Shown: piece after piece, positions 1 to 64,000 of the stretch | How positions within the stretch are numbered: the stretch's first letter is position 1 | Layout of the letters: each line of letters opens with the position of its first letter | Virus record (IMG/VR): IMGVR_UViG_3300011242_000002 | Coordinates: 160,001 to 224,000 of that record | Strand: one strand, 5' to 3' | DNA from: a virus | Lineage: Duplodnaviria > Caudoviricetes | Length of the DNA stretch: 64,000 nucleotides | Translations under genes and position numbers: made by a program | Notes under the pieces: generated by a model | Seen by the model: only the letters and a program-made list of their open reading frames with translations | What the model was told of the DNA's origin: nothing | Databases searched by the model: none

Positions 1-5
1 AGTGG

Positions 6-488
6 GTGCGTTACCACACGAGCCATACCCAGTATGGTTTTATGTATGCCGGGACGGGCTTTGACTTTGGTAACTGGCTGGTGCGGTTGTCAAACGGCGA
101 GATCTACGTTTACACCGATGCCTTCCTGAAGATGTTTGCCGCGTCGCTGCCGGCCTTTAAGGCGGCGGGTTTGATTGCTGATGATCTCGACAACCCGCAA
201 GGGCTGGCGCGCTTTACCACCGCCTTCACGGAAGACACCGTGCTGATCTACGTTAAGCCTGATTTTGACGACGGTAACGACAGTGGTGAGATCGTGGTGC
301 TGGAGCGCGCACCGCACCGTGATCCGCTTACCAACATCATTGATCCACATCGCACCTGGGTAATCCTTGCCAGCGAGTACTTAAGCGGGCAGGTGGTAGA
401 AGGCGCGCGCTTGAGCGTGTTTACCGATCTGTTAAAAGCAGCCCGTATCGACTACCGCTTAGGCAGCCGGGGCCCCGAAACCGTGTAA
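6..488 (+). CDS. hypothetical protein, probably 5'-truncated by window edge
   Basis: Open frame from the window start, followed by a terminator hairpin at 495-524. Confidence 0.6.
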   Translation: MRYHTSHTQYGFMYAGTGFDFGNWLVRLSNGEIYVYTDAFLKMFAASLPAFKAAGLIADDLDNPQGLARFTTAFTEDTVLIYVKPDFDDGNDSGEIVVLERAPHRDPLTNIIDPHRTWVILASEYLSGQVVEGARLSVFTDLLKAARIDYRLGSRGPETV

Positions 489-494
489 CTATCC

Positions 495-524
495 GACCTG
501 GGGGTAACCTCAGGTCTTTATGCC
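495..524 (+). terminator. hairpin plus TTTATGCC flank
   Basis: GACCTGGGG-GTAA-CCTCAGGTC then TTTATGCC. Confidence 0.7.
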
Positions 525-555
525 AATCTATCCTTAACTTTAACGAGAGACTTGT

Positions 556-804
556 ATGGAAAAAATATTAGAGATTGTGCAGATCGGTGCACTTAGCCAG
601 CGCTATGACCTTCCTGAATGGGCAAGGAATGCAATCACCGTTCTTGGCGGACCGGGTTTTGTTGTGCGTGATCAGCAGTTCCACTGGTATGACTACGTGG
701 TCAGAACCGAGTTCTACGGTGTGAAGGGGATGAAACGTGAAGACGTTAACATCATGGCCCACAACGGCAACGTGATCAACGCCATTGAAAGGAGCTGCAC
801 ATGA
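556..804 (+). CDS. hypothetical protein
   Basis: 82 aa; ATGA overlap with next ORF. Confidence 0.65.
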   Translation: MEKILEIVQIGALSQRYDLPEWARNAITVLGGPGFVVRDQQFHWYDYVVRTEFYGVKGMKREDVNIMAHNGNVINAIERSCT

Positions 805-1214
805 GCATCCGTGACCCACTGGCGTGGCTGCGTGAACACCAACCCGGTGATCTGTATCCAGAGATCACGTTGATTATTACCCATGGGGTGCACGACCACC
901 GCATGAGTCGTAAACGGGTCAATACTTTTACCAAGAAAATGGTCCATGGGTATAACGCGGTGATCGACTGGTTGGAAAAGTCCCCGGTCTATGTTTGGCC
1001 GTATGCCGAGATCACCCTCCCCACTGCAGATAATCCGGGGGTGACGCTCAAAGTCGCCATTGACTGTGCAGCGGTGGCTGCCTTGCGCGTCGATGGAGAT
1101 GACACGTCAACCTATTATCACCTCGCTATTAAAGTGGCCGAAACATTGGAGGCGCTGGCTGCTCACGTAAACGCACAGACTCAAACCTGTATCTTCATTA
1201 ACGGCGCCAAATAA
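801..1214 (+). CDS. hypothetical protein, paralog of 1224-1754
   Basis: GGAG RBS; shares the WLEKxxxYVxPxAE motif with the next ORF. Confidence 0.7.
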   Translation: MSIRDPLAWLREHQPGDLYPEITLIITHGVHDHRMSRKRVNTFTKKMVHGYNAVIDWLEKSPVYVWPYAEITLPTADNPGVTLKVAIDCAAVAALRVDGDDTSTYYHLAIKVAETLEALAAHVNAQTQTCIFINGAK

Positions 1215-1223
1215 GGAACCCGT

Positions 1224-1754
1224 ATGAAAACCTACGCACAAGATCCGATCGATTACATCCGTGACTTCCGCTTCGCCATTTACCAACCCAACCCGGGTTC
1301 GTCGAAAGGCCCGAACCGCAAAGAGCAGGACCTGCTTATTCGCCTGACCGACGTGACGGGTAGCGGGGCTACCGAGGTGGCGATTCCGCACGCCAACTAC
1401 ACGGTCGTGAAGCATGTCGCTGCCTGGCTGGAAAAACAGGCCTTCTATGTATTCCCGCTGGCGGAGGTGATTACCGGTGAAACCCACACCTGGATCAATC
1501 TGCAGGTAGCCGGGACGGATATCCAATTCGGTTCCGTTAAAGCCCAGCTGGAGGCGCTGCTCGGACACGTTGCACCAGTGACCCAGCGGATTGCTGATGG
1601 TTGTGTCAAGATTATTCCCTCACGTGCGGAGCGTGAAGCAATGAGCCAGCCGGGGTACAGTCAACCTGGTACGTTGGGGCGACAAGACAGTCGTGCGCCA
1701 CAAAACTGGAACAAAGGTGGCAACAACGGTTCCGGCGGTAATAGCAACTGGTAA
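1224..1754 (+). CDS. hypothetical protein with G/N-rich C-terminal tail
   Basis: AAGGA RBS; WLEKQAFYVFPLAE; tail NWNKGGNNGSGGNSNW. Confidence 0.75.
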   Translation: MKTYAQDPIDYIRDFRFAIYQPNPGSSKGPNRKEQDLLIRLTDVTGSGATEVAIPHANYTVVKHVAAWLEKQAFYVFPLAEVITGETHTWINLQVAGTDIQFGSVKAQLEALLGHVAPVTQRIADGCVKIIPSRAEREAMSQPGYSQPGTLGRQDSRAPQNWNKGGNNGSGGNSNW

Positions 1755-1784
1755 TATCAACCTAACCATAGCGAGGGATTCCCT

Positions 1785-2537
1785 ATGAAAAGCAATGAAC
1801 AATTTGCACGTAAATGCCTTTCCAACTTACCGCGGTTACGGGGTCGTAATTTCCGTATCGTCCTGGTTGCTAAACGCACCGTACGTCCGATGTATATCAA
1901 ATCTTCGTCTGAAGAGCAGCTGATTGCGTTCTTTAATCTGTTCCAAAGCTTCATGATCGACAACGATTTGTTGGCTACACCGACGATGGGGGAAGAGGAT
2001 GATCTGTTCGTTACCTTCGCTCCGTTCCAGTTCCACGTGGGTAACTACGCGCATGCCGCACCGGTTGACTTCCTGGAAGCGATCGTTAGCGAGTTCTACT
2101 TCCACTCGGTAGTGGGTGAGAATGCGTATGCTAACACCGTTAAATCAGCTAATGTAGATCTTGATGAAGAGATCACGCGCCGTCTGCAGGTCCCTCTTCT
2201 CGAGTTACGTCGGGGTGGCGTGATTCCAATGCAGGTTCGTCGTTACATCCCTGGACCAAGGGGATTTAACAAGAATAGCAAATATCACACTACGAGCTGG
2301 GCGAGCTGGGGTAGAGAAACGGCGGGTGAAACCACACTGATGGATTTGGAGAAAGAGCCTCATCTGGTAGTGGTAGTCAAGCCTTGGGCTGCGAAGAACG
2401 ATCCTAAACATGGTCGCGATGATCTGAGATATGCATTAAGCATTCCAGAATTCCTGGCTTACGCTGAACGTAAGAATCTGTCAACCGGCCCTGTCAGTTG
2501 GGAAGGTGATTTTACAATCAGTCGTATAAAGGACTAA
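1785..2537 (+). CDS. hypothetical protein
   Basis: 250 aa, GAGG RBS, followed by terminator. Confidence 0.75.
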   Translation: MKSNEQFARKCLSNLPRLRGRNFRIVLVAKRTVRPMYIKSSSEEQLIAFFNLFQSFMIDNDLLATPTMGEEDDLFVTFAPFQFHVGNYAHAAPVDFLEAIVSEFYFHSVVGENAYANTVKSANVDLDEEITRRLQVPLLELRRGGVIPMQVRRYIPGPRGFNKNSKYHTTSWASWGRETAGETTLMDLEKEPHLVVVVKPWAAKNDPKHGRDDLRYALSIPEFLAYAERKNLSTGPVSWEGDFTISRIKD

Positions 2538-2540
2538 GAT

Positions 2541-2586
2541 CGGCATAAGAGGAAGGGTTAACGCCCCTCCTCTTTTTTTTTTGCCG
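2541..2586 (+). terminator. intrinsic terminator with CGGCATAA 5' flank
   Basis: GAGGAAGGG..CCCCTCCTC followed by a long T run and GCCG. Confidence 0.75.
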
Positions 2587-2588
2587 GC

Positions 2589-2614
2589 CAAACAAGGTCG
2601 TTCTTCGAACGACA
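2589..2614. repeat. 26-bp hairpin element, copy 1 (identical to 12747-12772)
   Basis: CAAACAAGGTCGTTCTTCGAACGACA; stem GTCGTTC/GAACGAC. Confidence 0.9.
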
Positions 2615-2912
2615 AAGATAATTCTAATGAGCTAGTATTACGCTACTTATCTGCTTACTTTTATAGCAAGGTTTGGAACCCTTGCCCCGAGCGTATATTC
2701 GATCGAGTGAATGACAGGAATGAATCTGAACGAAGTGAAGATGAATGAATGGCATGAATGAGGAGAATAGAAGAGCGAGTGAGGAATGAGTCTCTGACGA
2801 ATGACATCTCCAGATACTACTAGGGAAGTGGGGGACCGGGGGCAGTGGTTGGGAATATTCTTTTATGCTGGTTAAATCGTATAGATCATCCTTACACTTA
2901 ACCGGTGAACTT

Positions 2913-3062
2913 ATGCAGGAAATACTTTTATTCAGTAACGGCGTAACCGTATTACCGCCTGTCAGGATCGTTTCAACTCGACTTCATTATATTGCTGCTC
3001 AATTCAGACCCTTTAGAATTGCCAGTGCTCGCTTATATTACATTACACCTAACGGGGGTTAA
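2913..3062 (+). CDS. 49-aa MQEILL-type small protein (module 1)
   Basis: MQEILLFSN...; paralog of 4147-4305; stops 1 nt before the next ATG. Confidence 0.7.
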   Translation: MQEILLFSNGVTVLPPVRIVSTRLHYIAAQFRPFRIASARLYYITPNGG

Positions 3063-3063
3063 C

Positions 3064-4122
3064 ATGGCATTAGTGTGGGCGTGGACCCCAGATCATCTTT
3101 ACCAAAGTGCGTGGTGGGGCGGTGATGCTGCCGCCAACCTTAATCAACTATACCCACGCGCTAATAACGTAACCGACAGTAGCTGGATGTTGTTTGATGC
3201 AATCAGCACGCTGCGGTTATCGTACAACACCGTCTTAGGCCGTAACGTACTGCGGTTTAGTTCAGGTGCGACCCAAGCTACAGCCTGCATGCAGATTAAA
3301 CCTCGTACCTTTGGTTATACGAAAGGAAAGCTATGGATTTGCCTGCGTATGCTAACCAACACCGTGGCTAACTCAACCACCAACACGATGTTACAGATAA
3401 AGACAACGGACGATGGTGCATGGGTTAACCTGTATCGGGCGAAGGCCTCGTCACAGTACATGGTAGAGCTGGAGTGTAACTTCGACACTAACAAGTTAAA
3501 CGTGTGGATTAACGGACAGTTATCGGCAAGTGACTGCAGCCTATCAGGGGTGAACGTGGGGTCGTTCTCCAATGCTGCTGGTGTGTCTGTTATAGGCGGA
3601 AATACTTACGGTAACGCTATTGGCTTTACTGATTTCTATATGGCCTATGACGCACCTGACGACCCTAACCCAACAGGGCGGCTAGGTGATATTAAGATTG
3701 AATCGCTGCAGGTAGCGTCCGTGCTGAATGCGCCGGGGTATACCTACAGCGTTGATGGTAGCACCGGTGAGAGCGCACTTAAACCCGTGCTGAACCAGAC
3801 CCTAAGTAACCCCACCACCCTGATACCGGCCGTTGTCTCTCCTAACAGTGAGACCGCCATGGACCTGACCTTTACGCCACCGCCTGACAATACGATCATC
3901 CTTGGGGTGATCGCCAGTGTAATGGTGAACGCCCTAGAGACATCACAAACAGGATTGTCTATCACCTACAACGATAACAAGTCTGCAATACATAACAACC
4001 TTAACAACACGGTTAACCGTAGTGTGGTACTGCCCATCGATAAGCCCAGCAGTGGTGGGGTGTGGACAACGGCCGAAATTGGTAGTGCAGTTATTTCCAT
4101 TAAACCAATCAAAGCCTTTTGA
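3064..4122 (+). CDS. putative virion/tail-associated beta-sandwich (lectin-like) protein (module 1)
   Basis: Beta-rich S/T/N composition; paralog of 4305-5348 (WxPDH, TDxYxA, RLG, PIDKP..W..AE.G). Confidence 0.6.
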   Translation: MALVWAWTPDHLYQSAWWGGDAAANLNQLYPRANNVTDSSWMLFDAISTLRLSYNTVLGRNVLRFSSGATQATACMQIKPRTFGYTKGKLWICLRMLTNTVANSTTNTMLQIKTTDDGAWVNLYRAKASSQYMVELECNFDTNKLNVWINGQLSASDCSLSGVNVGSFSNAAGVSVIGGNTYGNAIGFTDFYMAYDAPDDPNPTGRLGDIKIESLQVASVLNAPGYTYSVDGSTGESALKPVLNQTLSNPTTLIPAVVSPNSETAMDLTFTPPPDNTIILGVIASVMVNALETSQTGLSITYNDNKSAIHNNLNNTVNRSVVLPIDKPSSGGVWTTAEIGSAVISIKPIKAF

Positions 4123-4146
4123 CCTACTTTAGATGAGGAGACCTGT

Positions 4147-4305
4147 ATGCAGGAAATTCTGTTAATGGGGAATAGTGAAAGGCCCCAGGATGAAAACAAG
4201 ATCAAACTGATCTCCACCCAGTTGCTGTATGCGGTGCAAGACAAGGACCCGGTACAGTTCATTAGCGTGCAATTACTGTATGCTGTACGAGAGGAAAACA
4301 TCTAA
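4147..4305 (+). CDS. 52-aa MQEILL-type small protein (module 2), absent from ORF track
   Basis: GAGGAG RBS; MQEILLMGN...ISTQLLYAV...ISVQLLYAV; TAATG overlap with next gene. Confidence 0.75.
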   Translation: MQEILLMGNSERPQDENKIKLISTQLLYAVQDKDPVQFISVQLLYAVREENI

Positions 4306-5348
4306 TGCGCATTATCGGCTTATGGAACCCGGATCACCACACTGGGGTGGTTAGTAACAACTCGACGTTCACGCCCAACACCTCAGCATTGTACATTAAC
4401 GACACGGTACCCACTAACCTCTTAAGCGCGACGGTCAGTAATGGAAAACCCTCTAACTGGGCGTGGTATGTCATGCAGGCCCTCGGACGTAACTGGTTGC
4501 GCATTCTCCCCACTGTCAGTTCCAACCCCCCTATCACCTACTATACGCTGTGTCCGGCGTTAAACGCCAGCCAGTATACCGAGCTGCGGGCACAGGGCGT
4601 GAAGCGGGTCTATTATGGGCTACGGGTTTACGCGATGTCGGTGAAGGCGGGCGCTTACCTAATCGTCGTGAGCGGTTCCCAATATTTCCCTATCACTACC
4701 GGTAACGTTTACTTTGTTGAGGCAGTCATCAACCTCGAGGACAATACCCGCACAATTTACGTCAATGGCGCAGTGGTCCCCATCCCTGTAGTGAACGATT
4801 TGGTGGCAGTCGGCAACTACAACAGCTCCATGCTCTCGGGATCAAGCCACAGTTTTGGTGTTACCGATTACTATTTTGCAGCCAGTGAGGCCAGCGATAC
4901 GGTGTTACCGGCACGCTTGGGGAAGATGACAGTGGGCACAGCCCTGCCGGTCAGCACCAGCAACGACAGCAAATTTAAAGCCGTAGGTCGATTTAACATC
5001 GTTGACACTTTGGCACTTGCACGGGCTATCCAGGCACCCAACTACCTTTCTGACTACGTGGAGTCGGACTCTAACGGCAGCAAAATGGATGTGATGTTTG
5101 CAGCCCCGACGGCAGGTAACGAAATCTTTGGCGTCACCTTACGGGTGGCGGGGATGAAGGATCCGGCGGCACAGGCCTTTGCTCGCGTGGATTACGGCAG
5201 CGGGATGAAGAACGTCAGTATCCCGAATACCGACAGCACCCTAACGCCTTACTATCATCCTTTCCCGATTGACAAACCCACCAACGGCTGGAGCGAAGCC
5301 GAGCTGGGTAAGATCACCGTTAAGCTCTGGAGTGAACGTACTGTGTAA
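4305..5348 (+). CDS. putative virion/tail-associated beta-sandwich protein (module 2)
   Basis: Paralog of 3064-4122; next to tailspike gene. Confidence 0.6.
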   Translation: MRIIGLWNPDHHTGVVSNNSTFTPNTSALYINDTVPTNLLSATVSNGKPSNWAWYVMQALGRNWLRILPTVSSNPPITYYTLCPALNASQYTELRAQGVKRVYYGLRVYAMSVKAGAYLIVVSGSQYFPITTGNVYFVEAVINLEDNTRTIYVNGAVVPIPVVNDLVAVGNYNSSMLSGSSHSFGVTDYYFAASEASDTVLPARLGKMTVGTALPVSTSNDSKFKAVGRFNIVDTLALARAIQAPNYLSDYVESDSNGSKMDVMFAAPTAGNEIFGVTLRVAGMKDPAAQAFARVDYGSGMKNVSIPNTDSTLTPYYHPFPIDKPTNGWSEAELGKITVKLWSERTV

Positions 5349-5352
5349 CCTG

Positions 5353-5396
5353 GGTTCCTCTTCTCTTCGGGGGAGAGGAACCTGCCTTTATGCCGG
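5353..5396 (+). terminator. hairpin plus TTTATGCCG flank
   Basis: GGTTCCTCTTCTC-TTCG-GGGAGAGGAACC then TTTATGCCG. Confidence 0.7.
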
Positions 5397-5506
5397 CCAG
5401 ATACTATGAATTACGAAGATAACGGTAATAAACAATGATGGCAGAACGAGTGGGTTTATGGTTTTTTCGTTAAACCCATAACAGAAACACCGCAGATAAA
5501 GGCAAC

Positions 5507-8500
5507 GTGATGAGTTTAACAAATAACTTTAAACACTTCTCTGAGCTGCCCATAGAGACAGAGATAACTAAGCGATTAATGGTGCCGGTGATCCAACGGG
5601 TATCAGAGATCGGCGCAAGCGAAACTGTATATGAAAACGTGCTGGTCCCCGCAATGGGGCTGGCGGCCGGCGTTGCCACCCACGCCTTTGACAGCGTGGC
5701 TGCAATGATGGCGTGTGATGACCTGACCCCCGGTACCGTGGTGTCGACCCGGGGCTACTTTAAACCGCTGGGACACGGTGCGGCCACCTACGACATTTGG
5801 GATTTGGACGCCTACCGTGCCTTGATCAACAACCCGGGCTGGCTACCCGATGGTGAAGAGATCACGGTCAACGGCCTGCGTTACTACGCCGGTGGCGACC
5901 ATATGCTGCGCAACAACTTGGTGGCGATCCTGCGCTTTAACGCATTGTGGGCCGGTCAGCTGGGGCTACCCGATCCGGTAAAGGACGAGGCGGAATACAT
6001 TGCTAAACGCCTGCACCACGATCACGGGATGCAGAAGGCCGTCGATTTTGCCAAGCGCGTGACCAGCGCCGGCGACCGCTCGGCAACCAGCACCAACGGT
6101 ATCGGCACCCACCGCAACATCATGCTGCATATCGAACCGGGCAACTACGTGCTGACCCACACCATCTGGATCCCGGGTTCGGTGCTGCTGGTTGGTGGCT
6201 CCATGTGGGGGACCGGCGGGCGCTACGTTGACTTCATTCCATTGAAGGCCGAACACGGCGGTTCGTTGATCAACTACGTGCGGGGCTACACCTTCATCTG
6301 GAACGGCAACCGCTACTGGCCGGGCACCGAAGAGATCCCGATTGGCGCAACCCCTGCCGAGTCCATTTATTCCGCACCGTATGTCGGTGGGATGAGCGGG
6401 ATTTCCATCAACAACTACGAAACCAGCTACGGCATGACCGACGGGGTAATCGACTACTACAAGCCGAACTACCTCAAAGGTATCAAAGGCTGTATGGTCT
6501 TTGGCGGCGCGATCTTCCACTCCTGTAACGGCGAGCGCGTGTGGATCTTTGCCCACCGCCCCGGCGTGGACTGGCTGGATTACTATACCGACGGCTGGGT
6601 GATCAGGGACTACAAGTGTAACACCCCGTTTGAGAACGAAGAGTACCAGCTCGACTTCAACGGCTCGGGCGACATCATTGATATTGATGGCGTGCAGTTC
6701 CCGGTCACCGTGGAGCTCTCGGACCCGAACGAAATGTGGGCCAAGGGCGAATACCTTAACGGGCCGCCGAAGGGGATCCGTCTGCACAACTGGGCCAGCT
6801 GGGACATCAAGCCACCGGGCGAGGGTGGGTCCAACGAGCAGATCTCCTACGTCGGTGCGGGGATGCGTATCCAGCGCGTGATCAACGGCGTGATCGACAT
6901 CTACGGCTACCGGCAGGTGCAGATCGAAGCCTCGCACTTTGAGTTTGGCCAGATCATCCTTAACCAGGGTTCTGCCTCCGTGGCCGACTGCTACTTCTCG
7001 AAGAACACCAAGATGGCCTACAACTCCATCGAGTGTCGTCCGGGCTTCTACGGCGGCATTGGTGCGGATCTGTCGCTGAAACGCTGTGAGTTCCACCGTG
7101 GTTTTGACGGCAGTCACCTGCCGGTAGAAGACGGCTACTACGACCTGGTGATCAACAACAACTTCACCGTGGTTATTGAAGACTGTTTCCAGGGCTGGGA
7201 TACCGCGGACTCTAACCAGAAGATCGGGATCACCGTCGGGCTCTATAACAAGAGCAACGACAACGTGGTCACCATCACCCCGTTACCGGGCTGGGATCGC
7301 TGGTCAGCGTACCTGTCGCAGGGCTGCACCATCGTGCGTGGTAAGATGTCGGTACAAACACGGGAAACCATGTGGGGTGGTTTCGAAGGGGTGCAGGAGG
7401 TCAACTGTACGCCGTCGAACAACAAGCGCAACTTTGACATGCCGGCTAACACCACCTACTACTACTTTGCCCAGTTCCTGGTAGACCCGGGCGATGATAC
7501 GGTCGCCCCGGACTTCATCCCGCTTGGGCGTAATCAGCGTGAACGCTTCGTGCTGGATGCGCAGGGCAACCCGACCACCGAGCGCTTTGAAGCATCCTGC
7601 TTCGTGAAACCCAACGTGCTGCACGACGACGGAACCAACCCACCGTACGAAAGCTACTTCCGTCCAGTAGCGTATTTTTACGGCGAGGATGAAACACCGG
7701 ACATCTCCACGATTCGTCTCTACCGCGGGACCTCACCGATGCAGTACGATGAGTACGTCGATCTGCCGATGATGAGCCGTGCGGCCATTGACGATTACGG
7801 AACCACGGTGTACGGGCGCAAGTGGAAGCCGAACCCGGTCGCGAAAGACACCAACCCGGATCTGACGCTGCGCAAACGTAACGTGCTGCCGGTAACCGGT
7901 AACGATCTGACCAGCTACACGGTCAAGATGCGTGCGGGTTCACCGTTAGCACTGACCGTCGATCGCGGGACGGATTACTACAACCGTCAAGAACTCGAGT
8001 ACATCGGCACGGGTGGTTGGTCGACCAACGCCGGCACGGCGGTCATTCGTGCATCCAACACCGGGGTGAACGCCGCCGACGAACAGGCCATGGCATCGAT
8101 CTGCATCTTTGACCGTCTGTTTACCACCGACGTTTACGTAAACCTGCCGGTGACCGGTGCACCGAACTGGGACGGCAGTCGGACCCTGAAGTATAAGAAA
8201 GGGGCGCGCTCCGATATTGTTCGCTCTAAAACCACGGCCCCGGAAGACGAGGATGCCACGGTCTACGATCTGATCGTGCAAACGGAGCTGCCGGGTGGGA
8301 TTGTAAAAGAGCTGTACCGCATGCTGCCCGGCGAAACGGTTACGGCCTTTTACGACGAGAAGGACGTGCTGCAGCCGGACGGTAAGACCTACCTGCCGGT
8401 CGGTGAGTGGATCATCGTGCGCGGGACCTTGAGCACCAAGGCCGACTCGGAACACCACTACATCGATGCGGAAGCGGGGGGTTACTACAACCTGCTGCCG

Positions 8501-9475
8501 GACGGGATCCATGAAACCACCATCAACTACAACTACGCTAACACCACGGAAGAGATTTACGCCGGGGTGCCGTTTAAGGCGAAGGTGGGGTCGCGGGTCA
8601 AGATTGTCCGTGGGGCGTTTAATAACGGCGATCTGAACGTCCTGGTGAAGGTCAGTGAAGACGTGCAGGATTCGATCATCAACATTCCGGTGGGGAACAA
8701 TACCACCGAGCTGGTGAAGAAGGCTTCGGGCTGGGTGATTGAATCGCAGATCAACGCGGTCGATACCAAGGTCAATTTACTGGGCACGCAACAGTATGCT
8801 GACCTGACGCCAGAGTCTGGGATCCTGAAGTACTACTGCATCCTGAACCAGCCGTTACCGGCACTCGAGGACAACCAGTGCATCTATCGCTTAACCCACA
8901 GCGTCAAGGGGCGAGCGGTACCACCAGGCAGCTACGTGCGGGTGTATCGTGACGTGGGGGCAACCTACGACGGCGAGCTTGACATCATCATTCGCCAGAC
9001 CGACGATGATGATAACGTGCAGGCGGTGTTAGCGAACCTGATTGTGCCAGGCCAGTGGGTGGATCTGATCTACGACGGCAGCAACTGGTCACAGGTGGGT
9101 AGCAACAACGCAGCCGGCAGTGGCAGCGCAGGCGGTGGGGTCGCAACGGCGAGCAATACCTACGTCATTGTGACAACGGATTGGACCTACTACGACGCTG
9201 ATACGCTGGCGCAGGGACGGTTGTTCTTGGACCACCGGTTTGCACCGGCAACCACCACGGCTGAAACGGGCCTGACGTTTGATGTCGATGCGGCGGTAGG
9301 TAGTGAAGTGTACATCAAGACCACGCTTCCTCGAGGGGTACTCGTATTGCAGACTTCAGAGGGGGAGATCAAGCGCATCACCAAGGCCGGGGTCACCCAC
9401 ATGATCAAGGTCGCTGAAGGCGGTGCACCGAGCGCGTGGTTTGTGATTGGCACTCACGCTATCCAGGCACAGTAA
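5507..9475 (+). CDS. tailspike / polysaccharide depolymerase-like receptor-binding protein
   Basis: 1322 aa; TRGYFKPLGHGAATY tailspike N-domain motif; LHIEPGNYVLTHTIWIPGSVLLVG pectate-lyase-3-like beta-helix start; beta-rich C-terminal domains. Confidence 0.7.
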   Translation: MMSLTNNFKHFSELPIETEITKRLMVPVIQRVSEIGASETVYENVLVPAMGLAAGVATHAFDSVAAMMACDDLTPGTVVSTRGYFKPLGHGAATYDIWDLDAYRALINNPGWLPDGEEITVNGLRYYAGGDHMLRNNLVAILRFNALWAGQLGLPDPVKDEAEYIAKRLHHDHGMQKAVDFAKRVTSAGDRSATSTNGIGTHRNIMLHIEPGNYVLTHTIWIPGSVLLVGGSMWGTGGRYVDFIPLKAEHGGSLINYVRGYTFIWNGNRYWPGTEEIPIGATPAESIYSAPYVGGMSGISINNYETSYGMTDGVIDYYKPNYLKGIKGCMVFGGAIFHSCNGERVWIFAHRPGVDWLDYYTDGWVIRDYKCNTPFENEEYQLDFNGSGDIIDIDGVQFPVTVELSDPNEMWAKGEYLNGPPKGIRLHNWASWDIKPPGEGGSNEQISYVGAGMRIQRVINGVIDIYGYRQVQIEASHFEFGQIILNQGSASVADCYFSKNTKMAYNSIECRPGFYGGIGADLSLKRCEFHRGFDGSHLPVEDGYYDLVINNNFTVVIEDCFQGWDTADSNQKIGITVGLYNKSNDNVVTITPLPGWDRWSAYLSQGCTIVRGKMSVQTRETMWGGFEGVQEVNCTPSNNKRNFDMPANTTYYYFAQFLVDPGDDTVAPDFIPLGRNQRERFVLDAQGNPTTERFEASCFVKPNVLHDDGTNPPYESYFRPVAYFYGEDETPDISTIRLYRGTSPMQYDEYVDLPMMSRAAIDDYGTTVYGRKWKPNPVAKDTNPDLTLRKRNVLPVTGNDLTSYTVKMRAGSPLALTVDRGTDYYNRQELEYIGTGGWSTNAGTAVIRASNTGVNAADEQAMASICIFDRLFTTDVYVNLPVTGAPNWDGSRTLKYKKGARSDIVRSKTTAPEDEDATVYDLIVQTELPGGIVKELYRMLPGETVTAFYDEKDVLQPDGKTYLPVGEWIIVRGTLSTKADSEHHYIDAEAGGYYNLLPDGIHETTINYNYANTTEEIYAGVPFKAKVGSRVKIVRGAFNNGDLNVLVKVSEDVQDSIINIPVGNNTTELVKKASGWVIESQINAVDTKVNLLGTQQYADLTPESGILKYYCILNQPLPALEDNQCIYRLTHSVKGRAVPPGSYVRVYRDVGATYDGELDIIIRQTDDDDNVQAVLANLIVPGQWVDLIYDGSNWSQVGSNNAAGSGSAGGGVATASNTYVIVTTDWTYYDADTLAQGRLFLDHRFAPATTTAETGLTFDVDAAVGSEVYIKTTLPRGVLVLQTSEGEIKRITKAGVTHMIKVAEGGAPSAWFVIGTHAIQAQ

Positions 9476-9477
9476 GA

Positions 9478-9532
9478 CGGCATAAAAGGTGTACCTCTCC
9501 CACACGGGAGAGGTACCCTTTATTTATGCTGA
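9478..9532. terminator. bidirectional terminator between convergent genes
   Basis: CGGCATAA..GTACCTCTCCC-ACAC-GGGAGAGGTAC..TTATGCTG. Confidence 0.8.
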
Positions 9533-9539
9533 TCGAGGA

Positions 9540-10943
9540 TTACTCTTCGTTACCTTTGTCGGCATCATCAGCGGGAGCAGCTTTACCGCCCACTGCTTTC
9601 TTCGCAACGGTCAGGGCAGCGCCACAGACGTTGTTTACCGCAGCTGGTACGGCCAGTACCAGCTGGTTAACACCGTCCATCATGTCACCTGGCAGCTTGG
9701 CCAGCTGGTACACGATGGTTTCCACGCCTTTCTCACTCTGCTTGTTAGCCTGGTCAGACTGGATACTCGCCTTGACGTGACGATCGACCGACTTGAGGAA
9801 GTTAGTACCCCATCTGGTGTTCTTACGAATGATGATGGCCGCATCACACACCTTGATGATAGACTGGGCGATCTTCACTGCGTCCTGTGGTGTCAGGTTA
9901 GCGGAGAATTCAACCTTACCAGAAAGCTTACCGTCATCAGGACGCTTGATGGTCGCACGTGCCTTACCGATCGCTTTGATGTGGTTACACACTTCCTGCC
10001 AGGAATCACCGCCGGTAGTTTTGTATTGCAGGTCAAACACCGCATAGCCGCCGAGCATGACTTCGGTGCGCTTAACGGTGACTTCTGGTGTGTCCTTCAC
10101 GGAAACAGTTGCGCCCGGGAATGCTGGCGGCTCCAGAGCGTCAACCAGTTTCTTCGCATCAGCAACCGTGGTGACGGCTTTCATGCGACTCAGTGCAGTA
10201 ACCACTTTACCGTTACCGTACCCACCAAGGTTGTCCATGAAGTTACCGGTCAGCGAGGAGATGACTTTCTCAAAGCCTTCGAGATCGCTTACCAGGTTGG
10301 TAGACGGTTGGCCGGACTTGGTCACCAGGAATTTATTACTAAAGGTGACTTGGGTGGAACCGGATTTACCCGCCGCGGCTTTAATTACGCCTTCCGCGCT
10401 GGCACGCATACGACCAGCTTTCAGTACCACGCGCTCGGTGTACTTGCTGATGCTCTTGCTCACCTGCTGCAGAGCGCTGAAGATACGCAGACCCAAAGAG
10501 GTCTTGGTGCTGTTCAGCGCTTCAAGACCTGCGGTGAAGAAAGCTTTAACCTCTTCTTCGTTATCAAAGCCTTCCAAACCACCGCCGATGGTAGAGACGG
10601 ACTGACCGTGGGTCAGCAGCACGTCAGACAGCTGGCCTTTCAGCAGCGCGGCGGTAGCCGGCGTCAGGCCTGCTTCGATGAAATGTTCCAGTGAAGCGGC
10701 CAGGGTATCAACGCGTTCTTGTTCCTGCGACAGCGCGGTCATGCGAGCAGACTCGTCAATCACCGCAGATTCTGCTTCTAAAACGGCCGCATCTTCCAGT
10801 GCCACGTTGCGCTCAACGACTAACACGTTGGCTTCTTCAACCGGAACCGGCTCGACGTAAACCTGATCCACAGGCACCGGGATAGCATCGGTTTGATCTT
10901 CAAATGCTTCCAGACCAATGCCTAAAATGTAGTTATTTAACAT
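9540..10943 (-). CDS. phiKZ-like internal head (inner body) protein
   Basis: Acidic N-terminal propeptide with repeated S/A/G-L-E motifs (GLE, ALE, SLE, GLE, GLE) matching phiKZ-family prohead protease sites; basic mature part. Confidence 0.75.
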   Translation of the reverse strand: MLNNYILGIGLEAFEDQTDAIPVPVDQVYVEPVPVEEANVLVVERNVALEDAAVLEAESAVIDESARMTALSQEQERVDTLAASLEHFIEAGLTPATAALLKGQLSDVLLTHGQSVSTIGGGLEGFDNEEEVKAFFTAGLEALNSTKTSLGLRIFSALQQVSKSISKYTERVVLKAGRMRASAEGVIKAAAGKSGSTQVTFSNKFLVTKSGQPSTNLVSDLEGFEKVISSLTGNFMDNLGGYGNGKVVTALSRMKAVTTVADAKKLVDALEPPAFPGATVSVKDTPEVTVKRTEVMLGGYAVFDLQYKTTGGDSWQEVCNHIKAIGKARATIKRPDDGKLSGKVEFSANLTPQDAVKIAQSIIKVCDAAIIIRKNTRWGTNFLKSVDRHVKASIQSDQANKQSEKGVETIVYQLAKLPGDMMDGVNQLVLAVPAAVNNVCGAALTVAKKAVGGKAAPADDADKGNEE

Positions 10944-11120
10944 ACGAGCTCCATTATAAAAAAGTGAATGTAACGTTACGATTCATACAATAACGCCAGC
11001 ACCCGCGGGCGCTACAGCTGAGTAATACTATGTAATAAACTCCTCCTCCTCTTACCCCTGGTTGGTGAGTGGTCGGAGGGTTTATGCCGATCGGGGTATG
11101 TATTGAAATAATTAACAGAA

Positions 11121-11136
11121 CTATATTACTGACTTG
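11121..11136 (+). promoter_or_regulatory. phiKZ-type early promoter
   Basis: CTATATTAC-TGACT-TG. Confidence 0.7.
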
Positions 11137-11172
11137 ATATAACCCGTGAAAATTTAACAGGAGTGCGTTAAC

Positions 11173-11916
11173 ATGTATCAGCAGCTGACCCCGAATTTAT
11201 ACCTCGTCCATAATGCTGACGAGTTTGAAGCTTTACAGGACCGACTTCTCAAAACCGAATTGAACCTGCCTGAACGCCCGGCCAATTACGTTCCTGATGA
11301 ACTGGAGCTGCTGTATCCGCACTGGATAAAGTTGATTGCTGACTACCCACTTCTGGTAACACTCGAAGGCAGTATCTCGACCATGAGAATGGTGCCGGTG
11401 GGAAAGGTCATTGGCAGGATGGGTACTATCAATCAGTTAGACATGCGGCCGGCGTTTAATAAGTTAAAAGAGGCTTGCGTAAACTGTGCACCGTTGAAGC
11501 AACCCCGCATCCTGCTGACCGGCATTACCATCAAAGCGCGCACGGCAGCGGTGAGACGCGGTAATGAGGTTCGTACAACACATAACTCAGACCTCACGGA
11601 GGCGATGGCTAAGCTGGGTATGAACCTTACTCAACTGAAGACCCTGCGTATTCAGTTTGGTGACGGTCGCTTCCACGGCAGTATTGAAATGAAGGAAGAG
11701 ATGATGTTTGTCTCCCAGGTGCGGGATATCACCAACCACATCGCACACGTTACCATGGATGAGAAAACCGGCAAATTTACTGCGGACTACATCTTTAACC
11801 ATTATGACTTTATGAATGCCATGCCGGAGCTGCGCGAGTACCGAGATTTAGCAAAGTGGGAGATTTCCGTCACCACCGCGGTAGAATCGTCACTGGACAG
11901 CAGCAAGAAAAACTAA
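11173..11916 (+). CDS. hypothetical early protein
   Basis: AGGAG RBS, behind early promoter. Confidence 0.75.
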   Translation: MYQQLTPNLYLVHNADEFEALQDRLLKTELNLPERPANYVPDELELLYPHWIKLIADYPLLVTLEGSISTMRMVPVGKVIGRMGTINQLDMRPAFNKLKEACVNCAPLKQPRILLTGITIKARTAAVRRGNEVRTTHNSDLTEAMAKLGMNLTQLKTLRIQFGDGRFHGSIEMKEEMMFVSQVRDITNHIAHVTMDEKTGKFTADYIFNHYDFMNAMPELREYRDLAKWEISVTTAVESSLDSSKKN

Positions 11917-11937
11917 GGACGATTTGGGATTATCATT

Positions 11938-12372
11938 ATGAACGAAAACGATAACATTACAATTGAAGCGCTAAGCTTAGTGACCTTTGACCAGCTGCGG
12001 GCTGAACTCGACGCCAAAGACTGGATGCACGTTAAGATCAATGACCTGTCACTGCGGGGTGAAGACACCCGCTACAGTGACAGCGACACGTTGGTGCTTA
12101 GAACTGCCTACACCGATCACAACAACGCCAACCGCAGCTTTACCTACAAGCCGGGGATTACGTTGGGGTTGGTACGCGGTGCCAACGGCCTGTATGATCT
12201 GAGCGGCATTTACGTTGAACTGCTGTGGTCGCCTAAGCTTAGCTGGTTCCTGGTGCAGATCCATAGCGCCAGTCTTGGCACCCTCGTGTACCGAGGCTTT
12301 ACCGAACCCCATCGCGCCAAGCGGCCGAACGGGATGTCCATTCGTATTAGTCGCATAGGAGTGACCGTATGA
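11938..12372 (+). CDS. hypothetical protein
   Basis: 144 aa, operonic. Confidence 0.7.
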   Translation: MNENDNITIEALSLVTFDQLRAELDAKDWMHVKINDLSLRGEDTRYSDSDTLVLRTAYTDHNNANRSFTYKPGITLGLVRGANGLYDLSGIYVELLWSPKLSWFLVQIHSASLGTLVYRGFTEPHRAKRPNGMSIRISRIGVTV

Positions 12373-12629
12373 CTGTCTTACAACTTCAGCTCAGCGGCAA
12401 GCATGGTTTCGTGCTGACCAAGCCTGAGCGTGCTAACCCCGCAGACATCAAGCTGATGGAAGGTGACCTTCGCCTGCAGGATAACAAGTTGATGCTGGGA
12501 GAGTCTGAACTCGCCACCGTCACCAACCGTAACCTGAAGCTCAACACCTCGATCCTGATGACCGCGGTCGGGGATCTGCGCCGCATTGTGCAGCAGCTGC
12601 GCTACTTTAGCCAAACGCTGCGTGCCTAA
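12369..12629 (+). CDS. hypothetical protein
   Basis: AGGAG RBS, ATGA overlap. Confidence 0.7.
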   Translation: MTVLQLQLSGKHGFVLTKPERANPADIKLMEGDLRLQDNKLMLGESELATVTNRNLKLNTSILMTAVGDLRRIVQQLRYFSQTLRA

Positions 12630-12682
12630 ACGTATTCCACCTGCAGTGTCATAATAACGATAATACTTAGAACGGCCTCGTT

Positions 12683-12729
12683 AGGGTGAGGGGTTTGATA
12701 CCCCCCACACCCTTTTTTTTTTTATGCCG
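12683..12729 (+). terminator. terminator plus TTATGCCG flank
   Basis: AGGGTGAGGGG..CCCCCCACACCCT, T run, ATGCCG. Confidence 0.7.
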
Positions 12730-12746
12730 CCCGCCCGGCGCCCGGT

Positions 12747-12772
12747 CAAACAAGGTCGTTCTTCGAACGACA
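12747..12772. repeat. 26-bp hairpin element, copy 2
   Basis: Identical to 2589-2614. Confidence 0.9.
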
Positions 12773-13004
12773 CCAGGTGTTCTGAATCCTTTGGTTTTTT
12801 CTTTTTTATTTTTATCTGTGGATTCACTGTTGTGGACCTTAGTCCAGTAACAACAGTAATCCTCTCCTACCCTTCTTTTCTTCGGTTAAATCACCCCGTA
12901 TGTATGAAAATACATACGTATATATGTTATGTGTTATTATATTAAATTTACTGTTTTTTAGCTAAATTCAAGCGAATTTTCACTTCGCTGTAATATATAT
13001 AACT

Positions 13005-13135
13005 GGGGGGATAGGGGGGTAGGATGAGGGGGGTAGGATGATTGATGATGGTGGCAGGAGAGAGGGGGTGCAGGGGGAGAGAACCTGGAGGAAGAAGAAA
13101 GAAGGAAGGGGGGAGAAGGAAGGGGGGAAAGGGGG
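13005..13135 (+). repeat. polypurine / G-tract low-complexity region
   Basis: Many G4-G7 runs separated mostly by A/GA; few pyrimidines. Confidence 0.85.
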
Positions 13136-13286
13136 TACCGTCCAAAATCGCCCGAAATTCCGTTAAATAAAACACCTTTCACCATCCCTATAACACCCGC
13201 ACTGCCGACCACCTAAGTTCTTTTTTTTTTGAAACCGTCTTACGAGACACGTGCTTACGAGCGCATACTACAACCAGGAGTTTACC

Positions 13287-14153
13287 ATGAAGAGTTTAAT
13301 TGCCAAGATCATGTCCAACGAAAACCTGCCGGACAGCGACAGCCGGAAAAGCTACAAGCTGATCCCGGTACCGGATAACCACGAGATCGAGTTTCGCCGC
13401 CTTAACCTGAGCATCCCCGAGATGATCTTCCACGCCCTGTTCGGTGACAGCGATCCCATCACCGTCCCTTTGCAGGACAGCGGTAACGTGTACATCCTGG
13501 AGAACGGTAAAACCATCTCCACCTTTGGCAGCGCACCCCCGCCGCATACCGAGCAAGCTATCGCTGAGCAGCCAAAGGACACACCGTTTAATCAGTCGTA
13601 TTTCGATCAGCTGATGCAGCTCTTTGATCGGGTGACCGATCAGGCGCAGCCGGAAGAATATCCGTGGTTCCAGGTAGTGGCCGCCGCCTTGGCAGGTGCC
13701 CCTGCGAGCCTACCCCCAGAGGGGTTATGCGTGCCGTTTGCGATGGCCGATGGCAGGTTGACCGATCGGGCGCGTGCTTTCGTTAAAACGCTGAACAGCG
13801 CGCTGTTGAACAGCAAACCGATGCTGGCGTTGGAAGGGGCGAAACTGATCAAGGCGAACTACGTGTACCTGGTGCAGATTATCCCTGCCCCGTACGTGGA
13901 GAAGTCAGCGTATGAAACCCAGACCGCCAAAGAAGAGTTGCTGAACCGCGACATTTCCCACAGCGTGGTCAACGCCGTGCAGCGGGCGCTGAAGATGTAT
14001 AACCACGGCGCCACGTTTGCGGTACTGACGCCTGCGCTGCGCATTAGTCCTAAAGAGCGAGTCGCAATCACCGCTATCTTTAAGAAATGGCATGACGTAG
14101 ATGTCAAGTTCCGGTTTGTGGATGATCTCTGCACCCTGTTCTATTTTGACTAA
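13287..14153 (+). CDS. hypothetical protein
   Basis: AGGAG RBS before ATG 13287. Confidence 0.75.
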   Translation: MKSLIAKIMSNENLPDSDSRKSYKLIPVPDNHEIEFRRLNLSIPEMIFHALFGDSDPITVPLQDSGNVYILENGKTISTFGSAPPPHTEQAIAEQPKDTPFNQSYFDQLMQLFDRVTDQAQPEEYPWFQVVAAALAGAPASLPPEGLCVPFAMADGRLTDRARAFVKTLNSALLNSKPMLALEGAKLIKANYVYLVQIIPAPYVEKSAYETQTAKEELLNRDISHSVVNAVQRALKMYNHGATFAVLTPALRISPKERVAITAIFKKWHDVDVKFRFVDDLCTLFYFD

Positions 14154-14294
14154 CCATCAGGGGTCCGTTGAGACCCCTAATTATTTCCGTTATGAAAATA
14201 AGTAATAAAATACATAGCAACCCCTTAGTATGTTAGGTAGTCGATGTCGAGGTTCATTAGAATCATCCGGTCGGCTACCCTTCATGGAGGATTC

Positions 14295-14408
14295 ATGCAT
14301 CTATCTAAACAGGCTTTAGCGCGCCAGCGGTTAGCACAGCTGAATATGTGGTTAATGATCTGTGGTTTTGAACCGCTGTGGACCAACCAGACCCTCAAAG
14401 AAAAATAA
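14295..14408 (+). CDS. 37-aa hypothetical peptide (not in ORF track)
   Basis: GGAGG RBS; MHLSKQALARQRLAQLNMWLMICGFEPLWTNQTLKEK. Confidence 0.4.
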   Translation: MHLSKQALARQRLAQLNMWLMICGFEPLWTNQTLKEK

Positions 14409-14440
14409 AACCAGTTTCCCTTTTAAACAAGGATGACACC

Positions 14441-14602
14441 ATGGGTTTCTTTACGCGGTTTTTCTGTACCCACAAATACAAGCTTGTTCGCACCATCCAC
14501 GGTGATGAAATCATCTACCGTAACTATAAACGTAGCGAATGGAAGTGTCGACACTGCGGTAAAATTATATTCAGCAAATACCTGGAATACATCGGTAAAT
14601 GA
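14441..14602 (+). CDS. small Zn-ribbon-like protein (DUF1660-like)
   Basis: FCTHKY...CRHCGK pattern; AAGGA RBS. Confidence 0.6.
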   Translation: MGFFTRFFCTHKYKLVRTIHGDEIIYRNYKRSEWKCRHCGKIIFSKYLEYIGK

Positions 14603-14610
14603 GGTGAGTC

Positions 14611-14796
14611 ATGCCAGCCATTCACGTGTCACAGACCATCGCCGATAAGCTGGATGCTAAAATGGTTCAGTTGATCACGGAAGGACAACGCAAGATAAAG
14701 CGCGCAACGATAAATGAACTGGCGATTCAATACGGCATCGATAAGGTCACCCTTGAGCGCGTCATTGCCTACGAATCAAAGCAGGAGTTCGTATGA
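14611..14796 (+). CDS. small hypothetical protein, possibly ribbon-helix-helix-like
   Basis: GAGG RBS; N-terminal strand AIHVS followed by two helices. Confidence 0.55.
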   Translation: MPAIHVSQTIADKLDAKMVQLITEGQRKIKRATINELAIQYGIDKVTLERVIAYESKQEFV

Positions 14797-15134
14797 AAAC
14801 AATCCCCGATCTGGATTTAGAATTCGCCGCATTAGTTGGTGACTTGTCTGAAGAAATAAATGACTGTTGTTATAATGACGACAGTATTTTGTGTGCAGCA
14901 TTGCACGGGATGTTAAACGAGCAATTGGCGGCGCGTGATAAACGTCACCGTGATTACATTGCGCGACTGTATCCTGATTATCCTGATTTAGACGCTCGTG
15001 TCATTGAATTGATAAAATTGACTGGTGGATGGCCGATGAATTTTGGCGAGCCAGTTACGCCGTTAAAAGAGTTACCTGAAAAGTATTACCTGGAATATTT
15101 CAGGAGCTCGGGTCGAGAAGACTTGCTGCAGTAA
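14793..15134 (+). CDS. hypothetical protein
   Basis: AGGAG RBS, ATGA overlap. Confidence 0.7.
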   Translation: MKTIPDLDLEFAALVGDLSEEINDCCYNDDSILCAALHGMLNEQLAARDKRHRDYIARLYPDYPDLDARVIELIKLTGGWPMNFGEPVTPLKELPEKYYLEYFRSSGREDLLQ

Positions 15135-15141
15135 GTTAGTA

Positions 15142-15325
15142 TAATTCTGAGATGAATGCTCAACGTTGAGCACCCTTAATAGCAGGATGGCGGCGTGTGT
15201 ATTCGCAAAGTCGTTACACCCCACGGTCACCGCATGGACCGTGGTAATGAGAGACTTGGGACGCAGCTGAAAGTATGCTGGTAAATAGCCGTAACCACGA
15301 CCAACCGCGTGGCATCTCAGAATTA
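15142..15325 (+). ncRNA. putative structured ncRNA closed by a 13-bp stem
   Basis: TAATTCTGAGATG/CATCTCAGAATTA; inner stems TGCTCAACGTTGAGCA, AAGTC/GACTT, CCACGGTC/GACCGTGG; intergenic. Confidence 0.6.
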
Positions 15326-15343
15326 GACAGGGGAATGTAGTAA

Positions 15344-15565
15344 GTGCATACAACAAAAATAAAGTACCATCAAAGAAACGGCAGTGGCTGCTATTCACTG
15401 AATGGCAAACCGTTATCTATTGAGGACGAACAACATTATCAGGTAGAGATGCGCCGCGCCAGGGAACTCTACCACATCCACAAGAAGTTCATCGATGGAC
15501 TCCCACAGTGGATCAAATCACTGGGTAAACGCTTTAACATCAAAGCGCTTACGCAGTACCTTTAA
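15344..15565 (+). CDS. hypothetical protein
   Basis: 73 aa GTG-start ORF ending before next RBS. Confidence 0.5.
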   Translation: MHTTKIKYHQRNGSGCYSLNGKPLSIEDEQHYQVEMRRARELYHIHKKFIDGLPQWIKSLGKRFNIKALTQYL

Positions 15566-15583
15566 CCAAAAGGAGACGATTCT

Positions 15584-16165
15584 ATGGCAACCATCAATTA
15601 CGATGCGATTGCGCAAGAACTCAAACGTGGTCTAATCGACAACGAAAATACAGCAGCGCACCTGTGTATGGATAAGCCCATGCTGCTAAAAGAGCTGTAT
15701 ACCTTAGCATTCGGTGGTCCACGCCAAACGGGGAAAACCAAATGGATGATCGAGCATTTAATTCGTGATCCTGATTCTCGTTTGATCGCACTCAACCTAA
15801 CCATGCGTGAAGCTATCATTCAACAGCTTTCAGCGTATGCAAGGCTTGACGAAAATCGCGAAGGTGATGAACCACGACCAGATGCTATTTGGCACGCAGG
15901 CGGGATCGGCTGGGTGCAGGTGCATAAAGAAACCGCGGAATTAATTCGTAAAGATCCTAGGGTTGTCGAGCAGGCGATGCTTCGAATTATCACGGTGCCG
16001 ATGTTGCGGACCATGATTAATCAAGACACCGTCTTGCCAATCAACATCAGCCAGATCTTTATCGACCAGCGCGTTCAGGCGTTCCAGCTGATCCGCGCTA
16101 GTAAATACTATACGTGGTTGGCCAAAGTTTCTGATAAACCTATTCTGACCTGGCTGATCGACTAA
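15584..16165 (+). CDS. P-loop-containing protein
   Basis: GPRQTGKT Walker A; QIFID as a degenerate Walker B. Confidence 0.65.
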   Translation: MATINYDAIAQELKRGLIDNENTAAHLCMDKPMLLKELYTLAFGGPRQTGKTKWMIEHLIRDPDSRLIALNLTMREAIIQQLSAYARLDENREGDEPRPDAIWHAGGIGWVQVHKETAELIRKDPRVVEQAMLRIITVPMLRTMINQDTVLPINISQIFIDQRVQAFQLIRASKYYTWLAKVSDKPILTWLID

Positions 16166-16189
16166 ACTAATTTGCAGGGTACGAATCAA

Positions 16190-16515
16190 TGAGTCTGGCT
16201 GATAACCAGCTCACAGCGATAATAGCTTAGACCTACGGCGCGCCCCTAAGTCCGTAATAGCCGAATGCACAAAGCACTACTGCTCATCCGGTAGGCATTC
16301 GATCGCTGAACCATTATTCGATATGACACGGCCCACACAGCCAACCGTCAAAACCAAATTGACCCTGCGGCCGCCGCCTAATATACACGTAGCCGATGCG
16401 CGAAGACGTGATGGCGTTTGAGCGGCAGGGATCATAGGCCCAGGTACGTCCTGGACCGACCTTATTAAGTTAATCGGTTCGAGTGTTGCCATCCTAGCTG
16501 ACAAGGGTTCAGCAT
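16190..16515 (+). ncRNA. putative structured ncRNA with H-type pseudoknot
   Basis: CAGCGAT/ATCGCTG, CTTAG/CTAAG crossed by TACGG/CCGTA, CGAATGC/GCATTCG, CCCTGC/GCAGGG; no credible ORF. Confidence 0.55.
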
Positions 16516-16528
16516 AACGGAGGCGAAC

Positions 16529-16828
16529 ATGAACTTATATCTGGTAGAGCGGACCGACACCGTCTGGTATGATGAGTATGTGGGTATGATCGTTGCGGCA
16601 GCGTCTGAAGATGCAGCGCGCATGATTCACCCGTCAGCATACAAACCGCTGGATAAAGCCGATGCGTTGCATTGCATAAAAGAGTCGGCGTGGTGTTTTG
16701 AGAATGATCGCAATCGTCGTAGTACGTATTGGGTGTTTTTGGAACATACATCGACTCTGCGCGTTACCCTAGTGGGAACAACGCACCTGGCTCCCTGCAT
16801 CCTGCTCTTGGATTTTAATGCCGGTTAA
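16529..16828 (+). CDS. phage hypothetical protein
   Basis: GGAGG RBS; MNLYLVERTD..YDEY.G.IVAA.SE..AR..HP pattern common in phages. Confidence 0.75.
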   Translation: MNLYLVERTDTVWYDEYVGMIVAAASEDAARMIHPSAYKPLDKADALHCIKESAWCFENDRNRRSTYWVFLEHTSTLRVTLVGTTHLAPCILLLDFNAG

Positions 16829-16864
16829 CTTAACGCCCGGGTAAGCCCGGGCACCTCTTCATAT

Positions 16865-16954
16865 TTGAAGCCCTGGGTCACTGCGAACTTCAACGTAGTC
16901 ACAAACATTCGCGATAATGGACTGTACGAGCTGCAGCCGTATCCAGGGCTTCAA
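16865..16954 (+). ncRNA. structured element closed by a 12-bp stem
   Basis: TTGAAGCCCTGG/CCAGGGCTTCAA. Confidence 0.5.
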
Positions 16955-16962
16955 TCCCAATC

Positions 16963-17062
16963 GTCCGGATAGTTTAATGAGAACAACGTCCTGGAAAGTG
17001 GTATAACTTACATGCCGCGTAATGGACGAAGGTGGATGAGGTTTGAGTCCTCCCTCCGGACA
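16963..17062 (+). ncRNA. tRNA-like cloverleaf with extended anticodon arm (non-canonical or pseudo-tRNA)
   Basis: Acceptor GTCCGGA/TCCGGAC, T8A9, D-arm GTTT-AATGA-GAAC, CGTCC/GGACG arm with 32-nt insert, T-arm GAGG-TTTGAGT-CCTC; no encoded CCA. Confidence 0.6.
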
Positions 17063-17082
17063 ACCTTTTGCTCTACGTCGTA

Positions 17083-17172
17083 CTGCCTGATGAGTTGCCG
17101 ACGTTAACTGCAACGAAACCTCGAGCAGTCTGGTCCCGCAAGGGAGTTCCAACCGGGCTGCTCTTGTCGCAG
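17083..17172 (+). ncRNA. type I hammerhead ribozyme
   Basis: Stem I CTGC/GCAG, core CTGATGA (17087-93), stem II GTTGC/GCAAC, GAAAC (17115-19), 12-bp stem III extension, GTC triplet 17166-68. Confidence 0.85.
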
Positions 17173-17347
17173 GGTTATCTCATTGACCAGGGTGTCTCGA
17201 GCTAACGCAGCCTACTGACTATTTGAAATTACTACCGGGTTCTTTGGAATAGTCAGCGGGATGCGGTAATTTGACCGGTTACCTGTATCAGCATCGCAGG
17301 GGTGCGATGTACGGTTCATGTTCTTGTGTTGAGTAGATGTAGCGGCT

Positions 17348-17384
17348 AAAACCCCGGGGCTAAACACCTCGGGGTTTTATGCCG
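17348..17384 (+). terminator. terminator ending the ncRNA cluster
   Basis: AAAACCCCGGGG-CTAAACA-CCTCGGGGTTTT-ATGCCG. Confidence 0.8.
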
Positions 17385-17421
17385 GTTAAAAGCCAAATGC
17401 ATAATGCAGTTAATTTCAAAT

Positions 17422-17437
17422 CTATATTACCGCAGTG
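17422..17437 (+). promoter_or_regulatory. phiKZ-type early promoter
   Basis: CTATATTAC-CGCAG-TG with upstream TTTCAA. Confidence 0.75.
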
Positions 17438-17480
17438 ATAGATGTAAATAAACCCCCTTCTTCGTTCAGGAGATACCGCT

Positions 17481-17708
17481 ATGTTAATCCATTTTCTGCT
17501 GTACGGTTTTATGTTAAGCATGCTCGGCCTGGTAGGTATCCCATTGTTTGTGATGTACCGTCAAGTACTGGCCAAGCGCTACAACGTCAAACGCATTCAA
17601 CGTCTGTTGGCTGAGTACAGCCACAATGATGAATTACACACTTACGCGAAAGCCGAACTGGCTGACGCCAAGAAACGCCCGTTCTGGAAATGGAACATCC
17701 ACGCCTAA
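17481..17708 (+). CDS. small membrane protein
   Basis: N-terminal hydrophobic helix; AGGAG RBS. Confidence 0.7.
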   Translation: MLIHFLLYGFMLSMLGLVGIPLFVMYRQVLAKRYNVKRIQRLLAEYSHNDELHTYAKAELADAKKRPFWKWNIHA

Positions 17709-17719
17709 GGAGTACACCC

Positions 17720-17926
17720 ATGTTTATTAAAGTCACTAACGATACTAGCGATAACGTCGCCCGCATTATGGCCAAGCAGGTTACGACCTGGGAGTACATG
17801 GACAGCAACCGGATGCGGGTGTTTACCACCGATGGCCATCAAATGGATATCAAGTGTGATATCGATAATTTTGATGACGCTATCCACCGTGCACTGAACG
17901 GTGAAGTCGTGGACATCACTTACTAA
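17720..17926 (+). CDS. hypothetical protein
   Basis: AAGGAG RBS before ATG 17720. Confidence 0.7.
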   Translation: MFIKVTNDTSDNVARIMAKQVTTWEYMDSNRMRVFTTDGHQMDIKCDIDNFDDAIHRALNGEVVDITY

Positions 17927-17977
17927 CCCACAATTACCGATCTGCAATCTAACCCTTAACCTGTTGGAGTATTAAAA

Positions 17978-18358
17978 ATGGCTTTAAGCAAGAAATCCCT
18001 GAAACGTCGCAACTGTCGCAACTACATTAACAAAACACCATACTTGTTAGTTCTCTCAGCAGTGCTGCGTATGAATGAAGCAGCTAAAGCATATAACTTA
18101 ACGGCTCAACAGGGTCTTAGCAGTAAACACCATCCAGAACAGGCTTTCCGTGATGCAGTTAGACTGCGCCGTGCGGGGTTGTGGGATGAGTACAGTAAAG
18201 CAAAAACAGAGCTCCACAAGTACCGTCGTAAGTACGGGACTGAGTTCACCAAAAAGATTGCTCTTAGTGTTGACATTGCGGCCGCACGTAATCTGGAAGC
18301 TAATCGGATTGGTTTGAATAAACCCGGCTGGATACGCAAGAAGATTACCAATGTGTAA
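17978..18358 (+). CDS. highly basic hypothetical protein
   Basis: K/R-rich, GGAG RBS. Confidence 0.7.
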   Translation: MALSKKSLKRRNCRNYINKTPYLLVLSAVLRMNEAAKAYNLTAQQGLSSKHHPEQAFRDAVRLRRAGLWDEYSKAKTELHKYRRKYGTEFTKKIALSVDIAAARNLEANRIGLNKPGWIRKKITNV

Positions 18359-18423
18359 TTTCTAACTAATACAGCCATATGTCATGGCTATCTACGACCA
18401 ATAATTGTAAAAGGAGTTAGACC

Positions 18424-19014
18424 ATGACAACAATGGTAGTAAACCCTGAGCACCAAGAACAAGTAGACACCGCAGTTCAACGTTTAGCACACAAGCTCAG
18501 ACTGGAACTTAACCTTGACAAACCGGAGTATGAGGCAATCATGGAATCGAAAGAAGCGTTCTCACGTATTCGCCAACTTCTCATGGCAATGTGTGAACTG
18601 TACGCGCTCAAAGAAGAGCTGTGGCAGGAAGTGACCAGTCTGGGCGCTAACCTTACGACCGAGCGCATTGCTATTTTAGACAGCCGTCATCAGCCAATTA
18701 ATGAAACCATCTATCAGCGGATCATTGAGATCAACTACCTCACCCGCTACCTGAGCGCTGAGCAGTTAAATGACGTAGATGGTTACATTGATCAGATTCA
18801 ACCGCAGCTTCAGCGCTGCGTGCCGCGCATGAGCAAACCCACCCACCTTTTTGGGAGCCCGTATGACGACCCTCAAACCTGGTACCAGCCTTGCCGCTGC
18901 CAGCTTTCAACAGCTGTTGAACGCGCGGCGTCAGACGTTATCGCCGTCACTGCCGAAAGCTGGGCCGTCGCCCCAGACACAAAGCGTCGAACGCGTACTC
19001 CAAAGTTTGCTTGA
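18424..19014 (+). CDS. hypothetical protein
   Basis: AAGGAG RBS; helical. Confidence 0.7.
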   Translation: MTTMVVNPEHQEQVDTAVQRLAHKLRLELNLDKPEYEAIMESKEAFSRIRQLLMAMCELYALKEELWQEVTSLGANLTTERIAILDSRHQPINETIYQRIIEINYLTRYLSAEQLNDVDGYIDQIQPQLQRCVPRMSKPTHLFGSPYDDPQTWYQPCRCQLSTAVERAASDVIAVTAESWAVAPDTKRRTRTPKFA

Positions 19015-19064
19015 CCAACGCACCCTTAACCGTTCTGTATAACTTGACATGTGAGACCTAAATT

Positions 19065-19487
19065 ATGAAAAGCAAAGTAACCGTCGCCGTTGGCTATAAT
19101 CCCCTGACTAACCGCATGTGGGTCGCCAGCCAAATCATCGACCTGGTAAAGTCCGGCACTGCCGATATCTATGTCATCAATTCCGATGAACGTATTGCCG
19201 GTGACGTCTTGGCCACCGTACGCGAAATGACCAAGGACGACCTTGAGTACCAGCAACACATCAGTCAGCACAACATCCAGATCCACCCGATGTCGCCCGA
19301 GCAGATTGATGAGCTGGACGATGCTAAACCGGCTGGCCGAGGCGCTATTCTTGCCAACAGCATCTTCTCTATCCCGCTGCGCACATTGACCAAGCTGACC
19401 AAACACAACATGCCGGTGTATATCGGTTCCACCCCGGCGCAGCTGAAAGGCATCGAAGGCGAAGACGTGGATCTGCGTTTCCTGTAA
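19065..19487 (+). CDS. hypothetical protein
   Basis: 140 aa followed by terminator. Confidence 0.7.
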   Translation: MKSKVTVAVGYNPLTNRMWVASQIIDLVKSGTADIYVINSDERIAGDVLATVREMTKDDLEYQQHISQHNIQIHPMSPEQIDELDDAKPAGRGAILANSIFSIPLRTLTKLTKHNMPVYIGSTPAQLKGIEGEDVDLRFL

Positions 19488-19493
19488 TACCTT

Positions 19494-19521
19494 GGGCTCC
19501 TTCGGGAGCCTTTTCTTTTTT
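19494..19521 (+). terminator. classical intrinsic terminator
   Basis: GGCTCC-TTCG-GGAGCC then T-rich tail. Confidence 0.8.
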
Positions 19522-19536
19522 GCAAGGAGAACCCGT

Positions 19537-19824
19537 ATGTGTAAACTGTTTGAAGGTAAATGGGTCGTGGTCAGCGGTCTGTTCATTAACTTTGACCGTC
19601 ACCACCTCAAGAACGAGCTGTGTGCGCGTGGCGCCACGGTCTCAGCTCGCCTGGATCGACGCGTAGCCATGCTGATTGCCGGTGATGCCGCCGGACGTAA
19701 GGTAGCGGAAGCCGAGCACCTGGGCATTCGCATTGTCTATGAGAATGAACTCTTAACATTACTGGGTCGAGGTAACGATGATCAAGCTGATAAAGCGATG
19801 GATCACTACTCCCTCGCACCTTGA
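19537..19824 (+). CDS. stand-alone BRCT domain protein
   Basis: FEGKWVVVSG..FDR..L.ARGATVS..LIAGDAAGRK..AEHLGIRIV.E.ELL matches the LigA-type BRCT pattern. Confidence 0.85.
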   Translation: MCKLFEGKWVVVSGLFINFDRHHLKNELCARGATVSARLDRRVAMLIAGDAAGRKVAEAEHLGIRIVYENELLTLLGRGNDDQADKAMDHYSLAP

Positions 19825-20260
19825 AAGCGAGCTGCTGGCGCTGCGCAGCTGCAACGTGGAAACCGAACTGCCGCGCCTGGTGGTGGAAGACACTCACGCC
19901 TACATTGATAAACCCAAGAATAACCTTTACCCCACCATCGATTTTGTTATGGAGGATTATTACGCCAGTATCTTCAAATATGCACGAACCCTGGCAGTCC
20001 TTCGTTGCGACGTCGCCGATGTCTACCCAGATGGTTGCTCATCGCGTAGGGCCATTGCCCGCGGCATTCAGTTCTGGCACGACGATGGTCGGCAGTACAT
20101 CTACTGGGCGTGGCTTCACCCTGACCATAAAAAGAAAACCTTTGCGGCCGATCTGTTCGATGCGCTTGCGCGCCAAGGGCTTGATCGCCGCACCCTCGAT
20201 AACTTCCGCATTGATTACCGTGCCGGTCGTATCTATCAGCACCATTTACCGTTAAAATAA
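19778..20260 (+). CDS. hypothetical protein
   Basis: GAGG RBS; overlaps BRCT gene end. Confidence 0.6.
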   Translation: MIKLIKRWITTPSHLESELLALRSCNVETELPRLVVEDTHAYIDKPKNNLYPTIDFVMEDYYASIFKYARTLAVLRCDVADVYPDGCSSRRAIARGIQFWHDDGRQYIYWAWLHPDHKKKTFAADLFDALARQGLDRRTLDNFRIDYRAGRIYQHHLPLK

Positions 20261-20272
20261 AAAGGATGTATC

Positions 20273-20854
20273 ATGAGCGCACGTGACAACAAAACCCAGT
20301 CCTGGGATTTCAAGACCGCCACCATTGGCAGCCTGACGTTGGAGCTGAAGATTCCGCAAGACCCGACCCTGATGAACGATAAAGGGAAAGTGGATCTGTC
20401 GGTGGGTCGCATCCGTAACAAAGACGGTGTGTACATCACCGACAGCATTTATCTGCCGATTGCCGATCTGTCTAACCTCATCACCGGTGTGTTCAATAAC
20501 GTCGCACTGGGTCAGCCTATCACGGCTGGGTTAAACCGCGCAGAAGTGCACGCGGAACTGTCTGAAGCAATGAAGCTTCTGAACTACAACGGGGCTTCGC
20601 AGCTGCTGCAAAACACCGGGATGGGCGGCGAGTTTGAGTTTGCTGGTAACAAGGTCTCCTACCAACGCCAGGCTTTAGGTACCACGGTGGTGACGTCGTA
20701 TAATACCCAGCTCCTCGCCACTAAAGATACCAGCGTCCGTAATGGCACCTGGACTCTACTCACCACCGATATTGAGCACGTAGGCAAAGCCGAAGACGAG
20801 TATGCGGCGTACATGGCCGCATATGCAGGCGAAGCTACGGCTAAGGTTGACTGA
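20273..20854 (+). CDS. hypothetical protein
   Basis: AAGGA RBS; TGATG overlap. Confidence 0.75.
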   Translation: MSARDNKTQSWDFKTATIGSLTLELKIPQDPTLMNDKGKVDLSVGRIRNKDGVYITDSIYLPIADLSNLITGVFNNVALGQPITAGLNRAEVHAELSEAMKLLNYNGASQLLQNTGMGGEFEFAGNKVSYQRQALGTTVVTSYNTQLLATKDTSVRNGTWTLLTTDIEHVGKAEDEYAAYMAAYAGEATAKVD

Positions 20855-21522
20855 TGTCGGTGCTTGATGAAATCATGCCCGAGGATGAGCCGCATTCTCA
20901 GCCAAGCATCACCACCTTTGTCGACGGCGTGCCGACCTTTACCCCACGGGTAGTCGTTAAGCAGGTGTTGGATAATCTGGTGGTGGGTATCAGCAGCACG
21001 CCGGATATCACCAAAAGCCATTACACCGTGGGTGACGGGACCTTTGCCTACCACATGTTCTTTGCCCAGTCCGGCATGAGCCTGGTGGACGTGCTGGCCA
21101 TGGCGTACCGCAACGTGTTCATGTGGATTCGTCCTCAGGGGGTGAATAGCCTCTACTACGACGTCAACCCTAACCGTGATCTGGCCCTGGCCCACCTGAG
21201 TCAGGTGTTGTCGGATCTGGTGGGGTCGGATGCAAGCGAGCGGATGTATGCGGACTACCACGACGAGCGGCTGCTGGTGATTGATAAAGGCAGTGACGCC
21301 ACGTTGTACCAGATCACCCGCAGCTACGAGCGCAAGCACGATCGCCTCACGACAATGATCACCGGGTTGCCCGAGCGTTATGCGTCGCTGGCACCGGAGG
21401 AGATCTTTGAAGAAGGGGTGGTCTCCACGGTGCAGAAAACGCCGGCCTGGATTGACCCGGGTGATTTTATCCCGGGGGTGTGGACGGTGGATCCCAACGT
21501 GGACAGTGGCGAACAGTACTAA
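20854..21522 (+). CDS. hypothetical protein
   Basis: 222 aa, ends at bidirectional terminator. Confidence 0.75.
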   Translation: MSVLDEIMPEDEPHSQPSITTFVDGVPTFTPRVVVKQVLDNLVVGISSTPDITKSHYTVGDGTFAYHMFFAQSGMSLVDVLAMAYRNVFMWIRPQGVNSLYYDVNPNRDLALAHLSQVLSDLVGSDASERMYADYHDERLLVIDKGSDATLYQITRSYERKHDRLTTMITGLPERYASLAPEEIFEEGVVSTVQKTPAWIDPGDFIPGVWTVDPNVDSGEQY

Positions 21523-21577
21523 GCGGCATAAACAAGGCGCCTCCTCTCCGTAGGGAGAGGCAGGCGGCCTTTATGCG
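21523..21577. terminator. bidirectional terminator
   Basis: GCGGCATAA..CCTCTCC-GTAG-GGAGAGG..TTTATGCGG. Confidence 0.75.
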
Positions 21578-21589
21578 GTTCTTTTTTTT

Positions 21590-22438
21590 TTACCGTTTCG
21601 GTGTAGCCCGGCGAATTGCCCGGTAGCGACCCAGTCGGTTGTTGTAGGCGGCGACGCGCTGCCAGCGCTCACGCAGGAAGTCCTCGTAGTTCTGTGCCGC
21701 GTCCGAGTATTCCTGAATGACCTCACGGAACGCCCCCAGCTCCACACCACCCTGAATCTGTCCCTGGTCAAGCTTGATGCGCAGCTCTTTGTAGATGTAC
21801 GCCTTGCAGGCATAGCGGGCTAACTGGGAGAACTGCGGCCAGGAGTTGTTCTTGATGTTGTTGAGCTCCGCATCGTTGCTCAACCGGCAGCGCAGCGTCA
21901 GTTGATTGGTGACGATTTGGGTTTCGTAGATGGCAATGGTGTTAAAGCCGACCAACTCACAGTTCACCAGCTGAATCTCCACCGCCGGGGCATACGACTG
22001 CAGCATGGTGGTGGTCATCATGCCGATGGCACTGGTGTGAGAGTTCTGGTTAACCGAACCGGTGTAAGAACCAATCCCGGTTCCCGGTGAGCCGTACAAC
22101 GCATCCGGGTAGCCGTACATCACCGAGAGGATTTCGGTAATGCGCAGACCACGGGTTTTTTCCTGCCCTACGCGAAACACGGTGGTGTAGTTATCGGGCT
22201 TCCAGTACTCGGTGTCGTACAGCGGAATGATGACCTCTTCCCCGCCAAACAGGTCACAGTCCTTCAACACCTTGGCGTCAAAGATCTTGTTGCGGATCAC
22301 ATCGTTTAACGATGAGTTGTACACCTGTCGGGTGCCGGTGGTGCTGTACAGCTGACGGTCGCCAAGAAAAGCCGCTTTCAGTATCTCAAGCGGAATCTCA
22401 AACAGGATGTCGGCGATCGCATTATCGACTGCGCTCAT
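21590..22438 (-). CDS. conserved phiKZ-family protein, putative virion (neck-like) protein
   Basis: AAGGAG RBS on minus strand; EIPxEILxxAF N-terminus recalled from a core gene upstream of tubulin; late-gene strand. Confidence 0.55.
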   Translation of the reverse strand: MSAVDNAIADILFEIPLEILKAAFLGDRQLYSTTGTRQVYNSSLNDVIRNKIFDAKVLKDCDLFGGEEVIIPLYDTEYWKPDNYTTVFRVGQEKTRGLRITEILSVMYGYPDALYGSPGTGIGSYTGSVNQNSHTSAIGMMTTTMLQSYAPAVEIQLVNCELVGFNTIAIYETQIVTNQLTLRCRLSNDAELNNIKNNSWPQFSQLARYACKAYIYKELRIKLDQGQIQGGVELGAFREVIQEYSDAAQNYEDFLRERWQRVAAYNNRLGRYRAIRRATPKR

Positions 22439-22522
22439 GGGTGCTCCTTAGTAATGCGTAACTATGGCAACAATATATATGTTGCAGCTAACCTATCATA
22501 GAAATTTAACAGGAGTTTAGAC

Positions 22523-23509
22523 ATGAGCAAACGTGTAACCCGTATTTATGCCTGCGGCGGCGGCGCCATCAAGATCACTGCTGATTTGGTGGACTACGTC
22601 AACGTGCCCGGTTTTTCCGACACCAAGATCTCGCGTCTGGACACCTCGGACAAAAACCTGACCGCCAACATGACCCAGTCCTCGATCTTTGTCCTGGACG
22701 GGGCCGACGGTTCCGGCAAGCAGCGTGACCACAACTACAAGCCGGTCGTGGCCGCGATGAGCAAGATCCTGGCCCAGCATCAGCCGGAAGACTACAACAT
22801 CGTGGTCTTTACCGCGGGCGGTGGTTCCGGTTCGGTCATCGGTCCGGTGTTGGTTGGTGAGCTGTTGCAGCGTAAGGCCCCGGTCATCGCGCTGGTTATT
22901 GGTACTACCGGTGATGAAACCCAGGCACAGAACTCGGTGAACACCATCAAGTCGCTGGGTGGTATTCAGGCACAGCACAAACGTCCGGTGGTGTTCTCCT
23001 ACTTTGAAGTCAACCAGCACAACAGCCAGTCGGATGTTGACCAGCAGGTGCGCGGTGTACTGTCCGGGCTGTTGAACCTGCTGGACAGCGACAACACCAT
23101 CATCGACAACAAAGACATCGTCAACTTCCTCGACTGGACCAACGTGCGTAAAGAGATTCCCGCACAGCTGGTGTGTCTGGAAATGTACAGCGGCACCGAG
23201 ATCGACGAGCTGGCCGGTAAGGCACCGATTACCATGGCCTCGATCTACCCGAACGAAGAGCGCAGCTACCTGCCGGTCTCCCCTGCGTATTCGACCGACG
23301 GCGTGCGCAGTGAGAACAGCGTTCAGACCAACGCTGAGTTTGCCCAGCTGACCATGCACTACGTGATCCATGCCGGTCCGGTTACTCCAGCCCTGCGTGA
23401 GCTGGAAAAGACCCTGCAGCGCATCCGTGATACCCAGCGTGCGCAGTTTGAAACCAGCAACGTGGTCAGCGGCGATGACAGCGTCGAAAGCACCGGGATG
23501 GTACTTTAA
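22523..23509 (+). CDS. phuZ: phage tubulin PhuZ
   Basis: ACGGGAIKI, DGSGK, tubulin signature GGGSGSVIGP, IDNKD T7 loop, acidic C-tail ending GMVL. Confidence 0.93.
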   Translation: MSKRVTRIYACGGGAIKITADLVDYVNVPGFSDTKISRLDTSDKNLTANMTQSSIFVLDGADGSGKQRDHNYKPVVAAMSKILAQHQPEDYNIVVFTAGGGSGSVIGPVLVGELLQRKAPVIALVIGTTGDETQAQNSVNTIKSLGGIQAQHKRPVVFSYFEVNQHNSQSDVDQQVRGVLSGLLNLLDSDNTIIDNKDIVNFLDWTNVRKEIPAQLVCLEMYSGTEIDELAGKAPITMASIYPNEERSYLPVSPAYSTDGVRSENSVQTNAEFAQLTMHYVIHAGPVTPALRELEKTLQRIRDTQRAQFETSNVVSGDDSVESTGMVL

Positions 23510-23609
23510 CCGCTATTATATGTAACGTAAGCGGCTTGTCGAGTTATCCTTCTCGTTGAGTGCGGTCACAGCTTCTGGCTGGGGATGTGACCCGTTATCA
23601 TTGCGCTTT

Positions 23610-23643
23610 CCCCCGGGGCCGTGTGCTCCGGGGGCTTATGCCG
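23610..23643 (+). terminator. hairpin plus TTATGCCG flank
   Basis: CCCCCGGGGC-CGTGT-GCTCCGGGGG-CTTATGCCG. Confidence 0.7.
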
Positions 23644-23661
23644 CCTAAAATAATTTTGGTC

Positions 23662-23677
23662 CTACATTACCTCAGTG
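23662..23677 (+). promoter_or_regulatory. phiKZ-type early promoter
   Basis: CTACATTAC-CTCAG-TG. Confidence 0.75.
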
Positions 23678-23753
23678 TATTACCGTACATGAACGCCCTA
23701 TTAAGTAGGACGTAGTCCTTTATAATTGGGGTATCACAAGGGAGCCGAGCGCC

Positions 23754-25082
23754 GTGAACTTTAACACTAACACCTTCGTCATTTCCATTGGCGAGCACCT
23801 AAGCGCGATTGCCTATCAGGCACCGTGGATGAATGGCCAGCCGATTAACCATGCGCAGGCGTACCTGATTCTCTGTGCCGTACACGAAGAGTTGTTTAAC
23901 GAGATCTTCCCGTGGGCCAGAATTGACAATTCGTTACAAGACGCCATGATCAGCGTCTATCAGGGTTTCCAGGTACTGGTTCCACAACAGCCTCGCCTGT
24001 GGCGTCACAACGGCCGCGAGTGGCAGCTGACCACCAAGCCGACGCAACACATCATCCAGGTGCCGGTGGGTGGTGGATTACCAAACCAGCCGCAGCCTAA
24101 CGCAACCTACCACGTACACGGTGGCGTAACGTACGATCAATGCTTTAACCAGTTTATTGATGGTACGTTGAACACCGTACGTTGGGCACTGCGCTGCGAA
24201 CTTAACAAGTACCTGGGTACCCAGCGCGACTACGAGTGGTATTACGAATACGCCGGTAACGGCATTACCTACACCCGACAGGAGAAGGCGGTCATTACCT
24301 ATGCCAACGTTGAGCCGGAAAACGAAACCGAACTGGTGCAGCAGGAGATCAACCTGCAGCCCAAACCGGAACCCCTTACCCCAGCCTTCGTGATGATTAA
24401 CCTGGCGGAGAACGAAAGCCGCGGTGGGCAGGATCGTAGTACCGGGGAGGTGTTCCCGGATAAGTTCACGCCGTTACTCAACAGCCTGCCGGCGGTCATG
24501 AACCAGCTGTACCTGCAGGCAATGCAGTCGGGGCTGATGCGTGCCGATATTCTAATCCGCTTTGTCAACCCGGTGTTTCTGCGTGAGGTGTGTGATCGTA
24601 TCTTGGAGCTGACCCGTCATCTGCCGGTGAAGTTTACCGTGCGTTCTGAGCAGGTACCTCTGGGACATACCCCGGCGGTGGAAACCGTTCAGCGTGCCCT
24701 GCATCAGCGCTCCTTAGATCAGGTACAACATGAGGCCTTTGATCTGGCCGCCAAGCTTACCGTGATCCGTGATCGCATCGTGCGCCGTAACAACGTCACC
24801 GCACTTGACATTCGTGAGATCAACAGCCTGGAACCCGCGCTGCTTACCCAGACCGTGTTAAATGAGGAGTTGTATGTATCCGTGAACAATCGTGAACACT
24901 GGTATAAGTTCAGCGACCACAACCCGGCCGAGCTGCAGCACCCGGTGATTGGCCTGTGTCTGCTCCTCAGTAATCAGATTGACAGCTTAACCGGTTATAC
25001 CCCTCATCCAAGCCCCACTCCGACCTTCCAGGTTCGGGATGAAACGCAACCGATTGGGATAACCCCTCTTTATTGTAATTAA
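23754..25082 (+). CDS. hypothetical protein (between PhuZ and polymerase)
   Basis: 442 aa, GGAG RBS, GTG start. Confidence 0.75.
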   Translation: MNFNTNTFVISIGEHLSAIAYQAPWMNGQPINHAQAYLILCAVHEELFNEIFPWARIDNSLQDAMISVYQGFQVLVPQQPRLWRHNGREWQLTTKPTQHIIQVPVGGGLPNQPQPNATYHVHGGVTYDQCFNQFIDGTLNTVRWALRCELNKYLGTQRDYEWYYEYAGNGITYTRQEKAVITYANVEPENETELVQQEINLQPKPEPLTPAFVMINLAENESRGGQDRSTGEVFPDKFTPLLNSLPAVMNQLYLQAMQSGLMRADILIRFVNPVFLREVCDRILELTRHLPVKFTVRSEQVPLGHTPAVETVQRALHQRSLDQVQHEAFDLAAKLTVIRDRIVRRNNVTALDIREINSLEPALLTQTVLNEELYVSVNNREHWYKFSDHNPAELQHPVIGLCLLLSNQIDSLTGYTPHPSPTPTFQVRDETQPIGITPLYCN

Positions 25083-25092
25083 CGGAACCGCC

Positions 25093-25440
25093 ATGAATCT
25101 CTACATTGCCATGGAACCCACGTTGTGTCGTTGGTTCTCCCCGACCCAGCTCAACGATGCTATGCACCGCATGGCGTTCACCGATCTATTGCAGTACGTG
25201 GCTGAAACGGCAGTGGGGGAATCATCGGAGCTGGACGTGATTGGGCCATCGCTGTACCTGGTGGGTATCGGCATTCCTCGTGCACACGTTGACCATTTCG
25301 TTGCCGTGTGTGGGGAGGAAATTCGCCAGTTCTATCACCACAATACCCTGCCGGAGTGGCGGGCCTGGGGACGTCATCGGATTCAGATTGATGCACGTTA
25401 TGGTATCTTTATTCAGTTAGGAATCGACCCGTATGCTTGA
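25093..25440 (+). CDS. hypothetical protein
   Basis: Overlapping operon of small ORFs. Confidence 0.7.
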   Translation: MNLYIAMEPTLCRWFSPTQLNDAMHRMAFTDLLQYVAETAVGESSELDVIGPSLYLVGIGIPRAHVDHFVAVCGEEIRQFYHHNTLPEWRAWGRHRIQIDARYGIFIQLGIDPYA

Positions 25441-25789
25441 AACAAAAAGTGTCTGCGTGGTGGACTGTCGTGAATGGCTCAACCGCTATCGGTTTACCGA
25501 CGGTCATATGACAGAAGAGGACGCAGCAGCGGTACTGGTAGCGGCAACAACGCTGGCGGTGGATAACCTGTATGTTGACCCTATTCTCAGCTTTGATTCC
25601 CTGCTGGCGCCCTCTCGCGCCAGCGCCATGGCGCGAAGCATTAGCGTGCATATCAGCGATCGCTTCAGTGAAGCGTTAACCGAGATGCCAAACAGCGATG
25701 CCTATGAGGCCAAGGTCACTACCGAAAGTGAGGTGGATGGCGGGCTGGTAATTCTCACCCTCAGCGTAGCCGAGGCAGGTGACGCATGA
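25433..25789 (+). CDS. hypothetical protein
   Basis: Overlapping operon. Confidence 0.7.
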   Translation: MLETKSVCVVDCREWLNRYRFTDGHMTEEDAAAVLVAATTLAVDNLYVDPILSFDSLLAPSRASAMARSISVHISDRFSEALTEMPNSDAYEAKVTTESEVDGGLVILTLSVAEAGDA

Positions 25790-26202
25790 ACGATTTTGAC
25801 AACCACATCCCTAATCACCTGATCGTTAACCTGAACATGTTTTTCTGGGCTAACCCCAATAACATCATGGGAGTTTTCTCCCCCGCCAGCCTGTTCGAAG
25901 CCTACTGCCTGACGCTTTTGGATTCAGTAGGCAAGAGCGATTACGATTGGGGATCATTGATGGAGTGGGTGTCGGAAGAGCTGGATCCGAGTGTCGGCAG
26001 CAGGCCCGGCTATGAACAGCTGATGTCCGATGCCAACTTTATCATGAGCATGCAGCAGTCGGTGGTGGCAGGCTTCTCCAGCTTTATCACCGACAACCGG
26101 CATTTCGTGATGCACACGCTAGTCCCGGTGATTTACCAGGCGGACCTGGTAAAAGCGTATCAGGACGGCGTCCCGCACGTCGTGCGTTTGCAGTGTATAT
26201 GA
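25786..26202 (+). CDS. hypothetical protein
   Basis: ATGA overlap. Confidence 0.7.
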   Translation: MNDFDNHIPNHLIVNLNMFFWANPNNIMGVFSPASLFEAYCLTLLDSVGKSDYDWGSLMEWVSEELDPSVGSRPGYEQLMSDANFIMSMQQSVVAGFSSFITDNRHFVMHTLVPVIYQADLVKAYQDGVPHVVRLQCI

Positions 26203-26209
26203 GGTAGCT

Positions 26210-26584
26210 ATGACCGGACCCTGCCTGGTGCTGGATCTTAATCCCACCTGGTCATTATTGAGCAATGCGTATCTGACGTCACCCACCCGCCTGATTGGTC
26301 CTTTTGATCAATACCTGGTGTTGCTGGTTGATCTGTTCAAGGTCACCCATAACGACACCAGCGAGGAAGAGGTGTTGGTTGACAACTACATTAACGGTTC
26401 CTATCTACAGCTGACGCCGTCCGATCAAGAACAGGCACGCCTGGCGGTGCAAACCGGGCTGGATGTGATCGTGACCCTGGCACATATCTGGACGCAGTAC
26501 CCCGGCCAGGCCCGGCGTTGCGTATTGGACCTGCCCTCGCGTACGCTGCTGATTGAATTTGGAGGTGACTGTGGTCAAGCATGA
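26210..26584 (+). CDS. hypothetical protein
   Basis: GAGG RBS. Confidence 0.7.
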   Translation: MTGPCLVLDLNPTWSLLSNAYLTSPTRLIGPFDQYLVLLVDLFKVTHNDTSEEEVLVDNYINGSYLQLTPSDQEQARLAVQTGLDVIVTLAHIWTQYPGQARRCVLDLPSRTLLIEFGGDCGQA

Positions 26585-26999
26585 GCTACATACCGTAATC
26601 TTTACCCTGAGCTTTGAACGCTCGGAAGCGGTTTACGCGCAGGTGCGCAGTCGTCTGCTGTCCGTGGGTGATATCCCCATTAACCTGCTGGTCTATATGG
26701 CATTAAACCAGCTGACCATTGGTCAAACAATCTCCCCGGCCCTGACCAAAAACATCGAGCAGCTGTGTAGCGAACACCTGCCTAACTACAACTACGAGCA
26801 CCATCAACAGATCATTGCAACCTGTGAAGCGATTGCCGCGCTACTCTACAACGACTACCGACTGGCTATGGATGCCGCGCATCTGCCGATGCCGGCCAAG
26901 CTTGTCAGCGTGGAGTACGGTGGGTCGTCGGTGGCAATGGTGTTCGATTGCCTGGACGACCAAACATGCAGCTGGTCATATACGACTTTGCCCCAGTAG
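26571..26999 (+). CDS. hypothetical protein
   Basis: GGAGG RBS before GTG 26571. Confidence 0.7.
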   Translation: MVKHELHTVIFTLSFERSEAVYAQVRSRLLSVGDIPINLLVYMALNQLTIGQTISPALTKNIEQLCSEHLPNYNYEHHQQIIATCEAIAALLYNDYRLAMDAAHLPMPAKLVSVEYGGSSVAMVFDCLDDQTCSWSYTTLPQ

Positions 27000-27391
27000 C
27001 CGATTCGCTGATGGGTGAACTGGTGCACATGGAAGACGCCTGCATTGCGTACGAAGACCTGATCGATCTGATTCTCATGAACCGGGATCATGCCGATGAC
27101 GGTTACGAAGACTACCTGATTGATGTATTGTGTGACGAGCGCGACGTTAACGTCCACGATCGCCAACTGGTGCGCAGCGCTTACTACCGGCTGCTGCCGT
27201 ACGTTAACCAGATCTTCCCTGAAACTCAAGGGAGCTGGATCTGCTGTGGCTTCGTGCAGAAGCTCGGGTATTTTATACAGAGCGCCTACTTCGACGCTTA
27301 CGGCATGCACGCCTATCGGCAAACGGTGGTTCACACCATTCGGTCTTATCGGGGTTACTATGATAGTGGTCTTCAACAACAGCGTATTTGA
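26966..27391 (+). CDS. hypothetical protein
   Basis: Acidic ORF in overlapping operon; start uncertain. Confidence 0.6.
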   Translation: MQLVIYDFAPVADSLMGELVHMEDACIAYEDLIDLILMNRDHADDGYEDYLIDVLCDERDVNVHDRQLVRSAYYRLLPYVNQIFPETQGSWICCGFVQKLGYFIQSAYFDAYGMHAYRQTVVHTIRSYRGYYDSGLQQQRI

Positions 27392-27695
27392 TCCCGTCCT
27401 TGACCAGATAAAACGGGTCATTGCCGACGATCTCGATGGTGAGGCGGTGAGCCTGCGCACCATCAACGACGTGGTGTATGAACTGTTCACCTACTGCGTC
27501 GAACGGGTTAACATCGTAGACATTGACCCGGAGTATCAAGGGTTGTATCAGCCATTTTATGAAGCCCTTAATACCCTGCTGCTTCGAAACAACATTCCGC
27601 TGCTGTCGGTCGCCAATATCCTGGTGGACGGCCCGGAGCGTTGGACGGTGCTGCTCATCCAGGACAATGCACGAGGAATAAAGTATGAGTTATAG
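27360..27695 (+). CDS. hypothetical protein
   Basis: ATG 27360; upstream extension overlaps previous gene. Confidence 0.65.
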   Translation: MIVVFNNSVFDPVLDQIKRVIADDLDGEAVSLRTINDVVYELFTYCVERVNIVDIDPEYQGLYQPFYEALNTLLLRNNIPLLSVANILVDGPERWTVLLIQDNARGIKYEL

Positions 27696-28095
27696 TTTGC
27701 TGAAGAAAGGATCCACGGTGGACTTCGTTGTTGAAGCCCCGGAGATCCTGACGTCCGGCTTTGTGAATGCCTTCATTAACAGTGAGCTGGATATGGAGAC
27801 GGCGCAACAGCTGGGGCTGGACGTGATGGCCAAGCACCAGAGCCTGTATCCGCTGTTCAAGGATAAAGGCTATGCGGATGATCCGGCGTCCTACGGCTAC
27901 GTGCGCGTGACCAAGGAAAACGGCGTATCGACTATTCTGGGGATTCCGTGGATCAAAGAATCCTCGATCTCGGTGAAGCAGCGCAGCCGTATTACCGTCA
28001 GCATTCCGGATGTCGGGGTGAACGACCTTGCGCTGATCAAAGCCGCCCTCGAGTCCAACGGCTATCGCAACGCGGTGGTGAAATTGGTCGACTGA
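27685..28095 (+). CDS. conserved phiKZ-family protein (gp49-like, SH3-like fold)
   Basis: DDP.SY.Y....ILGIPWIKESSI motif; directly upstream of polymerase as in phiKZ. Confidence 0.65.
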   Translation: MSYSLLKKGSTVDFVVEAPEILTSGFVNAFINSELDMETAQQLGLDVMAKHQSLYPLFKDKGYADDPASYGYVRVTKENGVSTILGIPWIKESSISVKQRSRITVSIPDVGVNDLALIKAALESNGYRNAVVKLVD

Positions 28096-28202
28096 TGCTG
28101 CGGGGGCTTCGGCTCCCGCAGTCTTTCGTTATGCCCGTTATTTATTTTTTGACATAGCCGGGCTATCCAATAGACACCTTTTACAGCCGTAAGGATATTT
28201 CC

Positions 28203-30314
28203 ATGGAATTGTTCGTAAATCCGGCGAACCAGTATAAGCGCGATTTGCGCATCCATCATCACTACTGTGAGAACAAAGCCAAGTCCTTGTCTTTGCTGTT
28301 CGGTGAACCGATGGAAAAGACCCGTGAGTTTGTGACCCGAGTCACCGCACCGGGTGCCAAGCACGGCGTGATTGATCCGCGCGTGCGTATCCTGATTCGC
28401 GGCAAGAACGGTGACCGTGAACTGAAGTACACCACCTTTAATAAGTTTCTGCATGCGGTCGATAAGCGCGGGGCAATTCTTAGCCCGTCGTTAACCGCCT
28501 ACCTGCATCCGAAGGAAAAAGTCTCGCAGTACGCGGTGTCGACCGACAACAACATCAAGGCCCGTAAGGTCATTAAGAAAGAGATGTTCGTTGCCGAGCA
28601 GCGTGGGGATGTTACCACCGCCACGATTAAAGACATCATGCAGACCGGGCGTAAGCTGACCAACAACGGGATGTCCGGTGGTTTCTGTACGGCCTCTACG
28701 CCGTTCTACTGTCGTTCGGCCCACAGCTCACTAACCTCGTGCTGTCGTTCAGCCACCTCCTCGACCAACGCCTTTAACGAGAAGTTCCTGGCCGGTAACC
28801 GCCATTACCACTCGCCAGAAATCGTGATGGAGAACATCGCTTCCATTTGCCTGCACTCGAACTACGAGCTGATTGATCAGGCAATGCGCGAGTTCAATCT
28901 GCAGTACCCAACCGTCGAGCAGGTAATCGCCTGTATCTACCGTGGCTCGCGCCGCTATTGGTCAGACGCTCGCTACATGGCGATGATTTACCAACAGGTC
29001 AGCAACATGACCGACGGTGAGCGTGCGGCCTTTATGTTTACCAGCGACATGTACCACATGCGTTTGGTTAACCCCGACTTTGTCCGTCAGATGCTGGTTG
29101 ATATTGCCGAGAAGACCCATCAGCCGCTTCACGAAGAGCTGGCGTTAAAAGATGGCGATGCCCGCGTGCTGGCGACGATGAAGTGCGCGGAAGACATTAT
29201 TCGCGTGGGGGTGAAGGAATCCGAGAACTCGGAGGAGATCAAAGGGTTGGTCAAGGCCAACTACCGACTGTCGGTGCAGAACATCGAGAAGTACCGCTCA
29301 TACGTGCGTGCCTTCCTGGTGACCCCGAACACCCCGGCCTCGATTGCAATGATGCCGCATCACGTCCGCGAAGTGGTCCTGGCCTCCGATACCGACTCCT
29401 CGATCTTTACCGAACAGGATTGGATTGACTGGATTCAGCCGGACTATGACTTCCGTCAGGAACGTATTCAGATCAACGCCGCAGTTACCTTCCTGGTATC
29501 ACAGCAGGTCGTGCACTTACTGGCGATTGTCTCCGGCAACATCGGGGTGGCGGAAGAGCATCTGTTCCGTCTGACCATGAAGAACGAATACTACTTCGAA
29601 ACCTTCGTGTTGACCAACATGGGTAAACACTACTTTGCTACCCAGACCGCGCGTGAGGGCAACTTCTACGCCAAGCCGAAGCTGGAGCTCAAAGGGGTGC
29701 ACCTGCGCAACTCGAACGTACCGAAGGAAATCCGTGACCGGGGCAACAAGATCATTAATGAGATCCTCGACAAGTCCAACAGCAACGAACAGTTCTCCGT
29801 AATCGAGCTGCTCCAGCAGGTGGGTGACATTGAGCGCTTTATCATTAACTCGATCAAGAAGGGTGAGCCGATCTTCCTGGCCAAAGCCACCATCAAGGAT
29901 AAGGAAGCTTACGCCAAGCCGCTCAGCAATAACTACTACCACTACCTGATGTGGGAAGAGGTGTTTGCTGCGAAGTACGGTCCGGCACCGGCGCTGCAGT
30001 ATTTAGGGCTTAAGGCAAAACTGGGCTTGGATTCAAAGACCGCGGTCGCCGACTGGTTGGATGAGCTGGAAGACCAGGCACTGGCCCAGCGGATGCGCGA
30101 CTTCATGACCAAGTACGGCAAGACCGGGATTTCCCAGATCATCATGCCGGCAGATATCGTCATGACCCAGGGGTTACCGGAAGAGGTGATTCAGGGGATC
30201 AATATCCGTCAGCTGATCATGGAAAACCTGGGGATGGTGTACTCCTGCCTGGAATCGTTAGGCCTGTACTTTACGAACCCGAACGCAACCCGCCTGGTAT
30301 CAGACGAGCATTAA
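28203..30314 (+). CDS. split family-B DNA polymerase subunit (phiKZ gp50-like)
   Basis: KLTNNGMSG (motif B), ASDTDS (motif C), KHY and LKGV; no exonuclease/motif A region. Confidence 0.88.
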   Translation: MELFVNPANQYKRDLRIHHHYCENKAKSLSLLFGEPMEKTREFVTRVTAPGAKHGVIDPRVRILIRGKNGDRELKYTTFNKFLHAVDKRGAILSPSLTAYLHPKEKVSQYAVSTDNNIKARKVIKKEMFVAEQRGDVTTATIKDIMQTGRKLTNNGMSGGFCTASTPFYCRSAHSSLTSCCRSATSSTNAFNEKFLAGNRHYHSPEIVMENIASICLHSNYELIDQAMREFNLQYPTVEQVIACIYRGSRRYWSDARYMAMIYQQVSNMTDGERAAFMFTSDMYHMRLVNPDFVRQMLVDIAEKTHQPLHEELALKDGDARVLATMKCAEDIIRVGVKESENSEEIKGLVKANYRLSVQNIEKYRSYVRAFLVTPNTPASIAMMPHHVREVVLASDTDSSIFTEQDWIDWIQPDYDFRQERIQINAAVTFLVSQQVVHLLAIVSGNIGVAEEHLFRLTMKNEYYFETFVLTNMGKHYFATQTAREGNFYAKPKLELKGVHLRNSNVPKEIRDRGNKIINEILDKSNSNEQFSVIELLQQVGDIERFIINSIKKGEPIFLAKATIKDKEAYAKPLSNNYYHYLMWEEVFAAKYGPAPALQYLGLKAKLGLDSKTAVADWLDELEDQALAQRMRDFMTKYGKTGISQIIMPADIVMTQGLPEEVIQGINIRQLIMENLGMVYSCLESLGLYFTNPNATRLVSDEH

Positions 30315-30316
30315 TC

Positions 30317-30357
30317 GGCATAAGCTCCTAGGTAGCCCAGGCTACCTAGGAGCGCCG
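30317..30357. terminator. bidirectional terminator
   Basis: CGGCATAA-GCTCCTAGGTAGCC-CA-GGCTACCTAGGAGC. Confidence 0.8.
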
Positions 30358-30362
30358 TCTGA

Positions 30363-31475
30363 TCATCTGTTGGTTTTGATGCGCTTCTCAATGCTGGCCA
30401 GTTCCGCATTGATCACGATGCTGATAGCCCGCGGCATACCGCCGATGCGAAACGTATTGTCGCTTTTGATGTTGCCAAGATTGTGCAGGATGTGGTTAAT
30501 CTTTTCGCCTTCTTTTCTGCCGCGGTTAAAGTTACCGTCCACTTCTAACAGGAAGTCGATCAGCCAGCTGCGGGCGATGATCCACGCCCAGCGATTTTGC
30601 CGCACGTCAATATCCACCGGCAGACGGATAGCATCGTAACCGCTGCGATAATAGGTGGGCATGTGCATCAGTACGCTTTCCCAGTAGCGCGGGGTGCGCT
30701 TAAGCTCGGGCACCGTTTTGGCAATCAGCTGATCAAGCAGGGACAGATCATCCATTAACCAGAAGGCCTGACGCGGTTGCATGTCGTGTCCTTTGATCCC
30801 GCGATAGGCTTTGATGGTACGGTTGATCACCGCAATGTCGTTGTGTGATTTAATGAGGTTCTGCAACGGATAAGCCACGGCAAACTGGGTAAAGGTCGGA
30901 ACCGGGTTAATGTTCGCGGTCTTTACCCACTGCTGAAACAGCATGAACTGCAGGGCCAGGACCGGGATGTCAATGCTGAACACCGCAATACCGCCTTGTC
31001 CACCCAAGATCTGGCGCTTGTCCAGAATACCGAAGTTGGTGCTGTCGTACGGGTGACGGTGCACCCGTACTGGTTCCAGGTCTCGCCAGTCGATGCCTTT
31101 GACGTCCTCGTAGCGGGAGGAGGTAGCGATAAGGATTTCCATCACGTTGTCGGGATAGAAGTTGGATTTACTGATGGTGCCGTAGCTGGTGCTCGAAGTC
31201 ATCCCAACCATGTTGCCGATACGGTAATCCTGGTTGCGTATTTCATCGAAGTATTTCCTGACATTGCTGACCGATAATTGTGTAAGGTTCGGCATTTTAA
31301 ACTGTTTCAGTAAACGGACGACCACGTTGTTATTTTGTGCGCTTAAGTTACGGCTGCGAAAATAATCCTGTGATTTTCCCAGGTTAAGAAAGGCAATGTC
31401 CCGCAGGCGTTGAATGGTTTGGTTCATCATGTCGCCATGATTGAGCTGTGCATCCGTGTTAAAAAGAGTATGCAT
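30363..31475 (-). CDS. conserved phiKZ-family virion protein (gp52-like)
   Basis: Minus-strand gene between polymerase and chimallin as in phiKZ; MHTLF start chosen over 31541. Confidence 0.6.
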   Translation of the reverse strand: MHTLFNTDAQLNHGDMMNQTIQRLRDIAFLNLGKSQDYFRSRNLSAQNNNVVVRLLKQFKMPNLTQLSVSNVRKYFDEIRNQDYRIGNMVGMTSSTSYGTISKSNFYPDNVMEILIATSSRYEDVKGIDWRDLEPVRVHRHPYDSTNFGILDKRQILGGQGGIAVFSIDIPVLALQFMLFQQWVKTANINPVPTFTQFAVAYPLQNLIKSHNDIAVINRTIKAYRGIKGHDMQPRQAFWLMDDLSLLDQLIAKTVPELKRTPRYWESVLMHMPTYYRSGYDAIRLPVDIDVRQNRWAWIIARSWLIDFLLEVDGNFNRGRKEGEKINHILHNLGNIKSDNTFRIGGMPRAISIVINAELASIEKRIKTNR

Positions 31476-31600
31476 AACCACCCCGAATATAGTGATCTGT
31501 AATAAAAAACATAATGAGTTATAGTATGTGGAGAATGCCATCTCCCATCTGGGCTAACGCCTGGATGCCGCCTGGAGATAGATTCAAACTTTTTACACCC

Positions 31601-31616
31601 CTATATTACCTAAGTG
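31601..31616 (+). promoter_or_regulatory. early promoter of chimallin
   Basis: CTATATTAC-CTAAG-TG. Confidence 0.8.
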
Positions 31617-31693
31617 TAATTACCATGGTAATTTCATTCGCGAATGTTTAATCTTAGTAGCAAAGACTACTACATCAAAAAGGAACTAGAAGT

Positions 31694-33760
31694 ATGAAAC
31701 ATCCTAACGACAACCAGCCAACCAACCCTGTTCTGGGCGACGCACTGAAGAATGCTCAGCAGGCACAGCAGCAACAGCAGGCGCAGGCCCAGCCTCAGCA
31801 GCCTGCACAGCCGCAGGTGGCACCACAGGTTCCGCCACAGCCCGCTTTCACCGCGCAGCAGCAGCAGCCGGTCTTCACTGGTCAGCCTGGTGTGAACGCT
31901 CAGGCGCAGCCGCAGGTTAATCCGCAGGACCGTAAATCCCGTATCTTCGGGATGAACGACCGTCGTGAACGTACCTTCTCTTCTCAGAGCTACTCCGAGA
32001 ACTTCAAGATCGCGACCGATGCGATGGAAGAGTTCGCCAAGGGCTACGAAGATAAAGGCTACAAGAAGACCTGGTACATCCTGCCGCTGCAGGACACCAA
32101 CCTGCACTGCGGTTCCCTGATCTATGCGCTGATCATCAGCAACACCACGGTAGCCACCTACACCTACCTGCTGGAAAACACCGGTTCTCAGCTGAAACCA
32201 ATGACCGGCAACGATCCGCAGACCAACGAACGTTACGAGCTGCCGCGCATGACCGGTTCTCAGTACGATGACATCTACTGGGCCGCTGTACAGTCCACCG
32301 TGCGTCGTGCGCTGCGTCTTAGCGACAGCGTGAACATCCTGGAAGCCGGTGCGGGTGTTATCCATTCCGAAATGGATTGGAAAGACACTACTGCTATTGG
32401 CCGCCACCTCAACAACGCCGAAAACGCCGCGATGGCGTATGCTAACCGCCTGTCTGGCTACCAGATTGAACCACCACTGAACCTGGTGACTGAAATCAAC
32501 CCGCTGGTCGACCGTCTGTCCGCCGGCTTCAACTTCAACCCACTGCCGCTGTACACCGCGGATGGTCAGCCACAGCGTAACGACGTAGAAATCAAACTCA
32601 CCGTAAGCTCTGACGGCGACGTGCAGGTTCAGAACTCCGAACCTTTCACCACCGTTAACGCCTACGTGGAACTGGTTTCTGCCGGTAACCAACCGCAGTA
32701 CATCCCAGGTCCGTACGGCCAGATGGTGCAGGCGACCCAGCGCTACTACCCGCAGCTGGCAATCACCAACATCAGCCAGGGGATCTTCGATGCCGAAGGC
32801 GCTGAGTTCCAGCTCCTGGGTCTCTACACTGCTACCCTGCTGATGGAGAACAACAACTGGCAGAACGCCTTTGCTCCGCGCATGGTTAACGGTGTCGACA
32901 TCAACGACATCGGTGCCCTGAACTACGAGCTGGGCCTGGGTCGTGATCCAGCTGACCCGAACGCACGTCCGAAGAAGATCGACACCAAGTCCCATGACTT
33001 CAACATGCATGCCCTGTCGCAGCTGCTGAACACCGCCTGCTTCCCAAGCATGTCGATGGTACTTGACATCGAAGAAACCGGACACCGTAACTGGGTGAAC
33101 TCGATGTTCCTGCAAGCCGGTGGCCTGCCGAACACCAACTACACCCTGCTGTCGGACGACGGTAAGCTGGCGCACGATGCCATCATCGCCGCCGCCAACA
33201 ACCTGACCAACGGGAACTTCTCCAAGTTCTTCACGGATCCTACGCAGCTGATCACGATCCGTGACGGTTCGCGTATTCAGGGTGGCTACTACGTGAGCGA
33301 AGACGGTAAACGTCTGGATATTCGTAACGTCGATCTGCTGGCGGTACTGAACTTCCTCGGCGAATCCGATCCACGTCGCGTAGACGAGTGGAAGATGATC
33401 TGTTCTTCTACTTCCGGCCTGTCCGGTCCAAAACGCATTGCGCTGCGTCAGCAGTTCCTGCAGACCATCCTGGGTGCCTCTTACCAGCAGAAGTGCTACT
33501 TCGAGCGAGTAATGGTCAACCACGTGTTCCTGGAAGCACTGCGTCAGGCCCTGGCCGCCGGTGGCGTGCAGGTTCGTCCGGAAAACATGTCCAGCCAGTA
33601 CAACTCCATGTCCTACGGCACGCCGCTGGCACAGATGTACGGCTTCAACACCAACGTCGGTTCTTCCCTGGTTCAGGGTGGTTTCACGCAGGTGGACAAC
33701 ATGGGCCGTGCGATCAACTTTGGTAACTACCGTACCCCGTTCGGTCACTACCATAACTAA
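31694..33760 (+). CDS. chmA: chimallin, major phage nuclear shell protein
   Basis: 688 aa, strong high-expression codon bias, directly upstream of nvRNAP beta-prime gene; motifs GQPQRND, DIGALNYE, GYY..DG...DIR.VDLLAVLN; G/N/Q/F-rich C-tail. Confidence 0.88.
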   Translation: MKHPNDNQPTNPVLGDALKNAQQAQQQQQAQAQPQQPAQPQVAPQVPPQPAFTAQQQQPVFTGQPGVNAQAQPQVNPQDRKSRIFGMNDRRERTFSSQSYSENFKIATDAMEEFAKGYEDKGYKKTWYILPLQDTNLHCGSLIYALIISNTTVATYTYLLENTGSQLKPMTGNDPQTNERYELPRMTGSQYDDIYWAAVQSTVRRALRLSDSVNILEAGAGVIHSEMDWKDTTAIGRHLNNAENAAMAYANRLSGYQIEPPLNLVTEINPLVDRLSAGFNFNPLPLYTADGQPQRNDVEIKLTVSSDGDVQVQNSEPFTTVNAYVELVSAGNQPQYIPGPYGQMVQATQRYYPQLAITNISQGIFDAEGAEFQLLGLYTATLLMENNNWQNAFAPRMVNGVDINDIGALNYELGLGRDPADPNARPKKIDTKSHDFNMHALSQLLNTACFPSMSMVLDIEETGHRNWVNSMFLQAGGLPNTNYTLLSDDGKLAHDAIIAAANNLTNGNFSKFFTDPTQLITIRDGSRIQGGYYVSEDGKRLDIRNVDLLAVLNFLGESDPRRVDEWKMICSSTSGLSGPKRIALRQQFLQTILGASYQQKCYFERVMVNHVFLEALRQALAAGGVQVRPENMSSQYNSMSYGTPLAQMYGFNTNVGSSLVQGGFTQVDNMGRAINFGNYRTPFGHYHN

Positions 33761-33770
33761 GATGATGGTT

Positions 33771-33818
33771 GCATAAGTAACGGAAGAGGAGGGTTCACGC
33801 CCTCCTCTTTTTATGCCC
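33771..33818 (+). terminator. terminator with GCATAA/TTATGCC flanks
   Basis: AAGAGGAGGG-TTCACG-CCCTCCTCTT-TTTATGCC. Confidence 0.8.
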
Positions 33819-33859
33819 TACCATTATTTTTTTAACCCGTCGGAAAAAAGGAAAAGGTC

Positions 33860-35332
33860 ATGCAACCCATTGCCAATGGCGGCGTCTGCGCCACCGTCGC
33901 TGACCACGACAAAGCGTTCCTCCAGCTCGAATACTCGCCGGTCATGATCAACGATTTTGACCTCAGTATTGAAGCCGAGCGTGCCAAGCTGAATGCGCAA
34001 ATGCGCGTTAGCTACGACACCGACATGTTCAGCGTCAAGCCGCGCTGCTTCTGTGGGAAACTGGAGGGCGGTGAAAAGGTTGGTCGCGTCTGCGGCGTCT
34101 GTAACCATCCGGTCACGGTGGTCACCGAAGAGGCGATCGAATCTCAGCTGTGGTTCCAAACCCCCTTAGGGGTAGCCGGCTACATCAACCCGCAGATGTG
34201 GACGCTGTTGTTTGAACCCTTCGTGGTCAAGGGCTTCAATCCCCTCGAGTATTTTGCTGACCGTCAGTATACTCCCGCCAAAGCCAGCGGGGATTACAAG
34301 AACAAAGAGATCTACCTGCTCTGTAAGTCGCTCAATATCCCGCGCGGTTTAAACAGCCTGGTGGAAAACTTTGATAAGATCATGGACACGCTGCTCAATT
34401 CCCCGGTGGTGCGCAGCAGTAACATCTCAGCCGAAGCTCTGCGTAACTACAGTGCGCTGTATCAACGTTACCGCTCGGTGATGTTTTGCACCTACCTGCA
34501 GCTACCCTCAAAGTTAGTATTCATCGTGGAATCTAATGCGACGGGGCGTTATGCAGAACCCGGTATGAAACTGGCTCAGGATGCTGCGTTGACCGTCTGC
34601 GATGCCCGCAAGGAGATCCTCGACAACCACGACCTGAAGTTCAACGAGAACATCGCCATCAAGGTGGTGCGTCAGCTGGCGGACTTCTACAAGTCGCACG
34701 ACAAGGATATCTTTGCCGGCAAACCCGGGCTGTTGCGTAAGAACATCGGTGGTTCCCGCATGCCGTTTACCGCCCGTTGTGTAATCACTTCAAAGACCGG
34801 CCATCACGACATGGACGAGGTGGACATCCCGCGCTGTATTGCGATTCCGCTGCTGCGTTTTCACATTGCCAACAAGCTTAAGCGTCGCGGCTTTCGCCCG
34901 GTAGAGATCCTCTCGCGCATCAACGCCTCGATCAAACGCCCGGACCCGGTGATTGAATCGGTGCTGGACGAGCTGGAGCTGGATCAAAAGATCAAAGGCT
35001 CAGTGGTGCGTTTGCTGAAGATCTTCCTGCTGCGTAACCCAACCTTACGCTGGTTGTCCAACCGTCGTTTTTATGCCCGCATCAACCGTAACCCGGAAGA
35101 GATCACCATCAAGATCTCCACGCTCTCCATTATCTCGTCGAACGCCGACTTTGATGGTGATGAGCTGAACCTGCTGATGGTCACCGATCAGATCATGTCA
35201 ACGTATGCCGAAGCCTTTGGTTCGCATAACTGCGTGCTGGACATGAACAACCCGTTGACCGTATCGGGTGACATTGCGCTGCCGGCTACGCTGATCTCCA
35301 CGATCAACCGTTGGGCCTATAGCCACGACTAA
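33860..35332 (+). CDS. non-virion RNA polymerase beta-prime N-terminal subunit (phiKZ gp55-like)
   Basis: Zn finger CxC..CxxC, GKPGLLRKNIGGSR, RNPTL, catalytic NADFDGD. Confidence 0.92.
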   Translation: MQPIANGGVCATVADHDKAFLQLEYSPVMINDFDLSIEAERAKLNAQMRVSYDTDMFSVKPRCFCGKLEGGEKVGRVCGVCNHPVTVVTEEAIESQLWFQTPLGVAGYINPQMWTLLFEPFVVKGFNPLEYFADRQYTPAKASGDYKNKEIYLLCKSLNIPRGLNSLVENFDKIMDTLLNSPVVRSSNISAEALRNYSALYQRYRSVMFCTYLQLPSKLVFIVESNATGRYAEPGMKLAQDAALTVCDARKEILDNHDLKFNENIAIKVVRQLADFYKSHDKDIFAGKPGLLRKNIGGSRMPFTARCVITSKTGHHDMDEVDIPRCIAIPLLRFHIANKLKRRGFRPVEILSRINASIKRPDPVIESVLDELELDQKIKGSVVRLLKIFLLRNPTLRWLSNRRFYARINRNPEEITIKISTLSIISSNADFDGDELNLLMVTDQIMSTYAEAFGSHNCVLDMNNPLTVSGDIALPATLISTINRWAYSHD

Positions 35333-35374
35333 CCACACAGGCGGGGTAACCCCGCCTTTTATGCGGAGGTAAAC

Positions 35375-36049
35375 ATGACACCGTATGAAGAATTGGGTAA
35401 AACACAGGCTGAGCTACTGGCCCACGGCGAGGCTATTGTTAACTCGCTGTTCTTTAGAAACGAGCCGTACAACCATTACGTGTTCATTGTGGGGGATGAG
35501 CTGGAGTTTGCCGCAATTGCCGAATACGTTAACGCACACCTCAACGGAAAGGACATCATCCGTCATTACCATCGCTATCGTAATAGCGCCGGCTTTACGG
35601 TCAATTGGAAAAGCATGAATAACGTGTACAGCATCGTAGGGATGCACTGCCGCAGTATTCATTATTACCACCAGTCATCGCTGATGGAGTTTATCAGCAC
35701 CACCATTCACGAGCAGCAGCACATGCTCACCCGTATTGAGCGCGATACCGGGGCCGATCACCGTTTTGAAGACGAACCCCGTACCTACAGCACCGCCTGG
35801 AGCTTTGATAAGATCATGGAAATCCTGCGTCGTAACTGGGGGGTTCACCTGGTGTCGATGCCGGCATGGATGATTCCCCGCGCTCGGACGTTGGATGAGG
35901 TCTGCAACCTGATGAACGCCAAGATACCTAATCGTGATATCTACAGCGGGGTGATGCAGCAGTACATGGCGTCACACACGGGTGTGGTGCAGCACGACAA
36001 GGAAGGCTGGCGAGCCGTCACCTATGTTTCCGGAGGTCAAGATGTCTGA
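35375..36049 (+). CDS. putative zincin-like metalloprotein
   Basis: TIHEQQH (HExxH) followed by DEPRTY. Confidence 0.6.
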   Translation: MTPYEELGKTQAELLAHGEAIVNSLFFRNEPYNHYVFIVGDELEFAAIAEYVNAHLNGKDIIRHYHRYRNSAGFTVNWKSMNNVYSIVGMHCRSIHYYHQSSLMEFISTTIHEQQHMLTRIERDTGADHRFEDEPRTYSTAWSFDKIMEILRRNWGVHLVSMPAWMIPRARTLDEVCNLMNAKIPNRDIYSGVMQQYMASHTGVVQHDKEGWRAVTYVSGGQDV

Positions 36050-36656
36050 ACCTGCTTTTCTGCGCACCCAGTCTTTTCGCACTGAACCTTTTAAGGACAA
36101 GGTGATAGTGCTCTTTAACCAAGACGAGTTGAAGCAGTTCACGACGTACCTGACTCATATCAAACATCACCAGCATGGTCAGGAAGGGTTGGCGAAGCTT
36201 GATGACAATTACGGTCTGGTTAAGCTGCACAGTCCGGGCACCGCCAATGACCAGGTGCTGTACCTGCCGGTCATTGAGCGCCAACGCATGGGTATGTCAT
36301 GGATGTACATGCAGAGTGTGATTGCCCGTCTTAGCACGCAGATCGCGCTCAGTGCCGTCACGGTGGCGGGCTACAAACCGCTTACCGAATCGGTAATGTT
36401 TATCCATCTCCACGCCCGCATTATGGAACGGATTATGCAAATCGTGGAGGCGAAGTTCGGCGGCAAGCTTTCGATTGTCCCGCAACCGGCAATGGATTTG
36501 AGTGTGGACCTTAACGCACAGCAGTGGCGAACCATTGACCAGTTTACACCACGCACCATCGCTGACCTGGCTCGTGATCATCTCATGCTGGTTGATAACC
36601 ACGTTGTCGAACTCGATGACCACGGTCTGTGGTCTTCTACAAGCTACTTCTATTAA
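36042..36656 (+). CDS. hypothetical protein, probable degenerate paralog of upstream gene
   Basis: GGAGG RBS; FRTEPF vs FRNEPY; no HExxH. Confidence 0.65.
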   Translation: MSEPAFLRTQSFRTEPFKDKVIVLFNQDELKQFTTYLTHIKHHQHGQEGLAKLDDNYGLVKLHSPGTANDQVLYLPVIERQRMGMSWMYMQSVIARLSTQIALSAVTVAGYKPLTESVMFIHLHARIMERIMQIVEAKFGGKLSIVPQPAMDLSVDLNAQQWRTIDQFTPRTIADLARDHLMLVDNHVVELDDHGLWSSTSYFY

Positions 36657-36719
36657 TCCCATGCCTGGATTCGTCCAGGCTTTTATGTCGTTTACTTAAC
36701 CCGTAAGAAGGAAATTATC

Positions 36720-37418
36720 ATGTCAAACTATGCTGCGATTAACCTGCGCTTTAAACTGCGTAACGATGCTCCGGAATTTGTCAAGGAGTTCCTCACCACC
36801 TGGTTCTTCTTAACCGACGCGGAACAGGCGGTAGCTGACCTGGAGCAGGTGGATCAGGTGACGGGTCTGAACGTCCTGAAGTATTATCCGGGAGGGATCG
36901 ATAACCTGACCAGCATGATTGCCCAGTGTTCGGTTTATCATAAAACCTGGTGCTGGCGCGTGGCGGAAGACAAGGGGGATTACACCTTATACGAGTCCAA
37001 GGCCAGCTGCACCCACCGCTCCACCGATGAAGACCTGCTGGTATTGGTGATGACCGGACTGCACCCGTTCCTGGTTATTGAAGACGGTGACATTCTCGCC
37101 CGCATCATCTACGAAGACGCCAGTCGTGAACGTGTGGTGGTGTTTGATAAGGCGCAGGGCGGGTGTGCAATGGCCGATGGGTACCTGCATAAATGGGGCA
37201 ACAATAACGATGGAGACGGTTCACACCCGCGTGAGCAGTCTAAGTACTATACTCAGGTACTAAGTGACAAAGAAGGATCTGATCGTTTCTCTCGTCCGAT
37301 TCCCGAAGACGATGAGTTCTATCCGCCGTGGAACATCACGGACGTGCTGGTGCGTAACACCGCTAACGACGGTAAGTGGGCAGTTGAGCGCAGCGAAAGG
37401 CTCGGGTTAGGCTGGTAA
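36720..37418 (+). CDS. hypothetical protein
   Basis: AAGGA RBS, 232 aa. Confidence 0.75.
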   Translation: MSNYAAINLRFKLRNDAPEFVKEFLTTWFFLTDAEQAVADLEQVDQVTGLNVLKYYPGGIDNLTSMIAQCSVYHKTWCWRVAEDKGDYTLYESKASCTHRSTDEDLLVLVMTGLHPFLVIEDGDILARIIYEDASRERVVVFDKAQGGCAMADGYLHKWGNNNDGDGSHPREQSKYYTQVLSDKEGSDRFSRPIPEDDEFYPPWNITDVLVRNTANDGKWAVERSERLGLGW

Positions 37419-37437
37419 GCTGTAGATCCGCTCATGC

Positions 37438-37453
37438 CTACATTACCCAGGTG
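37438..37453 (+). promoter_or_regulatory. phiKZ-type early promoter
   Basis: CTACATTAC-CCAGG-TG. Confidence 0.7.
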
Positions 37454-37526
37454 TGACCTAGTAAATCCGTACAAAGTCATGTCATGGTATACAGCGTGAT
37501 GACCCACTTCAATTGGAGGTATTTGA

Positions 37527-38156
37527 ATGTTCATACCAGGCGGTTACGACTCCCTCGGTGCTATTATGGGTAACGGCCGACCCCAGGAGAGTACGCTGGC
37601 CTATTTTGATAATCAGTATCAGAACATGCTGGCCGCAGCCCAATCGGTAGGCAACACTGCGCTGCAGCAAATCTACCAGATTGCCAACCAAACCTACACC
37701 CATGTAATGAACACCCGACCGTGGGAAATGGCGGAAGCGCTGATGCGCCAAACCACCCATCTGTTTGACCCGAACGCGATTCGTCAACTGTCTACGCTGG
37801 CCGAGCTGCAAACGGCCAAGCCGGTGATGCAGCGCTGGATCATGGCGATGCCAGAGATCCGCGAAATGTATCACAACAACCAGATTGACGGCTACTCGGC
37901 AACCTATGAAGATGCACAGCCAAGCAAGGTGGGGATCAACCACTACGACTGGCGTCGTGCGATGAACGGGATGCTGGTCCAGGATGAAGAAGCCGAAAGC
38001 TGGTCCGCTACCACCTTCACCGAAGAGCTGGTCGAGAACGATCGCGAACTGGCCCACTACGAGAAGGTCGATATTCTGGTGACCTGGTCGCAGGTGCAGC
38101 ATCAGCTGCAGACCCAGCAGTACGACCCAACGTCGGTGTGGAACAACAAACTGTAA
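37527..38156 (+). CDS. conserved chimallivirus core protein (phiKZ gp59/Imp3-like by synteny)
   Basis: MQRWIMAxP...IDGYS..Y....G..HYDWRR motif; position after gp55-like gene. Confidence 0.6.
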   Translation: MFIPGGYDSLGAIMGNGRPQESTLAYFDNQYQNMLAAAQSVGNTALQQIYQIANQTYTHVMNTRPWEMAEALMRQTTHLFDPNAIRQLSTLAELQTAKPVMQRWIMAMPEIREMYHNNQIDGYSATYEDAQPSKVGINHYDWRRAMNGMLVQDEEAESWSATTFTEELVENDRELAHYEKVDILVTWSQVQHQLQTQQYDPTSVWNNKL

Positions 38157-38209
38157 CAAACCGGTCTGGGGGCAACCCCAGACTTTTATATCGTTTAGAG
38201 GTAATTGAC

Positions 38210-38404
38210 ATGTTTCCTGGATTCGAACACTTCGACCAGATCTTTGCAGACAAGCAAAAACAAGCAGAGCAGCCGACTCCGCAATATTCACCGGAAAACC
38301 CTTTATACACCTACGGTTCGGGTACCACCGTGGTGAATGGCCAACAGCTGTATACTGCTGGTACCGCCTCTAGCGAAAAACAATACAACCTTTACTCCTA
38401 TTAA
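38210..38404 (+). CDS. small hypothetical protein
   Basis: GAGG RBS before ATG 38210. Confidence 0.55.
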   Translation: MFPGFEHFDQIFADKQKQAEQPTPQYSPENPLYTYGSGTTVVNGQQLYTAGTASSEKQYNLYSY

Positions 38405-38415
38405 GGATAACCCGT

Positions 38416-38949
38416 ATGACCTCTAAAAAGCGTAGTGAATTAATTGCTGATGTTGACCTCAGTCCCGTTCCTGTCACCGGCCACCCACGTTTAGCAATGA
38501 TGCCCGGTAAGGACTTTGTGAGTGAATCATTCCATCCGGCTCCTGGCAATCAACCCAAAGTCTTTGAAGAGAGCGAAGCACCTGAAATAAAGGGTGTCGT
38601 GCTTAAAGGTGCGAAGGGCGTGGTAAATGAAATCATCCCTAGTAAACATATCCCAATTGACGCAGAAGGTAACAAGGCTGAACTGTTAATGCATGCTGAA
38701 GAAGCTGATGATGAAACTTACGCACTACCGTATTTGGGTGCTGATTATGAAGGCAACGTGGCCTTTACGCGCCCGCGTCAGCTGAAGCGCAGCAAGAACC
38801 ATCAGCGTCACGGTTACAGCAAGCGTAAAGCCAAACGTCACGCCAGCTGGAACTGCGTGTACAAAGCCAGATTCAAAGAACGAGCTACCCGTCTTATGGG
38901 TTGGATGGAATCCTGCAGCGAGCTTAAGTTTGATAAAAAGGGTGCGTAA
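38416..38949 (+). CDS. hypothetical protein, acidic N-half and basic C-tail
   Basis: AAGGA RBS. Confidence 0.7.
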   Translation: MTSKKRSELIADVDLSPVPVTGHPRLAMMPGKDFVSESFHPAPGNQPKVFEESEAPEIKGVVLKGAKGVVNEIIPSKHIPIDAEGNKAELLMHAEEADDETYALPYLGADYEGNVAFTRPRQLKRSKNHQRHGYSKRKAKRHASWNCVYKARFKERATRLMGWMESCSELKFDKKGA

Positions 38950-39431
38950 TGGGGCTTAACAAGAAAGCACTGAAACACGCGGCGTATAAACGTTGTGGTC
39001 TTGGCGTAAAGCATTTGTTTAAATCAATTACTTCTTTGACCCGCACACCGCAACGTACTACCGAAGACGCCTTTCTGTACGTTAAGGCCGACCTGATCCC
39101 CTTGGTCAAAACCCAGTGGAAATACGGTAAGTTTCCGCAGAGACCTTCTGTGTATCGCTACGAGGTTAGTGAGGCGAGTCTACTCACTAACATGATGCCG
39201 GTGTCTGTCAATCCCGATGTCAAGGAAGTGGATGCAAACACCAACGAGCTGACCATTGAGTTCACTGCTATCAAGTCTGGTTATGACCCAATTAATCAAG
39301 CGCTTGTGGGTGGATTACACCCGGGTAGTTTCACCACTGTTTCACCACAGCGTTCTGCGCTGCACGAAACTCACCTGAGACTCATAGCGGCTCAGATGGA
39401 AAAGGCAGCCCAGAAAGACAATAATAATTAA
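38949..39431 (+). CDS. hypothetical protein
   Basis: TAATG overlap. Confidence 0.7.
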   Translation: MGLNKKALKHAAYKRCGLGVKHLFKSITSLTRTPQRTTEDAFLYVKADLIPLVKTQWKYGKFPQRPSVYRYEVSEASLLTNMMPVSVNPDVKEVDANTNELTIEFTAIKSGYDPINQALVGGLHPGSFTTVSPQRSALHETHLRLIAAQMEKAAQKDNNN

Positions 39432-39441
39432 GGAGATAAGG

Positions 39442-39771
39442 ATGTCGGTTCCATTTAATGCAGAACATTTAAAACGCAAAGGTCGTCTCCGTAATGACCC
39501 GCTGTATCACGGTGATGAGTGTGAATTACTGTACCATCAGATTGCCGCACTGAAGATCCAGTGCAAGCTGTACGCTGATTTGCTGAAAGATGACAAGTCC
39601 AAAGGCAATCGTGATATGTTCAACTGGCTGGTTGACCAGGTCCGCCGTTTCAAACTTCGCTATCAATACGCGTACCTGTTATCAGCACCATCGGACAAGC
39701 GCGGTAACGAGAAGTCTTACAACTGGTATCTTAACCGCCTGGCTAAACAGCTGGGTATTCAGCCGACATAA
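39442..39771 (+). CDS. hypothetical protein
   Basis: AAGGAG RBS. Confidence 0.7.
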   Translation: MSVPFNAEHLKRKGRLRNDPLYHGDECELLYHQIAALKIQCKLYADLLKDDKSKGNRDMFNWLVDQVRRFKLRYQYAYLLSAPSDKRGNEKSYNWYLNRLAKQLGIQPT

Positions 39772-39804
39772 AACAGGTAGGGGGAAACCCCTACCTTTTA
39801 TGCC
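39765..39804 (+). terminator. terminator with CGACATAA/TTATGCCG flanks
   Basis: AGGTAGGGG-GAAA-CCCCTACCT-TTTATGCCG. Confidence 0.8.
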
Positions 39805-39853
39805 GACCAGCGCTTTTATTTTTGTTTCTTTTGAGTTCCAGATTTTTTCACAC

Positions 39854-39869
39854 CTATATAACCCAGGTG
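39854..39869 (+). promoter_or_regulatory. phiKZ-type early promoter (variant)
   Basis: CTATATAAC-CCAGG-TG. Confidence 0.65.
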
Positions 39870-39921
39870 AATAAGAGCAATAAACATTGTTCACCTAACC
39901 CTTAACCTGTGAGGATTTACC

Positions 39922-40140
39922 ATGTCTGCTATCAGAACTATCGCTCTCGTCGTTTCTACTGGTATGGTTATTGTAGGCGGTGGATTGATTCTCGTTGAAA
40001 AACGCCGCATAAAGAAAAAGATCGAACGGATGAAAACCAGAAGCATCGTCGCACTCCAATCCATCAAGACTGAGTTTCCAGAAAACGAAGACGTTCAAAT
40101 CGCCTGCATTAACGCGATTAAGAAAATCAACGCAGCTTAA
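39922..40140 (+). CDS. small single-pass membrane protein
   Basis: N-terminal hydrophobic helix then KRRIKKK. Confidence 0.75.
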   Translation: MSAIRTIALVVSTGMVIVGGGLILVEKRRIKKKIERMKTRSIVALQSIKTEFPENEDVQIACINAIKKINAA

Positions 40141-40195
40141 TGTTTTACCCTGAATCCCGTAAACGTACATCACCCTTAACCTGTGAGGACTTATC

Positions 40196-40360
40196 ATGTC
40201 TACTAAAACTATCGTTGTTGCCAGCATCACTGTTGCCATCTTAGGTACTCTGGCGTACAAAGTTAACAAGTTTAAAAACGATGTAGTTAAAGCTTTCAAC
40301 GAAATTGACGCTGCGTCTGAAAAGGCTGTTAAAGAAACCGCTGATACGCCTAACGCATAA
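40196..40360 (+). CDS. 54-aa single-pass membrane protein (not in ORF track)
   Basis: GAGGA RBS; MSTKTIVVASITVAILGTLAYKVNKFK... Confidence 0.75.
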   Translation: MSTKTIVVASITVAILGTLAYKVNKFKNDVVKAFNEIDAASEKAVKETADTPNA

Positions 40361-40429
40361 TCAAACGCCATACCTTCGTTTCTTGTAATACCCAACTCTA
40401 AACTAAACTCTACCTGTAAGGAATATACC

Positions 40430-40663
40430 ATGACTACTACCACTACTACTGCTACCCAGACTGAAACCATCTCCGTATCTAACGCAATGGGTCGTATGAA
40501 GAAAACCGCCCTGATCGCCACCACCGTAGGCGGTCTGGCAGTCGCTGCCTTCTACGGTTACAAACTGTACAAGAAAGGCAAAGCCATCGTTGAAGTGGTT
40601 GCTGAGCCGGCTGCAGATGAAGCCGCTACCGAGACCACCGAAACCGTTGCTGACGCAGCCTAA
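40430..40663 (+). CDS. small single-pass membrane protein
   Basis: TALIATTVGGLAVAAFYGYKLYKK; acidic tail. Confidence 0.75.
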   Translation: MTTTTTTATQTETISVSNAMGRMKKTALIATTVGGLAVAAFYGYKLYKKGKAIVEVVAEPAADEAATETTETVADAA

Positions 40664-40723
40664 CCTTTTCGACCTGGCCTCCACGGAGGCCTCTTTATTA
40701 CCTTGACCTGTGAGACGACCACC

Positions 40724-41182
40724 ATGACCACTTTCTTTGACGACTATTTCTGGGCCATCGCTACCACGCTGGTATTCGTGATGTTTGTAATTGGCTCTTT
40801 CTATTACAGCACCACGAACCACCATGCCCATCGCGCCGCTCTGGCGTGGATCGGCAAGGAGATTAATCTGGCGGAATACGATCACCAGGCGAACCTGCGC
40901 ATCATGATGCGTAACCTCGATCGTGAGCTGAACTTCAGCCGTCGTGAGCTGTACGCGCAAAACCTGCGCAACGACGTGAAGCTGGTGAACGACGCCCAAT
41001 CCGATCTGCTGACCAGCCGTCAGCAGCTGGTGTTGCTGGACTCCCTGCTCGCCATCAAAACCCGTTCGCACCATGCGCGCAAGATCACCCAAGTCCGCAC
41101 CGTAAAAGACATCGTTGAAATCGCCGCCAAGCACGTAGACGATAACAACGTCAGCATCGCACCCCGTGCGTTGTTTAGCTGA
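40724..41182 (+). CDS. membrane-anchored coiled-coil protein
   Basis: N-terminal TM segment FWAIATTLVFVMFVIGSFYY. Confidence 0.7.
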   Translation: MTTFFDDYFWAIATTLVFVMFVIGSFYYSTTNHHAHRAALAWIGKEINLAEYDHQANLRIMMRNLDRELNFSRRELYAQNLRNDVKLVNDAQSDLLTSRQQLVLLDSLLAIKTRSHHARKITQVRTVKDIVEIAAKHVDDNNVSIAPRALFS

Positions 41183-41284
41183 TCATTGCTTTTGCCTGCA
41201 TGATGCAGGCAGACCCGGTTCATCCCCCGGGTCTTTTTTTTTTTGGTTAAATCTCTATGTAGAACCTGGAGAGAGGAATCGTCG

Positions 41285-41692
41285 ATGTGCGCAAAGAAAG
41301 TGGTGGCCACCATGTCCACCGACGGCTGGGTTGTTGCCGTAAAGCAGCGGGTCGATCGCCTGTTTGGCTATTGGCTGGCTAACCAGAAGTCCCAGTCGTA
41401 CCTGTGTCATGACAGCATTGCGTCGTTTCAGTACGACATTCAGCAGCATACCGATAACCCGGATGCGCTGGCGGCAACCGCTGGGCGTAATCTGGAAACC
41501 TATCTGGCCGGGCACTTTGATGCGGTAACGGTAACCACCAACATCAAGTATCCAGCCGGTAACCCCAACAGCAGCTTCTTCCAGCTGGAGTTTGACGTTA
41601 AGCTGCGCGAAGCCGATATCGGCTACGACGTCGGCAGAATCCTGGTTGAAGTGAAGAACGGTATTTTTAGAACTATTACGGAAGGACAATAA
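41285..41692 (+). CDS. conserved phiKZ-family core protein
   Basis: TMSTDGWV..D.LF.YW..QS pattern; GAGGA RBS. Confidence 0.65.
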   Translation: MCAKKVVATMSTDGWVVAVKQRVDRLFGYWLANQKSQSYLCHDSIASFQYDIQQHTDNPDALAATAGRNLETYLAGHFDAVTVTTNIKYPAGNPNSSFFQLEFDVKLREADIGYDVGRILVEVKNGIFRTITEGQ

Positions 41693-41694
41693 GC

Positions 41695-42294
41695 ATGGTC
41701 GATGTTAATCAGATTCACCACGAAACGGGAAGCCGCGCCGAAGAGCGTATTGCCCGGGCGTTTCAGAACTACCCCAACCCGCAGATTCAAGAGCACGTGT
41801 TCACCACCACTTTCCTGCCCATGTTCGTTGGCGGGGGTCCGTTCATGAACGTTGATGCCTGGCGCGCCGTTGCTGGGTCGTTGAATAAAGAGGTGGACGT
41901 GTTCCGCGGGGACGAATACCTGTACACCATCCCACCGGTGCAGCTGGAGACCCGTTCGGTGATCTCCGAACGCGCAGCCGGACAGGGGATGAGCAGCACG
42001 CTCAACGGCGCCTTCATTAACATGGCCGATGATCCGAAAGACCCTAACCTGCTGATGCTGGTCAGCAGTCAGGTGGATCAGGCCGAAGACATGGTGGTTG
42101 ATACCTCGGAAGAGAACCTGGCACGCTGGAAGGCGATCTTTGAGCGTTACGGGATTGACTACCTGGCGGTGCGCGCTGAAGTGGGACGGATCAGGTTTGG
42201 GGTTGATGTAAAAGACAACATTAACGACTCATCTTCTAAGAAGAGTAAAATTGAGGAGATTGAGTTCGATGACAACGGAGACTTTGCGTACTAA
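41695..42294 (+). CDS. conserved phiKZ-family core protein
   Basis: E..F...FLP...W..VAG....VDV....YTIPP pattern; operonic. Confidence 0.65.
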   Translation: MVDVNQIHHETGSRAEERIARAFQNYPNPQIQEHVFTTTFLPMFVGGGPFMNVDAWRAVAGSLNKEVDVFRGDEYLYTIPPVQLETRSVISERAAGQGMSSTLNGAFINMADDPKDPNLLMLVSSQVDQAEDMVVDTSEENLARWKAIFERYGIDYLAVRAEVGRIRFGVDVKDNINDSSSKKSKIEEIEFDDNGDFAY

Positions 42295-43414
42295 AACGCC
42301 CAATCGAATTCGAATGATCCAAACCGGCGACGTGCATTTGTGTCATGGCCGCACCCCTACCTGGAACGTGATTCGTAGCCTGAACTACATGTTCTATGAA
42401 AACGAGTCGCTGAAAGACGTCGACATTGTCGTTTTAGCGGGTGACGTTTGGGATTCTTTGACGGCGATGTCGCACGCCGACGCGGAGTTGTCCCGTCAGT
42501 GGATTCGCCGTTTTGTCGAAGACTGTGCGGCTAACGACGTTATTCTGCGGGTCATGGAAGGCACCCCCGATCACGACCGTAAGCAGTCCAGGGAGTTTGT
42601 GCTTCATGAGACCAGCTGCGACATCAAGCACGTGACCGAGCTGTGCGTGGAGTTCATTGAACGTCTGGGGTTATGGTTTTTGTGGGTGCCTGACGAGATT
42701 CGTATCAACCACGAAGAAATCTGGAAGGCCACCTGTGAAGTGATGGCCGCAGCCGGTTTGGAGAAGGTACACTTTGCGATTATGCACGGGGCCTTTGATT
42801 TCCACTTCCCACCGGCGATGAACATCCCCGCACACGACACTTCGCGCTACAGCGGATTGGTGGAGTACGCGGTGTTGGTTAACCACATCCATAAAGCGGC
42901 GCATCGGGAAAAGGTTTGGGGTCCAGGTTCACCGGATCGCCTGGCGCACGGTGAAGAGGGAGAAAAGGGTTATCACCGCATCACCATCAACATCCCGCAA
43001 ACGAAGATGGAGCTGCAGTGGATTCGCAACCCTCACGCCTGGAGCTACCGCGCCATTAACGTGCGCGGCAAGACGCTGGATGAAATCATTCCTCTGGCTC
43101 GAGAGATTGCCACCCCATTACATAGTGGGGCCTGGGTGCGTTTGGACTTCGGTGATCCCACCATTATGTCCGGCGCCCTGGTAACTTTGCGTCAGGAGAT
43201 TCCCCACGTACAGTGGGAGATCAAAAACGAGAAGAAGAAAGGGGTGGTGGCCGATAAGACGGTGTACAAGCAGGAACGTTACACCGGCGTGCAGGTGACA
43301 CGCGATAACGCGCTCGGGGTCATTACCAGCTGGCTTCAGCAAAAGCAGTTGCTGCCTCCGGAGCAGCAGCCGATGCTGGGACGCCTGTTTGACACTGCTA
43401 ATCAGGAGCTGTAA
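42269..43414 (+). CDS. SbcD/Mre11-like metallophosphoesterase nuclease
   Basis: GDVH, AGDVWD, GTPDHD, MHG, NHIH, GSPDRLAHGE. Confidence 0.88.
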   Translation: MTTETLRTKTPNRIRMIQTGDVHLCHGRTPTWNVIRSLNYMFYENESLKDVDIVVLAGDVWDSLTAMSHADAELSRQWIRRFVEDCAANDVILRVMEGTPDHDRKQSREFVLHETSCDIKHVTELCVEFIERLGLWFLWVPDEIRINHEEIWKATCEVMAAAGLEKVHFAIMHGAFDFHFPPAMNIPAHDTSRYSGLVEYAVLVNHIHKAAHREKVWGPGSPDRLAHGEEGEKGYHRITINIPQTKMELQWIRNPHAWSYRAINVRGKTLDEIIPLAREIATPLHSGAWVRLDFGDPTIMSGALVTLRQEIPHVQWEIKNEKKKGVVADKTVYKQERYTGVQVTRDNALGVITSWLQQKQLLPPEQQPMLGRLFDTANQEL

Positions 43415-43416
43415 CT

Positions 43417-44220
43417 ATGGACCAACGGACGATCGGGATGTTACCCATCTCGGTGGGGACGTCGCTCGCATTTGAAGCCTTGATTGCCAATCCCAAGCAC
43501 CAGATCGACAACCTGATGATCAACGTTGACACCGTCTTTCGTAATGCCTACCAGGCCTATGAAACCAAGGTGCGCGATCGCCTAACCGTGGATCAGCTGT
43601 ATCAGGATGTGATTCAGGACCTTGGCGGGATTTATGAAATCCTCGGTAAAATCGGACAAAACCGCACACCTAATATGGTAGCGTATTACTGCAGCTACGC
43701 CGGGTTAGCGAAACGTTTTCCGTTAGCCAAGCTGTGGCAGCCTGATACGGAGATCCAGCGGCGCTACGCAGCGTTGCAGGATAAGGTATTGAAGCGCTTA
43801 CTTAGCCAGCTGCGCGGTCACATCCGCCTACAGGACCACACCATCCCCAATGGTATACGCCACACCTATGTGCTGACCCACCACATGATCGACCTGCTGG
43901 TGCCGAAAGGTTACGGTGAGCTGACGCTGTTGGAGTCCCATACCGCGGCGTTAAAGCAGCCTAACCAGTGGAACAGCAAGCTGACCGGTGGTGCGAAAGC
44001 GCTGGAGCGGATTCCGTTTAACGCGCTGACGCTTCAGGTGTTTGGGGATAACTCCACCAACTTTAAGATGAACGCCTTTAAGTATAAGGTGGCGGTGCAC
44101 GAGTTAGCCGAAAAGTATAAATGGACGCCGTCCACCAACGTGGAGCGCGTTAAATTAGGGATTTCCAGCGTAACCGATTTGGATCTACGCGAAAGCCTTT
44201 CACAGATGCTCAACGCATAA
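43417..44220 (+). CDS. conserved phiKZ-family protein, PIN/5'-nuclease-like fold
   Basis: ISVGTSLA, INVDTVFRN, THH..DLL, LLESHT, VFGD; syntenic with phiKZ gp66. Confidence 0.55.
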   Translation: MDQRTIGMLPISVGTSLAFEALIANPKHQIDNLMINVDTVFRNAYQAYETKVRDRLTVDQLYQDVIQDLGGIYEILGKIGQNRTPNMVAYYCSYAGLAKRFPLAKLWQPDTEIQRRYAALQDKVLKRLLSQLRGHIRLQDHTIPNGIRHTYVLTHHMIDLLVPKGYGELTLLESHTAALKQPNQWNSKLTGGAKALERIPFNALTLQVFGDNSTNFKMNAFKYKVAVHELAEKYKWTPSTNVERVKLGISSVTDLDLRESLSQMLNA

Positions 44221-44245
44221 AAGAACCATTAACAGGAGTTTTACA

Positions 44246-44983
44246 ATGTCACGTCCACAGTTCACCCCACGCGAGAAGTCCTACCTTAACGACTGGAACA
44301 TGGGTCTGAAAGGTCCGGTGCAAAACGGTGCCCAGCACCCGTCTGAATTTAAAATGGTGATGGCCGGTAACCACGTGGCAATCCAGGTGGAATCCAAGCT
44401 CAAAGACGCCAAGAACTACGGTCGCTTTGAAGTAAAGGTCCCGCTGATGTCGGCGGTGGGTTTCCTGCGTGCTATCAAAACCATGCTGGATAACCCGTCC
44501 AAAACCAAGATGGCTTACGCCATGAAGGATTACATCTTCTTTGGTCCGGGCAAGAAATCCGATAACCCAATGGAGAAAGGTAAACTGACCATCGGTCGTG
44601 ACGGCGACGGTTGCCTGTATATGGGTCTGTCCGGTAAGGACATCACCCCGATCAAGTTCATCTTTGCGCTGTCCATGTACGACGAGCTGTTTGGTGAAGA
44701 CGGTCAGCGTGCGAGCCAGGCCGAAGAATCCAACTTTGCCGGCTGGGTGTTCTACGACACCTACATGGGGATGTTGCCGGTCATCGCCACTATGTACTAC
44801 AAAGAGCCTGAGCCGAAGAACCCGCAGGGTGGTAACGGCGGCGGCAATAACAGCTACGGCGGCGGTCAGCAGAACCGTGGCGGCGGTAACAGCTATGGTG
44901 GCGGCAATAACGGCGGTAACTACGGTGGCGGTAATTCAGGCGGTGGCTCTACCGGCGGATTCGATTCCGATATCCCGTTCTAA
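44246..44983 (+). CDS. chmC: ChmC-like nucleus-associated nucleic-acid-binding protein (phiKZ gp67-like)
   Basis: Compact domain plus G/N/Y-rich tail ending FDSDIPF; just upstream of the gp68-like gene. Confidence 0.7.
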   Translation: MSRPQFTPREKSYLNDWNMGLKGPVQNGAQHPSEFKMVMAGNHVAIQVESKLKDAKNYGRFEVKVPLMSAVGFLRAIKTMLDNPSKTKMAYAMKDYIFFGPGKKSDNPMEKGKLTIGRDGDGCLYMGLSGKDITPIKFIFALSMYDELFGEDGQRASQAEESNFAGWVFYDTYMGMLPVIATMYYKEPEPKNPQGGNGGGNNSYGGGQQNRGGGNSYGGGNNGGNYGGGNSGGGSTGGFDSDIPF

Positions 44984-45069
44984 GCAGTAAACAACCATAA
45001 ACGCAGTGGCATTTAACAGGAGGGTTGCTTTGGCAGCCTTCCTGTTATTCCGATCAGGAGAATAAAAAC

Positions 45070-45345
45070 ATGTTACCTCAGTTCCAGTGTATTAAGAAAG
45101 TGCGTGCGGGGAAGATCGTGGAGATTGCCCGCCCGGTCGAAACCACTACCGGGGAAGTTGACCTGAAGCTGGTAGTCGGTCAGAATACCCACCATACGGT
45201 GCGGGTAACCATGGGCTACATGAACCAGCACCGCCCGCACGTCGGCGGTTACTTCGTCGAATACGAAGGTGGTTACCAGTCGTTCTCGCCGGGTGACGTC
45301 TTTGAGAAAGGCTATGTTGAACTGCCTGCAGTAGTACCTTTCTAA
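45070..45345 (+). CDS. small phage protein, GYxVxYxxGYxSxSP family
   Basis: PHVGGYFVEYEGGYQSFSPGDVFEKGY; AGGAG RBS. Confidence 0.75.
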   Translation: MLPQFQCIKKVRAGKIVEIARPVETTTGEVDLKLVVGQNTHHTVRVTMGYMNQHRPHVGGYFVEYEGGYQSFSPGDVFEKGYVELPAVVPF

Positions 45346-45470
45346 ACCATGGCCAGGGGTCACACCCTGGCCCTTATGCCCGTTCTGCCTAGGGCCCTGT
45401 GTTTTTCCTGACATATTCCGTACACTCTATAAGTGTCCGTATCAACGCAGTAATCAATGATTTTTAAAGC

Positions 45471-45486
45471 CTACATTACCTATATG
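45471..45486 (+). promoter_or_regulatory. phiKZ-type early promoter
   Basis: TTTTTAAAG-C-CTACATTAC-CTATA-TG. Confidence 0.75.
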
Positions 45487-45512
45487 TGTAAGCAATCCTA
45501 AGGACCCGTAAG

Positions 45513-47054
45513 ATGAACTTAACCTACACCAGTAAACCTTCGACTGCCGATATCTATTTGGCAAACATTCTGGTTAACCATAATGACGAATCCATTACGT
45601 TTAATCAGGACGCGTTTTTCAAATCGGCGCAAAAGGACCATCAGGGGACGTTCGATGAACTCAACGGTTACATCGCCTCGTACCTGAGCCCGCAGCAGCA
45701 GACACAGCTGTTTAGCGTGTACAAGCGGATTCGCTATGTGTTGGATACGGAACAACCCACACCGAAGGTGTTGTTACCCTTACTGCAGCCGCTGGTGCAG
45801 GAGATGTACAGCCTGGTTAACTTAAATGACGTTAACCGTTACATGTATGAAAACAACCTGACCCGCGTGCCGGTAGCGATCCCGGACGTCCTGCCGCAAA
45901 CCAAGGAGTACTCGCACGCCACCACCTACGTGAAGGCCGACTACGTACGCCTGGTTAACCTGGTGGTATTGCTGCACCTGATGGCGCCGGTGATTGCGGA
46001 CTACGTCAATGCGGTTAGCGAAGTGACCGGGAAGCAGTTTAAGGAATCCGCCGCATTGGCACTGTTCCAGTACGCCAACATCATGCACGCTCCGGAAATG
46101 ATCAAGGTGAAGGACTACATCAAAGCCCACTGCGATAAGAAACCGGTGCCGTTGTCAGCCACCTTAGCCGGGCTGTCGGAAAAGAGCTTCCCGGACTGGA
46201 TGCTGGCCTCGGTCATTGCCCGTCGCCTGTGTATCAACCACGTCCGCCGGGGTGATGACAGCGGACACCTGGTGGCGCAGATCTACATGCACATCCAGTT
46301 CAACATCAAGCTGGACGGCAAGTTTGGTGGTGGGGTCATGGCCAAGTCCGGTCGTCACGTAGCCGGGGAGGACGAGCAGGAAAAACCTGTTATTGAAAGC
46401 TGGAAGACCAAGCAGGAGATTTATGAAACCGACATTCAGATCTGTGAGGACGGCTTTGCCGATGTCTACTTTGCCGCATCATTCTGCGCGCCTGACGTAC
46501 CCAAGGATAAGCTGGATCTCTGTCTACGGGCAATTCCCAACGACTGGAACTTTGAGCTTACACCCCACCAGACCATGCTTATGCAGTGGGTTGGTGCGAA
46601 ATTCATCCCACCTAACGCGGTACCGTATTTCGGGTATGCGGTAGATATGGCGCTGCTGGCGATTACCCAAGCTGCCCTGTGGCATCGAGGTTTCGTTCAG
46701 CTGGCGGCCATTGTGGGCACCTACCGTACCGAGCAGATCAGTGAAGAGCTGCCGGTGCCCCAGCTGGCGCTGACGCAAAACGTCAAAGCCGAGTTGGAAA
46801 AGATGTACAACATTCAGCTTGATAAACGCCAGGGTACCAATGACGGGCTGGTGCAGCGCACCTTAGACCTGTTTACCAATTCGGTCATGATTGGTACCTA
46901 TCGCGTGGTGGGGCCCGACCAGCTGTTAGCTGAGTCCCAGGTCGTGGATTACGATCGCTTCCTGGTGGTCCCTAATAACTTAAACTTCCTGCTGGCTGAC
47001 CTTATTCGTCACGTCGCCCTGGAAGGCCAAATTGCACCAACTAATAACCTGTAA
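45513..47054 (+). CDS. nvRNAP promoter-specificity subunit (phiKZ gp68-like)
   Basis: 513 aa, helical, TY...DY..L motif; synteny gp67-68-69-70-71. Confidence 0.7.
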   Translation: MNLTYTSKPSTADIYLANILVNHNDESITFNQDAFFKSAQKDHQGTFDELNGYIASYLSPQQQTQLFSVYKRIRYVLDTEQPTPKVLLPLLQPLVQEMYSLVNLNDVNRYMYENNLTRVPVAIPDVLPQTKEYSHATTYVKADYVRLVNLVVLLHLMAPVIADYVNAVSEVTGKQFKESAALALFQYANIMHAPEMIKVKDYIKAHCDKKPVPLSATLAGLSEKSFPDWMLASVIARRLCINHVRRGDDSGHLVAQIYMHIQFNIKLDGKFGGGVMAKSGRHVAGEDEQEKPVIESWKTKQEIYETDIQICEDGFADVYFAASFCAPDVPKDKLDLCLRAIPNDWNFELTPHQTMLMQWVGAKFIPPNAVPYFGYAVDMALLAITQAALWHRGFVQLAAIVGTYRTEQISEELPVPQLALTQNVKAELEKMYNIQLDKRQGTNDGLVQRTLDLFTNSVMIGTYRVVGPDQLLAESQVVDYDRFLVVPNNLNFLLADLIRHVALEGQIAPTNNL

Positions 47055-47066
47055 GGAGAGAGTAAA

Positions 47067-48557
47067 ATGAGTTTCGGTAACATGCAAGGCGCGTTCGTGG
47101 AAAAAGGTATGTTCTGTCGCACCGCAACCTACAATCCACAGTACATCCGCCCTCTCCACGGTAACTTCGGCCAAAACGTGCCCATGCTCATGGAGGTCAC
47201 CGCCGGCGGTGATTTCAGCCGTGAGCGTTTAGCACCGATTGCGGCGACCTCGTTAACCTTAAGCACCCAGATTGAAAAGGAAGCGCCGATCTTAGGCGGT
47301 TGGAATCAGGAACGCTGCCTGTTTGCACTGAAGATCGTGCATCAGCAGAACCACGCCGGTACCATCCGTACCGTGCAATACCTGATGGGTTACACCGATT
47401 ACATGGGTATCGGCGGTAACTTCGGGATGGTCACCAACGGTCCGCTGCCAATTGATCCTAACATGCGCCTGTACTTCAACAGCAGCCTGATGTTCCAGGA
47501 GCTCACCACGGTCAACGGTCACGGTATCCAGGAAACCAACATCGTTCCCCTGGAGTCCAGCCAGCTGTTAACCGGCACCCAGGCCAGCCTGTACGGCCCG
47601 TCCACTTACACCATGCGCCCGGAAGACGTGTACAGCATGATGCACACCCAGGAAATGGTGCTGTCTGCGGATCGCTATAGCAACGCAAACGGTGGGCAGC
47701 GAATGACAGTGCAGGATGGTCGAATGATGTTCCAGGCCGGGCAGCCAATTAAGAAGTCAGCGCGCACCAACCTGATTCCCTCCCACTATCTGTCGAAACT
47801 GCTGACCAACACCAGCAACATCGTCAGCACCTACCAGCAGGAGCAGTCAACCAACCAGGAGATGGCTAACCGTATCTCCAGCTCGCTGACCGAAGGTTAC
47901 ACCAACAACGACCAAACGTTGTCGATGTTCCTGTCCCGTACCGGACTGATGGAAAACGGTTCTATCACCTACGGTGAACTGTGCCAGATCTTCCCGAACA
48001 CCGACAGCACCGTTGCCCGCGTGGGGATGGAATCGCAAAAGGTGCAGGGGGCGTTTGGTACCGACAGCGAATACATGCACGGTGCCAGCTGGGAGCTGAT
48101 CGTCGCACAGATGCTGCAGAACGTCACCACCGCCTTGGCGATGGAAGCATCACTTAGCCGCGTGGTGCTGCGTGGTGATAACTATACCGCCTACGACCCG
48201 CTGACCGGTTTGCCGGCGGGGCATTTCCGTATCGAAGCCCTGGGTGGTGAATCTTTCATTAACGGTAAGGATGTCATTTACGCCTGTGAGCAGATTAAGG
48301 CTCGCCTCATTACCGAGTTCCTGTCCGGCTTTATGGGACACCAGTACGTCGCCCTGGCCTTCACTATCGACATTAACATGTACGGTGAAAGCTCGGTGCA
48401 TATTGCCTACGGCGATTCTAAACAGATGACCCGTTACGTCACTCCGATGTTCAGTGACGCGTTGTTCTCGCCAGTGCTGACCGAAAATCGCGCTACACTG
48501 GCTGGCCTCTCTAAAGAAACCCGTAGCATGACCCACGGTCTGTTTAACGTCTTATAA
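47067..48557 (+). CDS. picA: PicA/Imp1-like nuclear import factor (phiKZ gp69-like)
   Basis: 496 aa; GW...R..F, GYTD, IDPNMRLYFNS, RPED, P.FSDALFSPV; synteny. Confidence 0.7.
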   Translation: MSFGNMQGAFVEKGMFCRTATYNPQYIRPLHGNFGQNVPMLMEVTAGGDFSRERLAPIAATSLTLSTQIEKEAPILGGWNQERCLFALKIVHQQNHAGTIRTVQYLMGYTDYMGIGGNFGMVTNGPLPIDPNMRLYFNSSLMFQELTTVNGHGIQETNIVPLESSQLLTGTQASLYGPSTYTMRPEDVYSMMHTQEMVLSADRYSNANGGQRMTVQDGRMMFQAGQPIKKSARTNLIPSHYLSKLLTNTSNIVSTYQQEQSTNQEMANRISSSLTEGYTNNDQTLSMFLSRTGLMENGSITYGELCQIFPNTDSTVARVGMESQKVQGAFGTDSEYMHGASWELIVAQMLQNVTTALAMEASLSRVVLRGDNYTAYDPLTGLPAGHFRIEALGGESFINGKDVIYACEQIKARLITEFLSGFMGHQYVALAFTIDINMYGESSVHIAYGDSKQMTRYVTPMFSDALFSPVLTENRATLAGLSKETRSMTHGLFNVL

Positions 48558-48567
48558 GGAAAATCTC

Positions 48568-50082
48568 ATGGAACTGCTGCAACACTATAAAAGCTTTATC
48601 GAATCCGACACCCAGAACTTCGTGGACGAACGTGGTCATGTGATGCGTCACGCAGCCGATGGCCCGAAACCCATCATGAAAGACGGGAAGGAGGTGGTGC
48701 TGCCAACGCCGGAGTTCTTGAAGAACCCAGACTGGAACCGCTACATGCCTTTCCACCCAATGTGTGAATCCATCGCCCGTGGGGAATCGGAAATCCTGCA
48801 GCTGGCGCAGTCGCTGGTGCGCGTATCGTTGTGGGACAAGACCATCGATGTGGCCCAGGCGCTGCTGCGCGTGGCCTCGGACCCGAATCTGCAGACCAAG
48901 CTGACGCCGTCACAGCAAAAGCTGTTGCAGCCGATCTCCGATGCCGATGCGGTCACCCAGGAAAACTTCGGTAAGATCATCGCGCGCTCGCGTCATGACT
49001 ACAGCGACGGGATTGATCGTCGTATCATCGCGATCTTCTTAAAGCGTGGTGGTTCACAGGACGGTCAGCACTACTCGCGTATGTTCGTGGTGCGTTTCCC
49101 AATGTACAACGAGCTGTGCAAGGCGGAAGAGGCAAAGGATGCCAAAGAGCGTAAGGTCTTTGACGTGGCACTGCGGGTGAAGGACATTCAGGTGCTGAAG
49201 GCACTGCACGAGGTCATCTTCCCAGGCGATGAAGGTGCGTACACCATTGGGACCAACTCGAACCTGGCACCGTACTACACGGTCCTGCTGAACGGGTATG
49301 CGAACATGGCGCGTCAGCTGAACACCATCATCAAACCGCTCAGCAAAACCATCAAGGACCTGAAGCCGATTGACCTGAGCTGGGATGAAGGGGATTTGAC
49401 GATCTTCCGTAATGCATTGCCGCCGTTACCACACAACGAAGGCAGCGACCCAACGGCAGAACCGGCAGCACCAACCCCACCACAGCCGGTCATGGCCTCA
49501 CCAGCACCGGCACCGACCTACCCTTCTGCTCAACCGCAGCCGCAGCAGATGGCGCCAGCACCGTACGCTCAGCCACACGCTGCACCGACCCAGCCCGCCA
49601 CCCAGGCACCGACCATCGGTACGGCGGATCCGAAACACAGCGCTAACAAGGTTTCCTGGAACGAAGCCACCCGCAATAACCCACAGCAGCAAATGATGCC
49701 GTACGGGCCGCAGGGCATGCCAATGTACCCAGCGCAACCGGGCTACCCAATGCAGCAAGGCTATCCGGCACAACCACCGATGCCGGGCTACCCAATGCAG
49801 CCGCAAATGCCAATGATGCAGCCGCAGATGGGTTTCCAACCGATCATGGCCAACGGTCAGCCACAGCCACCGATGCCACCGGTAAGTCAGCCAGTGCAGC
49901 CGCAGGGTCAGATGCAGTACCTGCCGCAGCCGCAGATGCAGCAGGGCTACGGCATGCCAATGCAACAGCCGATGTATCCAATGCAGCAGATGCCGATGAT
50001 GCAACCGGGTATGCCAATGCAACAGGGTTACCCAATGCAGCCAGGCATGCAGCCAGGGATGCAGTTCAGCTTCGTGCGTTAA
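48568..50082 (+). CDS. phiKZ gp70-like protein with long P/Q/M/G/Y low-complexity tail
   Basis: LPT....FHPMCES..RGES core; about 210-aa disordered C-terminus. Confidence 0.7.
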   Translation: MELLQHYKSFIESDTQNFVDERGHVMRHAADGPKPIMKDGKEVVLPTPEFLKNPDWNRYMPFHPMCESIARGESEILQLAQSLVRVSLWDKTIDVAQALLRVASDPNLQTKLTPSQQKLLQPISDADAVTQENFGKIIARSRHDYSDGIDRRIIAIFLKRGGSQDGQHYSRMFVVRFPMYNELCKAEEAKDAKERKVFDVALRVKDIQVLKALHEVIFPGDEGAYTIGTNSNLAPYYTVLLNGYANMARQLNTIIKPLSKTIKDLKPIDLSWDEGDLTIFRNALPPLPHNEGSDPTAEPAAPTPPQPVMASPAPAPTYPSAQPQPQQMAPAPYAQPHAAPTQPATQAPTIGTADPKHSANKVSWNEATRNNPQQQMMPYGPQGMPMYPAQPGYPMQQGYPAQPPMPGYPMQPQMPMMQPQMGFQPIMANGQPQPPMPPVSQPVQPQGQMQYLPQPQMQQGYGMPMQQPMYPMQQMPMMQPGMPMQQGYPMQPGMQPGMQFSFVR

Positions 50083-50090
50083 GACGTAGC

Positions 50091-50141
50091 GCGGCATAAA
50101 GGTCAGAGGCGGTGTGGGGATGTCCCCACACCTGCCCTCTT
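50091..50141. terminator. bidirectional terminator
   Basis: GCGGCATAA..GGTGTGGGG-ATGT-CCCCACACC. Confidence 0.7.
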
Positions 50142-50494
50142 CATTTTTTGTTAGTGTAGTGCAGCGTGATCAACCCTTTTAAGACGTTATCTGTCTCATC
50201 AATGAGTAATAATCCATCGTGCAGGTAATCCCACTTCATTGGGTCAATGATGCCGTTCAACCGCATGGTTAGCCAGTGCAGGTGCAGCGGTACCGCGTAT
50301 TCCATTAACACCATCCGGAAATCACCCCGGTCGTTATCCTGATCCAGCAGGCTCGGTGCTTTCTCCGCCATGGTGCGAACAGCCCGCTCCCGAAGGATCG
50401 GTAAATGTTTCTCCAACTTGGAACGAAACTCAGGATCGCTAAACAGTTCGTTTTGAGAAAACCTGATTTTACTTCGTGCAGTGATTGTCATCAC
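50141..50494 (-). CDS. conserved small phiKZ-family protein
   Basis: GDFR..L....VP...HW..MRLNG..DP pattern; GGAG RBS on minus strand. Confidence 0.65.
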   Translation of the reverse strand: MMTITARSKIRFSQNELFSDPEFRSKLEKHLPILRERAVRTMAEKAPSLLDQDNDRGDFRMVLMEYAVPLHLHWLTMRLNGIIDPMKWDYLHDGLLLIDETDNVLKGLITLHYTNKK

Positions 50495-50521
50495 AAGGCT
50501 CCATCTTAGAATAGCTTGAGT

Positions 50522-50537
50522 CTATATTATCTAAATG
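50522..50537 (+). promoter_or_regulatory. phiKZ-type early promoter (variant)
   Basis: CTATATTAT-CTAAA-TG. Confidence 0.6.
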
Positions 50538-50570
50538 GAGTAACTAACTCGTTTGTAAGGATGAACCAGT

Positions 50571-52682
50571 ATGACAACCCCAGTAATAGAAGCCAGTGAG
50601 CTGTCGGCAGATATTCTCTCGTCAGTTCTCTCGCTTAACCCGACGGTCCACGGTGACTCCTCACCGCGTTCTGCGATGTTCGGTGGCCACGCCGGACAGG
50701 CGGTGACCATTGAGGGTTCCACCCCGCGTATGCTGAAAACCGGTCAAGAATACGAATACGCAAAAGGCACGTTTAAGATCGAAGCACCCTGTGACATGTT
50801 GATCATTGACGTGATCCAGCGCTTTTCGAAAACCTGGGGTGCGGGCGGTATTCGCTCTAACCCCGAAACCTTTGTCCTGTACGAACGCCTCACCGGTAAA
50901 ACCACCAAGCTGCAGCAGGAGTCGCACGTCTTTGACATCATGCGTATTCCGGCCTACCACACCCGTAACCATGCGCTCGGCTTTAAGTACGTGCAGCATA
51001 CGGTTAACCAGGACCGCCTGCGTCCGGGTGAGCTGGTAGAGAAAGGCACGGTGTTTGCCTATTCCCCTAACCTGACCTCCGGTGGTGATTATAAGTACGG
51101 CCGGGAAACCAACGTGGCGTTTTTATCGATCCCTGAGGTCGAGCAGGACGGCATGGTGGTCACCGAGTCCTTCGCCAACGCCATGGCCTGTACCAAGATC
51201 GAAAGCCGCATTGCCCAGTGGGGGGAAAACAAGATCCTGCTGAACCTGTACGGGGATGCAGAAAACTACCGTCCGTTCCCGGAGATCGGTGATAAGATCC
51301 GTGATGACGGGTTATTGTTCGCCGTGCGTACCATTGAGCCTGGCGTGGGTATCGTCAACCTGACACCGAAAGCGCTGATGGAGTTTGACGACACCTTCGA
51401 TCAGGGCAAGTACGGGGAAGCCGGTGCCACCATCATCAACATTGCGGTGAAGTCGGATCGCATGCGCACCGGTCGCTCAGAAGTCCAGTTCTATGACCGT
51501 CAGGCTGACCGCTATGAGCGTGCCGCCCGTTCCTTCTCTACCCGCCTGCGGGATAATTACGAGAAGCTGGCCCGTGCCCATCCTAACACGCTGCTGCTCG
51601 GTGATGAGCTGAACCGCATGGTAACCGATGCCATTTCGGATACCGGTGGTCTGGATCGTCGCATGAACAGCCAGGGTGAAGTGATCAGCATGGACAAAGG
51701 TGCCCAGATCTACAACAAGGTGCCGATCGGCGACTGGCGTGCCGAGATCACCTTCGTGAAGCGACTGGAAGCCGGGGTGCGCTTTAAGATTACTGACACT
51801 CACGGTGGTAAAGGTGTTATTGTCAAGGTGATCAAGGATGAAGATGCACCGATCGATGAACACGGTAACCGCGCTGACGTGATCATGGACAACTGCTCCA
51901 TCACCAAGCGTATGAACCTGGGCAAGCCGGCTGAGCAGTATATCAACGGGGCGTCGGTACACGCCACCAAGATTGCGCGTCAACTGAAAGCGGCCAACGA
52001 CATGGACGGCGCGTGGCAGCACCTGATGTCGTATTACGAGGCAGCGGCCTACGAACAGTGGGAGCTGATGCAAAACCAGCTGTACGCCGTCAAGGCCAAC
52101 CGTGACCACCACGTCAACTGGGTTTGTGATCACGGTATTGAGCTGTACTGCCCAACCGATCGTAAGTACTACGGGGCCGAACAGATTCGTCGCATCATGC
52201 GGGGTCATGACTTCCCCACCACCCGCGTGCGCTACCGTGCACCTAACGGGGAACTGGTGTGGACCAAGGACCCGGTGGTGATTGCGCCGATCTACATTAT
52301 CCTGCTGGAGAAGATGGGGGAATACTGGGCGTCCTGTGCCATTCCGAAACTGACCCACTTTGGTACGCTGTCAACGCTTACCCAGGTGGACAAGTACTCA
52401 CTGCCGTGGCGTAATACCCCGACCCGCTTTACCGGGGAGTCGGAGATTCGCCTGTTCTTGGCTGCCTGCGGTGGCTGGTTCACCAACCGCCTGCTGTCCT
52501 TTGCGAATACACCAACCATGCAGAAAGCTGCCGTGACCAAGATCCTGCAGGCTAAGGATCCGATGCGCTTGCAAAGCATGATTGATGAGAAGGCCAACCC
52601 ATTAGGTCGGGGTCGTCCGCTGCAGATGTACAAGCATATTCAGGCATGTCGTGGTATTCATTTGGAACGCCGTGCAGCGTAA
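50571..52682 (+). CDS. nvRNAP beta C-terminal subunit (phiKZ gp71-73-like), uninterrupted
   Basis: DSSPRSAM..GQA, EQDG, KITDTHGGKGVI, RMNLG, GESE motifs. Confidence 0.9.
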   Translation: MTTPVIEASELSADILSSVLSLNPTVHGDSSPRSAMFGGHAGQAVTIEGSTPRMLKTGQEYEYAKGTFKIEAPCDMLIIDVIQRFSKTWGAGGIRSNPETFVLYERLTGKTTKLQQESHVFDIMRIPAYHTRNHALGFKYVQHTVNQDRLRPGELVEKGTVFAYSPNLTSGGDYKYGRETNVAFLSIPEVEQDGMVVTESFANAMACTKIESRIAQWGENKILLNLYGDAENYRPFPEIGDKIRDDGLLFAVRTIEPGVGIVNLTPKALMEFDDTFDQGKYGEAGATIINIAVKSDRMRTGRSEVQFYDRQADRYERAARSFSTRLRDNYEKLARAHPNTLLLGDELNRMVTDAISDTGGLDRRMNSQGEVISMDKGAQIYNKVPIGDWRAEITFVKRLEAGVRFKITDTHGGKGVIVKVIKDEDAPIDEHGNRADVIMDNCSITKRMNLGKPAEQYINGASVHATKIARQLKAANDMDGAWQHLMSYYEAAAYEQWELMQNQLYAVKANRDHHVNWVCDHGIELYCPTDRKYYGAEQIRRIMRGHDFPTTRVRYRAPNGELVWTKDPVVIAPIYIILLEKMGEYWASCAIPKLTHFGTLSTLTQVDKYSLPWRNTPTRFTGESEIRLFLAACGGWFTNRLLSFANTPTMQKAAVTKILQAKDPMRLQSMIDEKANPLGRGRPLQMYKHIQACRGIHLERRAA

Positions 52683-52685
52683 GGA

Positions 52686-54659
52686 GTGATGATGCAAACC
52701 TATAACTGGCAAGACCTGCTGGCAATGGACGAAACCCAGCTGTGGCAGCTGGATACCGGCAACAACCCGCTGATTAAAGTCAAGGCGCGGGACAAGGAGT
52801 TCGAGATCCTTGCCCGCCTGGCGATCGTCAGCTGGTACTGCTGGCCGCTGCAGCGGCAGTTCCCGGGGATGGCGCTGGACAAGCGCCACTTCGCCACCTC
52901 TATTCGTCTGTCCAACAAAACCCTGCTCGGGATTCTGACCCAGGGGCTGCGTGATTACGTGGACCTGCATCCGGGGGTGATTGATGTGGTCGATATCAAC
53001 AGCCGCATTGCGCGTGCGGTGAACGACCTTAACAACACCTTCGTGATGAAGATCCCGGAGTACGTGACCACCGCCTCGATGCGTCAGTACATTGAGGTGC
53101 TGGATGACCCGGAGATGGTGGCGGTGCGTCAAGCGATGGAGCCGAACCAGAACTCCATTCGCGAATCGTACAAGAACGGCCTGGGGATCATCAAACGCAT
53201 GGACAAGTTCATCGGTAACCAGATTGCCGAGGACATCAAGCAGGGATCGGTGTCGGACGGTCAGACGTCACAGGTGTTTATTGCGCGTGGTTATCTGACC
53301 GACCACAACTCCCGTATCTTCGTGAAACCGGTGATGGCCTGCTACGCCGAAGGGTTGGGGTCGTTCTACGATGCCTTCGTGGAATCCCGCTCGGCCACCA
53401 AAGCGATGCTGTTCCAGAAGAAGCCGCTGGAAGACTCCGAATGGTTTAACCGTAAAATGCAGCTGGTAGCCCAGGCAGTTCAGCGCATCCACATGAACGA
53501 GGACTGTGGTTCTACCGTCACGGTACCGGTGTTGGTTAAAGAGGGTTGGCTCAGTCGTCTGGCCGGTAAGTACTACTACGCCGACGACAACAAGACCCTG
53601 AAGTGCGTGTCGGATAAGGACGATCACCTGATTGGTCGCATTATTCATATGCGATCGCCAATGTACTGTAACCACGTAGACCGCTCCGGCATTTGCGAAG
53701 CCTGTTACGGGAAGTTGGCCATTAGTCTGCCGTACTTTAACGCCCTGGGTGAGATCGGGAAGAACGAAATCATCATCGGGCATATCAGTGCGACAGAGAT
53801 CGGTCAGGATCTGTCACAGAAGATGTTGTCCACCAAACACCTGGATACCTCTTCGACCACAGAACCGTTCGTGCCACGTCGTCAGGATGCGATGTACATC
53901 ATTGAGGGGATGCGGGATAATGCTGTGCGGTTACACCCCCGCCTCAAGAAAGACAAGGTGAAGTTAAAAGTAAACTTTAACAAAACCACCGCATTATCTG
54001 ATATCTACGTGGCTGAAAATCTGGATGAGGTGGCGACCCGTGCGGGTGGCTTTAATGAAATCGTGCTGGAGTTCGAACGCGAAGAAGGCTATAGCGAAGC
54101 AATTCCTATCCCGACGGTGCAAGGTTCACGTCAGGGGCAGTTTACGGTCGACTTCCTGCGCTTCCTGCAAAAGGCCAACTGGACGAATGCCGAGAAAGGC
54201 TTCATCGTAATTGATCTGTCGACCTTTGACTTCGATTGCGACGTGGTTGAGCTGCCGCTGGTACACCAAGACATGACGGTGTACCAAAAGCAGATCGAGG
54301 CGTTTATTCGTTTCAGCAAGGAATCGGCCAAATGGAAGGGCAAGTTCATTACGCCTGAGGATGCGGGATTAGCGCTGAGTGAATTCTACTCGCTGCTGTC
54401 CGAACGCCTGAAGGTTAACATCGTCCATGCCGAGATGATGCTGTATTCGGTCATGACCCTCAATCCGAGCGGTTATGACTATCGTCTCCCACGGGCGTAT
54501 GAAGATCGTCAGTTCTCCTCCTACCACGAATGTATCGAGTTTCGTTCGTTGTCGGTGCAGCTTCTGTATCAGGAGCAGGCTACCGTAATGATGAAACCGA
54601 CTACCTTCCTGGTAGAGCACCGCCAGTCTCATCCAGCCGACAGCATCTTTGTTGACTGA
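52686..54659 (+). CDS. nvRNAP beta-prime C-terminal subunit (phiKZ gp74-like)
   Basis: ESRSA..bridge helix, DCGS, RSPMYC..GICEACYG Zn site, SQKMLSTKH trigger loop. Confidence 0.9.
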   Translation: MMMQTYNWQDLLAMDETQLWQLDTGNNPLIKVKARDKEFEILARLAIVSWYCWPLQRQFPGMALDKRHFATSIRLSNKTLLGILTQGLRDYVDLHPGVIDVVDINSRIARAVNDLNNTFVMKIPEYVTTASMRQYIEVLDDPEMVAVRQAMEPNQNSIRESYKNGLGIIKRMDKFIGNQIAEDIKQGSVSDGQTSQVFIARGYLTDHNSRIFVKPVMACYAEGLGSFYDAFVESRSATKAMLFQKKPLEDSEWFNRKMQLVAQAVQRIHMNEDCGSTVTVPVLVKEGWLSRLAGKYYYADDNKTLKCVSDKDDHLIGRIIHMRSPMYCNHVDRSGICEACYGKLAISLPYFNALGEIGKNEIIIGHISATEIGQDLSQKMLSTKHLDTSSTTEPFVPRRQDAMYIIEGMRDNAVRLHPRLKKDKVKLKVNFNKTTALSDIYVAENLDEVATRAGGFNEIVLEFEREEGYSEAIPIPTVQGSRQGQFTVDFLRFLQKANWTNAEKGFIVIDLSTFDFDCDVVELPLVHQDMTVYQKQIEAFIRFSKESAKWKGKFITPEDAGLALSEFYSLLSERLKVNIVHAEMMLYSVMTLNPSGYDYRLPRAYEDRQFSSYHECIEFRSLSVQLLYQEQATVMMKPTTFLVEHRQSHPADSIFVD

Positions 54660-54670
54660 GAGGTTTAACC

Positions 54671-56224
54671 ATGGGCAGTATCGCAACCATCACGTTAAGC
54701 AGCCACGGTTTTCGGGTGACTGACTTCAACAGTGACTTTGCGGTTCACCTCTCACAGTTTTGTCGCCGTTTCGTGCAGTGTAAGATCGAAGCCAAGGTCC
54801 ACAACGGACGTAAGACCTTGGTGAAGGTACCCGATCGCACCTTTGCCTCGGCGACCAAGAACCGTAAGGAGATACGGCTTCACCTTAACTGTTTTGAGGA
54901 CTTTAAGCACTTCATGCGGAACTGTGGTTATGCCACGGAGCGTTTTAAGATAGTGCAGTTGGAAGTGCCCGCTGGCCGAGACGTACCGTTTGATTTCACC
55001 AACCCCGGCATTGCGCCCCGGGAACACCAGGTGGAGTGGCTGGATTACCAGCTCAACCTGGACCCGGTGAGGGTGAACACAAAGGTCAATACCCTACAAA
55101 CAGGGAAGGGAAAGACCTTTTGTGCCATCTACCAAATGGTGAAGATGGGTAAACGGACGGTTATTACGCTGATGCCCAAATACATCAACACCTGGTTGGT
55201 GGGGTTGGCGGACTTTGTTAAGCTGCAGCCGGAAGACATCATGGTGGTGCAAGGCTCAATTGAGCTTAATGCTGCCATGAAGCTTGCGGATGCTGGAAAG
55301 CTGACTGCCAAGATCATCATCGTGTCGCTCCCCACCTACCAGTACTTTATGGCTGAGTATGAGGACAACGACGGGGTGATGACCCACTACAATTACACCC
55401 CGGATCATTTCTGGGAGGTAATGGAACCCGGTCTGTTGATCGTGGACGAAGGACATGAATCCATCCATGCCCTGTACCGCTTTGATCTGTACTGTAACGT
55501 GCGCAACAAGGTGGTACTCTCGGCAACGCTTGAGGCCGATGATCCGTTCATCAACGAAATGTATGCGGTGGTCTATCCGAAAGCCATCCGCTTCCGCGGA
55601 GGCGAGTACGATAAGTACATCGAGTCGGTTGCCTTGATGTACGGGTTAACCAGCACCAAGAAGATCAAGTACGCCGGTTTCGGCGGCACCTATTCGCACG
55701 TGAAGCTCGAGCAGTCGATTATGAAGAGTAACCATCTTCTCGACAGCTACGTGAAGTTCATTGGCGATACGGCAGACTACTTCTTCTTCAAGGTGGCCCA
55801 GCCCGGTCAGCGTTTGCTGATCTACTGTGCGACGGTTGACATGTGCATCAAGGTGGTCGCCTACATGCGGCATCGCCACAAGGACGGTGGGTTAGTCATC
55901 AACAAGTATACCCAGGAGGATCCGAAGACCACACTGTATGAATCCGATATCACCATCTCCACGCTGATGTCTGCCGGAACCGGGGTCGATATCCCAGGCC
56001 TGCGCACGGTGCTGATGACGGTGGCCATTGGTTCTAAGCAGAAGAACGACCAGGCACTCGGTCGTTTACGTCGTCTGAAGGACTTCCCGGACGTCACGCC
56101 AACCTTCGTGTATTTCGTCTGTGGGAACATCCGTCCGCACATGGAGTACCACCGTAAGAAGTTGGAGAACTTTGCGAACAAGACCCTGAGTCAGCGTTCG
56201 TTTAACAGCGGCTACTCACTTTAA
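54671..56224 (+). CDS. SF2 (DExH) helicase (phiKZ gp75-like)
   Basis: QTGKGKT, DEGH, SAT, GTGVDIP, QALGRLRR. Confidence 0.92.
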   Translation: MGSIATITLSSHGFRVTDFNSDFAVHLSQFCRRFVQCKIEAKVHNGRKTLVKVPDRTFASATKNRKEIRLHLNCFEDFKHFMRNCGYATERFKIVQLEVPAGRDVPFDFTNPGIAPREHQVEWLDYQLNLDPVRVNTKVNTLQTGKGKTFCAIYQMVKMGKRTVITLMPKYINTWLVGLADFVKLQPEDIMVVQGSIELNAAMKLADAGKLTAKIIIVSLPTYQYFMAEYEDNDGVMTHYNYTPDHFWEVMEPGLLIVDEGHESIHALYRFDLYCNVRNKVVLSATLEADDPFINEMYAVVYPKAIRFRGGEYDKYIESVALMYGLTSTKKIKYAGFGGTYSHVKLEQSIMKSNHLLDSYVKFIGDTADYFFFKVAQPGQRLLIYCATVDMCIKVVAYMRHRHKDGGLVINKYTQEDPKTTLYESDITISTLMSAGTGVDIPGLRTVLMTVAIGSKQKNDQALGRLRRLKDFPDVTPTFVYFVCGNIRPHMEYHRKKLENFANKTLSQRSFNSGYSL

Positions 56225-56284
56225 TGTTGTCTGACATGGAAGCTGGACTTCGGTCTGGTTTCCGTGTCTTTCTTTTAAAAGGGA

Positions 56285-56758
56285 ATGATGATGCATGTGA
56301 TTACTGAAGCTTCTTCCGATATGTCGGTAACTGAAGTTGTAGAAGACGAGTATGTGTTGCATATTGACCCTGCGTTATGTAACGCCGAGGACACCGCCCG
56401 TATCGTCGCCGAAAGAGCCGCCAACGGTAAACCAACGGTGGTGGTGCTGGGAAATGTGGGGCGAACTGAGCAGCTGCTGCTGGAAAGGCTGGAGGCAGAG
56501 GAGGGGGTAGAACGCGATTACTTTGGTCAGCCCCGTGCCAAGCGGGTTGGTATCATAGCGGGGCAGATACATGCTATCAGCACAGGGATGGCACTGTCAA
56601 CTGGACCGGGCTACCCAATGAGTTTCTACGCCGAACCCGTCACCTATTTTGATTACCGTCAACATTTGCGCGATGTAGAAGTTGATCGTCAAACCCGTCG
56701 CCCACCCAAGAAAGCCACCTGTAGCGCCCGACGCCGCGGCCGTAAATTTAAGGGGTAG
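56285..56758 (+). CDS. hypothetical protein with basic C-tail
   Basis: Operonic. Confidence 0.65.
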   Translation: MMMHVITEASSDMSVTEVVEDEYVLHIDPALCNAEDTARIVAERAANGKPTVVVLGNVGRTEQLLLERLEAEEGVERDYFGQPRAKRVGIIAGQIHAISTGMALSTGPGYPMSFYAEPVTYFDYRQHLRDVEVDRQTRRPPKKATCSARRRGRKFKG

Positions 56759-56760
56759 TT

Positions 56761-57096
56761 ATGAACCATGCAGAATCATTAGAAGTGTGCGTGCTGGCTG
56801 TTAACGATCACATGCGCAAAGGTAATGATCGTAAAGCCTCGGGTGTATTGTTGTCTTATATTGAAAAGTGCTTTGCCACCCGTGACCTGGAAGGTGTTGA
56901 AGCCCTCTTAGTGCGTTTTCGGGAAGATGGTTCCATCAACATTACCCCGCGCCATAAGGTCAGTATTCTCCGAGCGTGTCACCGCTATCGTCAGCAGCTC
57001 AAAGAATACAATGCCTGTTTAGCACGCTGGTATGATGATCTTAATGCCGCTGGCCTGGTGCGGTTATTAGCGGGGATCCAATATGATCGAGAATGA
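56761..57096 (+). CDS. hypothetical protein
   Basis: Operonic, helical. Confidence 0.65.
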   Translation: MNHAESLEVCVLAVNDHMRKGNDRKASGVLLSYIEKCFATRDLEGVEALLVRFREDGSINITPRHKVSILRACHRYRQQLKEYNACLARWYDDLNAAGLVRLLAGIQYDRE

Positions 57097-57518
57097 ATTT
57101 TATTGCTGTAAAGGATAATGCCATGACCGACTTCTCTAAAGCCCCGGAGGTGCTTACTCCACCCTCATCGCTTCCTATTATGTTTACCGACGAGCTGTTT
57201 CGCAAGCACCAGATTACCGTGTTAAATGATCGGTTGGGGGTGCTGCAGCCCGGCGTCTTTTACGCGCACTACGGCATTAACCAAGCAGGTTATTTACTGG
57301 TTGAGCTGAACGGTGCACAGGACGAAGCTTATGCCCGCTGGCTGGCCGTAATGGGCGTCCAACAACTGCAGGCGTCGATAACGGAATTCAGCGTCTTTCA
57401 GTGCCTGTCTGCTGATAACGAGGTGGCCGTTGTTCAGCCCAGCCCGCAAAAAAATAATGCGCCAAAGCTGCTGATCTACTACCCAGACGGCGGCTACGAA
57501 ATCAAACACATCCATTAA
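57093..57518 (+). CDS. hypothetical protein
   Basis: ATGA overlap; alternative start at MTDFS. Confidence 0.65.
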   Translation: MNFIAVKDNAMTDFSKAPEVLTPPSSLPIMFTDELFRKHQITVLNDRLGVLQPGVFYAHYGINQAGYLLVELNGAQDEAYARWLAVMGVQQLQASITEFSVFQCLSADNEVAVVQPSPQKNNAPKLLIYYPDGGYEIKHIH

Positions 57519-57533
57519 GAAGGATTAACCCGT

Positions 57534-58223
57534 ATGAACACCAATAAAGCAAATGATTCAGTCATGACTTCCCTTAAGCATCTGCAAAACCTTAGCCCAA
57601 CCGGTCCACGTCAAGCCGAAGTGGAAAGCGCACTGCGCAAGATGGCCAACACACCCGGATTAGAACCCCGCAGCGACGCTATGAAGGGGTATTCGTGCGG
57701 ACGCGACTTTTACCACCATAACGCTAGCGCTTCAGCTCGTTGGAACGCTGAGAAAGGCGGTTACGAACTTACCTCTTCATTTAACACCCCCATTGTTCAG
57801 CACCCTAACCGTACGTTTCTGTGGGAAGCCCTGTTTGGTGCACCGCAATGGCACGTATGGAACCGTTTCGTCCGCCCGTTCTACTACCTCGCTCCCGAGT
57901 TTGTGAAGCTGGGCCGCCGTCTGAATACCATAAAGTCGTATTTGGCCTTTGACTGGCTGACTAATGTGGTCGTGCCACGCATTAACCAGTATGACCCGAT
58001 CAACTACATCGAGTACTGTGAAAAGCACCTGGGGCATGACCCAATCGAGAAGCCAAAGTGGAGGGATGTTGTGAACACCTTTGGGATGGATCCGCGTTGG
58101 TGGGCGCCTTGCAGTTTGCCAGATCCTTTCAAGGGTAACCCGTACGCTATCGACGACCGCTGCAGATTACGCCTTGCCCAGATGTTTCCCGTTAAACCTG
58201 TAATGAACAAGAGAATTATCTGA
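57534..58223 (+). CDS. hypothetical protein
   Basis: AAGGA RBS. Confidence 0.7.
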   Translation: MNTNKANDSVMTSLKHLQNLSPTGPRQAEVESALRKMANTPGLEPRSDAMKGYSCGRDFYHHNASASARWNAEKGGYELTSSFNTPIVQHPNRTFLWEALFGAPQWHVWNRFVRPFYYLAPEFVKLGRRLNTIKSYLAFDWLTNVVVPRINQYDPINYIEYCEKHLGHDPIEKPKWRDVVNTFGMDPRWWAPCSLPDPFKGNPYAIDDRCRLRLAQMFPVKPVMNKRII

Positions 58224-58224
58224 A

Positions 58225-58902
58225 ATGGCCATGAACCATAATTACTACACCCTGGTCCACAGCTACGCCTTGAACAAAGACATGGACCGGGTAGAGGCCG
58301 ACAACATTGCAACAACTTTGGCAGTGCTGATTCCGATGCGTCACGACTACGGTCTGCAGGATGGTCATACCTGGCCTAACAACGACTATGTGGTCGAGAA
58401 CATCAAAAAACTCCACCAGGGGAAACCGTATCAACGCATCATCCCATTTGACCTTGCGATTCCCCTTATTAAAGTCGATTCCATTAACCAGCTGCCAGCA
58501 ACCACCACGTACGGTCAGCGCTACTACGTTCGCAGCGGTAACCTGTTTATGGAAACCCAACTCAACGGCATGACGGAGACGGTAAAGAAAATGCAAAGCC
58601 TTCAGATTACAGAGCCTTTAGACATAGACCCTGAGCAGTTGGCCCGGCTGCGTGAAAAAGCGGCCGAGCAGGGAATGATCATTGAAGTCTGGGACAAGGG
58701 CGCAAACCATCCCGACAACGTCGCAGGGTTGGCAAAGCTGAAAGAGGCGCTGACGGCGGCGGATGATAAGGCTGCGCCAAAAGTCCAGCCTGAGCGTAAA
58801 GAAGAGCGGAACAGCTGGTCAAACCCCACGGGGAAGATTAAATTCCGTGAGCGTCCATCTAACCGTTTAACCCGTATGCGTAATAATAAAAGAAGAGGTT
58901 AA
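58225..58902 (+). CDS. hypothetical protein with basic C-tail
   Basis: Operonic. Confidence 0.7.
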   Translation: MAMNHNYYTLVHSYALNKDMDRVEADNIATTLAVLIPMRHDYGLQDGHTWPNNDYVVENIKKLHQGKPYQRIIPFDLAIPLIKVDSINQLPATTTYGQRYYVRSGNLFMETQLNGMTETVKKMQSLQITEPLDIDPEQLARLREKAAEQGMIIEVWDKGANHPDNVAGLAKLKEALTAADDKAAPKVQPERKEERNSWSNPTGKIKFRERPSNRLTRMRNNKRRG

Positions 58903-58903
58903 C

Positions 58904-59206
58904 ATGTCTGATCGCAGCGCCTATTTTACACAGCAGCAGCGTCGTTTACAGCTTGAGAGCCTATCAGGTGGGTTTCGTAGCGATGAAATGGTAATGTTCA
59001 GTGCGCCGAATAAGCCTCGTTCACGCATTACCGGGGTCATTGATGAGCCAGCACATATCGGCGGCGTACGGGTTTTGACAATCCCTAACAACAATGACTG
59101 GGGTGTCCGTCGAATCGTACCTCAGAAGAAAGGCCCTAAAGGTCCGATTACGATGCCCGGTATTGGCGAGCGTAAGAAGAAAGGCAAACACCGCGGAAAG
59201 TATTGA
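58904..59206 (+). CDS. basic hypothetical protein
   Basis: GAGG RBS. Confidence 0.65.
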   Translation: MSDRSAYFTQQQRRLQLESLSGGFRSDEMVMFSAPNKPRSRITGVIDEPAHIGGVRVLTIPNNNDWGVRRIVPQKKGPKGPITMPGIGERKKKGKHRGKY

Positions 59207-59219
59207 GGTTAACTATCCA

Positions 59220-59582
59220 ATGAGTAAACATAAACGTTTAAAAGCGGCAAAGCGTAAGCAGCACAACAAGTCGGCTAAGGTCAGAAGTGCGGAATGGAAA
59301 CAGTACTGTCGTACTCGTGACCTTGAACTCGCGGCAATACGTGAGCAGCGTGAACGTGAACGCGCAGAAGCGCCGCCGCCTGCGCCGCCGAAAAACCACA
59401 TCGACCGTGCATTGGATATGTTCCTCGATGACGGTGCGTTGCTACCAGGTTTGTATCATAGCGACGGTACGCTGGATCTACTAAACCTCGTTAAGCGGGC
59501 TGAGAGTCTGGGTGGTCTTGTATTTATTGATACCGAAGACAGTATAAAACAGGAGACCGAACATGGATCAACACCAGCATAA
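59220..59582 (+). CDS. hypothetical protein with basic N-terminus
   Basis: GAGG RBS before ATG 59220. Confidence 0.65.
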   Translation: MSKHKRLKAAKRKQHNKSAKVRSAEWKQYCRTRDLELAAIREQRERERAEAPPPAPPKNHIDRALDMFLDDGALLPGLYHSDGTLDLLNLVKRAESLGGLVFIDTEDSIKQETEHGSTPA

Positions 59583-59751
59583 CGTCACGTATGCAGACAC
59601 GATCGAGTATCAGATTGATCAGGCGTCCGATCGCGCACGTTTACCTTTCTTTGTACTGCCGAAGAAAGAGCCGTTCATTCCAGAGATCTTTAAGGTTAAT
59701 GGGGTGGTTGTTCGCGCCGAAGATCAACACATGGGGCCGTTTACGTCATGA
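59563..59751 (+). CDS. small hypothetical protein
   Basis: AGGAG RBS. Confidence 0.6.
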   Translation: MDQHQHNVTYADTIEYQIDQASDRARLPFFVLPKKEPFIPEIFKVNGVVVRAEDQHMGPFTS

Positions 59752-59894
59752 CACCTAAACAAAAGAAAAGACAGCAGTTAAAGCGTCGCTGTCACAACCA
59801 ACCGGGTAAGGGTCAGCGTAATACTGCGTATATGCAGATTTCTACCTGGCGGGCATCTTCTAAGCAAATGGCGTCCTGGACGACGTGGCCATGA
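59748..59894 (+). CDS. 48-aa basic peptide, copy 1 (not in ORF track)
   Basis: MTPKQKKRQQLKRRCHNQPGKGQR...; ATGA overlaps at both ends. Confidence 0.7.
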   Translation: MTPKQKKRQQLKRRCHNQPGKGQRNTAYMQISTWRASSKQMASWTTWP

Positions 59895-60037
59895 CCCCTA
59901 AGCAAGAGAAGCGGTTGCGGTTGAAGCGACGTCACCACAATCAGTCCAACAAAGGCCAGCGTGGTATCATGCAGCTCGCCATTGCACGGCCGGCTATCAC
60001 GCAGGGCAAACTCAGGATGACCATTCCGTGGCGGTAA
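59891..60037 (+). CDS. 48-aa basic peptide, copy 2 (not in ORF track)
   Basis: MTPKQEKRLRLKRRHHNQSNKGQR... Confidence 0.7.
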   Translation: MTPKQEKRLRLKRRHHNQSNKGQRGIMQLAIARPAITQGKLRMTIPWR

Positions 60038-60276
60038 AGAAAAAACGCAAGGTCGGTCGCGCTGCGCCGGTTAGACGTAAACGCCGGCGCAGCCGTAAGG
60101 TAAAGCCCGCGGGCTACAACGATCACGCGTTGAAGTTTATTCAGCAGCACGATCCGTTTAAAACAGAACCGTACGAACCGCCTCGTAGTGAAGACTACGG
60201 GGTGGTCCCTAACCTATTCCAACTCATCACTGCCGAAGAAATGGCGTTCCAACGTCAATACCGCAAACGGCGTTAA
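60028..60276 (+). CDS. Arg/Lys-rich small protein
   Basis: KKKRKVGRAAPVRRKRRRSRK; AGGA RBS. Confidence 0.65.
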   Translation: MAVKKKRKVGRAAPVRRKRRRSRKVKPAGYNDHALKFIQQHDPFKTEPYEPPRSEDYGVVPNLFQLITAEEMAFQRQYRKRR

Positions 60277-60284
60277 GGATAATT

Positions 60285-60875
60285 ATGAGTACCTGTCAAG
60301 AAATAGAAAAACTAGGTCTGGAAAATGAGACCGGTTTTAATTATGCGGGTCTGCGTGTAAAGATGCATCACCGTTATGAGGGGGTTAATACTTGGGATGC
60401 CGTCGTGGTGCCGACTGTTGAGCTTTTTTGGAAAGACGTTTTGCTTGGCAGCTACAAATCCCTCCCTGAAGCAGTCAGTCAGTCATTCAATGCCGTGCGC
60501 GTTTGCCGGCCAGGGATTGCTGAGCAAGTGGGGTCAGACCGCCCACAACTGTTAACCGTGCTGTCATCACTGGGTAGTTTACTTGGCCTTGGTATCGGGA
60601 ATTTTTGCGATGTTCCTGAAATAGAAACTCGTCTTTACCCGGAAGACGATCGCACGCGTGCTGCGTTCAAGCACTGGGATGACCGTCCACAGGTGCGGGT
60701 CTTTGCTTCCTTGTCATCGTTTGATCTCAGTAACTTTAAGAACGAAGCCGTCCGCTATCGGATCGTAATGACCGCCCACGGTTCTGAGGTGATACATGAA
60801 GTCACTATGCCGTCGTGGCAGCTGATTGATCTTAATGAAACGTTAATTCAGCTTATGATCAAACACTTTGCATAA
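60285..60875 (+). CDS. hypothetical protein
   Basis: AAGGA RBS, terminator follows. Confidence 0.7.
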   Translation: MSTCQEIEKLGLENETGFNYAGLRVKMHHRYEGVNTWDAVVVPTVELFWKDVLLGSYKSLPEAVSQSFNAVRVCRPGIAEQVGSDRPQLLTVLSSLGSLLGLGIGNFCDVPEIETRLYPEDDRTRAAFKHWDDRPQVRVFASLSSFDLSNFKNEAVRYRIVMTAHGSEVIHEVTMPSWQLIDLNETLIQLMIKHFA

Positions 60876-60947
60876 AAAGAGAGGGCTGCCAAGGCGGCCT
60901 TCTTTTTTTTTTATGTTGATCTTATGTCATGGAAATGAGAGGTAGGT

Positions 60948-61601
60948 ATGTTAGAAACACTGTTGGGTAGGGCCGGGGCGACGAACAAACATTATATTGA
61001 TATCAACTTTGAAGATGCGGAGGTTGGGTCAAGATCGATAATCGATCGTGGTACACTCGGGGTAGAGTTTAACCGCACTGTCTCAGGTGGGGTAAATAAT
61101 GATGGCGTCGTTGACGACCCCACCTTTGGTAAATGTTACAAGTTTGATGGCACGTCAGTATTCGTAGGAAACAAACATCCCGGGTTGTGGAATAAGCAGT
61201 ACCGAATGGAATTAAAGTTTGTTAACATCGGCATGAATTCTTCGCAGATTATCTGTGCGGGTGATTACCCTTATGCGGGTGGTCAGGCAGCGGGTTGGGA
61301 GTTGGCGACTAACCAGTACCCGGACACGTACATGCAGATGTTTTTAATCAATGCGAATGTGGTGTACACCCGACTGCTGCTGCCAGGTACCAACCCGGGT
61401 CCTTCCGTGCTGGAGACCATCATTGTTACCCGTATCGGCTCAGTGATCACCATGAGCAATCCCCGCACCGGTCAGAGCGTGGGTGTTAACTTTGATACCC
61501 AAGCCGACTACCTACTGCATGTCGGCGGCGGATATGTGAATAATTACGCAGCAGCGTTCCAGGGCTTATTAAAATCCTACACCGTTGAACTGTTGAGCTA
61601 A
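60948..61601 (+). CDS. putative tail-associated LamG/ConA-like virion protein
   Basis: MLETLLG N-terminus; FGK.YKFDG and LHVGG....FQG lectin-like motifs. Confidence 0.65.
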   Translation: MLETLLGRAGATNKHYIDINFEDAEVGSRSIIDRGTLGVEFNRTVSGGVNNDGVVDDPTFGKCYKFDGTSVFVGNKHPGLWNKQYRMELKFVNIGMNSSQIICAGDYPYAGGQAAGWELATNQYPDTYMQMFLINANVVYTRLLLPGTNPGPSVLETIIVTRIGSVITMSNPRTGQSVGVNFDTQADYLLHVGGGYVNNYAAAFQGLLKSYTVELLS

Positions 61602-61687
61602 TGGCGGGGCTTCGGCCCTGCTGTTATGCCGCTCAAGTATTCCTCGACATCCGGTGTAAATAAATTGCGTTGTAACTAATTTCACCC

Positions 61688-61703
61688 CTACATTACTTAG
61701 GTG
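61688..61703 (+). promoter_or_regulatory. phiKZ-type early promoter
   Basis: CTACATTAC-TTAGG-TG. Confidence 0.75.
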
Positions 61704-61751
61704 AATGCATTCCCGCTCATTTAGAGCATCTACACAACGAGGACACACCCC

Positions 61752-62456
61752 ATGTATCAATCTTCTTTTTTATCCCCAACGCCGGTTCAATCCTTAACGC
61801 CGATGATCGCTGAGCTGATCGACGACGTCAATACCCTGCTTGAGCAGGTGAGCCCGGGCGTGGATTACCGTATTGATCCCGACACCGGCGTGATTTTAGG
61901 CAAACGCCAAAAGCCATCCCTGTCTGGCGAGCCCAGCTATGATCACGCGCCCATTGGCTGGCTGGCCATTAATGATCAGGGCGCGGTCATTGCGGCGGAG
62001 TATTTCAAGAACGAATCTTTCTCCTCTCATATCCACTACGTTCGCTCACTGTACCTGACCAAGCGTCAGGAGCGTATTGATAATCTCAACAGTCCCGACA
62101 CCCCGATCAACCTGTACGAAAAGATCACCGTGGCCTGTGTGTTTGAAGAGCTGATCGTAGAAGCCTTTGTGGCGGAACTCGAGGAGCGCGGCTTCGTGGT
62201 GGAAACCGTTTCGGTACGTAACTGGACGAAGGACAGCTCCCCGCTTGCCAGCATTCATTGTCCGCAGCCGGCCTTGACGATGTTACGCGGCAGCCGTGAT
62301 AAATTCGTTCAGCGTTGGTCAGGGTTGCTGAAAGGCACCGACTTTGCTACCGTGACCCATCAGCCCTGGCAGCAGTATCAGCCAGGTGCGCTTAACTACG
62401 CACCGCAAGACCTTGATCAACAACCGGGCAACGAGCCTAACCACAGCCAAGAATAA
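61752..62456 (+). CDS. hypothetical early protein
   Basis: GAGGA RBS. Confidence 0.7.
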   Translation: MYQSSFLSPTPVQSLTPMIAELIDDVNTLLEQVSPGVDYRIDPDTGVILGKRQKPSLSGEPSYDHAPIGWLAINDQGAVIAAEYFKNESFSSHIHYVRSLYLTKRQERIDNLNSPDTPINLYEKITVACVFEELIVEAFVAELEERGFVVETVSVRNWTKDSSPLASIHCPQPALTMLRGSRDKFVQRWSGLLKGTDFATVTHQPWQQYQPGALNYAPQDLDQQPGNEPNHSQE

Positions 62457-62469
62457 ATAGGTAACTACC

Positions 62470-62835
62470 ATGGGCGATTACACGCAAGCAATCTACAAAG
62501 CGGTCAGCAGCAAGACGGTGACCAAAGGCAGCACCATGCACATCGATGACTTCGGTGACATTTGGACGCTGATCCCACAGCTTAACCGCTACGGAGAGCA
62601 GAGCGTGTATCGCCAATACACCGGTAACCTGATTATCTCCGATCGTCCACTGTACTGTGATATGCACGGTAACCATCTCTACATTGGAGAGCTGGTGCCG
62701 AGCTATCACTTTAACATCCGCAACCCTGCGGCCTTTATTCAAGGACTGCAGCACCAGGTAGGGTATTACCTGGAAAGCCGCTTAGGCAAAATCAAAGCGC
62801 GGTATTACAAGAAACCCGTTCGTTTTAAAGGATGA
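62470..62835 (+). CDS. hypothetical protein
   Basis: Operonic. Confidence 0.7.
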   Translation: MGDYTQAIYKAVSSKTVTKGSTMHIDDFGDIWTLIPQLNRYGEQSVYRQYTGNLIISDRPLYCDMHGNHLYIGELVPSYHFNIRNPAAFIQGLQHQVGYYLESRLGKIKARYYKKPVRFKG

Positions 62836-62842
62836 CCTTAAC

Positions 62843-63277
62843 ATGTTGAAACAACTTGCGCTACTGGCCGGCTTAAGCGCCGGCCTTTGTGTTCATGCCG
62901 CAGATACCGTAACCAGCGGTAAAGTCTGGTCGGTGGAGTACAACACCGCCTCCGCGTTCTATTCTGCTGCGAAAGATGAGCAGGAGATTACCATGGAGTG
63001 TCTCCTTGGTGACATGACCTTTGCCCTACACGACGATGAAACCGGTGACGAGTTTAACTCCCGCGACGAGAAGACCTTCATCGTGGTTGACGGTATCGCT
63101 TATAAGGCCCCTACAACGCTTCAGGAGCGCGCCAAGTTCTACAACACTGTCTTGCATGCCTCAGACAGTATCCAGTACCGTACGGCCTCTGGCATCGAAT
63201 CTAAGGTATATCCGGTGAAAGAGCTCCGTCAGTTCTTTCAGACCATCGAGTTTGACCTGTCAGACTGTAAGGAATAA
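62843..63277 (+). CDS. exported protein with Sec signal peptide
   Basis: MLKQLALLAGLSAGLCVHA-A; acidic mature domain with two Cys. Confidence 0.7.
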   Translation: MLKQLALLAGLSAGLCVHAADTVTSGKVWSVEYNTASAFYSAAKDEQEITMECLLGDMTFALHDDETGDEFNSRDEKTFIVVDGIAYKAPTTLQERAKFYNTVLHASDSIQYRTASGIESKVYPVKELRQFFQTIEFDLSDCKE

Positions 63278-63304
63278 ATTAACCTAACCCGTTGGAGTAA
63301 TCAC

Positions 63305-63625
63305 ATGAAAGAAATTCCGCAACAGCTCATTAGCGACAAGTGCCCCGAAGGACTGTGGGTGTATATCAACAAAGATCACTTTGTGTTGGTCAAGGGTGAA
63401 ACTAACGGTCGTCCCAGTGAAGTCGTTTTGGGTGCGGTGTTGGTCAGTGACAAGCCGGTCAAAGCCGGGGTGACCACCAACGTGGTAACCTTCCCCTTTG
63501 AGCGCAACCCTTCTACCTACCTGTACATTACCGGTAACGAGTTCCCGGATGCCCGCTGCTTGCCTATGTGGGACATGATCTTCGATAACTTAAACAAATA
63601 TCTGGCGTTAAAAGGGTATCGTTAA
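63305..63625 (+). CDS. hypothetical protein
   Basis: GGAG RBS; terminator at about 63641-63671. Confidence 0.7.
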   Translation: MKEIPQQLISDKCPEGLWVYINKDHFVLVKGETNGRPSEVVLGAVLVSDKPVKAGVTTNVVTFPFERNPSTYLYITGNEFPDARCLPMWDMIFDNLNKYLALKGYR

Positions 63626-63685
63626 ATAACAATGATATACAGCGGGGATTCACCTCGCTGTTTTTTTTTTTGTTGAGGTGGAGTA

Positions 63686-64000
63686 ATGACCAAGGTCTAT
63701 AGCAAGATAGTGGCAATCGCCAGTGACTTTGCCGGTGACTTCTCATTTCCCGCGTTACGAGAATGCCTACCGCCCCATACCCGTATCACGTCACTGTACA
63801 ACTTTGCCACCGCAACCCAGTTTGCTGAAGACGTGAAGTCGGCAATGAAACGCAGCGATGTCATCATCGTTGATACCAGCGAACACACCCTGCGGTTCCT
63901 GAAGCTATTGGAAATCCCCTATCAGCTCATCTATCTTGGACAGTGTGTGACCGACTGCGAGCAGCGACACATTAACCACTGTCGGTTGCAGGCCAACTGT
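63686..64000 (+). CDS. hypothetical protein, runs off window end
   Basis: GAGGTGGAG RBS; open to window end. Confidence 0.55.
   Translation, partial: MTKVYSKIVAIASDFAGDFSFPALRECLPPHTRITSLYNFATATQFAEDVKSAMKRSDVIIVDTSEHTLRFLKLLEIPYQLIYLGQCVTDCEQRHINHCRLQANC

Follow-up and report, generated by a model that had tools for sequence, protein, structure and literature searches.

A conserved non-coding element of phiKZ-like giant phages, predicted to be a transcription unit behind a middle-type promoter motif

Introduction

What is the role of a gene-free gap in a giant phage genome that combines an exactly repeated, hairpin-forming 26-mer with AT-rich DNA, purine-rich repeats and G-tracts? The question concerns a stretch for which the original prediction had proposed a priming or replication origin, or else a protein-docking site. 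It lies near the start of a 64,000-nucleotide piece of viral DNA (the window; positions are counted from its first base unless given as genome positions), which corresponds to bases 160,001-224,000 of an IMG/VR virus record of 273,301 bp and 53.7% GC. The record carries a 78-bp terminal repeat that looks like the assembly overlap of a circularly closed contig. The window codes for a phiKZ-type internal head protein (PF12699); its gene is a 467-aa minus-strand ORF (9540-10943), the one annotated in relatives, and its overlap with a 401-aa plus-strand ORF (9489-10694) within 9489-10943 is nearly complete, both frames being open in the relatives too.

Judged by sequence comparison, the flagged stretch is a genuine, selected non-coding element and not chance sequence, and it belongs to a small group of giant (phiKZ-like) phages. 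We lean, with a confidence somewhat above even, towards reading the two loci that carry the 26-mer as non-coding transcription units, each headed by a promoter of the phiKZ middle type and having the 26-mer as a cis element further upstream. Below we set out the evidence for this reading and weigh three alternatives: an R-loop replication origin, a regulatory leader and a DNA-level recombination cassette.

Results and discussion

Layout of the flagged stretch

The first locus begins behind the terminator of an upstream 250-aa gene (2541-2584, plus strand), an imperfect stem GAGGAAGGG/CCCCTCCTC followed by ten T (2541-2582 as read by eye) within a CGGCATAAG...GCCG clamp. A simple terminator scan did not list it, presumably because of the stem mismatch; the end of the 250-aa gene together with this terminator is 83% identical to that of Erwinia phage pEa_SNUABM_48 (hereafter pEa48). 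The outer clamp recurs genome-wide as CGGCATAAG ... TTTATGCCG around a GC stem (for example at 2541-2586 and 12672-12729), and intergenic DNA is strongly enriched, 17-67-fold, for its motifs CGGCATAA/TTATGCCG; these clamped terminators resemble the two-motif elongated terminators reported for 201phi2-1.

Behind the terminator the features that had first drawn attention are all present: the 26-mer CAAACAAGGTCGTTCTTCGAACGACA (2589-2614), an AT-rich stretch (2615-2680), eight GARTGA repeats (GAATGA/GAGTGA) within 2705-2805 and G-tracts at 2823-2853, with three to seven stops closing each of the three forward frames. The exact second occurrence of the 26-mer was located at 12747-12772, and the 273,301 bp of the genome hold exactly these two; tolerating up to three mismatches yielded only the same two sites in the window and the whole genome, and none in 100 shuffles. 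In copy 1 the sequence CAAACAAG is followed by the inverted repeat GTCGTTC-TTC-GAACGAC (2597-2613), which amounts to a 7-bp stem with a TTC loop (GAA on the opposite strand), and the minus strand indeed reads GTCGTTC-GAA-GAACGAC.

The two loci had also been presented as copies of one element. They do have a similar layout and a common module, but they are identical over no more than 31 bp, one mismatch included, and when the genome was searched with a copy-1 core profile no further copy turned up; the 'copies' are thus a shared module and not a duplication. That copy 2 might be a paralogue of this core that has diverged was also considered (blastn with word size 7 and nhmmer --max) and rejected, since only the 31-mer was recovered.

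Conservation of the copy-1 core

Conservation in relatives had been named as a check on the original prediction, and the copy-1 element (about 2589-2870) proved to be orthologous in six other records, always syntenic after the 250-aa gene. These, the only relatives found, are Salmonella phage vB_SalM_SA002 (SA002), the Erwinia phages pEa_SNUABM_37 and pEa48, and the IMG/VR contigs L008, L010 and L011; with the window lineage included, they provide five distinct element sequences for comparison. A near match to the region was found in no GenBank phage and an exact match to the 18-mer hairpin nowhere in IMG/VR; single-protein searches for the locus came back empty, a profile search returned only two already-known contigs, and none of the 119 matches to the G block in a metagenome scan was accompanied by the 5' box or the repeats.

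In the relatives the 250-aa orthologue is followed by a terminator, a GC-rich box, an A/T spacer, the inverted repeat, an AT-rich stretch, the box TTTGCCCCGGAGCG, a GAATGA-rich stretch and then GGGGGACCGGGGGCAGT (in SA002, pEa48 and the IMG/VR contigs). Compared among the relatives, the core is the best-conserved DNA of its neighbourhood, with identities of 88% (SA002 vs L010) and 90% (SA002 vs pEa48) as against 64-70% for the flanking genes. An nhmmer profile of four relatives has its sole match in our genome at 2681-2864 (E = 1.9e-12, profile positions 14-201). The core interior in the window is strongly diverged, yet its length is fixed: counted from the predicted start as far as 22 nt beyond the G block, it comes to 203-206 nt in all five lineages. 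In the window this whole conserved core, a predicted non-coding transcript of 203 nt, occupies 2666-2868 on the plus strand. The block GGGGGACCGGGGGCAGT (2830-2846, plus strand) is invariant in the window, SA002, pEa48 and L008/L010/L011, and is complementary to the conserved 5' box TTGCCCCG (2682-2689), with which a long-range pairing is predicted. The most conserved core blocks, TTGCCCCG and CCGGGGGCAG, are complementary and both invariant, and hence show no covariation. A conserved G-quadruplex was considered and rejected, as four runs of three or more G occur only in the window and the relatives have three. The core is annotated in none of the records, and neither 2541-2870 nor 12630-13290 has an Rfam match at E <= 1.

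The genes downstream of the core bring in one alternative, namely that it is a long regulatory leader (5' UTR), which would control in cis the translation or stability of the following small-ORF and lectin-like module. The next plus-strand gene indeed starts within 45-120 nt in the window (a small ORF, MQE.L., at 2913), SA002 and pEa48; no hairpin lies between the core and the 2913 ORF in the window, and the motif TATAGATC recurs 28 nt before the ATG. However, L008, L010 and L011 keep the element without any plus-strand gene downstream, element and ORF are separated in SA002 and pEa48 by a hairpin carrying the phage terminator clamp, and the recurring TATAG(A) motif suggests that the ORF has a start site of its own. 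In L010 and L011 the element sits between convergent genes, the next being the internal-head-protein gene, from which it follows that the element is not merely a 5' UTR. We accordingly regard the leader explanation as decidedly unlikely. The hairpin that follows the element in the relatives is missing from the window, so the RNA may here run on into the small ORF at 2913.

A promoter-like motif ahead of the core

Immediately upstream of the core we recognized a bipartite motif (class 2) of the form GTAWK-N4-WACWTA, N10-13, TAT(A)G, which occurs at six sites in the genome, all on the plus strand, and at none in 40 Markov-2 shuffles. At copy 1 (2635-2666) the box GTATTACGCTACTTA (2635-2649) is followed after a 12-nt spacer by TATAG (2662-2666), the predicted +1 being G2666. 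At copy 2 (12902-12931, plus strand) the box GTATGAAAATACATA is set within a palindrome (12897-12918), with TATG at both 12923-12926 and 12928-12931. The remaining sites are at window 14202, where the motif heads a neighbouring ncRNA island, and, as pattern matches, at window 31499 and genome 64,529 and 77,472; a seventh, near-identical box lies at genome 234,289. By crude ORF calls five of the six sites are at least 146 nt from the next ORF, and at 77,472 a small gene starting about 60 nt downstream was probably missed. At least three of the sites are conserved in SA002 at orthologous positions, and in the relatives a class-2 box with TACTATG stands immediately upstream of the core, although the strict pattern skips the SA002 element itself, whose spacer is slightly longer than allowed. 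In the SA002 record the base that corresponds to window 2666, the G of TACTATG, is at about 166,800. When the seven sites are aligned by hand, the cytosine of the TAC falls 18-22 nt before the G of the start motif. Every box is followed by TATG or TATAG (the latter in window copy 1), and across the genome TATG is over-represented in the interval 20-50 nt ahead of start codons.

In phiKZ, whose relatives use multisubunit RNAPs, the middle promoter consists of AAanTTACc centred near -24 and TATG with G as the +1 (PMC4666361), while a tRNA gene of 201phi2-1 is transcribed from middle promoters (PMC11512511). The class-2 motif has the same plan, with a TATG-type start preceded at about 20-24 nt by an A-rich/TAC box (PMC4666361, PMC8244752, PMC11512511), and by this analogy we take it to be a putative middle-type promoter with +1 at G2666. 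The wording of the box nonetheless differs, being GTAWK-N4-WACWTA here and not AAanTTACc. Other promoter types were sought at both loci: a canonical early-like promoter is absent from either (best scores below -6 vs 33-51 at real sites), and a host sigma-70 scan of the two gaps gave no score above shuffles.

Elsewhere, in intergenic DNA, the genome has about 27 sites of this early-like motif, a very strong class-1 consensus, TGCAGATAATTTCAnnCCTAYATTACCnAGGTG, all on the plus strand and common to SA002; they lie mostly 40-90 nt before genes (for example at window 11093, 17394, 23634 and 31573) and probably represent the early (virion RNAP) promoter class. Within 31499-31600 a class-2 motif precedes a predicted hairpin RNA of about 60 nt (CAUCUGGGC-UAAC-GCCUGGAUG), which is kept in SA002 with a compensatory G-C to A-U change and is followed at once by a class-1 promoter. 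A perfect 39-nt inverted repeat, TAGCGAGCTAACGCTAACGAGACAGGGTTTTATGACAAT, is found outside the window at genome 64578-64616 (plus strand) and, as the reverse complement, near 234360-234400; as each copy stands just downstream of a plus-strand class-2 box, the predicted transcripts would be complementary over 39 nt, and may form a sense/antisense RNA pair in trans. A third AT-rich locus (genome 234277-234378) includes an inverted repeat that is itself AT-rich and lies upstream of a gene whose start is near 234459. Here TAGTATTACGATACTTA matches the copy-1 box at 16 of 17 positions, and TTATATTAAATTTA is identical to a 14-mer of copy 2.

Predicted folds of the copy-1 RNA

With G2666 as its first base, the predicted RNA of about 200 nt would open with a stem-loop, GCAAGG-N8-CCTTGC in the DNA (2666-2685, plus strand), whose start coincides exactly with the predicted +1 and which folds both in the window and in three relatives. 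Its RNA form is GCAAGG-N8-CCUUGC for the window and, for the relatives, GCAAA(U)-N6-(A)UUUGC; both sides of pairs 5 and 6 have changed, from G-C/G-C in the former to A-U/U-A in the latter. Behind it the purine strand is predicted to form a 'ladder' hairpin (2696-2769, plus strand) with a C(GAA)G apex at 2731-2735, in which Watson-Crick steps of 2-5 bp are separated, for the most part, by 2x2 internal loops of tandem GA/AG, those checked being all in the stable Y-GA-R context. This RNA fold has a z-score of -2.76 in the window, where 2 of 200 shuffles fold as well, -2.0 in SA002 and -2.2 in L010. Between the last two there are one-base indels on both arms with the ladder register kept, and the C(GAA)G capping the ladder, the second such motif, is present in all members. 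The complementary strand of the region has no fold (z about 0), the ladder is not predicted under a DNA energy set, and the 187-nt core, taken as a whole, is no more stably folded than its shuffles (z = -0.06). Two aligners align the ladder apex differently, and MAFFT misaligned both ladder and 5' stem, for which reason the pairs given here are taken from the individual folds instead of from formal counting. The ladder could also be a by-product of the (GAAT)n repeat, which is self-pairing by nature.

These folds enter the model that we favour as follows. The copy-1 unit would consist, in order, of the upstream gene's terminator, a GC-rich box, the 7-bp inverted repeat, an AT-rich promoter region and the transcript, with the phiKZ 'middle'-type promoter (GTAWK-N4-WACWTA, and TAT(A)G about 12 nt on) placed in the AT-rich region. 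In the RNA the degenerate (GAAU)n tract would fold on itself via tandem G·A pairs, and the invariant G5ACCG5 block at its end would be able to pair with the C4 box near the 5' end. Candidate roles for such a predicted RNA are that of a protein-binding or sponge-type RNA, or of an RNA that stays hybridised to its template.

Among known RNAs, CsrB and RsmZ are protein sponges with GGA-type motifs, and the strands of (GGAAT)n satellites self-pair via tandem G·A. The GGA/GGAG-type arrays of purine motifs recall the former, from which the present RNA differs in its irregular motif spacing and in giving no match to the Rfam CsrB, CsrC or Rsm families at E <= 1; the latter are mirrored in a (GAAU)n strand that pairs with itself via Y-GA-R tandem mismatches. 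Short non-coding transcripts in intergenic gaps, as well as terminators with extended clamp motifs, are part of the phiKZ and 201phi2-1 transcriptomes (PMC4666361, PMC8244752, PMC11512511). The RNA predicted here has no sequence relation to those sRNAs, and the G·A ladder has no described counterpart there.

The 26-mer and its inverted repeat

An inverted repeat is found at the equivalent place in four relatives, as GGTCATC-TGY-GATGAC or GGTCGTCC-GGA-GTACGAC. In the alignment 94.7% of the cells pair, and one pair switches from G-C to A-U. The original prediction had drawn on the C-GAA-G triloop for an analogy with N4 and G4 hairpins; this triloop is not kept, the plus-strand loops across the five lineages being TTC, TGC, TGT and GGA. 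The N4 virion-RNAP promoters and the d(GCGAAGC) mini-hairpins of the G4/phiX174 origins are comparable to the window hairpin in its 7-bp stem with 3-nt loop and its C-GAA-G. Unlike in these systems, the loop of the upstream hairpin varies among the relatives, with no conserved central purine on the template strand; and unlike in N4, the hairpin does not form the promoter but lies a variable 21-130 nt upstream of the promoter-like box.

On the minus strand both window copies consist of the stem and CTTGTTTG, which a pattern scan calls terminator-like; the corresponding tails in the relatives are weak (CAAUUUAUA, CAAUAUUGA), and in pEa48 a minus-strand lectin-like gene comes immediately past the hairpin. 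The GC-rich box ahead of copy 2 (12726-12745) matches that of the relatives (GGCGC..CCGGT), and at copy 1 the box is cut down to GCCGGCC. Since the flanks of the two 26-mers are unrelated right up to the 31-mer, and the GC box is kept at copy 2 and mostly lost at copy 1, the 26-mer appears to be under selection, and we think that it has been retained for a sequence-specific partner and not merely through recent copying. A palindromic DNA site bound by a dimer would be expected to covary just as much, so that a hairpin function of the 26-mer is not demonstrated by the covariation. The inverted repeat being kept in all relatives, the second half of the original prediction, a protein-docking site, is possible. 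In the transcription-unit model the 26-mer would lie outside the transcript and act on DNA or on stray transcripts. Most likely it would serve a dimeric phage protein as an operator-like site, or else halt leftward (antisense) transcription that comes out of the AT-rich promoter region. We also noticed that the hairpin arm GAACGAC matches the core box CGAAYGACA in the window and L010; as the match is missing in SA002 and pEa48, we take it to be a coincidence.

The repeated module could alternatively belong to a regulatory or recombination cassette acting at the level of DNA, in which short repeats flank and shuffle cargo and the purine tracts are incidental. A precedent is the PeSL (promoter-early stem-loop), a mobile regulatory cassette of T4-type phages that is repeated between cargo genes; here, too, modules of stem-loop and promoter lie in a plastic genome region. 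The 31-bp direct repeats bracket about 10 kb of variable cargo (lectin-like modules and a 1322-aa protein), a ConA-like lectin gene has been inserted adjoining the module in pEa48, copy 2 took the place of two ORFs, and other short motifs are common to both loci and the third one at 234.3 kb. Nevertheless, unlike PeSLs, the module exists in two copies only and in this genome only, and is joined to a conserved non-coding core of 200 nt. In SA002 and pEa48, each searched whole, the inverted repeat is single-copy, which makes recombination between repeats impossible there, and the core's strong conservation, fixed length and strand-specific fold are left unexplained. We consider such a cassette very unlikely. 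As to the cargo itself, the 1322-aa protein (5507-9475) has GenBank phage relatives only in unrelated smaller phages (52% identity in Citrobacter phage Tr1 and 43% in Aeromonas phage BUCT695), and its gene looks, by this distribution, like a horizontally acquired one between the 31-bp repeats.

The copy-2 locus and the origin question

Copy 2 is lineage-specific and absent from all relatives, which at this place carry a pair of small ORFs (about 40 and 45 aa) between the 86-aa and 288-aa genes; remnants of these ORFs were not found at copy 2. The locus comprises, in order, the GC box, the 26-mer, a T-rich run, the class-2 box in its perfect palindrome, AT-rich DNA and a G-rich polypurine tract of 130 nt (13005-13135, plus strand). 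The tract is the sole 100-nt window of the genome with at least 80% purine, and includes a pure purine run of 49 nt (13087-13135) that is the longest homopurine run of the genome. The RNA predicted from it is no more stable than shuffles. In the transcription-unit reading the second locus (12747-13235) would be a newer unit with the same front module and promoter type but an unrelated, G-rich polypurine RNA.

Two further features accompany this locus. A hairpin after the terminator of the 86-aa gene (12827-12857) is kept in three lineages with differing sequence, its arms being ACTGTTGT/ACAACAGT here, TTCTGTT/AACAGAA in SA002 and CATTCTATT/AATAGAATG in pEa48. Just upstream of the 288-aa gene two CTTACGAG boxes (13239-13261), the sole plus-strand copies in the genome, correspond to two or three copies at the equivalent place in the relatives, and may be a protein-binding or translational control site.

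The purine tracts bear on the original suggestion of an origin. In its most developed form this would be an R-loop origin: transcription from the class-2 promoter would leave a purine- and G-rich transcript on its template, the phage's polymerase-associated RNase H would trim it to a polypurine primer for the phage DNA polymerase, and the inverted repeat and AT-rich stretch would aid opening, dock an initiator or limit the bubble. At both loci the promoter-like motif does stand directly upstream of purine-rich non-template DNA. By hybrid-minus-duplex energy (a proxy, with nearest-neighbour parameters entered by hand) the copy-2 tract is by far the most hybrid-favouring 150 nt of the genome, the lowest value being -60 kcal/mol per 150 nt, about 8 sd below the mean, and copy 1 ranks in the top 0.08% of 60-nt windows. 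Retroviral PPTs are polypurine primers, of which the AAGAAAGAAGGAAGGGGGGA-type runs of copy 2 are reminiscent.

The T4 origins likewise use middle promoters and R-loops, and oriF(uvsY) and oriG(34) resemble the present loci, as predicted, in placing a promoter-like motif before a hybrid-prone transcript (PMC3016281). The genetic context is alike in that a 509-aa frame of this genome encodes an RNase H domain and no DnaG-type primase domain was found in the genome. ColE1 RNA II and mitochondrial CSBII are of the same class as the T4 R-loop origins and, as here, have G clusters on the non-template strand. In contrast to oriF/oriG, ColE1 and CSBII, the AT-rich DNA here is upstream of the putative promoter, and no AT-rich unwinding element lies downstream of it. 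Chimalliviruses have been reported to lack an identifiable primase, and RNA-DNA hybrids could supply their replication-initiation sites (2026 preprint, PMC13648698). Given this report and the absence of a detected DnaG-type domain here, an R-loop origin keeps some plausibility.

Against it, the strongest tract, that of copy 2, is missing in every relative and it is copy 1 that is conserved, though the SA002 copy-1 element ranks only sixth by hybrid energy. An R-loop zone needs composition, and not base-level conservation of 88-90%, a fixed length and a covarying 5' stem-loop. Moreover, the copy-1 G clusters are at the far 3' end, away from the start, cumulative GC skew has no signal or extreme at 162-173 kb, and the same promoter type also heads ordinary structured-RNA genes. 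All told, we hold an R-loop origin at these loci to be unlikely. If true, it would be, as far as our searches showed, the first mapped origin for the nucleus-forming phage family, and would give a handle on how replication starts inside the protein nucleus of phages reported to lack a primase, a question raised in PMC13648698.

An iteron-type origin, as in lambda and plasmids, was considered as well and rejected, the repeats being unphased and an initiator gene not adjacent. The GARTGA repeats lack the helical phasing that is a hallmark of iterons, with spacings of 4, 9, 25, 13, 21, 7 and 15 nt in the window and 9, 31, 4 or 4, 4, 23, 4, 4 in the relatives, and the neighbouring genes have no replication domains (no Pfam match, lectin-like, internal head protein).

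Implications

SA002 and pEa_SNUABM_37/48 are cultured isolates, so that the start site, the size of the RNA and the presence of an R-loop can be tested directly. The cataloguing of non-coding RNAs in giant phages is only beginning. To this the locus offers a searchable promoter class, apparently devoted largely to non-coding units, together with a conserved and previously unannotated predicted RNA of about 200 nt that would adopt an unusual, strand-specific G·A-paired fold, and, at copy 2, its lineage-specific polypurine counterpart.

Follow-up and report, generated by a model that had tools for sequence, protein, structure and literature searches.

A lineage-specific second member of a non-coding module family in an intergenic spacer of a nucleus-forming jumbo phage

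The window analysed here, a 64,000-nt stretch of DNA, comprises bases 160001-224000 of a 273,301-bp IMG/VR virus record. The record ends overlap by 78 bp; this overlap is an artefact from assembling a circular or permuted genome and does not mark true ends. Proteins encoded around the locus find their best matches in Erwinia phages pEa_SNUABM_48/37 and Salmonella phage SA002, with weaker matches in Goslar, 201phi2-1, and the Ea35-70/RAY group, and a gene near the locus carries a phiKZ internal-head-protein domain; on these grounds, the phage is a chimallivirus-type (nucleus-forming) jumbo phage. A search by protein patterns in IMG/VR found no closer relatives. The element under study lies in a 657-nt gap (12630-13286) between two rightward genes, and all genes flanking this spacer run rightward (Table 1). 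A preliminary description had listed a terminator, a 26-mer, a T-rich tract, hairpins, and an AT-rich part in this gap, and each of these is present within a few bases of where it had been placed.

Table 1. Features of the copy-2 spacer, its flanking genes, and copy 1 (positions in the window).
Feature	Position	Strand	Description
Upstream gene	12369-12629	+	86 aa; conserved, uncharacterised
Intrinsic terminator of operon 11173-12629	12682-12729	+	GC hairpin, T11, ATGCCG
GC-rich block	12730-12746	+	CCCGCCCGGCGCCCGG; before head hairpin
Head, 31 bp	12742-12772	+	30/31 identical to 2584-2614
T-rich tract	12774-12818	+	Read directly; TRF: TTTTTTA x2.7
Two-tier hairpin H1	12820-12862	+	GGATT/AATCC, ACTGTTGT/ACAACAGT, GGAC/GUCC; z −4.6
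Pyrimidine tract, then GGTTAAATC	12863-12896	+	GGTTAAATC also at 2870, in copy 1
Hairpin H2	12897-12918	+	z −5.4; overlaps AT-rich box 12907-12932
AT-rich stretch with hairpin H3	12933-13004	+	H3 at 12971-12989, z −3.1
G-run purine tract	13005-13135	+	Eight G5-G6 runs, two 14-nt tandem duplications
C/A-rich tail ending in T10	13136-13230	+	T10 at 13221-13230
Two CTTACGAG boxes and GCATAC, then RBS of gene 13287-14153	13239-13286	+	Boxes at 13239 and 13254; conserved border
Downstream gene	13287-14153	+	288 aa; conserved, uncharacterised
Copy 1	2538-2913	+	Terminator, 31-bp head, hairpin, GAATGA-repeat purine tract, 17-mer GGGGGACCGGGGGCAGT, TTTATGC, AAATCGTATAG

Ordinary genome signals (promoter class, terminators) were first told apart from the spacer element. 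The promoter class comprises an AT-rich upstream part, a core CTAYATTAC, and then N5-GTG; its 28 sites all lie on the + strand, every one scores at least 15 bits, and the class is conserved in relatives. Extended AT-rich virion-RNAP promoters have been described for phiKZ-related phages, and the 28-member class fits them (PMC5312081). The site nearest to the spacer, at 11101, lies ahead of the operon that ends at the 12682-12729 terminator, and no site of the class is present in copy 1, in copy 2, or in the relatives' elements. Likewise, no sigma-70-like promoter was found on the + strand of the copy-2 spacer. Other candidate promoter motifs were rejected: AACCCGTATG is the common ribosome-site/start context, and TAAATAA and ATACATAC are either without pattern or unique to the element. 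The genome's terminators consist of a GC hairpin followed by TTTATGCCG(A), and 56 TTTATGCY sites occur genome-wide, mostly directly after GC hairpins. With its GC hairpin, T run, and ATGCC, the terminator at the start of the spacer (hairpin 12684-12712, T11 at 12713-23; −18 kcal/mol, z −2.9 versus shuffles) is a normal member of the phage's intrinsic-terminator set; in strain L012, an A-to-T change makes its stem perfect.

Immediately downstream of this terminator lie the GC-rich block and the head. GC-rich blocks similar to CCCGCCCGGCGCCCGG precede the head hairpin in L022, pEa48, SA002, and L034. Within the head, positions 12755-12771 can fold into a 7-bp stem capped by a 3-nt loop (−8.5 kcal/mol, z −2.7 versus shuffles). 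The 26-mer reported as common to both copies is exact at 12747-12772 and at 2589 and occurs nowhere else in the 273-kb genome (0 expected by chance), and the stretch that the copies share is in reality longer, extending over 31 bp. The reported hairpins also proved real by their scores against shuffles, and H3 is an additional one. H1 is 91% identical in the diverged relative L022, versus 64-79% for three upstream genes, and all differences between the two versions of H1 fall at unpaired positions; the segment that follows, 12863-12896, is poorly kept in L022 (41% identity). The AT-rich box at 12907-12932 is nearly identical in L022, where H2 is shortened. This box occurs once in the genome, scores 8.2 bits with the early-promoter matrix (real sites, at least 15), and is related to a motif, AAAATACATA, in the SA002 copy-1 element. 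The segment 12900-13004 as a whole is 78% A+T. Within it, H3 sits in the patch most variable between strains (8 differences); L012 has an equally stable hairpin at this position despite 8 substitutions, partly via G-U pairs, which could form only in sense-strand RNA.

The G-run purine tract is the most unusual part of the spacer in composition. Specifically, its 131 nt are 58% G and 3% C and open with G6-N3-G6. The tract had been described as a mostly purine strand with many G4-G7 runs; it is a purine tract, but its runs are G5-G6 only, with no G4 or G7. Its purine fraction (0.88), its number of G4+ runs (eight in 150 nt), and its number of GGA motifs (11 in 130 nt) are genome maxima, its pure-purine run of 49 nt (13087-13135) is the longest in the genome (next, 27), and its G4Hunter score over 130 nt is 1.68 (genome sd 0.176; next-best, 0.94). 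With 88% purine in copy 2 and 71% in copy 1, both elements are within the genome's top five windows. Over the whole genome, G5+ runs are depleted on this strand (137 observed versus ~282 expected), and 5 of the 20 G6+ runs fall within the tract's 130 nt. A comparison of L012 with this phage gives 1 difference in 131 positions of the tract versus 17 in 162 of its flanks (Fisher p 0.0003). The tract's G-run lengths are the same in three independent assemblies, and T-run lengths in the spacer vary between strains. The conservation of the tract is suggestive, not decisive, because the strains compared are near-identical mosaics with long identical blocks; it rests on such strains because the L022 contig ends before the tract. 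A search of shorter downstream-gene homologues for the tract half of the L022 type returned only a contig of the small-ORF type described below.

Downstream of the tract, the C/A-rich tail varies among strains (9 differences over 97 nt). Its T10 is not a terminator, since no hairpin precedes it (fold 0 kcal/mol). The spacer closes with an old, conserved 3′ border at 13239-13286, whose CTTACGAG boxes are found nowhere else in this genome. Words taken from the 26-mer, H1, and the G tract had no matches in the viral, metagenome, and 185k prokaryote collections, which may lack near relatives of this phage.

Comparison of the same site in relatives reveals that the spacer has two alternative contents. 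The relatives examined were pEa48, SA002, seven Logan contigs, and the more distant IMG/VR L037 type. The homologous spacer measures 530-700 nt in each of them and includes two small ORFs of ~40 aa (...KAMRTPNP...) and ~46 aa (...VVEMQVRKAQM...), separated by a terminator, and two or three CTTACGAG boxes before the downstream gene; two or three copies of the box stand in the same place in pEa48, SA002, L024, L025, and L037. The phage studied here keeps the first terminator and the CTTACGAG boxes at the site, and homologues of the two small ORFs were found neither at the site nor anywhere else in its genome (best E 0.03). The cassette of hairpins, AT-rich DNA, and G tract was found only in near-identical strains (JGI contig L012; Logan L005-7 and L013-17) and in the diverged L022/L023, whose upstream protein is 83% identical to that of this phage. 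Public data sets with this phage are runs SRR1749885, SRR15526730, and SRR35949881 and JGI 3300011643; the L022 type is in run SRR35248291. The cassette has thus replaced two conserved small ORFs in this lineage and in one diverged relative. Alignment to related phages, which the preliminary description had put forward as a check, gives a divided answer: the cassette is kept in near-identical strains and, up to the end of its contig, in L022, but is absent from the site in more distant relatives. The swap of proteins for non-coding DNA ahead of the same CTTACGAG-box gene may point to two interchangeable modes of regulating it.

Copy 1, by contrast with the copy-2 cassette, is kept in relatives. 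A G5x3 cluster search of the 294-kb pEa48 genome returned exactly one cluster, in a non-coding gap homologous to copy 1. Common to this gap and copy 1 are a GC-rich block with a small hairpin, AT-rich DNA, repeats of GAATGA, an identical 17-mer (GGGGGACCGGGGGCAGT), TTTATGC, and GTATAG. The copy-1 module occurs once each in SA002, in pEa_SNUABM_48/37, and in metagenomic relatives (among IMG/VR and metagenome types, L034/L037/L096 and L036/L125); by blastn, the three cultured phages SA002, pEa_SNUABM_48, and pEa_SNUABM_37 are the only ones with the element. The module family belongs to a single clade of nucleus-forming jumbo phages of the Erwinia/Salmonella type. The copy-1 element invariably comes after the homologue of gene 1785-2537. 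A canonical hairpin+TTATGC terminator closes it in SA002, pEa48, and the L034 type; in the L036/L037 type, a bidirectional terminator comes next, and then a convergent head-protein gene. Because the gene beyond it is convergent, the L034/L036-type element is a stand-alone, terminator-bounded unit and not a 5′ UTR. An nhmmer profile of the relatives' copy-1 elements finds copy 1 of this phage with E 3.6e-15.

Over 120 nt of the copy-1 core, SA002 and pEa48 show 97-100% identity, versus 45-55% for the coding DNA on both sides, and copy 1 is under selection in relatives. Copy 1 thus belongs to a module family conserved more strictly than genes in related giant phages, a finding that is new. The clearest structural signal of the module is the head hairpin. 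In particular, an alignment of 8 sequences drawn from 5 phage types has 96% of its cells paired, compensatory changes are present in 2 of the 7 pairs (G-C to A-U; U-A to C-G), and the covariation score exceeds that of all 500 shuffles; the loop letters vary (TTC, TTT, TCT, TGT, TGC). A stable, DNA-specific C-GAA-G triloop on the minus strand of this hairpin was considered and rejected, because the minus-strand loops vary among GAA, AAA, AGA, ACA, GCA, and a 7-nt form. RNAalifold of five copy-1 elements gives outer helices that pair UACUAUGCA with UGCUUAUGUA and UUGCCCC with GGGGGCA; in this model, the purine interior is unpaired, and the copy from this phage adds a few compensatory pairs.

The relationship between the two copies is close in the head and looser in the body. 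Copy 2 has the terminator, the GC-rich block, and the GGTC-stem-loop hairpin that define the head of the module; it lacks the module core, GCCCCGGAGCG...GAATGA repeats...GGGGGACCGGGGGCAGT. The relatives' nhmmer profile accordingly finds the copy-2 head only (E 0.15, the second-best match in the genome) and leaves its body unaligned. The order of parts had been said to match that at 2541-2870; this holds for the 31-mer, the terminator before it, and the purine-rich tract after it, and beyond these the copies share only the 9-mer GGTTAAATC and T runs. Shorter words connect copy 2 with the family, with AAAATACATA also in the SA002 element and AGGAGAGAGG also in the relatives' core, and global alignments of copy 2 with SA002, L034, and its own copy 1 are collinear (z 3.2-4.2 versus block shuffles). 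The layout of copy 2 is that of the family: terminator, head, T/AT-rich DNA, purine tract with G runs, T run. Since the profile misses its body, copy 2 is best described as a further module built to the same plan and sharing the head. The term "copy" is therefore apt for the 31-bp head but not for the body; the head relationship is real, and homology of the bodies is a possibility short of proof. Copy 2 is a lineage-specific second member of the non-coding module family.

Taken together, the original observation is confirmed and is stronger than first reported. New in addition are the genome-wide loss of the small ORFs with the cassette in their place, and the compensatory changes in the head hairpin. 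What had seemed an isolated oddity is a defined family whose 120-nt core is near-invariant between two cultured phages with neighbouring genes diverged beyond DNA alignment, and the module is under unusually strong selection, whichever its role: RNA platform, leader, or R-loop element. The phage studied here adds a G-run-expanded second version that displaces two otherwise conserved small proteins. To our knowledge, the non-coding DNA of giant nucleus-forming phages is almost unmapped, despite intensive study of these phages.

We favour, tentatively and with slightly more doubt than belief, the reading that copy 2 is a non-coding module, transcribed rightward, with a function as RNA or as a leader; its transcription, its action as RNA, and any binding partner are read here from sequence features. 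The module would start just past the operon terminator, open with the GC-rich block and the conserved head hairpin, continue through T/AT-rich DNA with element-specific boxes, and end in the sense-strand purine-rich G-run tract. Transcription would run rightward, as in every neighbouring gene, and the module would act as a single strand, as RNA, with the hairpins as RNA structures. The tract would stay open, because it cannot fold on itself, and could then be a platform to which a protein, the ribosome, or a second nucleic acid binds; an alternative is that it forms G-rich structures. Because there is no terminator between the tract and gene 13287, copy 2 would most likely lie in a long leader of that gene. 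This leader may be processed, and it would stand where relatives have ORF2, co-transcribed with the downstream gene.

Several features point to this reading. In every element, the purine strand is the strand of the flanking rightward genes, and each element starts right after an intrinsic terminator; in relatives a terminator also closes it, even where a convergent gene comes next. The strong purine/pyrimidine asymmetry between strands leads us to expect a single-strand function, not a double-strand protein-binding array. It is the nucleotide sequence that is conserved, not a reading frame, the hairpins are kept via compensatory and G-U-compatible changes, and the identity of H1 and the AT box in L022, above that of neighbouring genes, would count for selection on copy 2. 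Other observations count against it. No promoter was identified for either copy, body homology between copy 2 and the copy-1 core falls short of proof, and conservation of the tract is seen only among near-identical strains of a mosaic genome. All stems except H3 are pure Watson-Crick and are therefore equally able to form in DNA. For the putative RNA 12885-13236, folding stability is at the level of shuffled sequences (z 0.1). The fold of the whole spacer (z −2.9) was rejected as evidence, because purine and pyrimidine tracts pair in many registers. None of the Rfam 15 covariance models reaches its gathering score in the window, and a permissive search (E up to 5) gave only a chance-level match on the terminator (E 0.35).

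Among the closest known counterparts of such a module are phage small RNAs. ONT-cappable-seq of 201phi2-1, a giant phage with protein matches to the copy-2 locus, mapped intergenic and 5′UTR-derived sRNAs and sequence-conserved terminator motifs, and a conserved sRNA has been reported upstream of phiKZ gp182 (PMC11512511). Like the module, these are short non-coding units between conserved terminators, some of them conserved in position across genera; unlike the module, they are <250 nt long and have mapped 5′ and 3′ ends (PMC11512511). The module is ~450-600 nt, purine-rich, and predicted to be largely unfolded. A second resemblance is to the CsrB/RsmB sponge RNAs, in that the RNA would be single-stranded and contains many GGA motifs, including AGGAUGA and CAGGAGA units. 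Unlike in CsrB/RsmB, the GGA motifs of the tract are not in hairpin loops, there is no Rfam match, and the conserved core of the relatives consists mostly of GAAUGA repeats and not of GGA.

An unlikely alternative to an RNA or leader function is that the spacer is fast-evolving filler, that is, that after the loss of the ORFs it was filled with simple sequence grown by slippage and with leftover hairpins, and that the G tract is functionless. The tract does centre on two 14-nt tandem duplications, and the tract unit TAGGATGAGGGG is similar to the terminator arm TAGGGTGAGGGG; in addition, sequence replacement between lineages is concentrated in this spacer, T-run lengths differ among strains, and conservation of the tract is seen only among near-identical mosaic strains. 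Against filler, G-run lengths are identical in the three independent assemblies although homopolymers mutate fast, the tract varies significantly less than the sequence on either side of it (p 0.0003), G runs are under-represented elsewhere in the genome, and the 5′ half of the spacer exceeds neighbouring-gene conservation in the diverged relative L022.

The interpretation offered in the preliminary description, an R-loop-primed replication origin, is one that we judge improbable. In this scheme, a transcript from or before the AT-rich block would stay on the pyrimidine template across the tract and prime replication. Composition and orientation fit: a G- and purine-rich non-template strand starts with G6-N3-G6 and has the 78% A+T block directly upstream. 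Such an AT-rich block ahead of a G-rich purine non-template strand is the textbook make-up of R-loop-forming sequences, and a purine-RNA/pyrimidine-DNA hybrid is the most stable hybrid type. Moreover, no other such site in the 273 kb is as strong as the tract, and G-run clusters, rare in these genomes, are concentrated in module elements. ColE1 RNA II, mitochondrial LSP-CSB II, and T4 ori(uvsY)/ori(34) likewise have a purine-rich G-run non-template strand past an AT-rich segment, with hairpins upstream and in transcribed orientation; unlike these origins, the cassette has no skew signal and is not kept at the site in relatives. A GC-skew inflection, suggested earlier as a check, is absent at 172-173 kb, and cumulative skew tracks gene strand. 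Nor was any other origin-specific signal found. In particular, there are no iterons or DnaA-box-type repeats, only the two 14-nt tandem duplications and T-run repeats, and no promoter was found (8.2 bits at best for the 28-member class; no + strand sigma-70-like site). The cassette is absent from the locus in all more distant relatives, its neighbours are head-protein and other uncharacterised genes and not replication genes, this phage has two elements versus one in relatives, and the conserved G5ACCG5 of copy 1 is predicted to pair with the upstream UUGCCCC in RNA. Support for an origin or terminus does not extend beyond composition.

A broader version of the same idea, to which we give a still lower but not negligible probability, is that the modules are the replication start of this clade, with one copy in relatives and a G-run-expanded second copy here, acting via a purine-RNA/pyrimidine-DNA hybrid. 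If so, they would be the first origin type proposed for the family. We know of no replication origin or packaging site mapped in nucleus-forming giant phages, and a literature search gave nothing on an origin.

A DNA packaging (pac) or genome-terminus signal, also proposed earlier, is very unlikely. Contigs of nine independent assemblies, some of 7-36 kb, end inside the spacer, and the module is non-coding and single- or low-copy. However, the nine breaks are all different (12749, 12769, 12982, 12991, 13013, 13046, 13114, 13130, and 13256), are scattered over 500 nt, and lie at the repeated 31-mer or at G/T runs, which points to assembly or sequencing trouble and not to one physical end; the 31-mer has the length of what we take to be the Logan assembler k-mer (k = 31). 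In addition, a ~36-kb contig runs straight through copy 1, and the record's end overlap, at only 78 bp, is explained by the artefact noted above. Phages of the phiKZ type are regarded as headful packagers.

A hidden small protein gene (the 21-aa ORF 12901-12966, the 73-aa ORF 12724-12945, or the proline/serine-rich ORFs on the minus strand) is the least probable of all: ORFs exist mechanically and ACCCCGTATG resembles the genome's common start context AACCCGTATG, but, in agreement with the earlier view that the gap has no credible ORF, the six mechanical ORFs have no PHROG match and no Shine-Dalgarno sequence, L022 stops the 21-aa ORF after one codon and changes the frame of the 73-aa ORF though the DNA is conserved, and strain differences in the minus-strand ORFs are not synonymous-biased and include frame-breaking indels. 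The probability left beyond the readings listed here belongs to something not considered.

The composition of the tract also raises the matter of non-B DNA. The 49-nt homopurine/homopyrimidine run and short mirror repeats (arms of 8-10 nt) are reminiscent of H-DNA; unlike in H-DNA, the mirror symmetry does not exceed that of shuffles. A triplex-forming mirror repeat was rejected, the best arms being 10 nt and 27 of 200 shuffles reaching as much, and mirror repeats are absent from copy 1 and from the SA002 core. The canonical G4 motif (four runs of G3+ with N1-7 between them) has no + strand match in the genome, the tract failing to match because its runs are separated by loops of 3, 8, 30, 4, 30, 8, and 3 nt. 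The G4Hunter score of the tract is extreme, and long-loop or intermolecular G4s are therefore possible.

Sequence comparison of the cultured relatives reveals that the core of the copy-1-type element, a stretch rich in purines, is 97–100% identical between Salmonella phage SA002 (L033:2316-2435) and Erwinia phage pEa_SNUABM_48 (pEa48, L003:1610-1730), with flanking coding DNA at 45–55% identity. In both phages, the core, which contains repeats of GAATGA as well as the 17-mer GGGGGACCGGGGGCAGT in exact form, is an ultra-conserved non-coding block. Copy 1 contains an ORF starting MSF, and shorter MSF... ORFs are present in the cores of SA002 and of the metagenomic relative L034; these ORFs seem to arise incidentally from the TCATTC repeats. 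SA002 and pEa48 are 100% identical there at the nucleotide level, which speaks against a coding role.

A promoter class with 28 sites genome-wide, all 28 on the + strand, has an AT-rich upstream part, the core CTAYATTAC, and GTG five bases on; pEa48, SA002, and the IMG/VR relatives also keep this class, which probably corresponds to the early promoters of the virion RNAP. AAATCGTATAG may represent a second class of promoter: it occurs four times, each time 35–120 nt 5′ of a gene start, with one occurrence closing copy 1. In the terminators, a GC hairpin precedes the fixed words TTTATGCCG(A); TTTATGCY occurs 56 times genome-wide, and the terminators are often bidirectional (GGCATAAA-hairpin-TTTATGCC). 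Intrinsic termination does not require the ATGCC that is conserved 3′ of the T run; by analogy with phiKZ, for which a TATG-type late promoter has been described, the ATGCC of these terminators might double as such a promoter.

At the copy-2 site, relatives as distant as the L037 clade keep two small proteins, one of ~40 aa (...KAMRTPNP...) and one of ~46 aa (...VVEMQVRKAQM...); a tblastn search of the whole genome of this phage found neither (best E 0.03). Immediately 5′ of the gene 13287 homologues, all relatives have two to three CTTACGAG boxes in direct orientation, with GCATAC after them. In this genome, the CTTACGAG-box motif has its only site upstream of gene 13287, and the boxes may serve as an operator, or as a promoter or leader element specific to that gene.

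Coordinates of signals, ORFs, contig ends, and compared regions (window positions unless stated)
Feature	Position	Strand	Relatives or strains
MSF ORF, 48 aa, inside copy 1	2661-2807	minus	
CTAYATTAC-class promoters, examples	11101-11140, 17402, 23642, 31581	+	
AAATCGTATAG sites	2874-2884; genome 15537(-), 83423(-), 266386(+)		
TTTATGCY sites, examples	9486/9523, 2862, 12721		
CTTACGAG boxes and GCATAC	13239-13261		L003:6826-6885; L004:2915-2960; L037:6915-6955 (minus strand)
Copy-2-site comparison	12630-13286		L004:2582-2910; L037:7227-6950
Contig ends inside spacer			L005:1, L006:1, L007:1, ends of L012-L017
Strain-mosaic comparison	9600-10900 (diverged), 11200-12300 (identical)		L012

The 657-nt spacer that holds copy 2 is an assembly trap: nine independent assemblies of this phage, contigs of 7–36 kb among them, break within it, and the breakpoints fall at the repeated 31-mer or in runs of G or T. 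The same trap may conceal the region in other metagenomic jumbo-phage genomes.

In the L036/L037 clade of metagenomic relatives, the copy-1 element directly adjoins the convergent head-protein gene. Compared with that clade, this phage has ~6.5 kb of extra genes at that junction (window 2992-9475), one of which encodes a protein of 1322 aa; an inserted block thus lies between the two 31-mers. In the phiKZ_IP-like gene, ~10% of sites differ from the near-identical strain L012, and the following 1.1 kb is identical, which makes a sharp mosaic boundary between the two strains.

Follow-up and report, generated by a model that had tools for sequence, protein, structure and literature searches.

A type I hammerhead ribozyme would, in the reading that we favour at a probability of about 0.6, free a 217-nt RNA with a defined 5'-OH end from a precursor transcribed on the + strand. 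The cassette concerned would form the last part of a tRNA/ncRNA island in a chimallin-encoding jumbo phage of the Erwinia/Salmonella type. Between positions 16859 and 17385, four separately folding RNA modules were found, and all four recur across five related jumbo phages, with base changes that compensate each other. The initial annotation had described this region as a succession of a hairpin, a cloverleaf, a hammerhead, later hairpins and a terminator. Each of these pieces was recovered where it had been placed, above chance expectation.

The window analysed here comprises 64,000 nucleotides (160001-224000) of a virus record that is 273,301 bp long and has direct terminal repeats; all coordinates refer to the window. 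The phage had been presumed to be nucleus-forming, a premise that is backed by homology, as its genome carries a gene for a phiKZ gp54-like shell protein. This chimallin homologue lies at 32156-33619 and matches phiKZ gp54 with E = 3.6e-19 and 24% identity over 470 residues. Among public sequences, the cassette comes closest to the Erwinia phages pEa_SNUABM_48 and pEa_SNUABM_37 and the Salmonella phage vB_SalM_SA002, with a nucleotide identity of ~76%. Two metagenomic phages of ~280 kb (L004/L019 and L005/L016) are more distantly related. A multisubunit RNA polymerase beta-like gene is also encoded by the phage.

The 571 nt spanning the cassette fold with z = -5.9 against dinucleotide shuffles. 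A protein-coding reading of the cassette was rejected, since its candidate ORFs are not conserved in the relatives: the four of them (35-97 aa) match only as short pieces in broken frames, in keeping with the earlier view that no credible ORF is present. In contrast, the neighbouring 99-aa gene aligns end to end with its counterparts. As judged by nucleotide identity to the relatives, the RNA modules are conserved at least as well as the adjoining protein genes, with values of 70-84% for the modules and 60-72% for the flanking genes in most comparisons. The positions of all features are given in Table 1.

Table 1. Features of the cassette and of its immediate upstream flank (window coordinates)
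Feature	Position	Strand	Description or basis
GC-rich hairpin	16835..16852	+	GCCCGGG-UAAG-CCCGGGC; directly behind the 99-aa gene's stop codon; read from the sequence
RNA-D, long irregular hairpin	16865..16954	+	12-bp closing stem, 16865-16876 with 16943-16954
tRNA look-alike	16963..17062	+	cloverleaf, five-phage covariation; 32-nt extended anticodon arm
Look-alike acceptor stem, 7 bp	16963-16969 with 17055-17061	+	discriminator A at 17062
Look-alike D arm	16972-16984	+	5-nt loop AAUGA, without GG
Look-alike anticodon stem, 5 bp	16987-16991 with 17024-17028	+	internal loop beyond
Look-alike extra distal helix, 7 bp	16998-17004 with 17012-17018	+	cap loop AACUUAC, 17005-17011
Look-alike T arm	17034-17054	+	6 bp with 1-2-nt bulge, loop UUUGAGU
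Pseudoknot 5' strand ACGUCG	17075-17080	+	exact 6-bp complement of loop II CGACGU, 17099-17104
Type I hammerhead	17083..17172 (17075-17172 with pseudoknot strand)	+	core and table of helix covariation
Stem I CUGC/GCAG	17083-17086 with 17169-17172	+	4 bp, open
Hammerhead core CUGAUGA	17087-17093	+	
Stem II GUUGC/GCAAC	17094-17098 with 17110-17114	+	
Hammerhead GAAA	17115-17118	+	
Branched stem III	17118-17167	+	
Predicted cleavage site	17168/17169	+	GUC then G, C17 at 17168
RNA-C, 217 nt including terminator	17169-17385	+	consensus fold, five phages
RNA-C body	17169..17341	+	includes 5' domain/P1, 17169-17208
RNA-C long hairpin	17211-17260	+	
RNA-C hairpin	17265-17283	+	invariant loop UGACC
RNA-C hairpin	17290-17311	+	invariant loop AGGGGU
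RNA-C linker	17312-17341	+	single-stranded, partly conserved
Terminator	17342..17385	+	17-bp hairpin then UUUUAUGCCG; fold

The hammerhead ribozyme and the RNA downstream of it

The hammerhead was found to be complete, as had been proposed, with the full core, its stems and the pseudoknot, and with the predicted cut at 17168/17169. No second candidate hammerhead core is present anywhere in the 273-kb genome. Ten of ten homologues retain an intact core, and each of them has CUGAUGA or CUGACGA, GAAA, a G-C pair closing stem II and a GUC or GUA site. Across these ten homologues stems I, II and III covary, with Watson-Crick changes on both sides. The pseudoknot is also present in the ten; its GUCG/CGAC part does not vary, and C-G, A-U, U-A and G-C all occur as the fifth pair. 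On this comparative evidence the ribozyme is a member of the known hammerhead class, and self-cleavage is predicted.

The assignment to type I is preferred because stems I and III covary and the pseudoknot is present. Partial matches to the Rfam model Hammerhead_3 would suggest a type III reading, which was rejected, as the 7-nt stem I hairpin that it needs cannot form. The Rfam hammerhead models gave no match in the window at E <= 10, and Hammerhead_3 reached 26-30 bits on the relatives and on compact homologues, under its threshold of 48.5. This shortfall is attributed to the long stem III insert and to the type I topology.

The ribozyme of this phage differs from those of its relatives beside the core. 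Its stem III begins with 2 bp (A-U, C-G) and is then interrupted by a 3x2 internal loop of pyrimidines, whereas the relatives have a nearly continuous 11-bp helix at the same place. The minimum-energy fold of one relative (L001) yields the three-way junction directly. When the ribozyme of the window was folded in isolation, its minimum-energy structure contained a competing helix that uses core nucleotides, and the z value was only -1.45. Given the weakened stem III and the competing helix, these folds suggest that cleavage may be slower here than in the relatives. The spacing between the look-alike and the ribozyme, 12 nt, is also particular to this phage; in the relatives the two are separated by 57-190 nt or by a further RNA module. 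The predicted cut lies 106 nt downstream of the look-alike.

The hairpins and the terminator that had been noted behind the ribozyme were found to belong to one consensus fold, here called RNA-C. This consensus has 67 pairs, of which 16 are compensatory, and it was obtained, like that of the look-alike, from only five distinct sequences, all of them from one phage lineage. The first four nucleotides of RNA-C are the 3' strand of stem I, and nucleotides 4-9 pair with 17205-17210 in the RNA-C consensus. Position 4 covaries with the 5' strand of stem I (C-G in the window, U-A in SNUABM_48) and also with column 42 of the fold (G-C in three sequences, A-U in two). Different GC-rich hairpins are followed by TTTATGCCG at five places in the window, and the terminator of RNA-C would therefore be of the type usually employed by this phage. 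An exact scan of IMG/VR with a 20-nt RNA-C motif gave no match.

Upstream of these modules, the 12-bp-closed stem of the initial annotation (RNA-D) was confirmed as a stable fold, with a minimum free energy of -37 kcal/mol and z = -5.0. Its consensus from three phages comprises 31 pairs, four of them compensatory, and the internal loops are strongly conserved. A protein gene lies between RNA-D and the look-alike in the relatives and is absent from this phage. In a three-phage alignment, the sequence from the stop codon of the 99-aa gene through the GC-rich hairpin is nearly invariant, with two substitutions within the hairpin. It is possible that this hairpin acts as a weak terminator or as a processing signal ahead of the cassette.

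The tRNA look-alike and its island

The tRNA-like cloverleaf proposed at 16963-17062 stood up to scoring. When a cloverleaf specified by the analyst was applied to the five-phage alignment, 98.7% of the cells were paired, and 13 of the 30 pairs had changed on both sides. None of 500 shuffles reached the observed pairing, and partners that had been slid against each other were only 39-54% paired. All five helices are kept, and covariation was seen in the acceptor stem, in the anticodon stem and above all in the distal helix. The latter has been rewritten between phage groups (GUGGUAU/AUGCCGC versus ACCCGUA/UACGGGU), with its 7-nt loop AACUUAC invariant. A covariance model of the look-alike found exactly one copy per genome, at 117-128 bits; its cross-match to real tRNA-Leu was weak (22 bits).

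Several features set this RNA apart from a decoding tRNA. ARAGORN predicted no tRNA at all, either for the window or for the complete genome, and the look-alike was not called. With the Rfam tRNA model it scored 16.7 bits (threshold, 29), and the alignment placed a 28-nt insert within the anticodon loop. The loop AACUUAC is without U33 and has an A at that position. The elbow also departs from that of a tRNA: there is no G18-G19 in the D loop, the T loop reads UUUGAGU, and the 6-bp T stem is bulged. From these comparisons we conclude that the look-alike is a selected, non-decoding derivative of a tRNA. Besides the weak match to tRNA-Leu, a vestige of tRNA origin persists at the 3' end, where four of the five phages have CC behind the discriminator A and SA002 has the full CCA; the window has A-ACC. 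Cutting by tRNA-processing enzymes is plausible because of the 7-bp acceptor stem, the discriminator A and the CC in four of five phages. An exact search of IMG/VR with the look-alike pattern returned only two relatives, both already known.

Other interpretations of the look-alike were tried and set aside. A tRNA with a spliceable intron was rejected after a by-eye comparison of the internal loop, in which neither a bulge-helix-bulge nor a kink-turn or sarcin-ricin motif fitted. The invariance of the loop AACUUAC argues that the "insert" is functional and is not removed. A two-piece tmRNA was likewise discarded, as the tmRNA mode of ARAGORN returned nothing and the 5' end of RNA-C is not complementary to upstream 3' acceptor strands. 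A kissing pair between AACUUAC and GGUAAUUUG of the invariant RNA-C hairpin would have six of seven pairs, with a central mismatch and no covariation, and is just an idea.

The cassette lies in an island in which each intergenic gap carries a conserved structured RNA. The two further structured RNAs that had been noticed upstream (15142-15325 and 16166 to ~16510) are both conserved in the relatives, where they follow tRNA-Asn(GUU) and tRNA-Tyr(GUA). In this phage the two tRNAs have been cleanly deleted and all the structured RNAs have been retained. The island RNA modules were tested for paralogy among themselves, and none was found.

The same hammerhead subtype was then sought with an exact pattern covering the core, stem II and loop II, which recovered all the relatives. 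The scan also returned compact versions, 44-52 nt long, from metagenomic and viral contigs that are unrelated and much smaller, and in which the ribozyme lies mostly in tRNA regions. Stem II and loop II are almost invariant in this subtype (G-UYGC, CCGAC-N-UWAAA-N, GCRA-C). In two contigs (L018 and L025) the ribozyme lies 0-2 nt past the CCA of a tRNA-Leu(UAA), with a leader of ~260 nt and then an Amidoligase_2 gene downstream. In L005 it stands 4 nt after an ACCA-ended tRNA-like module, and in L026 it lies 280 nt upstream of a tRNA-Pro. The position behind tRNA CCA ends is consistent with a function in which tRNA-type RNAs are cut away from the RNA downstream. Since the same stem II, loop II and pseudoknot are found in unrelated and much smaller contigs, the subtype is, by its distribution, a movable general device of phage tRNA regions and no adaptation to a nucleus, and the link to the nuclear shell made in the initial annotation gains no support. 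Among 185,579 prokaryote genomes none matched the full hammerhead pattern, and the short pattern gave seven matches, all attributable to chance. In the literature consulted, no report of an association of hammerheads with tRNAs in phages was found.

Proposed processing and alternative readings

The initial annotation had pictured a polycistronic RNA that is cut into pieces by the ribozyme and possibly by tRNA-processing enzymes. The string of conserved RNAs on the + strand and the complete, covarying hammerhead agree with this picture; its dynamic part, namely transcription, self-cleavage in vivo, refolding and processing by host enzymes, is what we infer from the architecture. The tail of the island would be transcribed on the + strand as a precursor ending at the standard terminator. 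The type I hammerhead would fold during synthesis, stabilised by the pseudoknot between loop II and the 5' flank, and would cut after C17168. The upstream product would then consist of the hairpin, the look-alike and the ribozyme, with a 2',3'-cyclic phosphate end, and the downstream product would be a discrete 217-nt RNA (17169-17385) with a 5'-OH. The 4-bp stem I would dissociate, and the 5' end of RNA-C would re-pair with 17205-17210, closing its own 5' domain. Such refolding would make the cut effectively irreversible and prevent re-ligation. The look-alike, in this scheme a descendant of a tRNA gene that no longer decodes, would probably be excised by RNase P and 3'-end enzymes and would function as a stable RNA by means of its invariant loop AACUUAC.

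What the released RNAs do is a separate matter. They had been proposed as decoys, by which the look-alike, RNA-C or both would neutralise RNA-targeting defences that the nucleus does not block (anticodon nucleases, type III/VI CRISPR, toxins). Replacement of host tRNAs that defence nucleases have cut is a known role of phage tRNAs such as the tRNA-Asn(GUU) and tRNA-Tyr(GUA) carried by the island in the relatives, which counts in favour of the proposal. So does the strong selection on a non-decoding tRNA shape, and with a chimallin homologue encoded, cytoplasmic RNA would be the exposed flank. However, AACUUAC has no U33, and it resembles none of the several E. coli anticodon loops with which it was informally compared. 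The associated proteins give no clue either, the search with the neighbouring proteins having returned no known function; no repeats of the ToxI or CRISPR type are evident, and the hammerhead subtype shows no restriction to nucleus-forming phages. A decoy function is therefore considered unlikely, even though it fares best among the alternatives.

The acceptor end of the look-alike would also suit a variant that still serves in translation: the cloverleaf would be CCA-ended and charged and would act on the ribosome, a synthetase or a modification enzyme, for example as a regulator or competitor. The 7-bp acceptor stem, the discriminator A with its CC (CCA in SA002) and the weak match to tRNA-Leu speak for such a molecule. 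Its anticodon arm is, however, too long by about 12 base-pair equivalents, and by the geometry of tRNA an RNA of this kind cannot put its anticodon and its acceptor end in the ribosome together. The missing G18/G19, the UUUGAGU loop and the bulged T stem weigh against it as well, as does the 3' flank, which is A-ACC here and not A-CCA. We regard this variant as improbable.

A decaying island would contain a tRNA pseudogene, a relic ribozyme that no longer cleaves, and hairpins that only stabilise or terminate transcripts. The loss of all canonical tRNAs from this phage, the weakened stem III beside the core and the look-alike flank that is no longer A-CC could all be read in this way. However, pseudogenes would not keep their pairs through double changes, and here every helix shows compensatory changes, loops are invariant, and conservation equals or exceeds that of the coding neighbours. 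Decay is accordingly held to be improbable.

Beyond the terminator, a conserved motif, cTATATTAC-NNNN-GTG, was found at 17422-17437, ~40 nt past the terminator. Eight such motifs occur on the + strand of the genome, one of them just upstream of the chimallin homologue, and we read the motif as a putative promoter. An ORF with a ribosome-binding site follows at 17481. The order of structured domain, linker, terminator and ORF could suggest a cis-acting leader or attenuator in which RNA-C and its terminator control the downstream genes in a riboswitch-like manner and the ribozyme merely trims, but this is very improbable, as the gene downstream differs between relatives that keep RNA-C, which argues against a leader of one particular gene, the conserved promoter-like motif stands between the terminator and the ORF, and no Rfam riboswitch matched.

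Relation to known systems and meaning for the phage

Pseudoknotted hammerheads of all three types are common in phages (Perreault et al. 2011, PMC3088659). The ribozyme described here shares with the type I pseudoknotted members (PMC3088659; Rfam clan CL00010) the core, the three-helix junction, the NUH site and the open stem I. The contact of loop II with a strand 5' of stem I and the location in phage intergenic DNA are also common to both (PMC3088659). It differs from them in a stem III that carries a branched insert of 40-80 nt, in its near-invariant stem II and loop II, and in its location in tRNA islands instead of at the gene flanks of Mu-like phages (PMC3088659). The claim that the cassette is the best candidate for an undescribed system was thus overstated as regards the ribozyme, which belongs to a known class common in phages (PMC3088659); the look-alike and its companion RNAs are the parts that are apparently undescribed. 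Searches of the window and of the relatives at gathering and E-value thresholds found no Rfam family for RNA-D, the look-alike or RNA-C. In the literature consulted we found no description of the look-alike, RNA-C or the other island RNAs, which are confined to a small phage lineage, and no report of the motif TATATTAC.

The nearest analogy described so far is that of the HDV-like theta ribozymes, which in gut phages adjoin tRNAs (Kienbeck et al. 2024, PMC10879173), and independence from host RNases in the processing of multi-RNA transcripts has been proposed for them (PMC10879173). The arrangement here resembles theirs in that a small self-cleaving ribozyme stands directly behind phage genes of the tRNA type. 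The theta ribozyme has a different fold, cuts at its own 5' end and trims the 3' trailer of the tRNA, whereas the hammerhead would cut at its own 3' end, stay on the upstream RNA and set the 5' end of the downstream RNA. Rfam E-value scans gave no HDV-family match in the window, and no theta-tRNA module was found.

The look-alike is comparable to YrlA in being a non-decoding tRNA mimic carried by phages. YrlA, in contrast, is a permuted mimic that ends in a long stem and works with Ro60/Rsr; the look-alike ends at its acceptor stem. YrlA (Rfam RF02553) had no match in the window, and sub-threshold matches were found a few kb upstream in the relatives. No gene for RtcB, Ro60/TROVE or the Pfam RNA_ligase family PF09414 was found in this phage. 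The tRNA cluster of T4 encodes the stable RNAs C and D, which are small and structured, have no known role and are matured from tRNA precursors. They resemble the present modules in description, as structured RNAs among phage tRNA genes. In T4 the maturation is carried out by host RNases, and no ribozyme takes part.

A wider reading of the cassette is that the tRNA mimic and the 217-nt RNA are trans-acting RNAs, matured by the ribozyme, that work in the cytoplasm against RNA-directed defences or on host enzymes of tRNA metabolism or translation. These RNAs have been kept where tRNAs were discarded, and on this reading they would therefore do something that tRNAs do not. We hold it to be a rather unlikely proposal. 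If it were true, nucleus-forming phages would possess an RNA-based counter-defence in the place that the shell leaves unprotected.

No biological role has yet been assigned to most of the hammerheads of bacteria and phages (PMC3088659, PMC10085705). In the processing that we favour, the ribozyme is given a concrete putative job, namely to make the cut between a tRNA-shaped RNA and a defined 217-nt RNA. The presence of its subtype in phage tRNA islands would extend ribozyme-assisted processing of such islands from the HDV-like theta ribozymes to hammerheads. Several structured RNAs that fall into no known class come from the island as well, in a chimallin-encoding phage for which Erwinia or Salmonella could serve as hosts for study. 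Should one of them turn out to act against defences or to modulate translation, it would represent a new class of phage effector.

Structured RNAs and tRNA genes of the island

ARAGORN detected no tRNA genes in the entire 273-kb genome of the studied phage. In the corresponding island of its nearest relatives, both tRNA-Asn and tRNA-Tyr are present, and each adjoins the counterpart of one of the two conserved structured RNAs (Table). In the Erwinia phage pEa_SNUABM_48, tRNA-Asn(GUU) lies immediately 5' of the counterpart of the ~185-nt RNA; the studied phage has retained this RNA and the tRNA is missing. Similarly, tRNA-Tyr(GUA) was found in the relatives immediately 5' of the counterpart of the second RNA, and a clean deletion of this tRNA was observed in the studied phage. 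When the two RNAs were searched against Rfam, the first gave no match and the second nothing above noise.

Features of the island, its surroundings and other phage loci (window positions, or positions in the named locus)
Feature	Position	Remarks
Extra module, ~150 nt, between tRNA look-alike and hammerhead	L001 3994-4140; L004 6077-6225; L005 6071-6200	3 relatives
Conserved structured RNA, ~185 nt	15142-15325	13-bp closing stem
Conserved structured RNA	16166-16510	5' half present in 5/5 phages
99-aa gene	16529-16828	
Region with tRNA-Leu(UAA), compact form of the cassette's hammerhead subtype, leader and Amidoligase_2 gene	L025 772-1739; also L017, L018, L021	unrelated phage contigs
Motif cTATATTAC-NNNN-GTG	11121-11136, 17422-17437, 31601-31616 and others	AT-rich sequence 5' of motif
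Terminator module: GC-rich hairpin, then TTTATGCCG	5387, 11081, 12721, 17376, 39797	
Chimallin homologue (phiKZ nuclear shell protein)	32156-33619	699-aa open frame

tRNA-like modules and the hammerhead in other phages

The ~150-nt module of the relatives, which is absent from the window, includes a D-arm-like hairpin (GCUGAGUCGACGCAGC) and a T arm, and was called neither by ARAGORN nor by Rfam. In the metagenomic phage L005 it carries an ACCA end, located 4 nt ahead of the ribozyme pseudoknot. Matches to YrlA, a Y RNA-like tRNA mimic, were obtained a few kilobases upstream in two loci of relatives, both below the threshold of 69 bits (41.9 at L001 776-879 and 32.3 at L002 411-528). No comparable match was detected within the window, and no Ro60 gene was found in the studied phage. 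In the unrelated contigs the compact hammerhead is placed immediately 3' of a tRNA-Leu(UAA)-CCA, and is followed by a ~260-nt leader and an Amidoligase_2 gene (PF12224, E = 8e-7).

Probable gene exchange and putative transcription signals

The nucleotide identity of the 99-aa gene was 93% to the Salmonella phage SA002, compared with only 62-64% to the other relatives. The adjoining RNAs display no such jump in identity, a pattern that points to a mosaic exchange.

The hairpin of the terminator module differs at each site, and TTTATGCCG follows in every case. The + strand of the genome carries the cTATATTAC-NNNN-GTG motif eight times; one copy lies just 3' of the cassette terminator and another just 5' of the chimallin homologue. 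This motif probably represents a promoter class of the studied phage.
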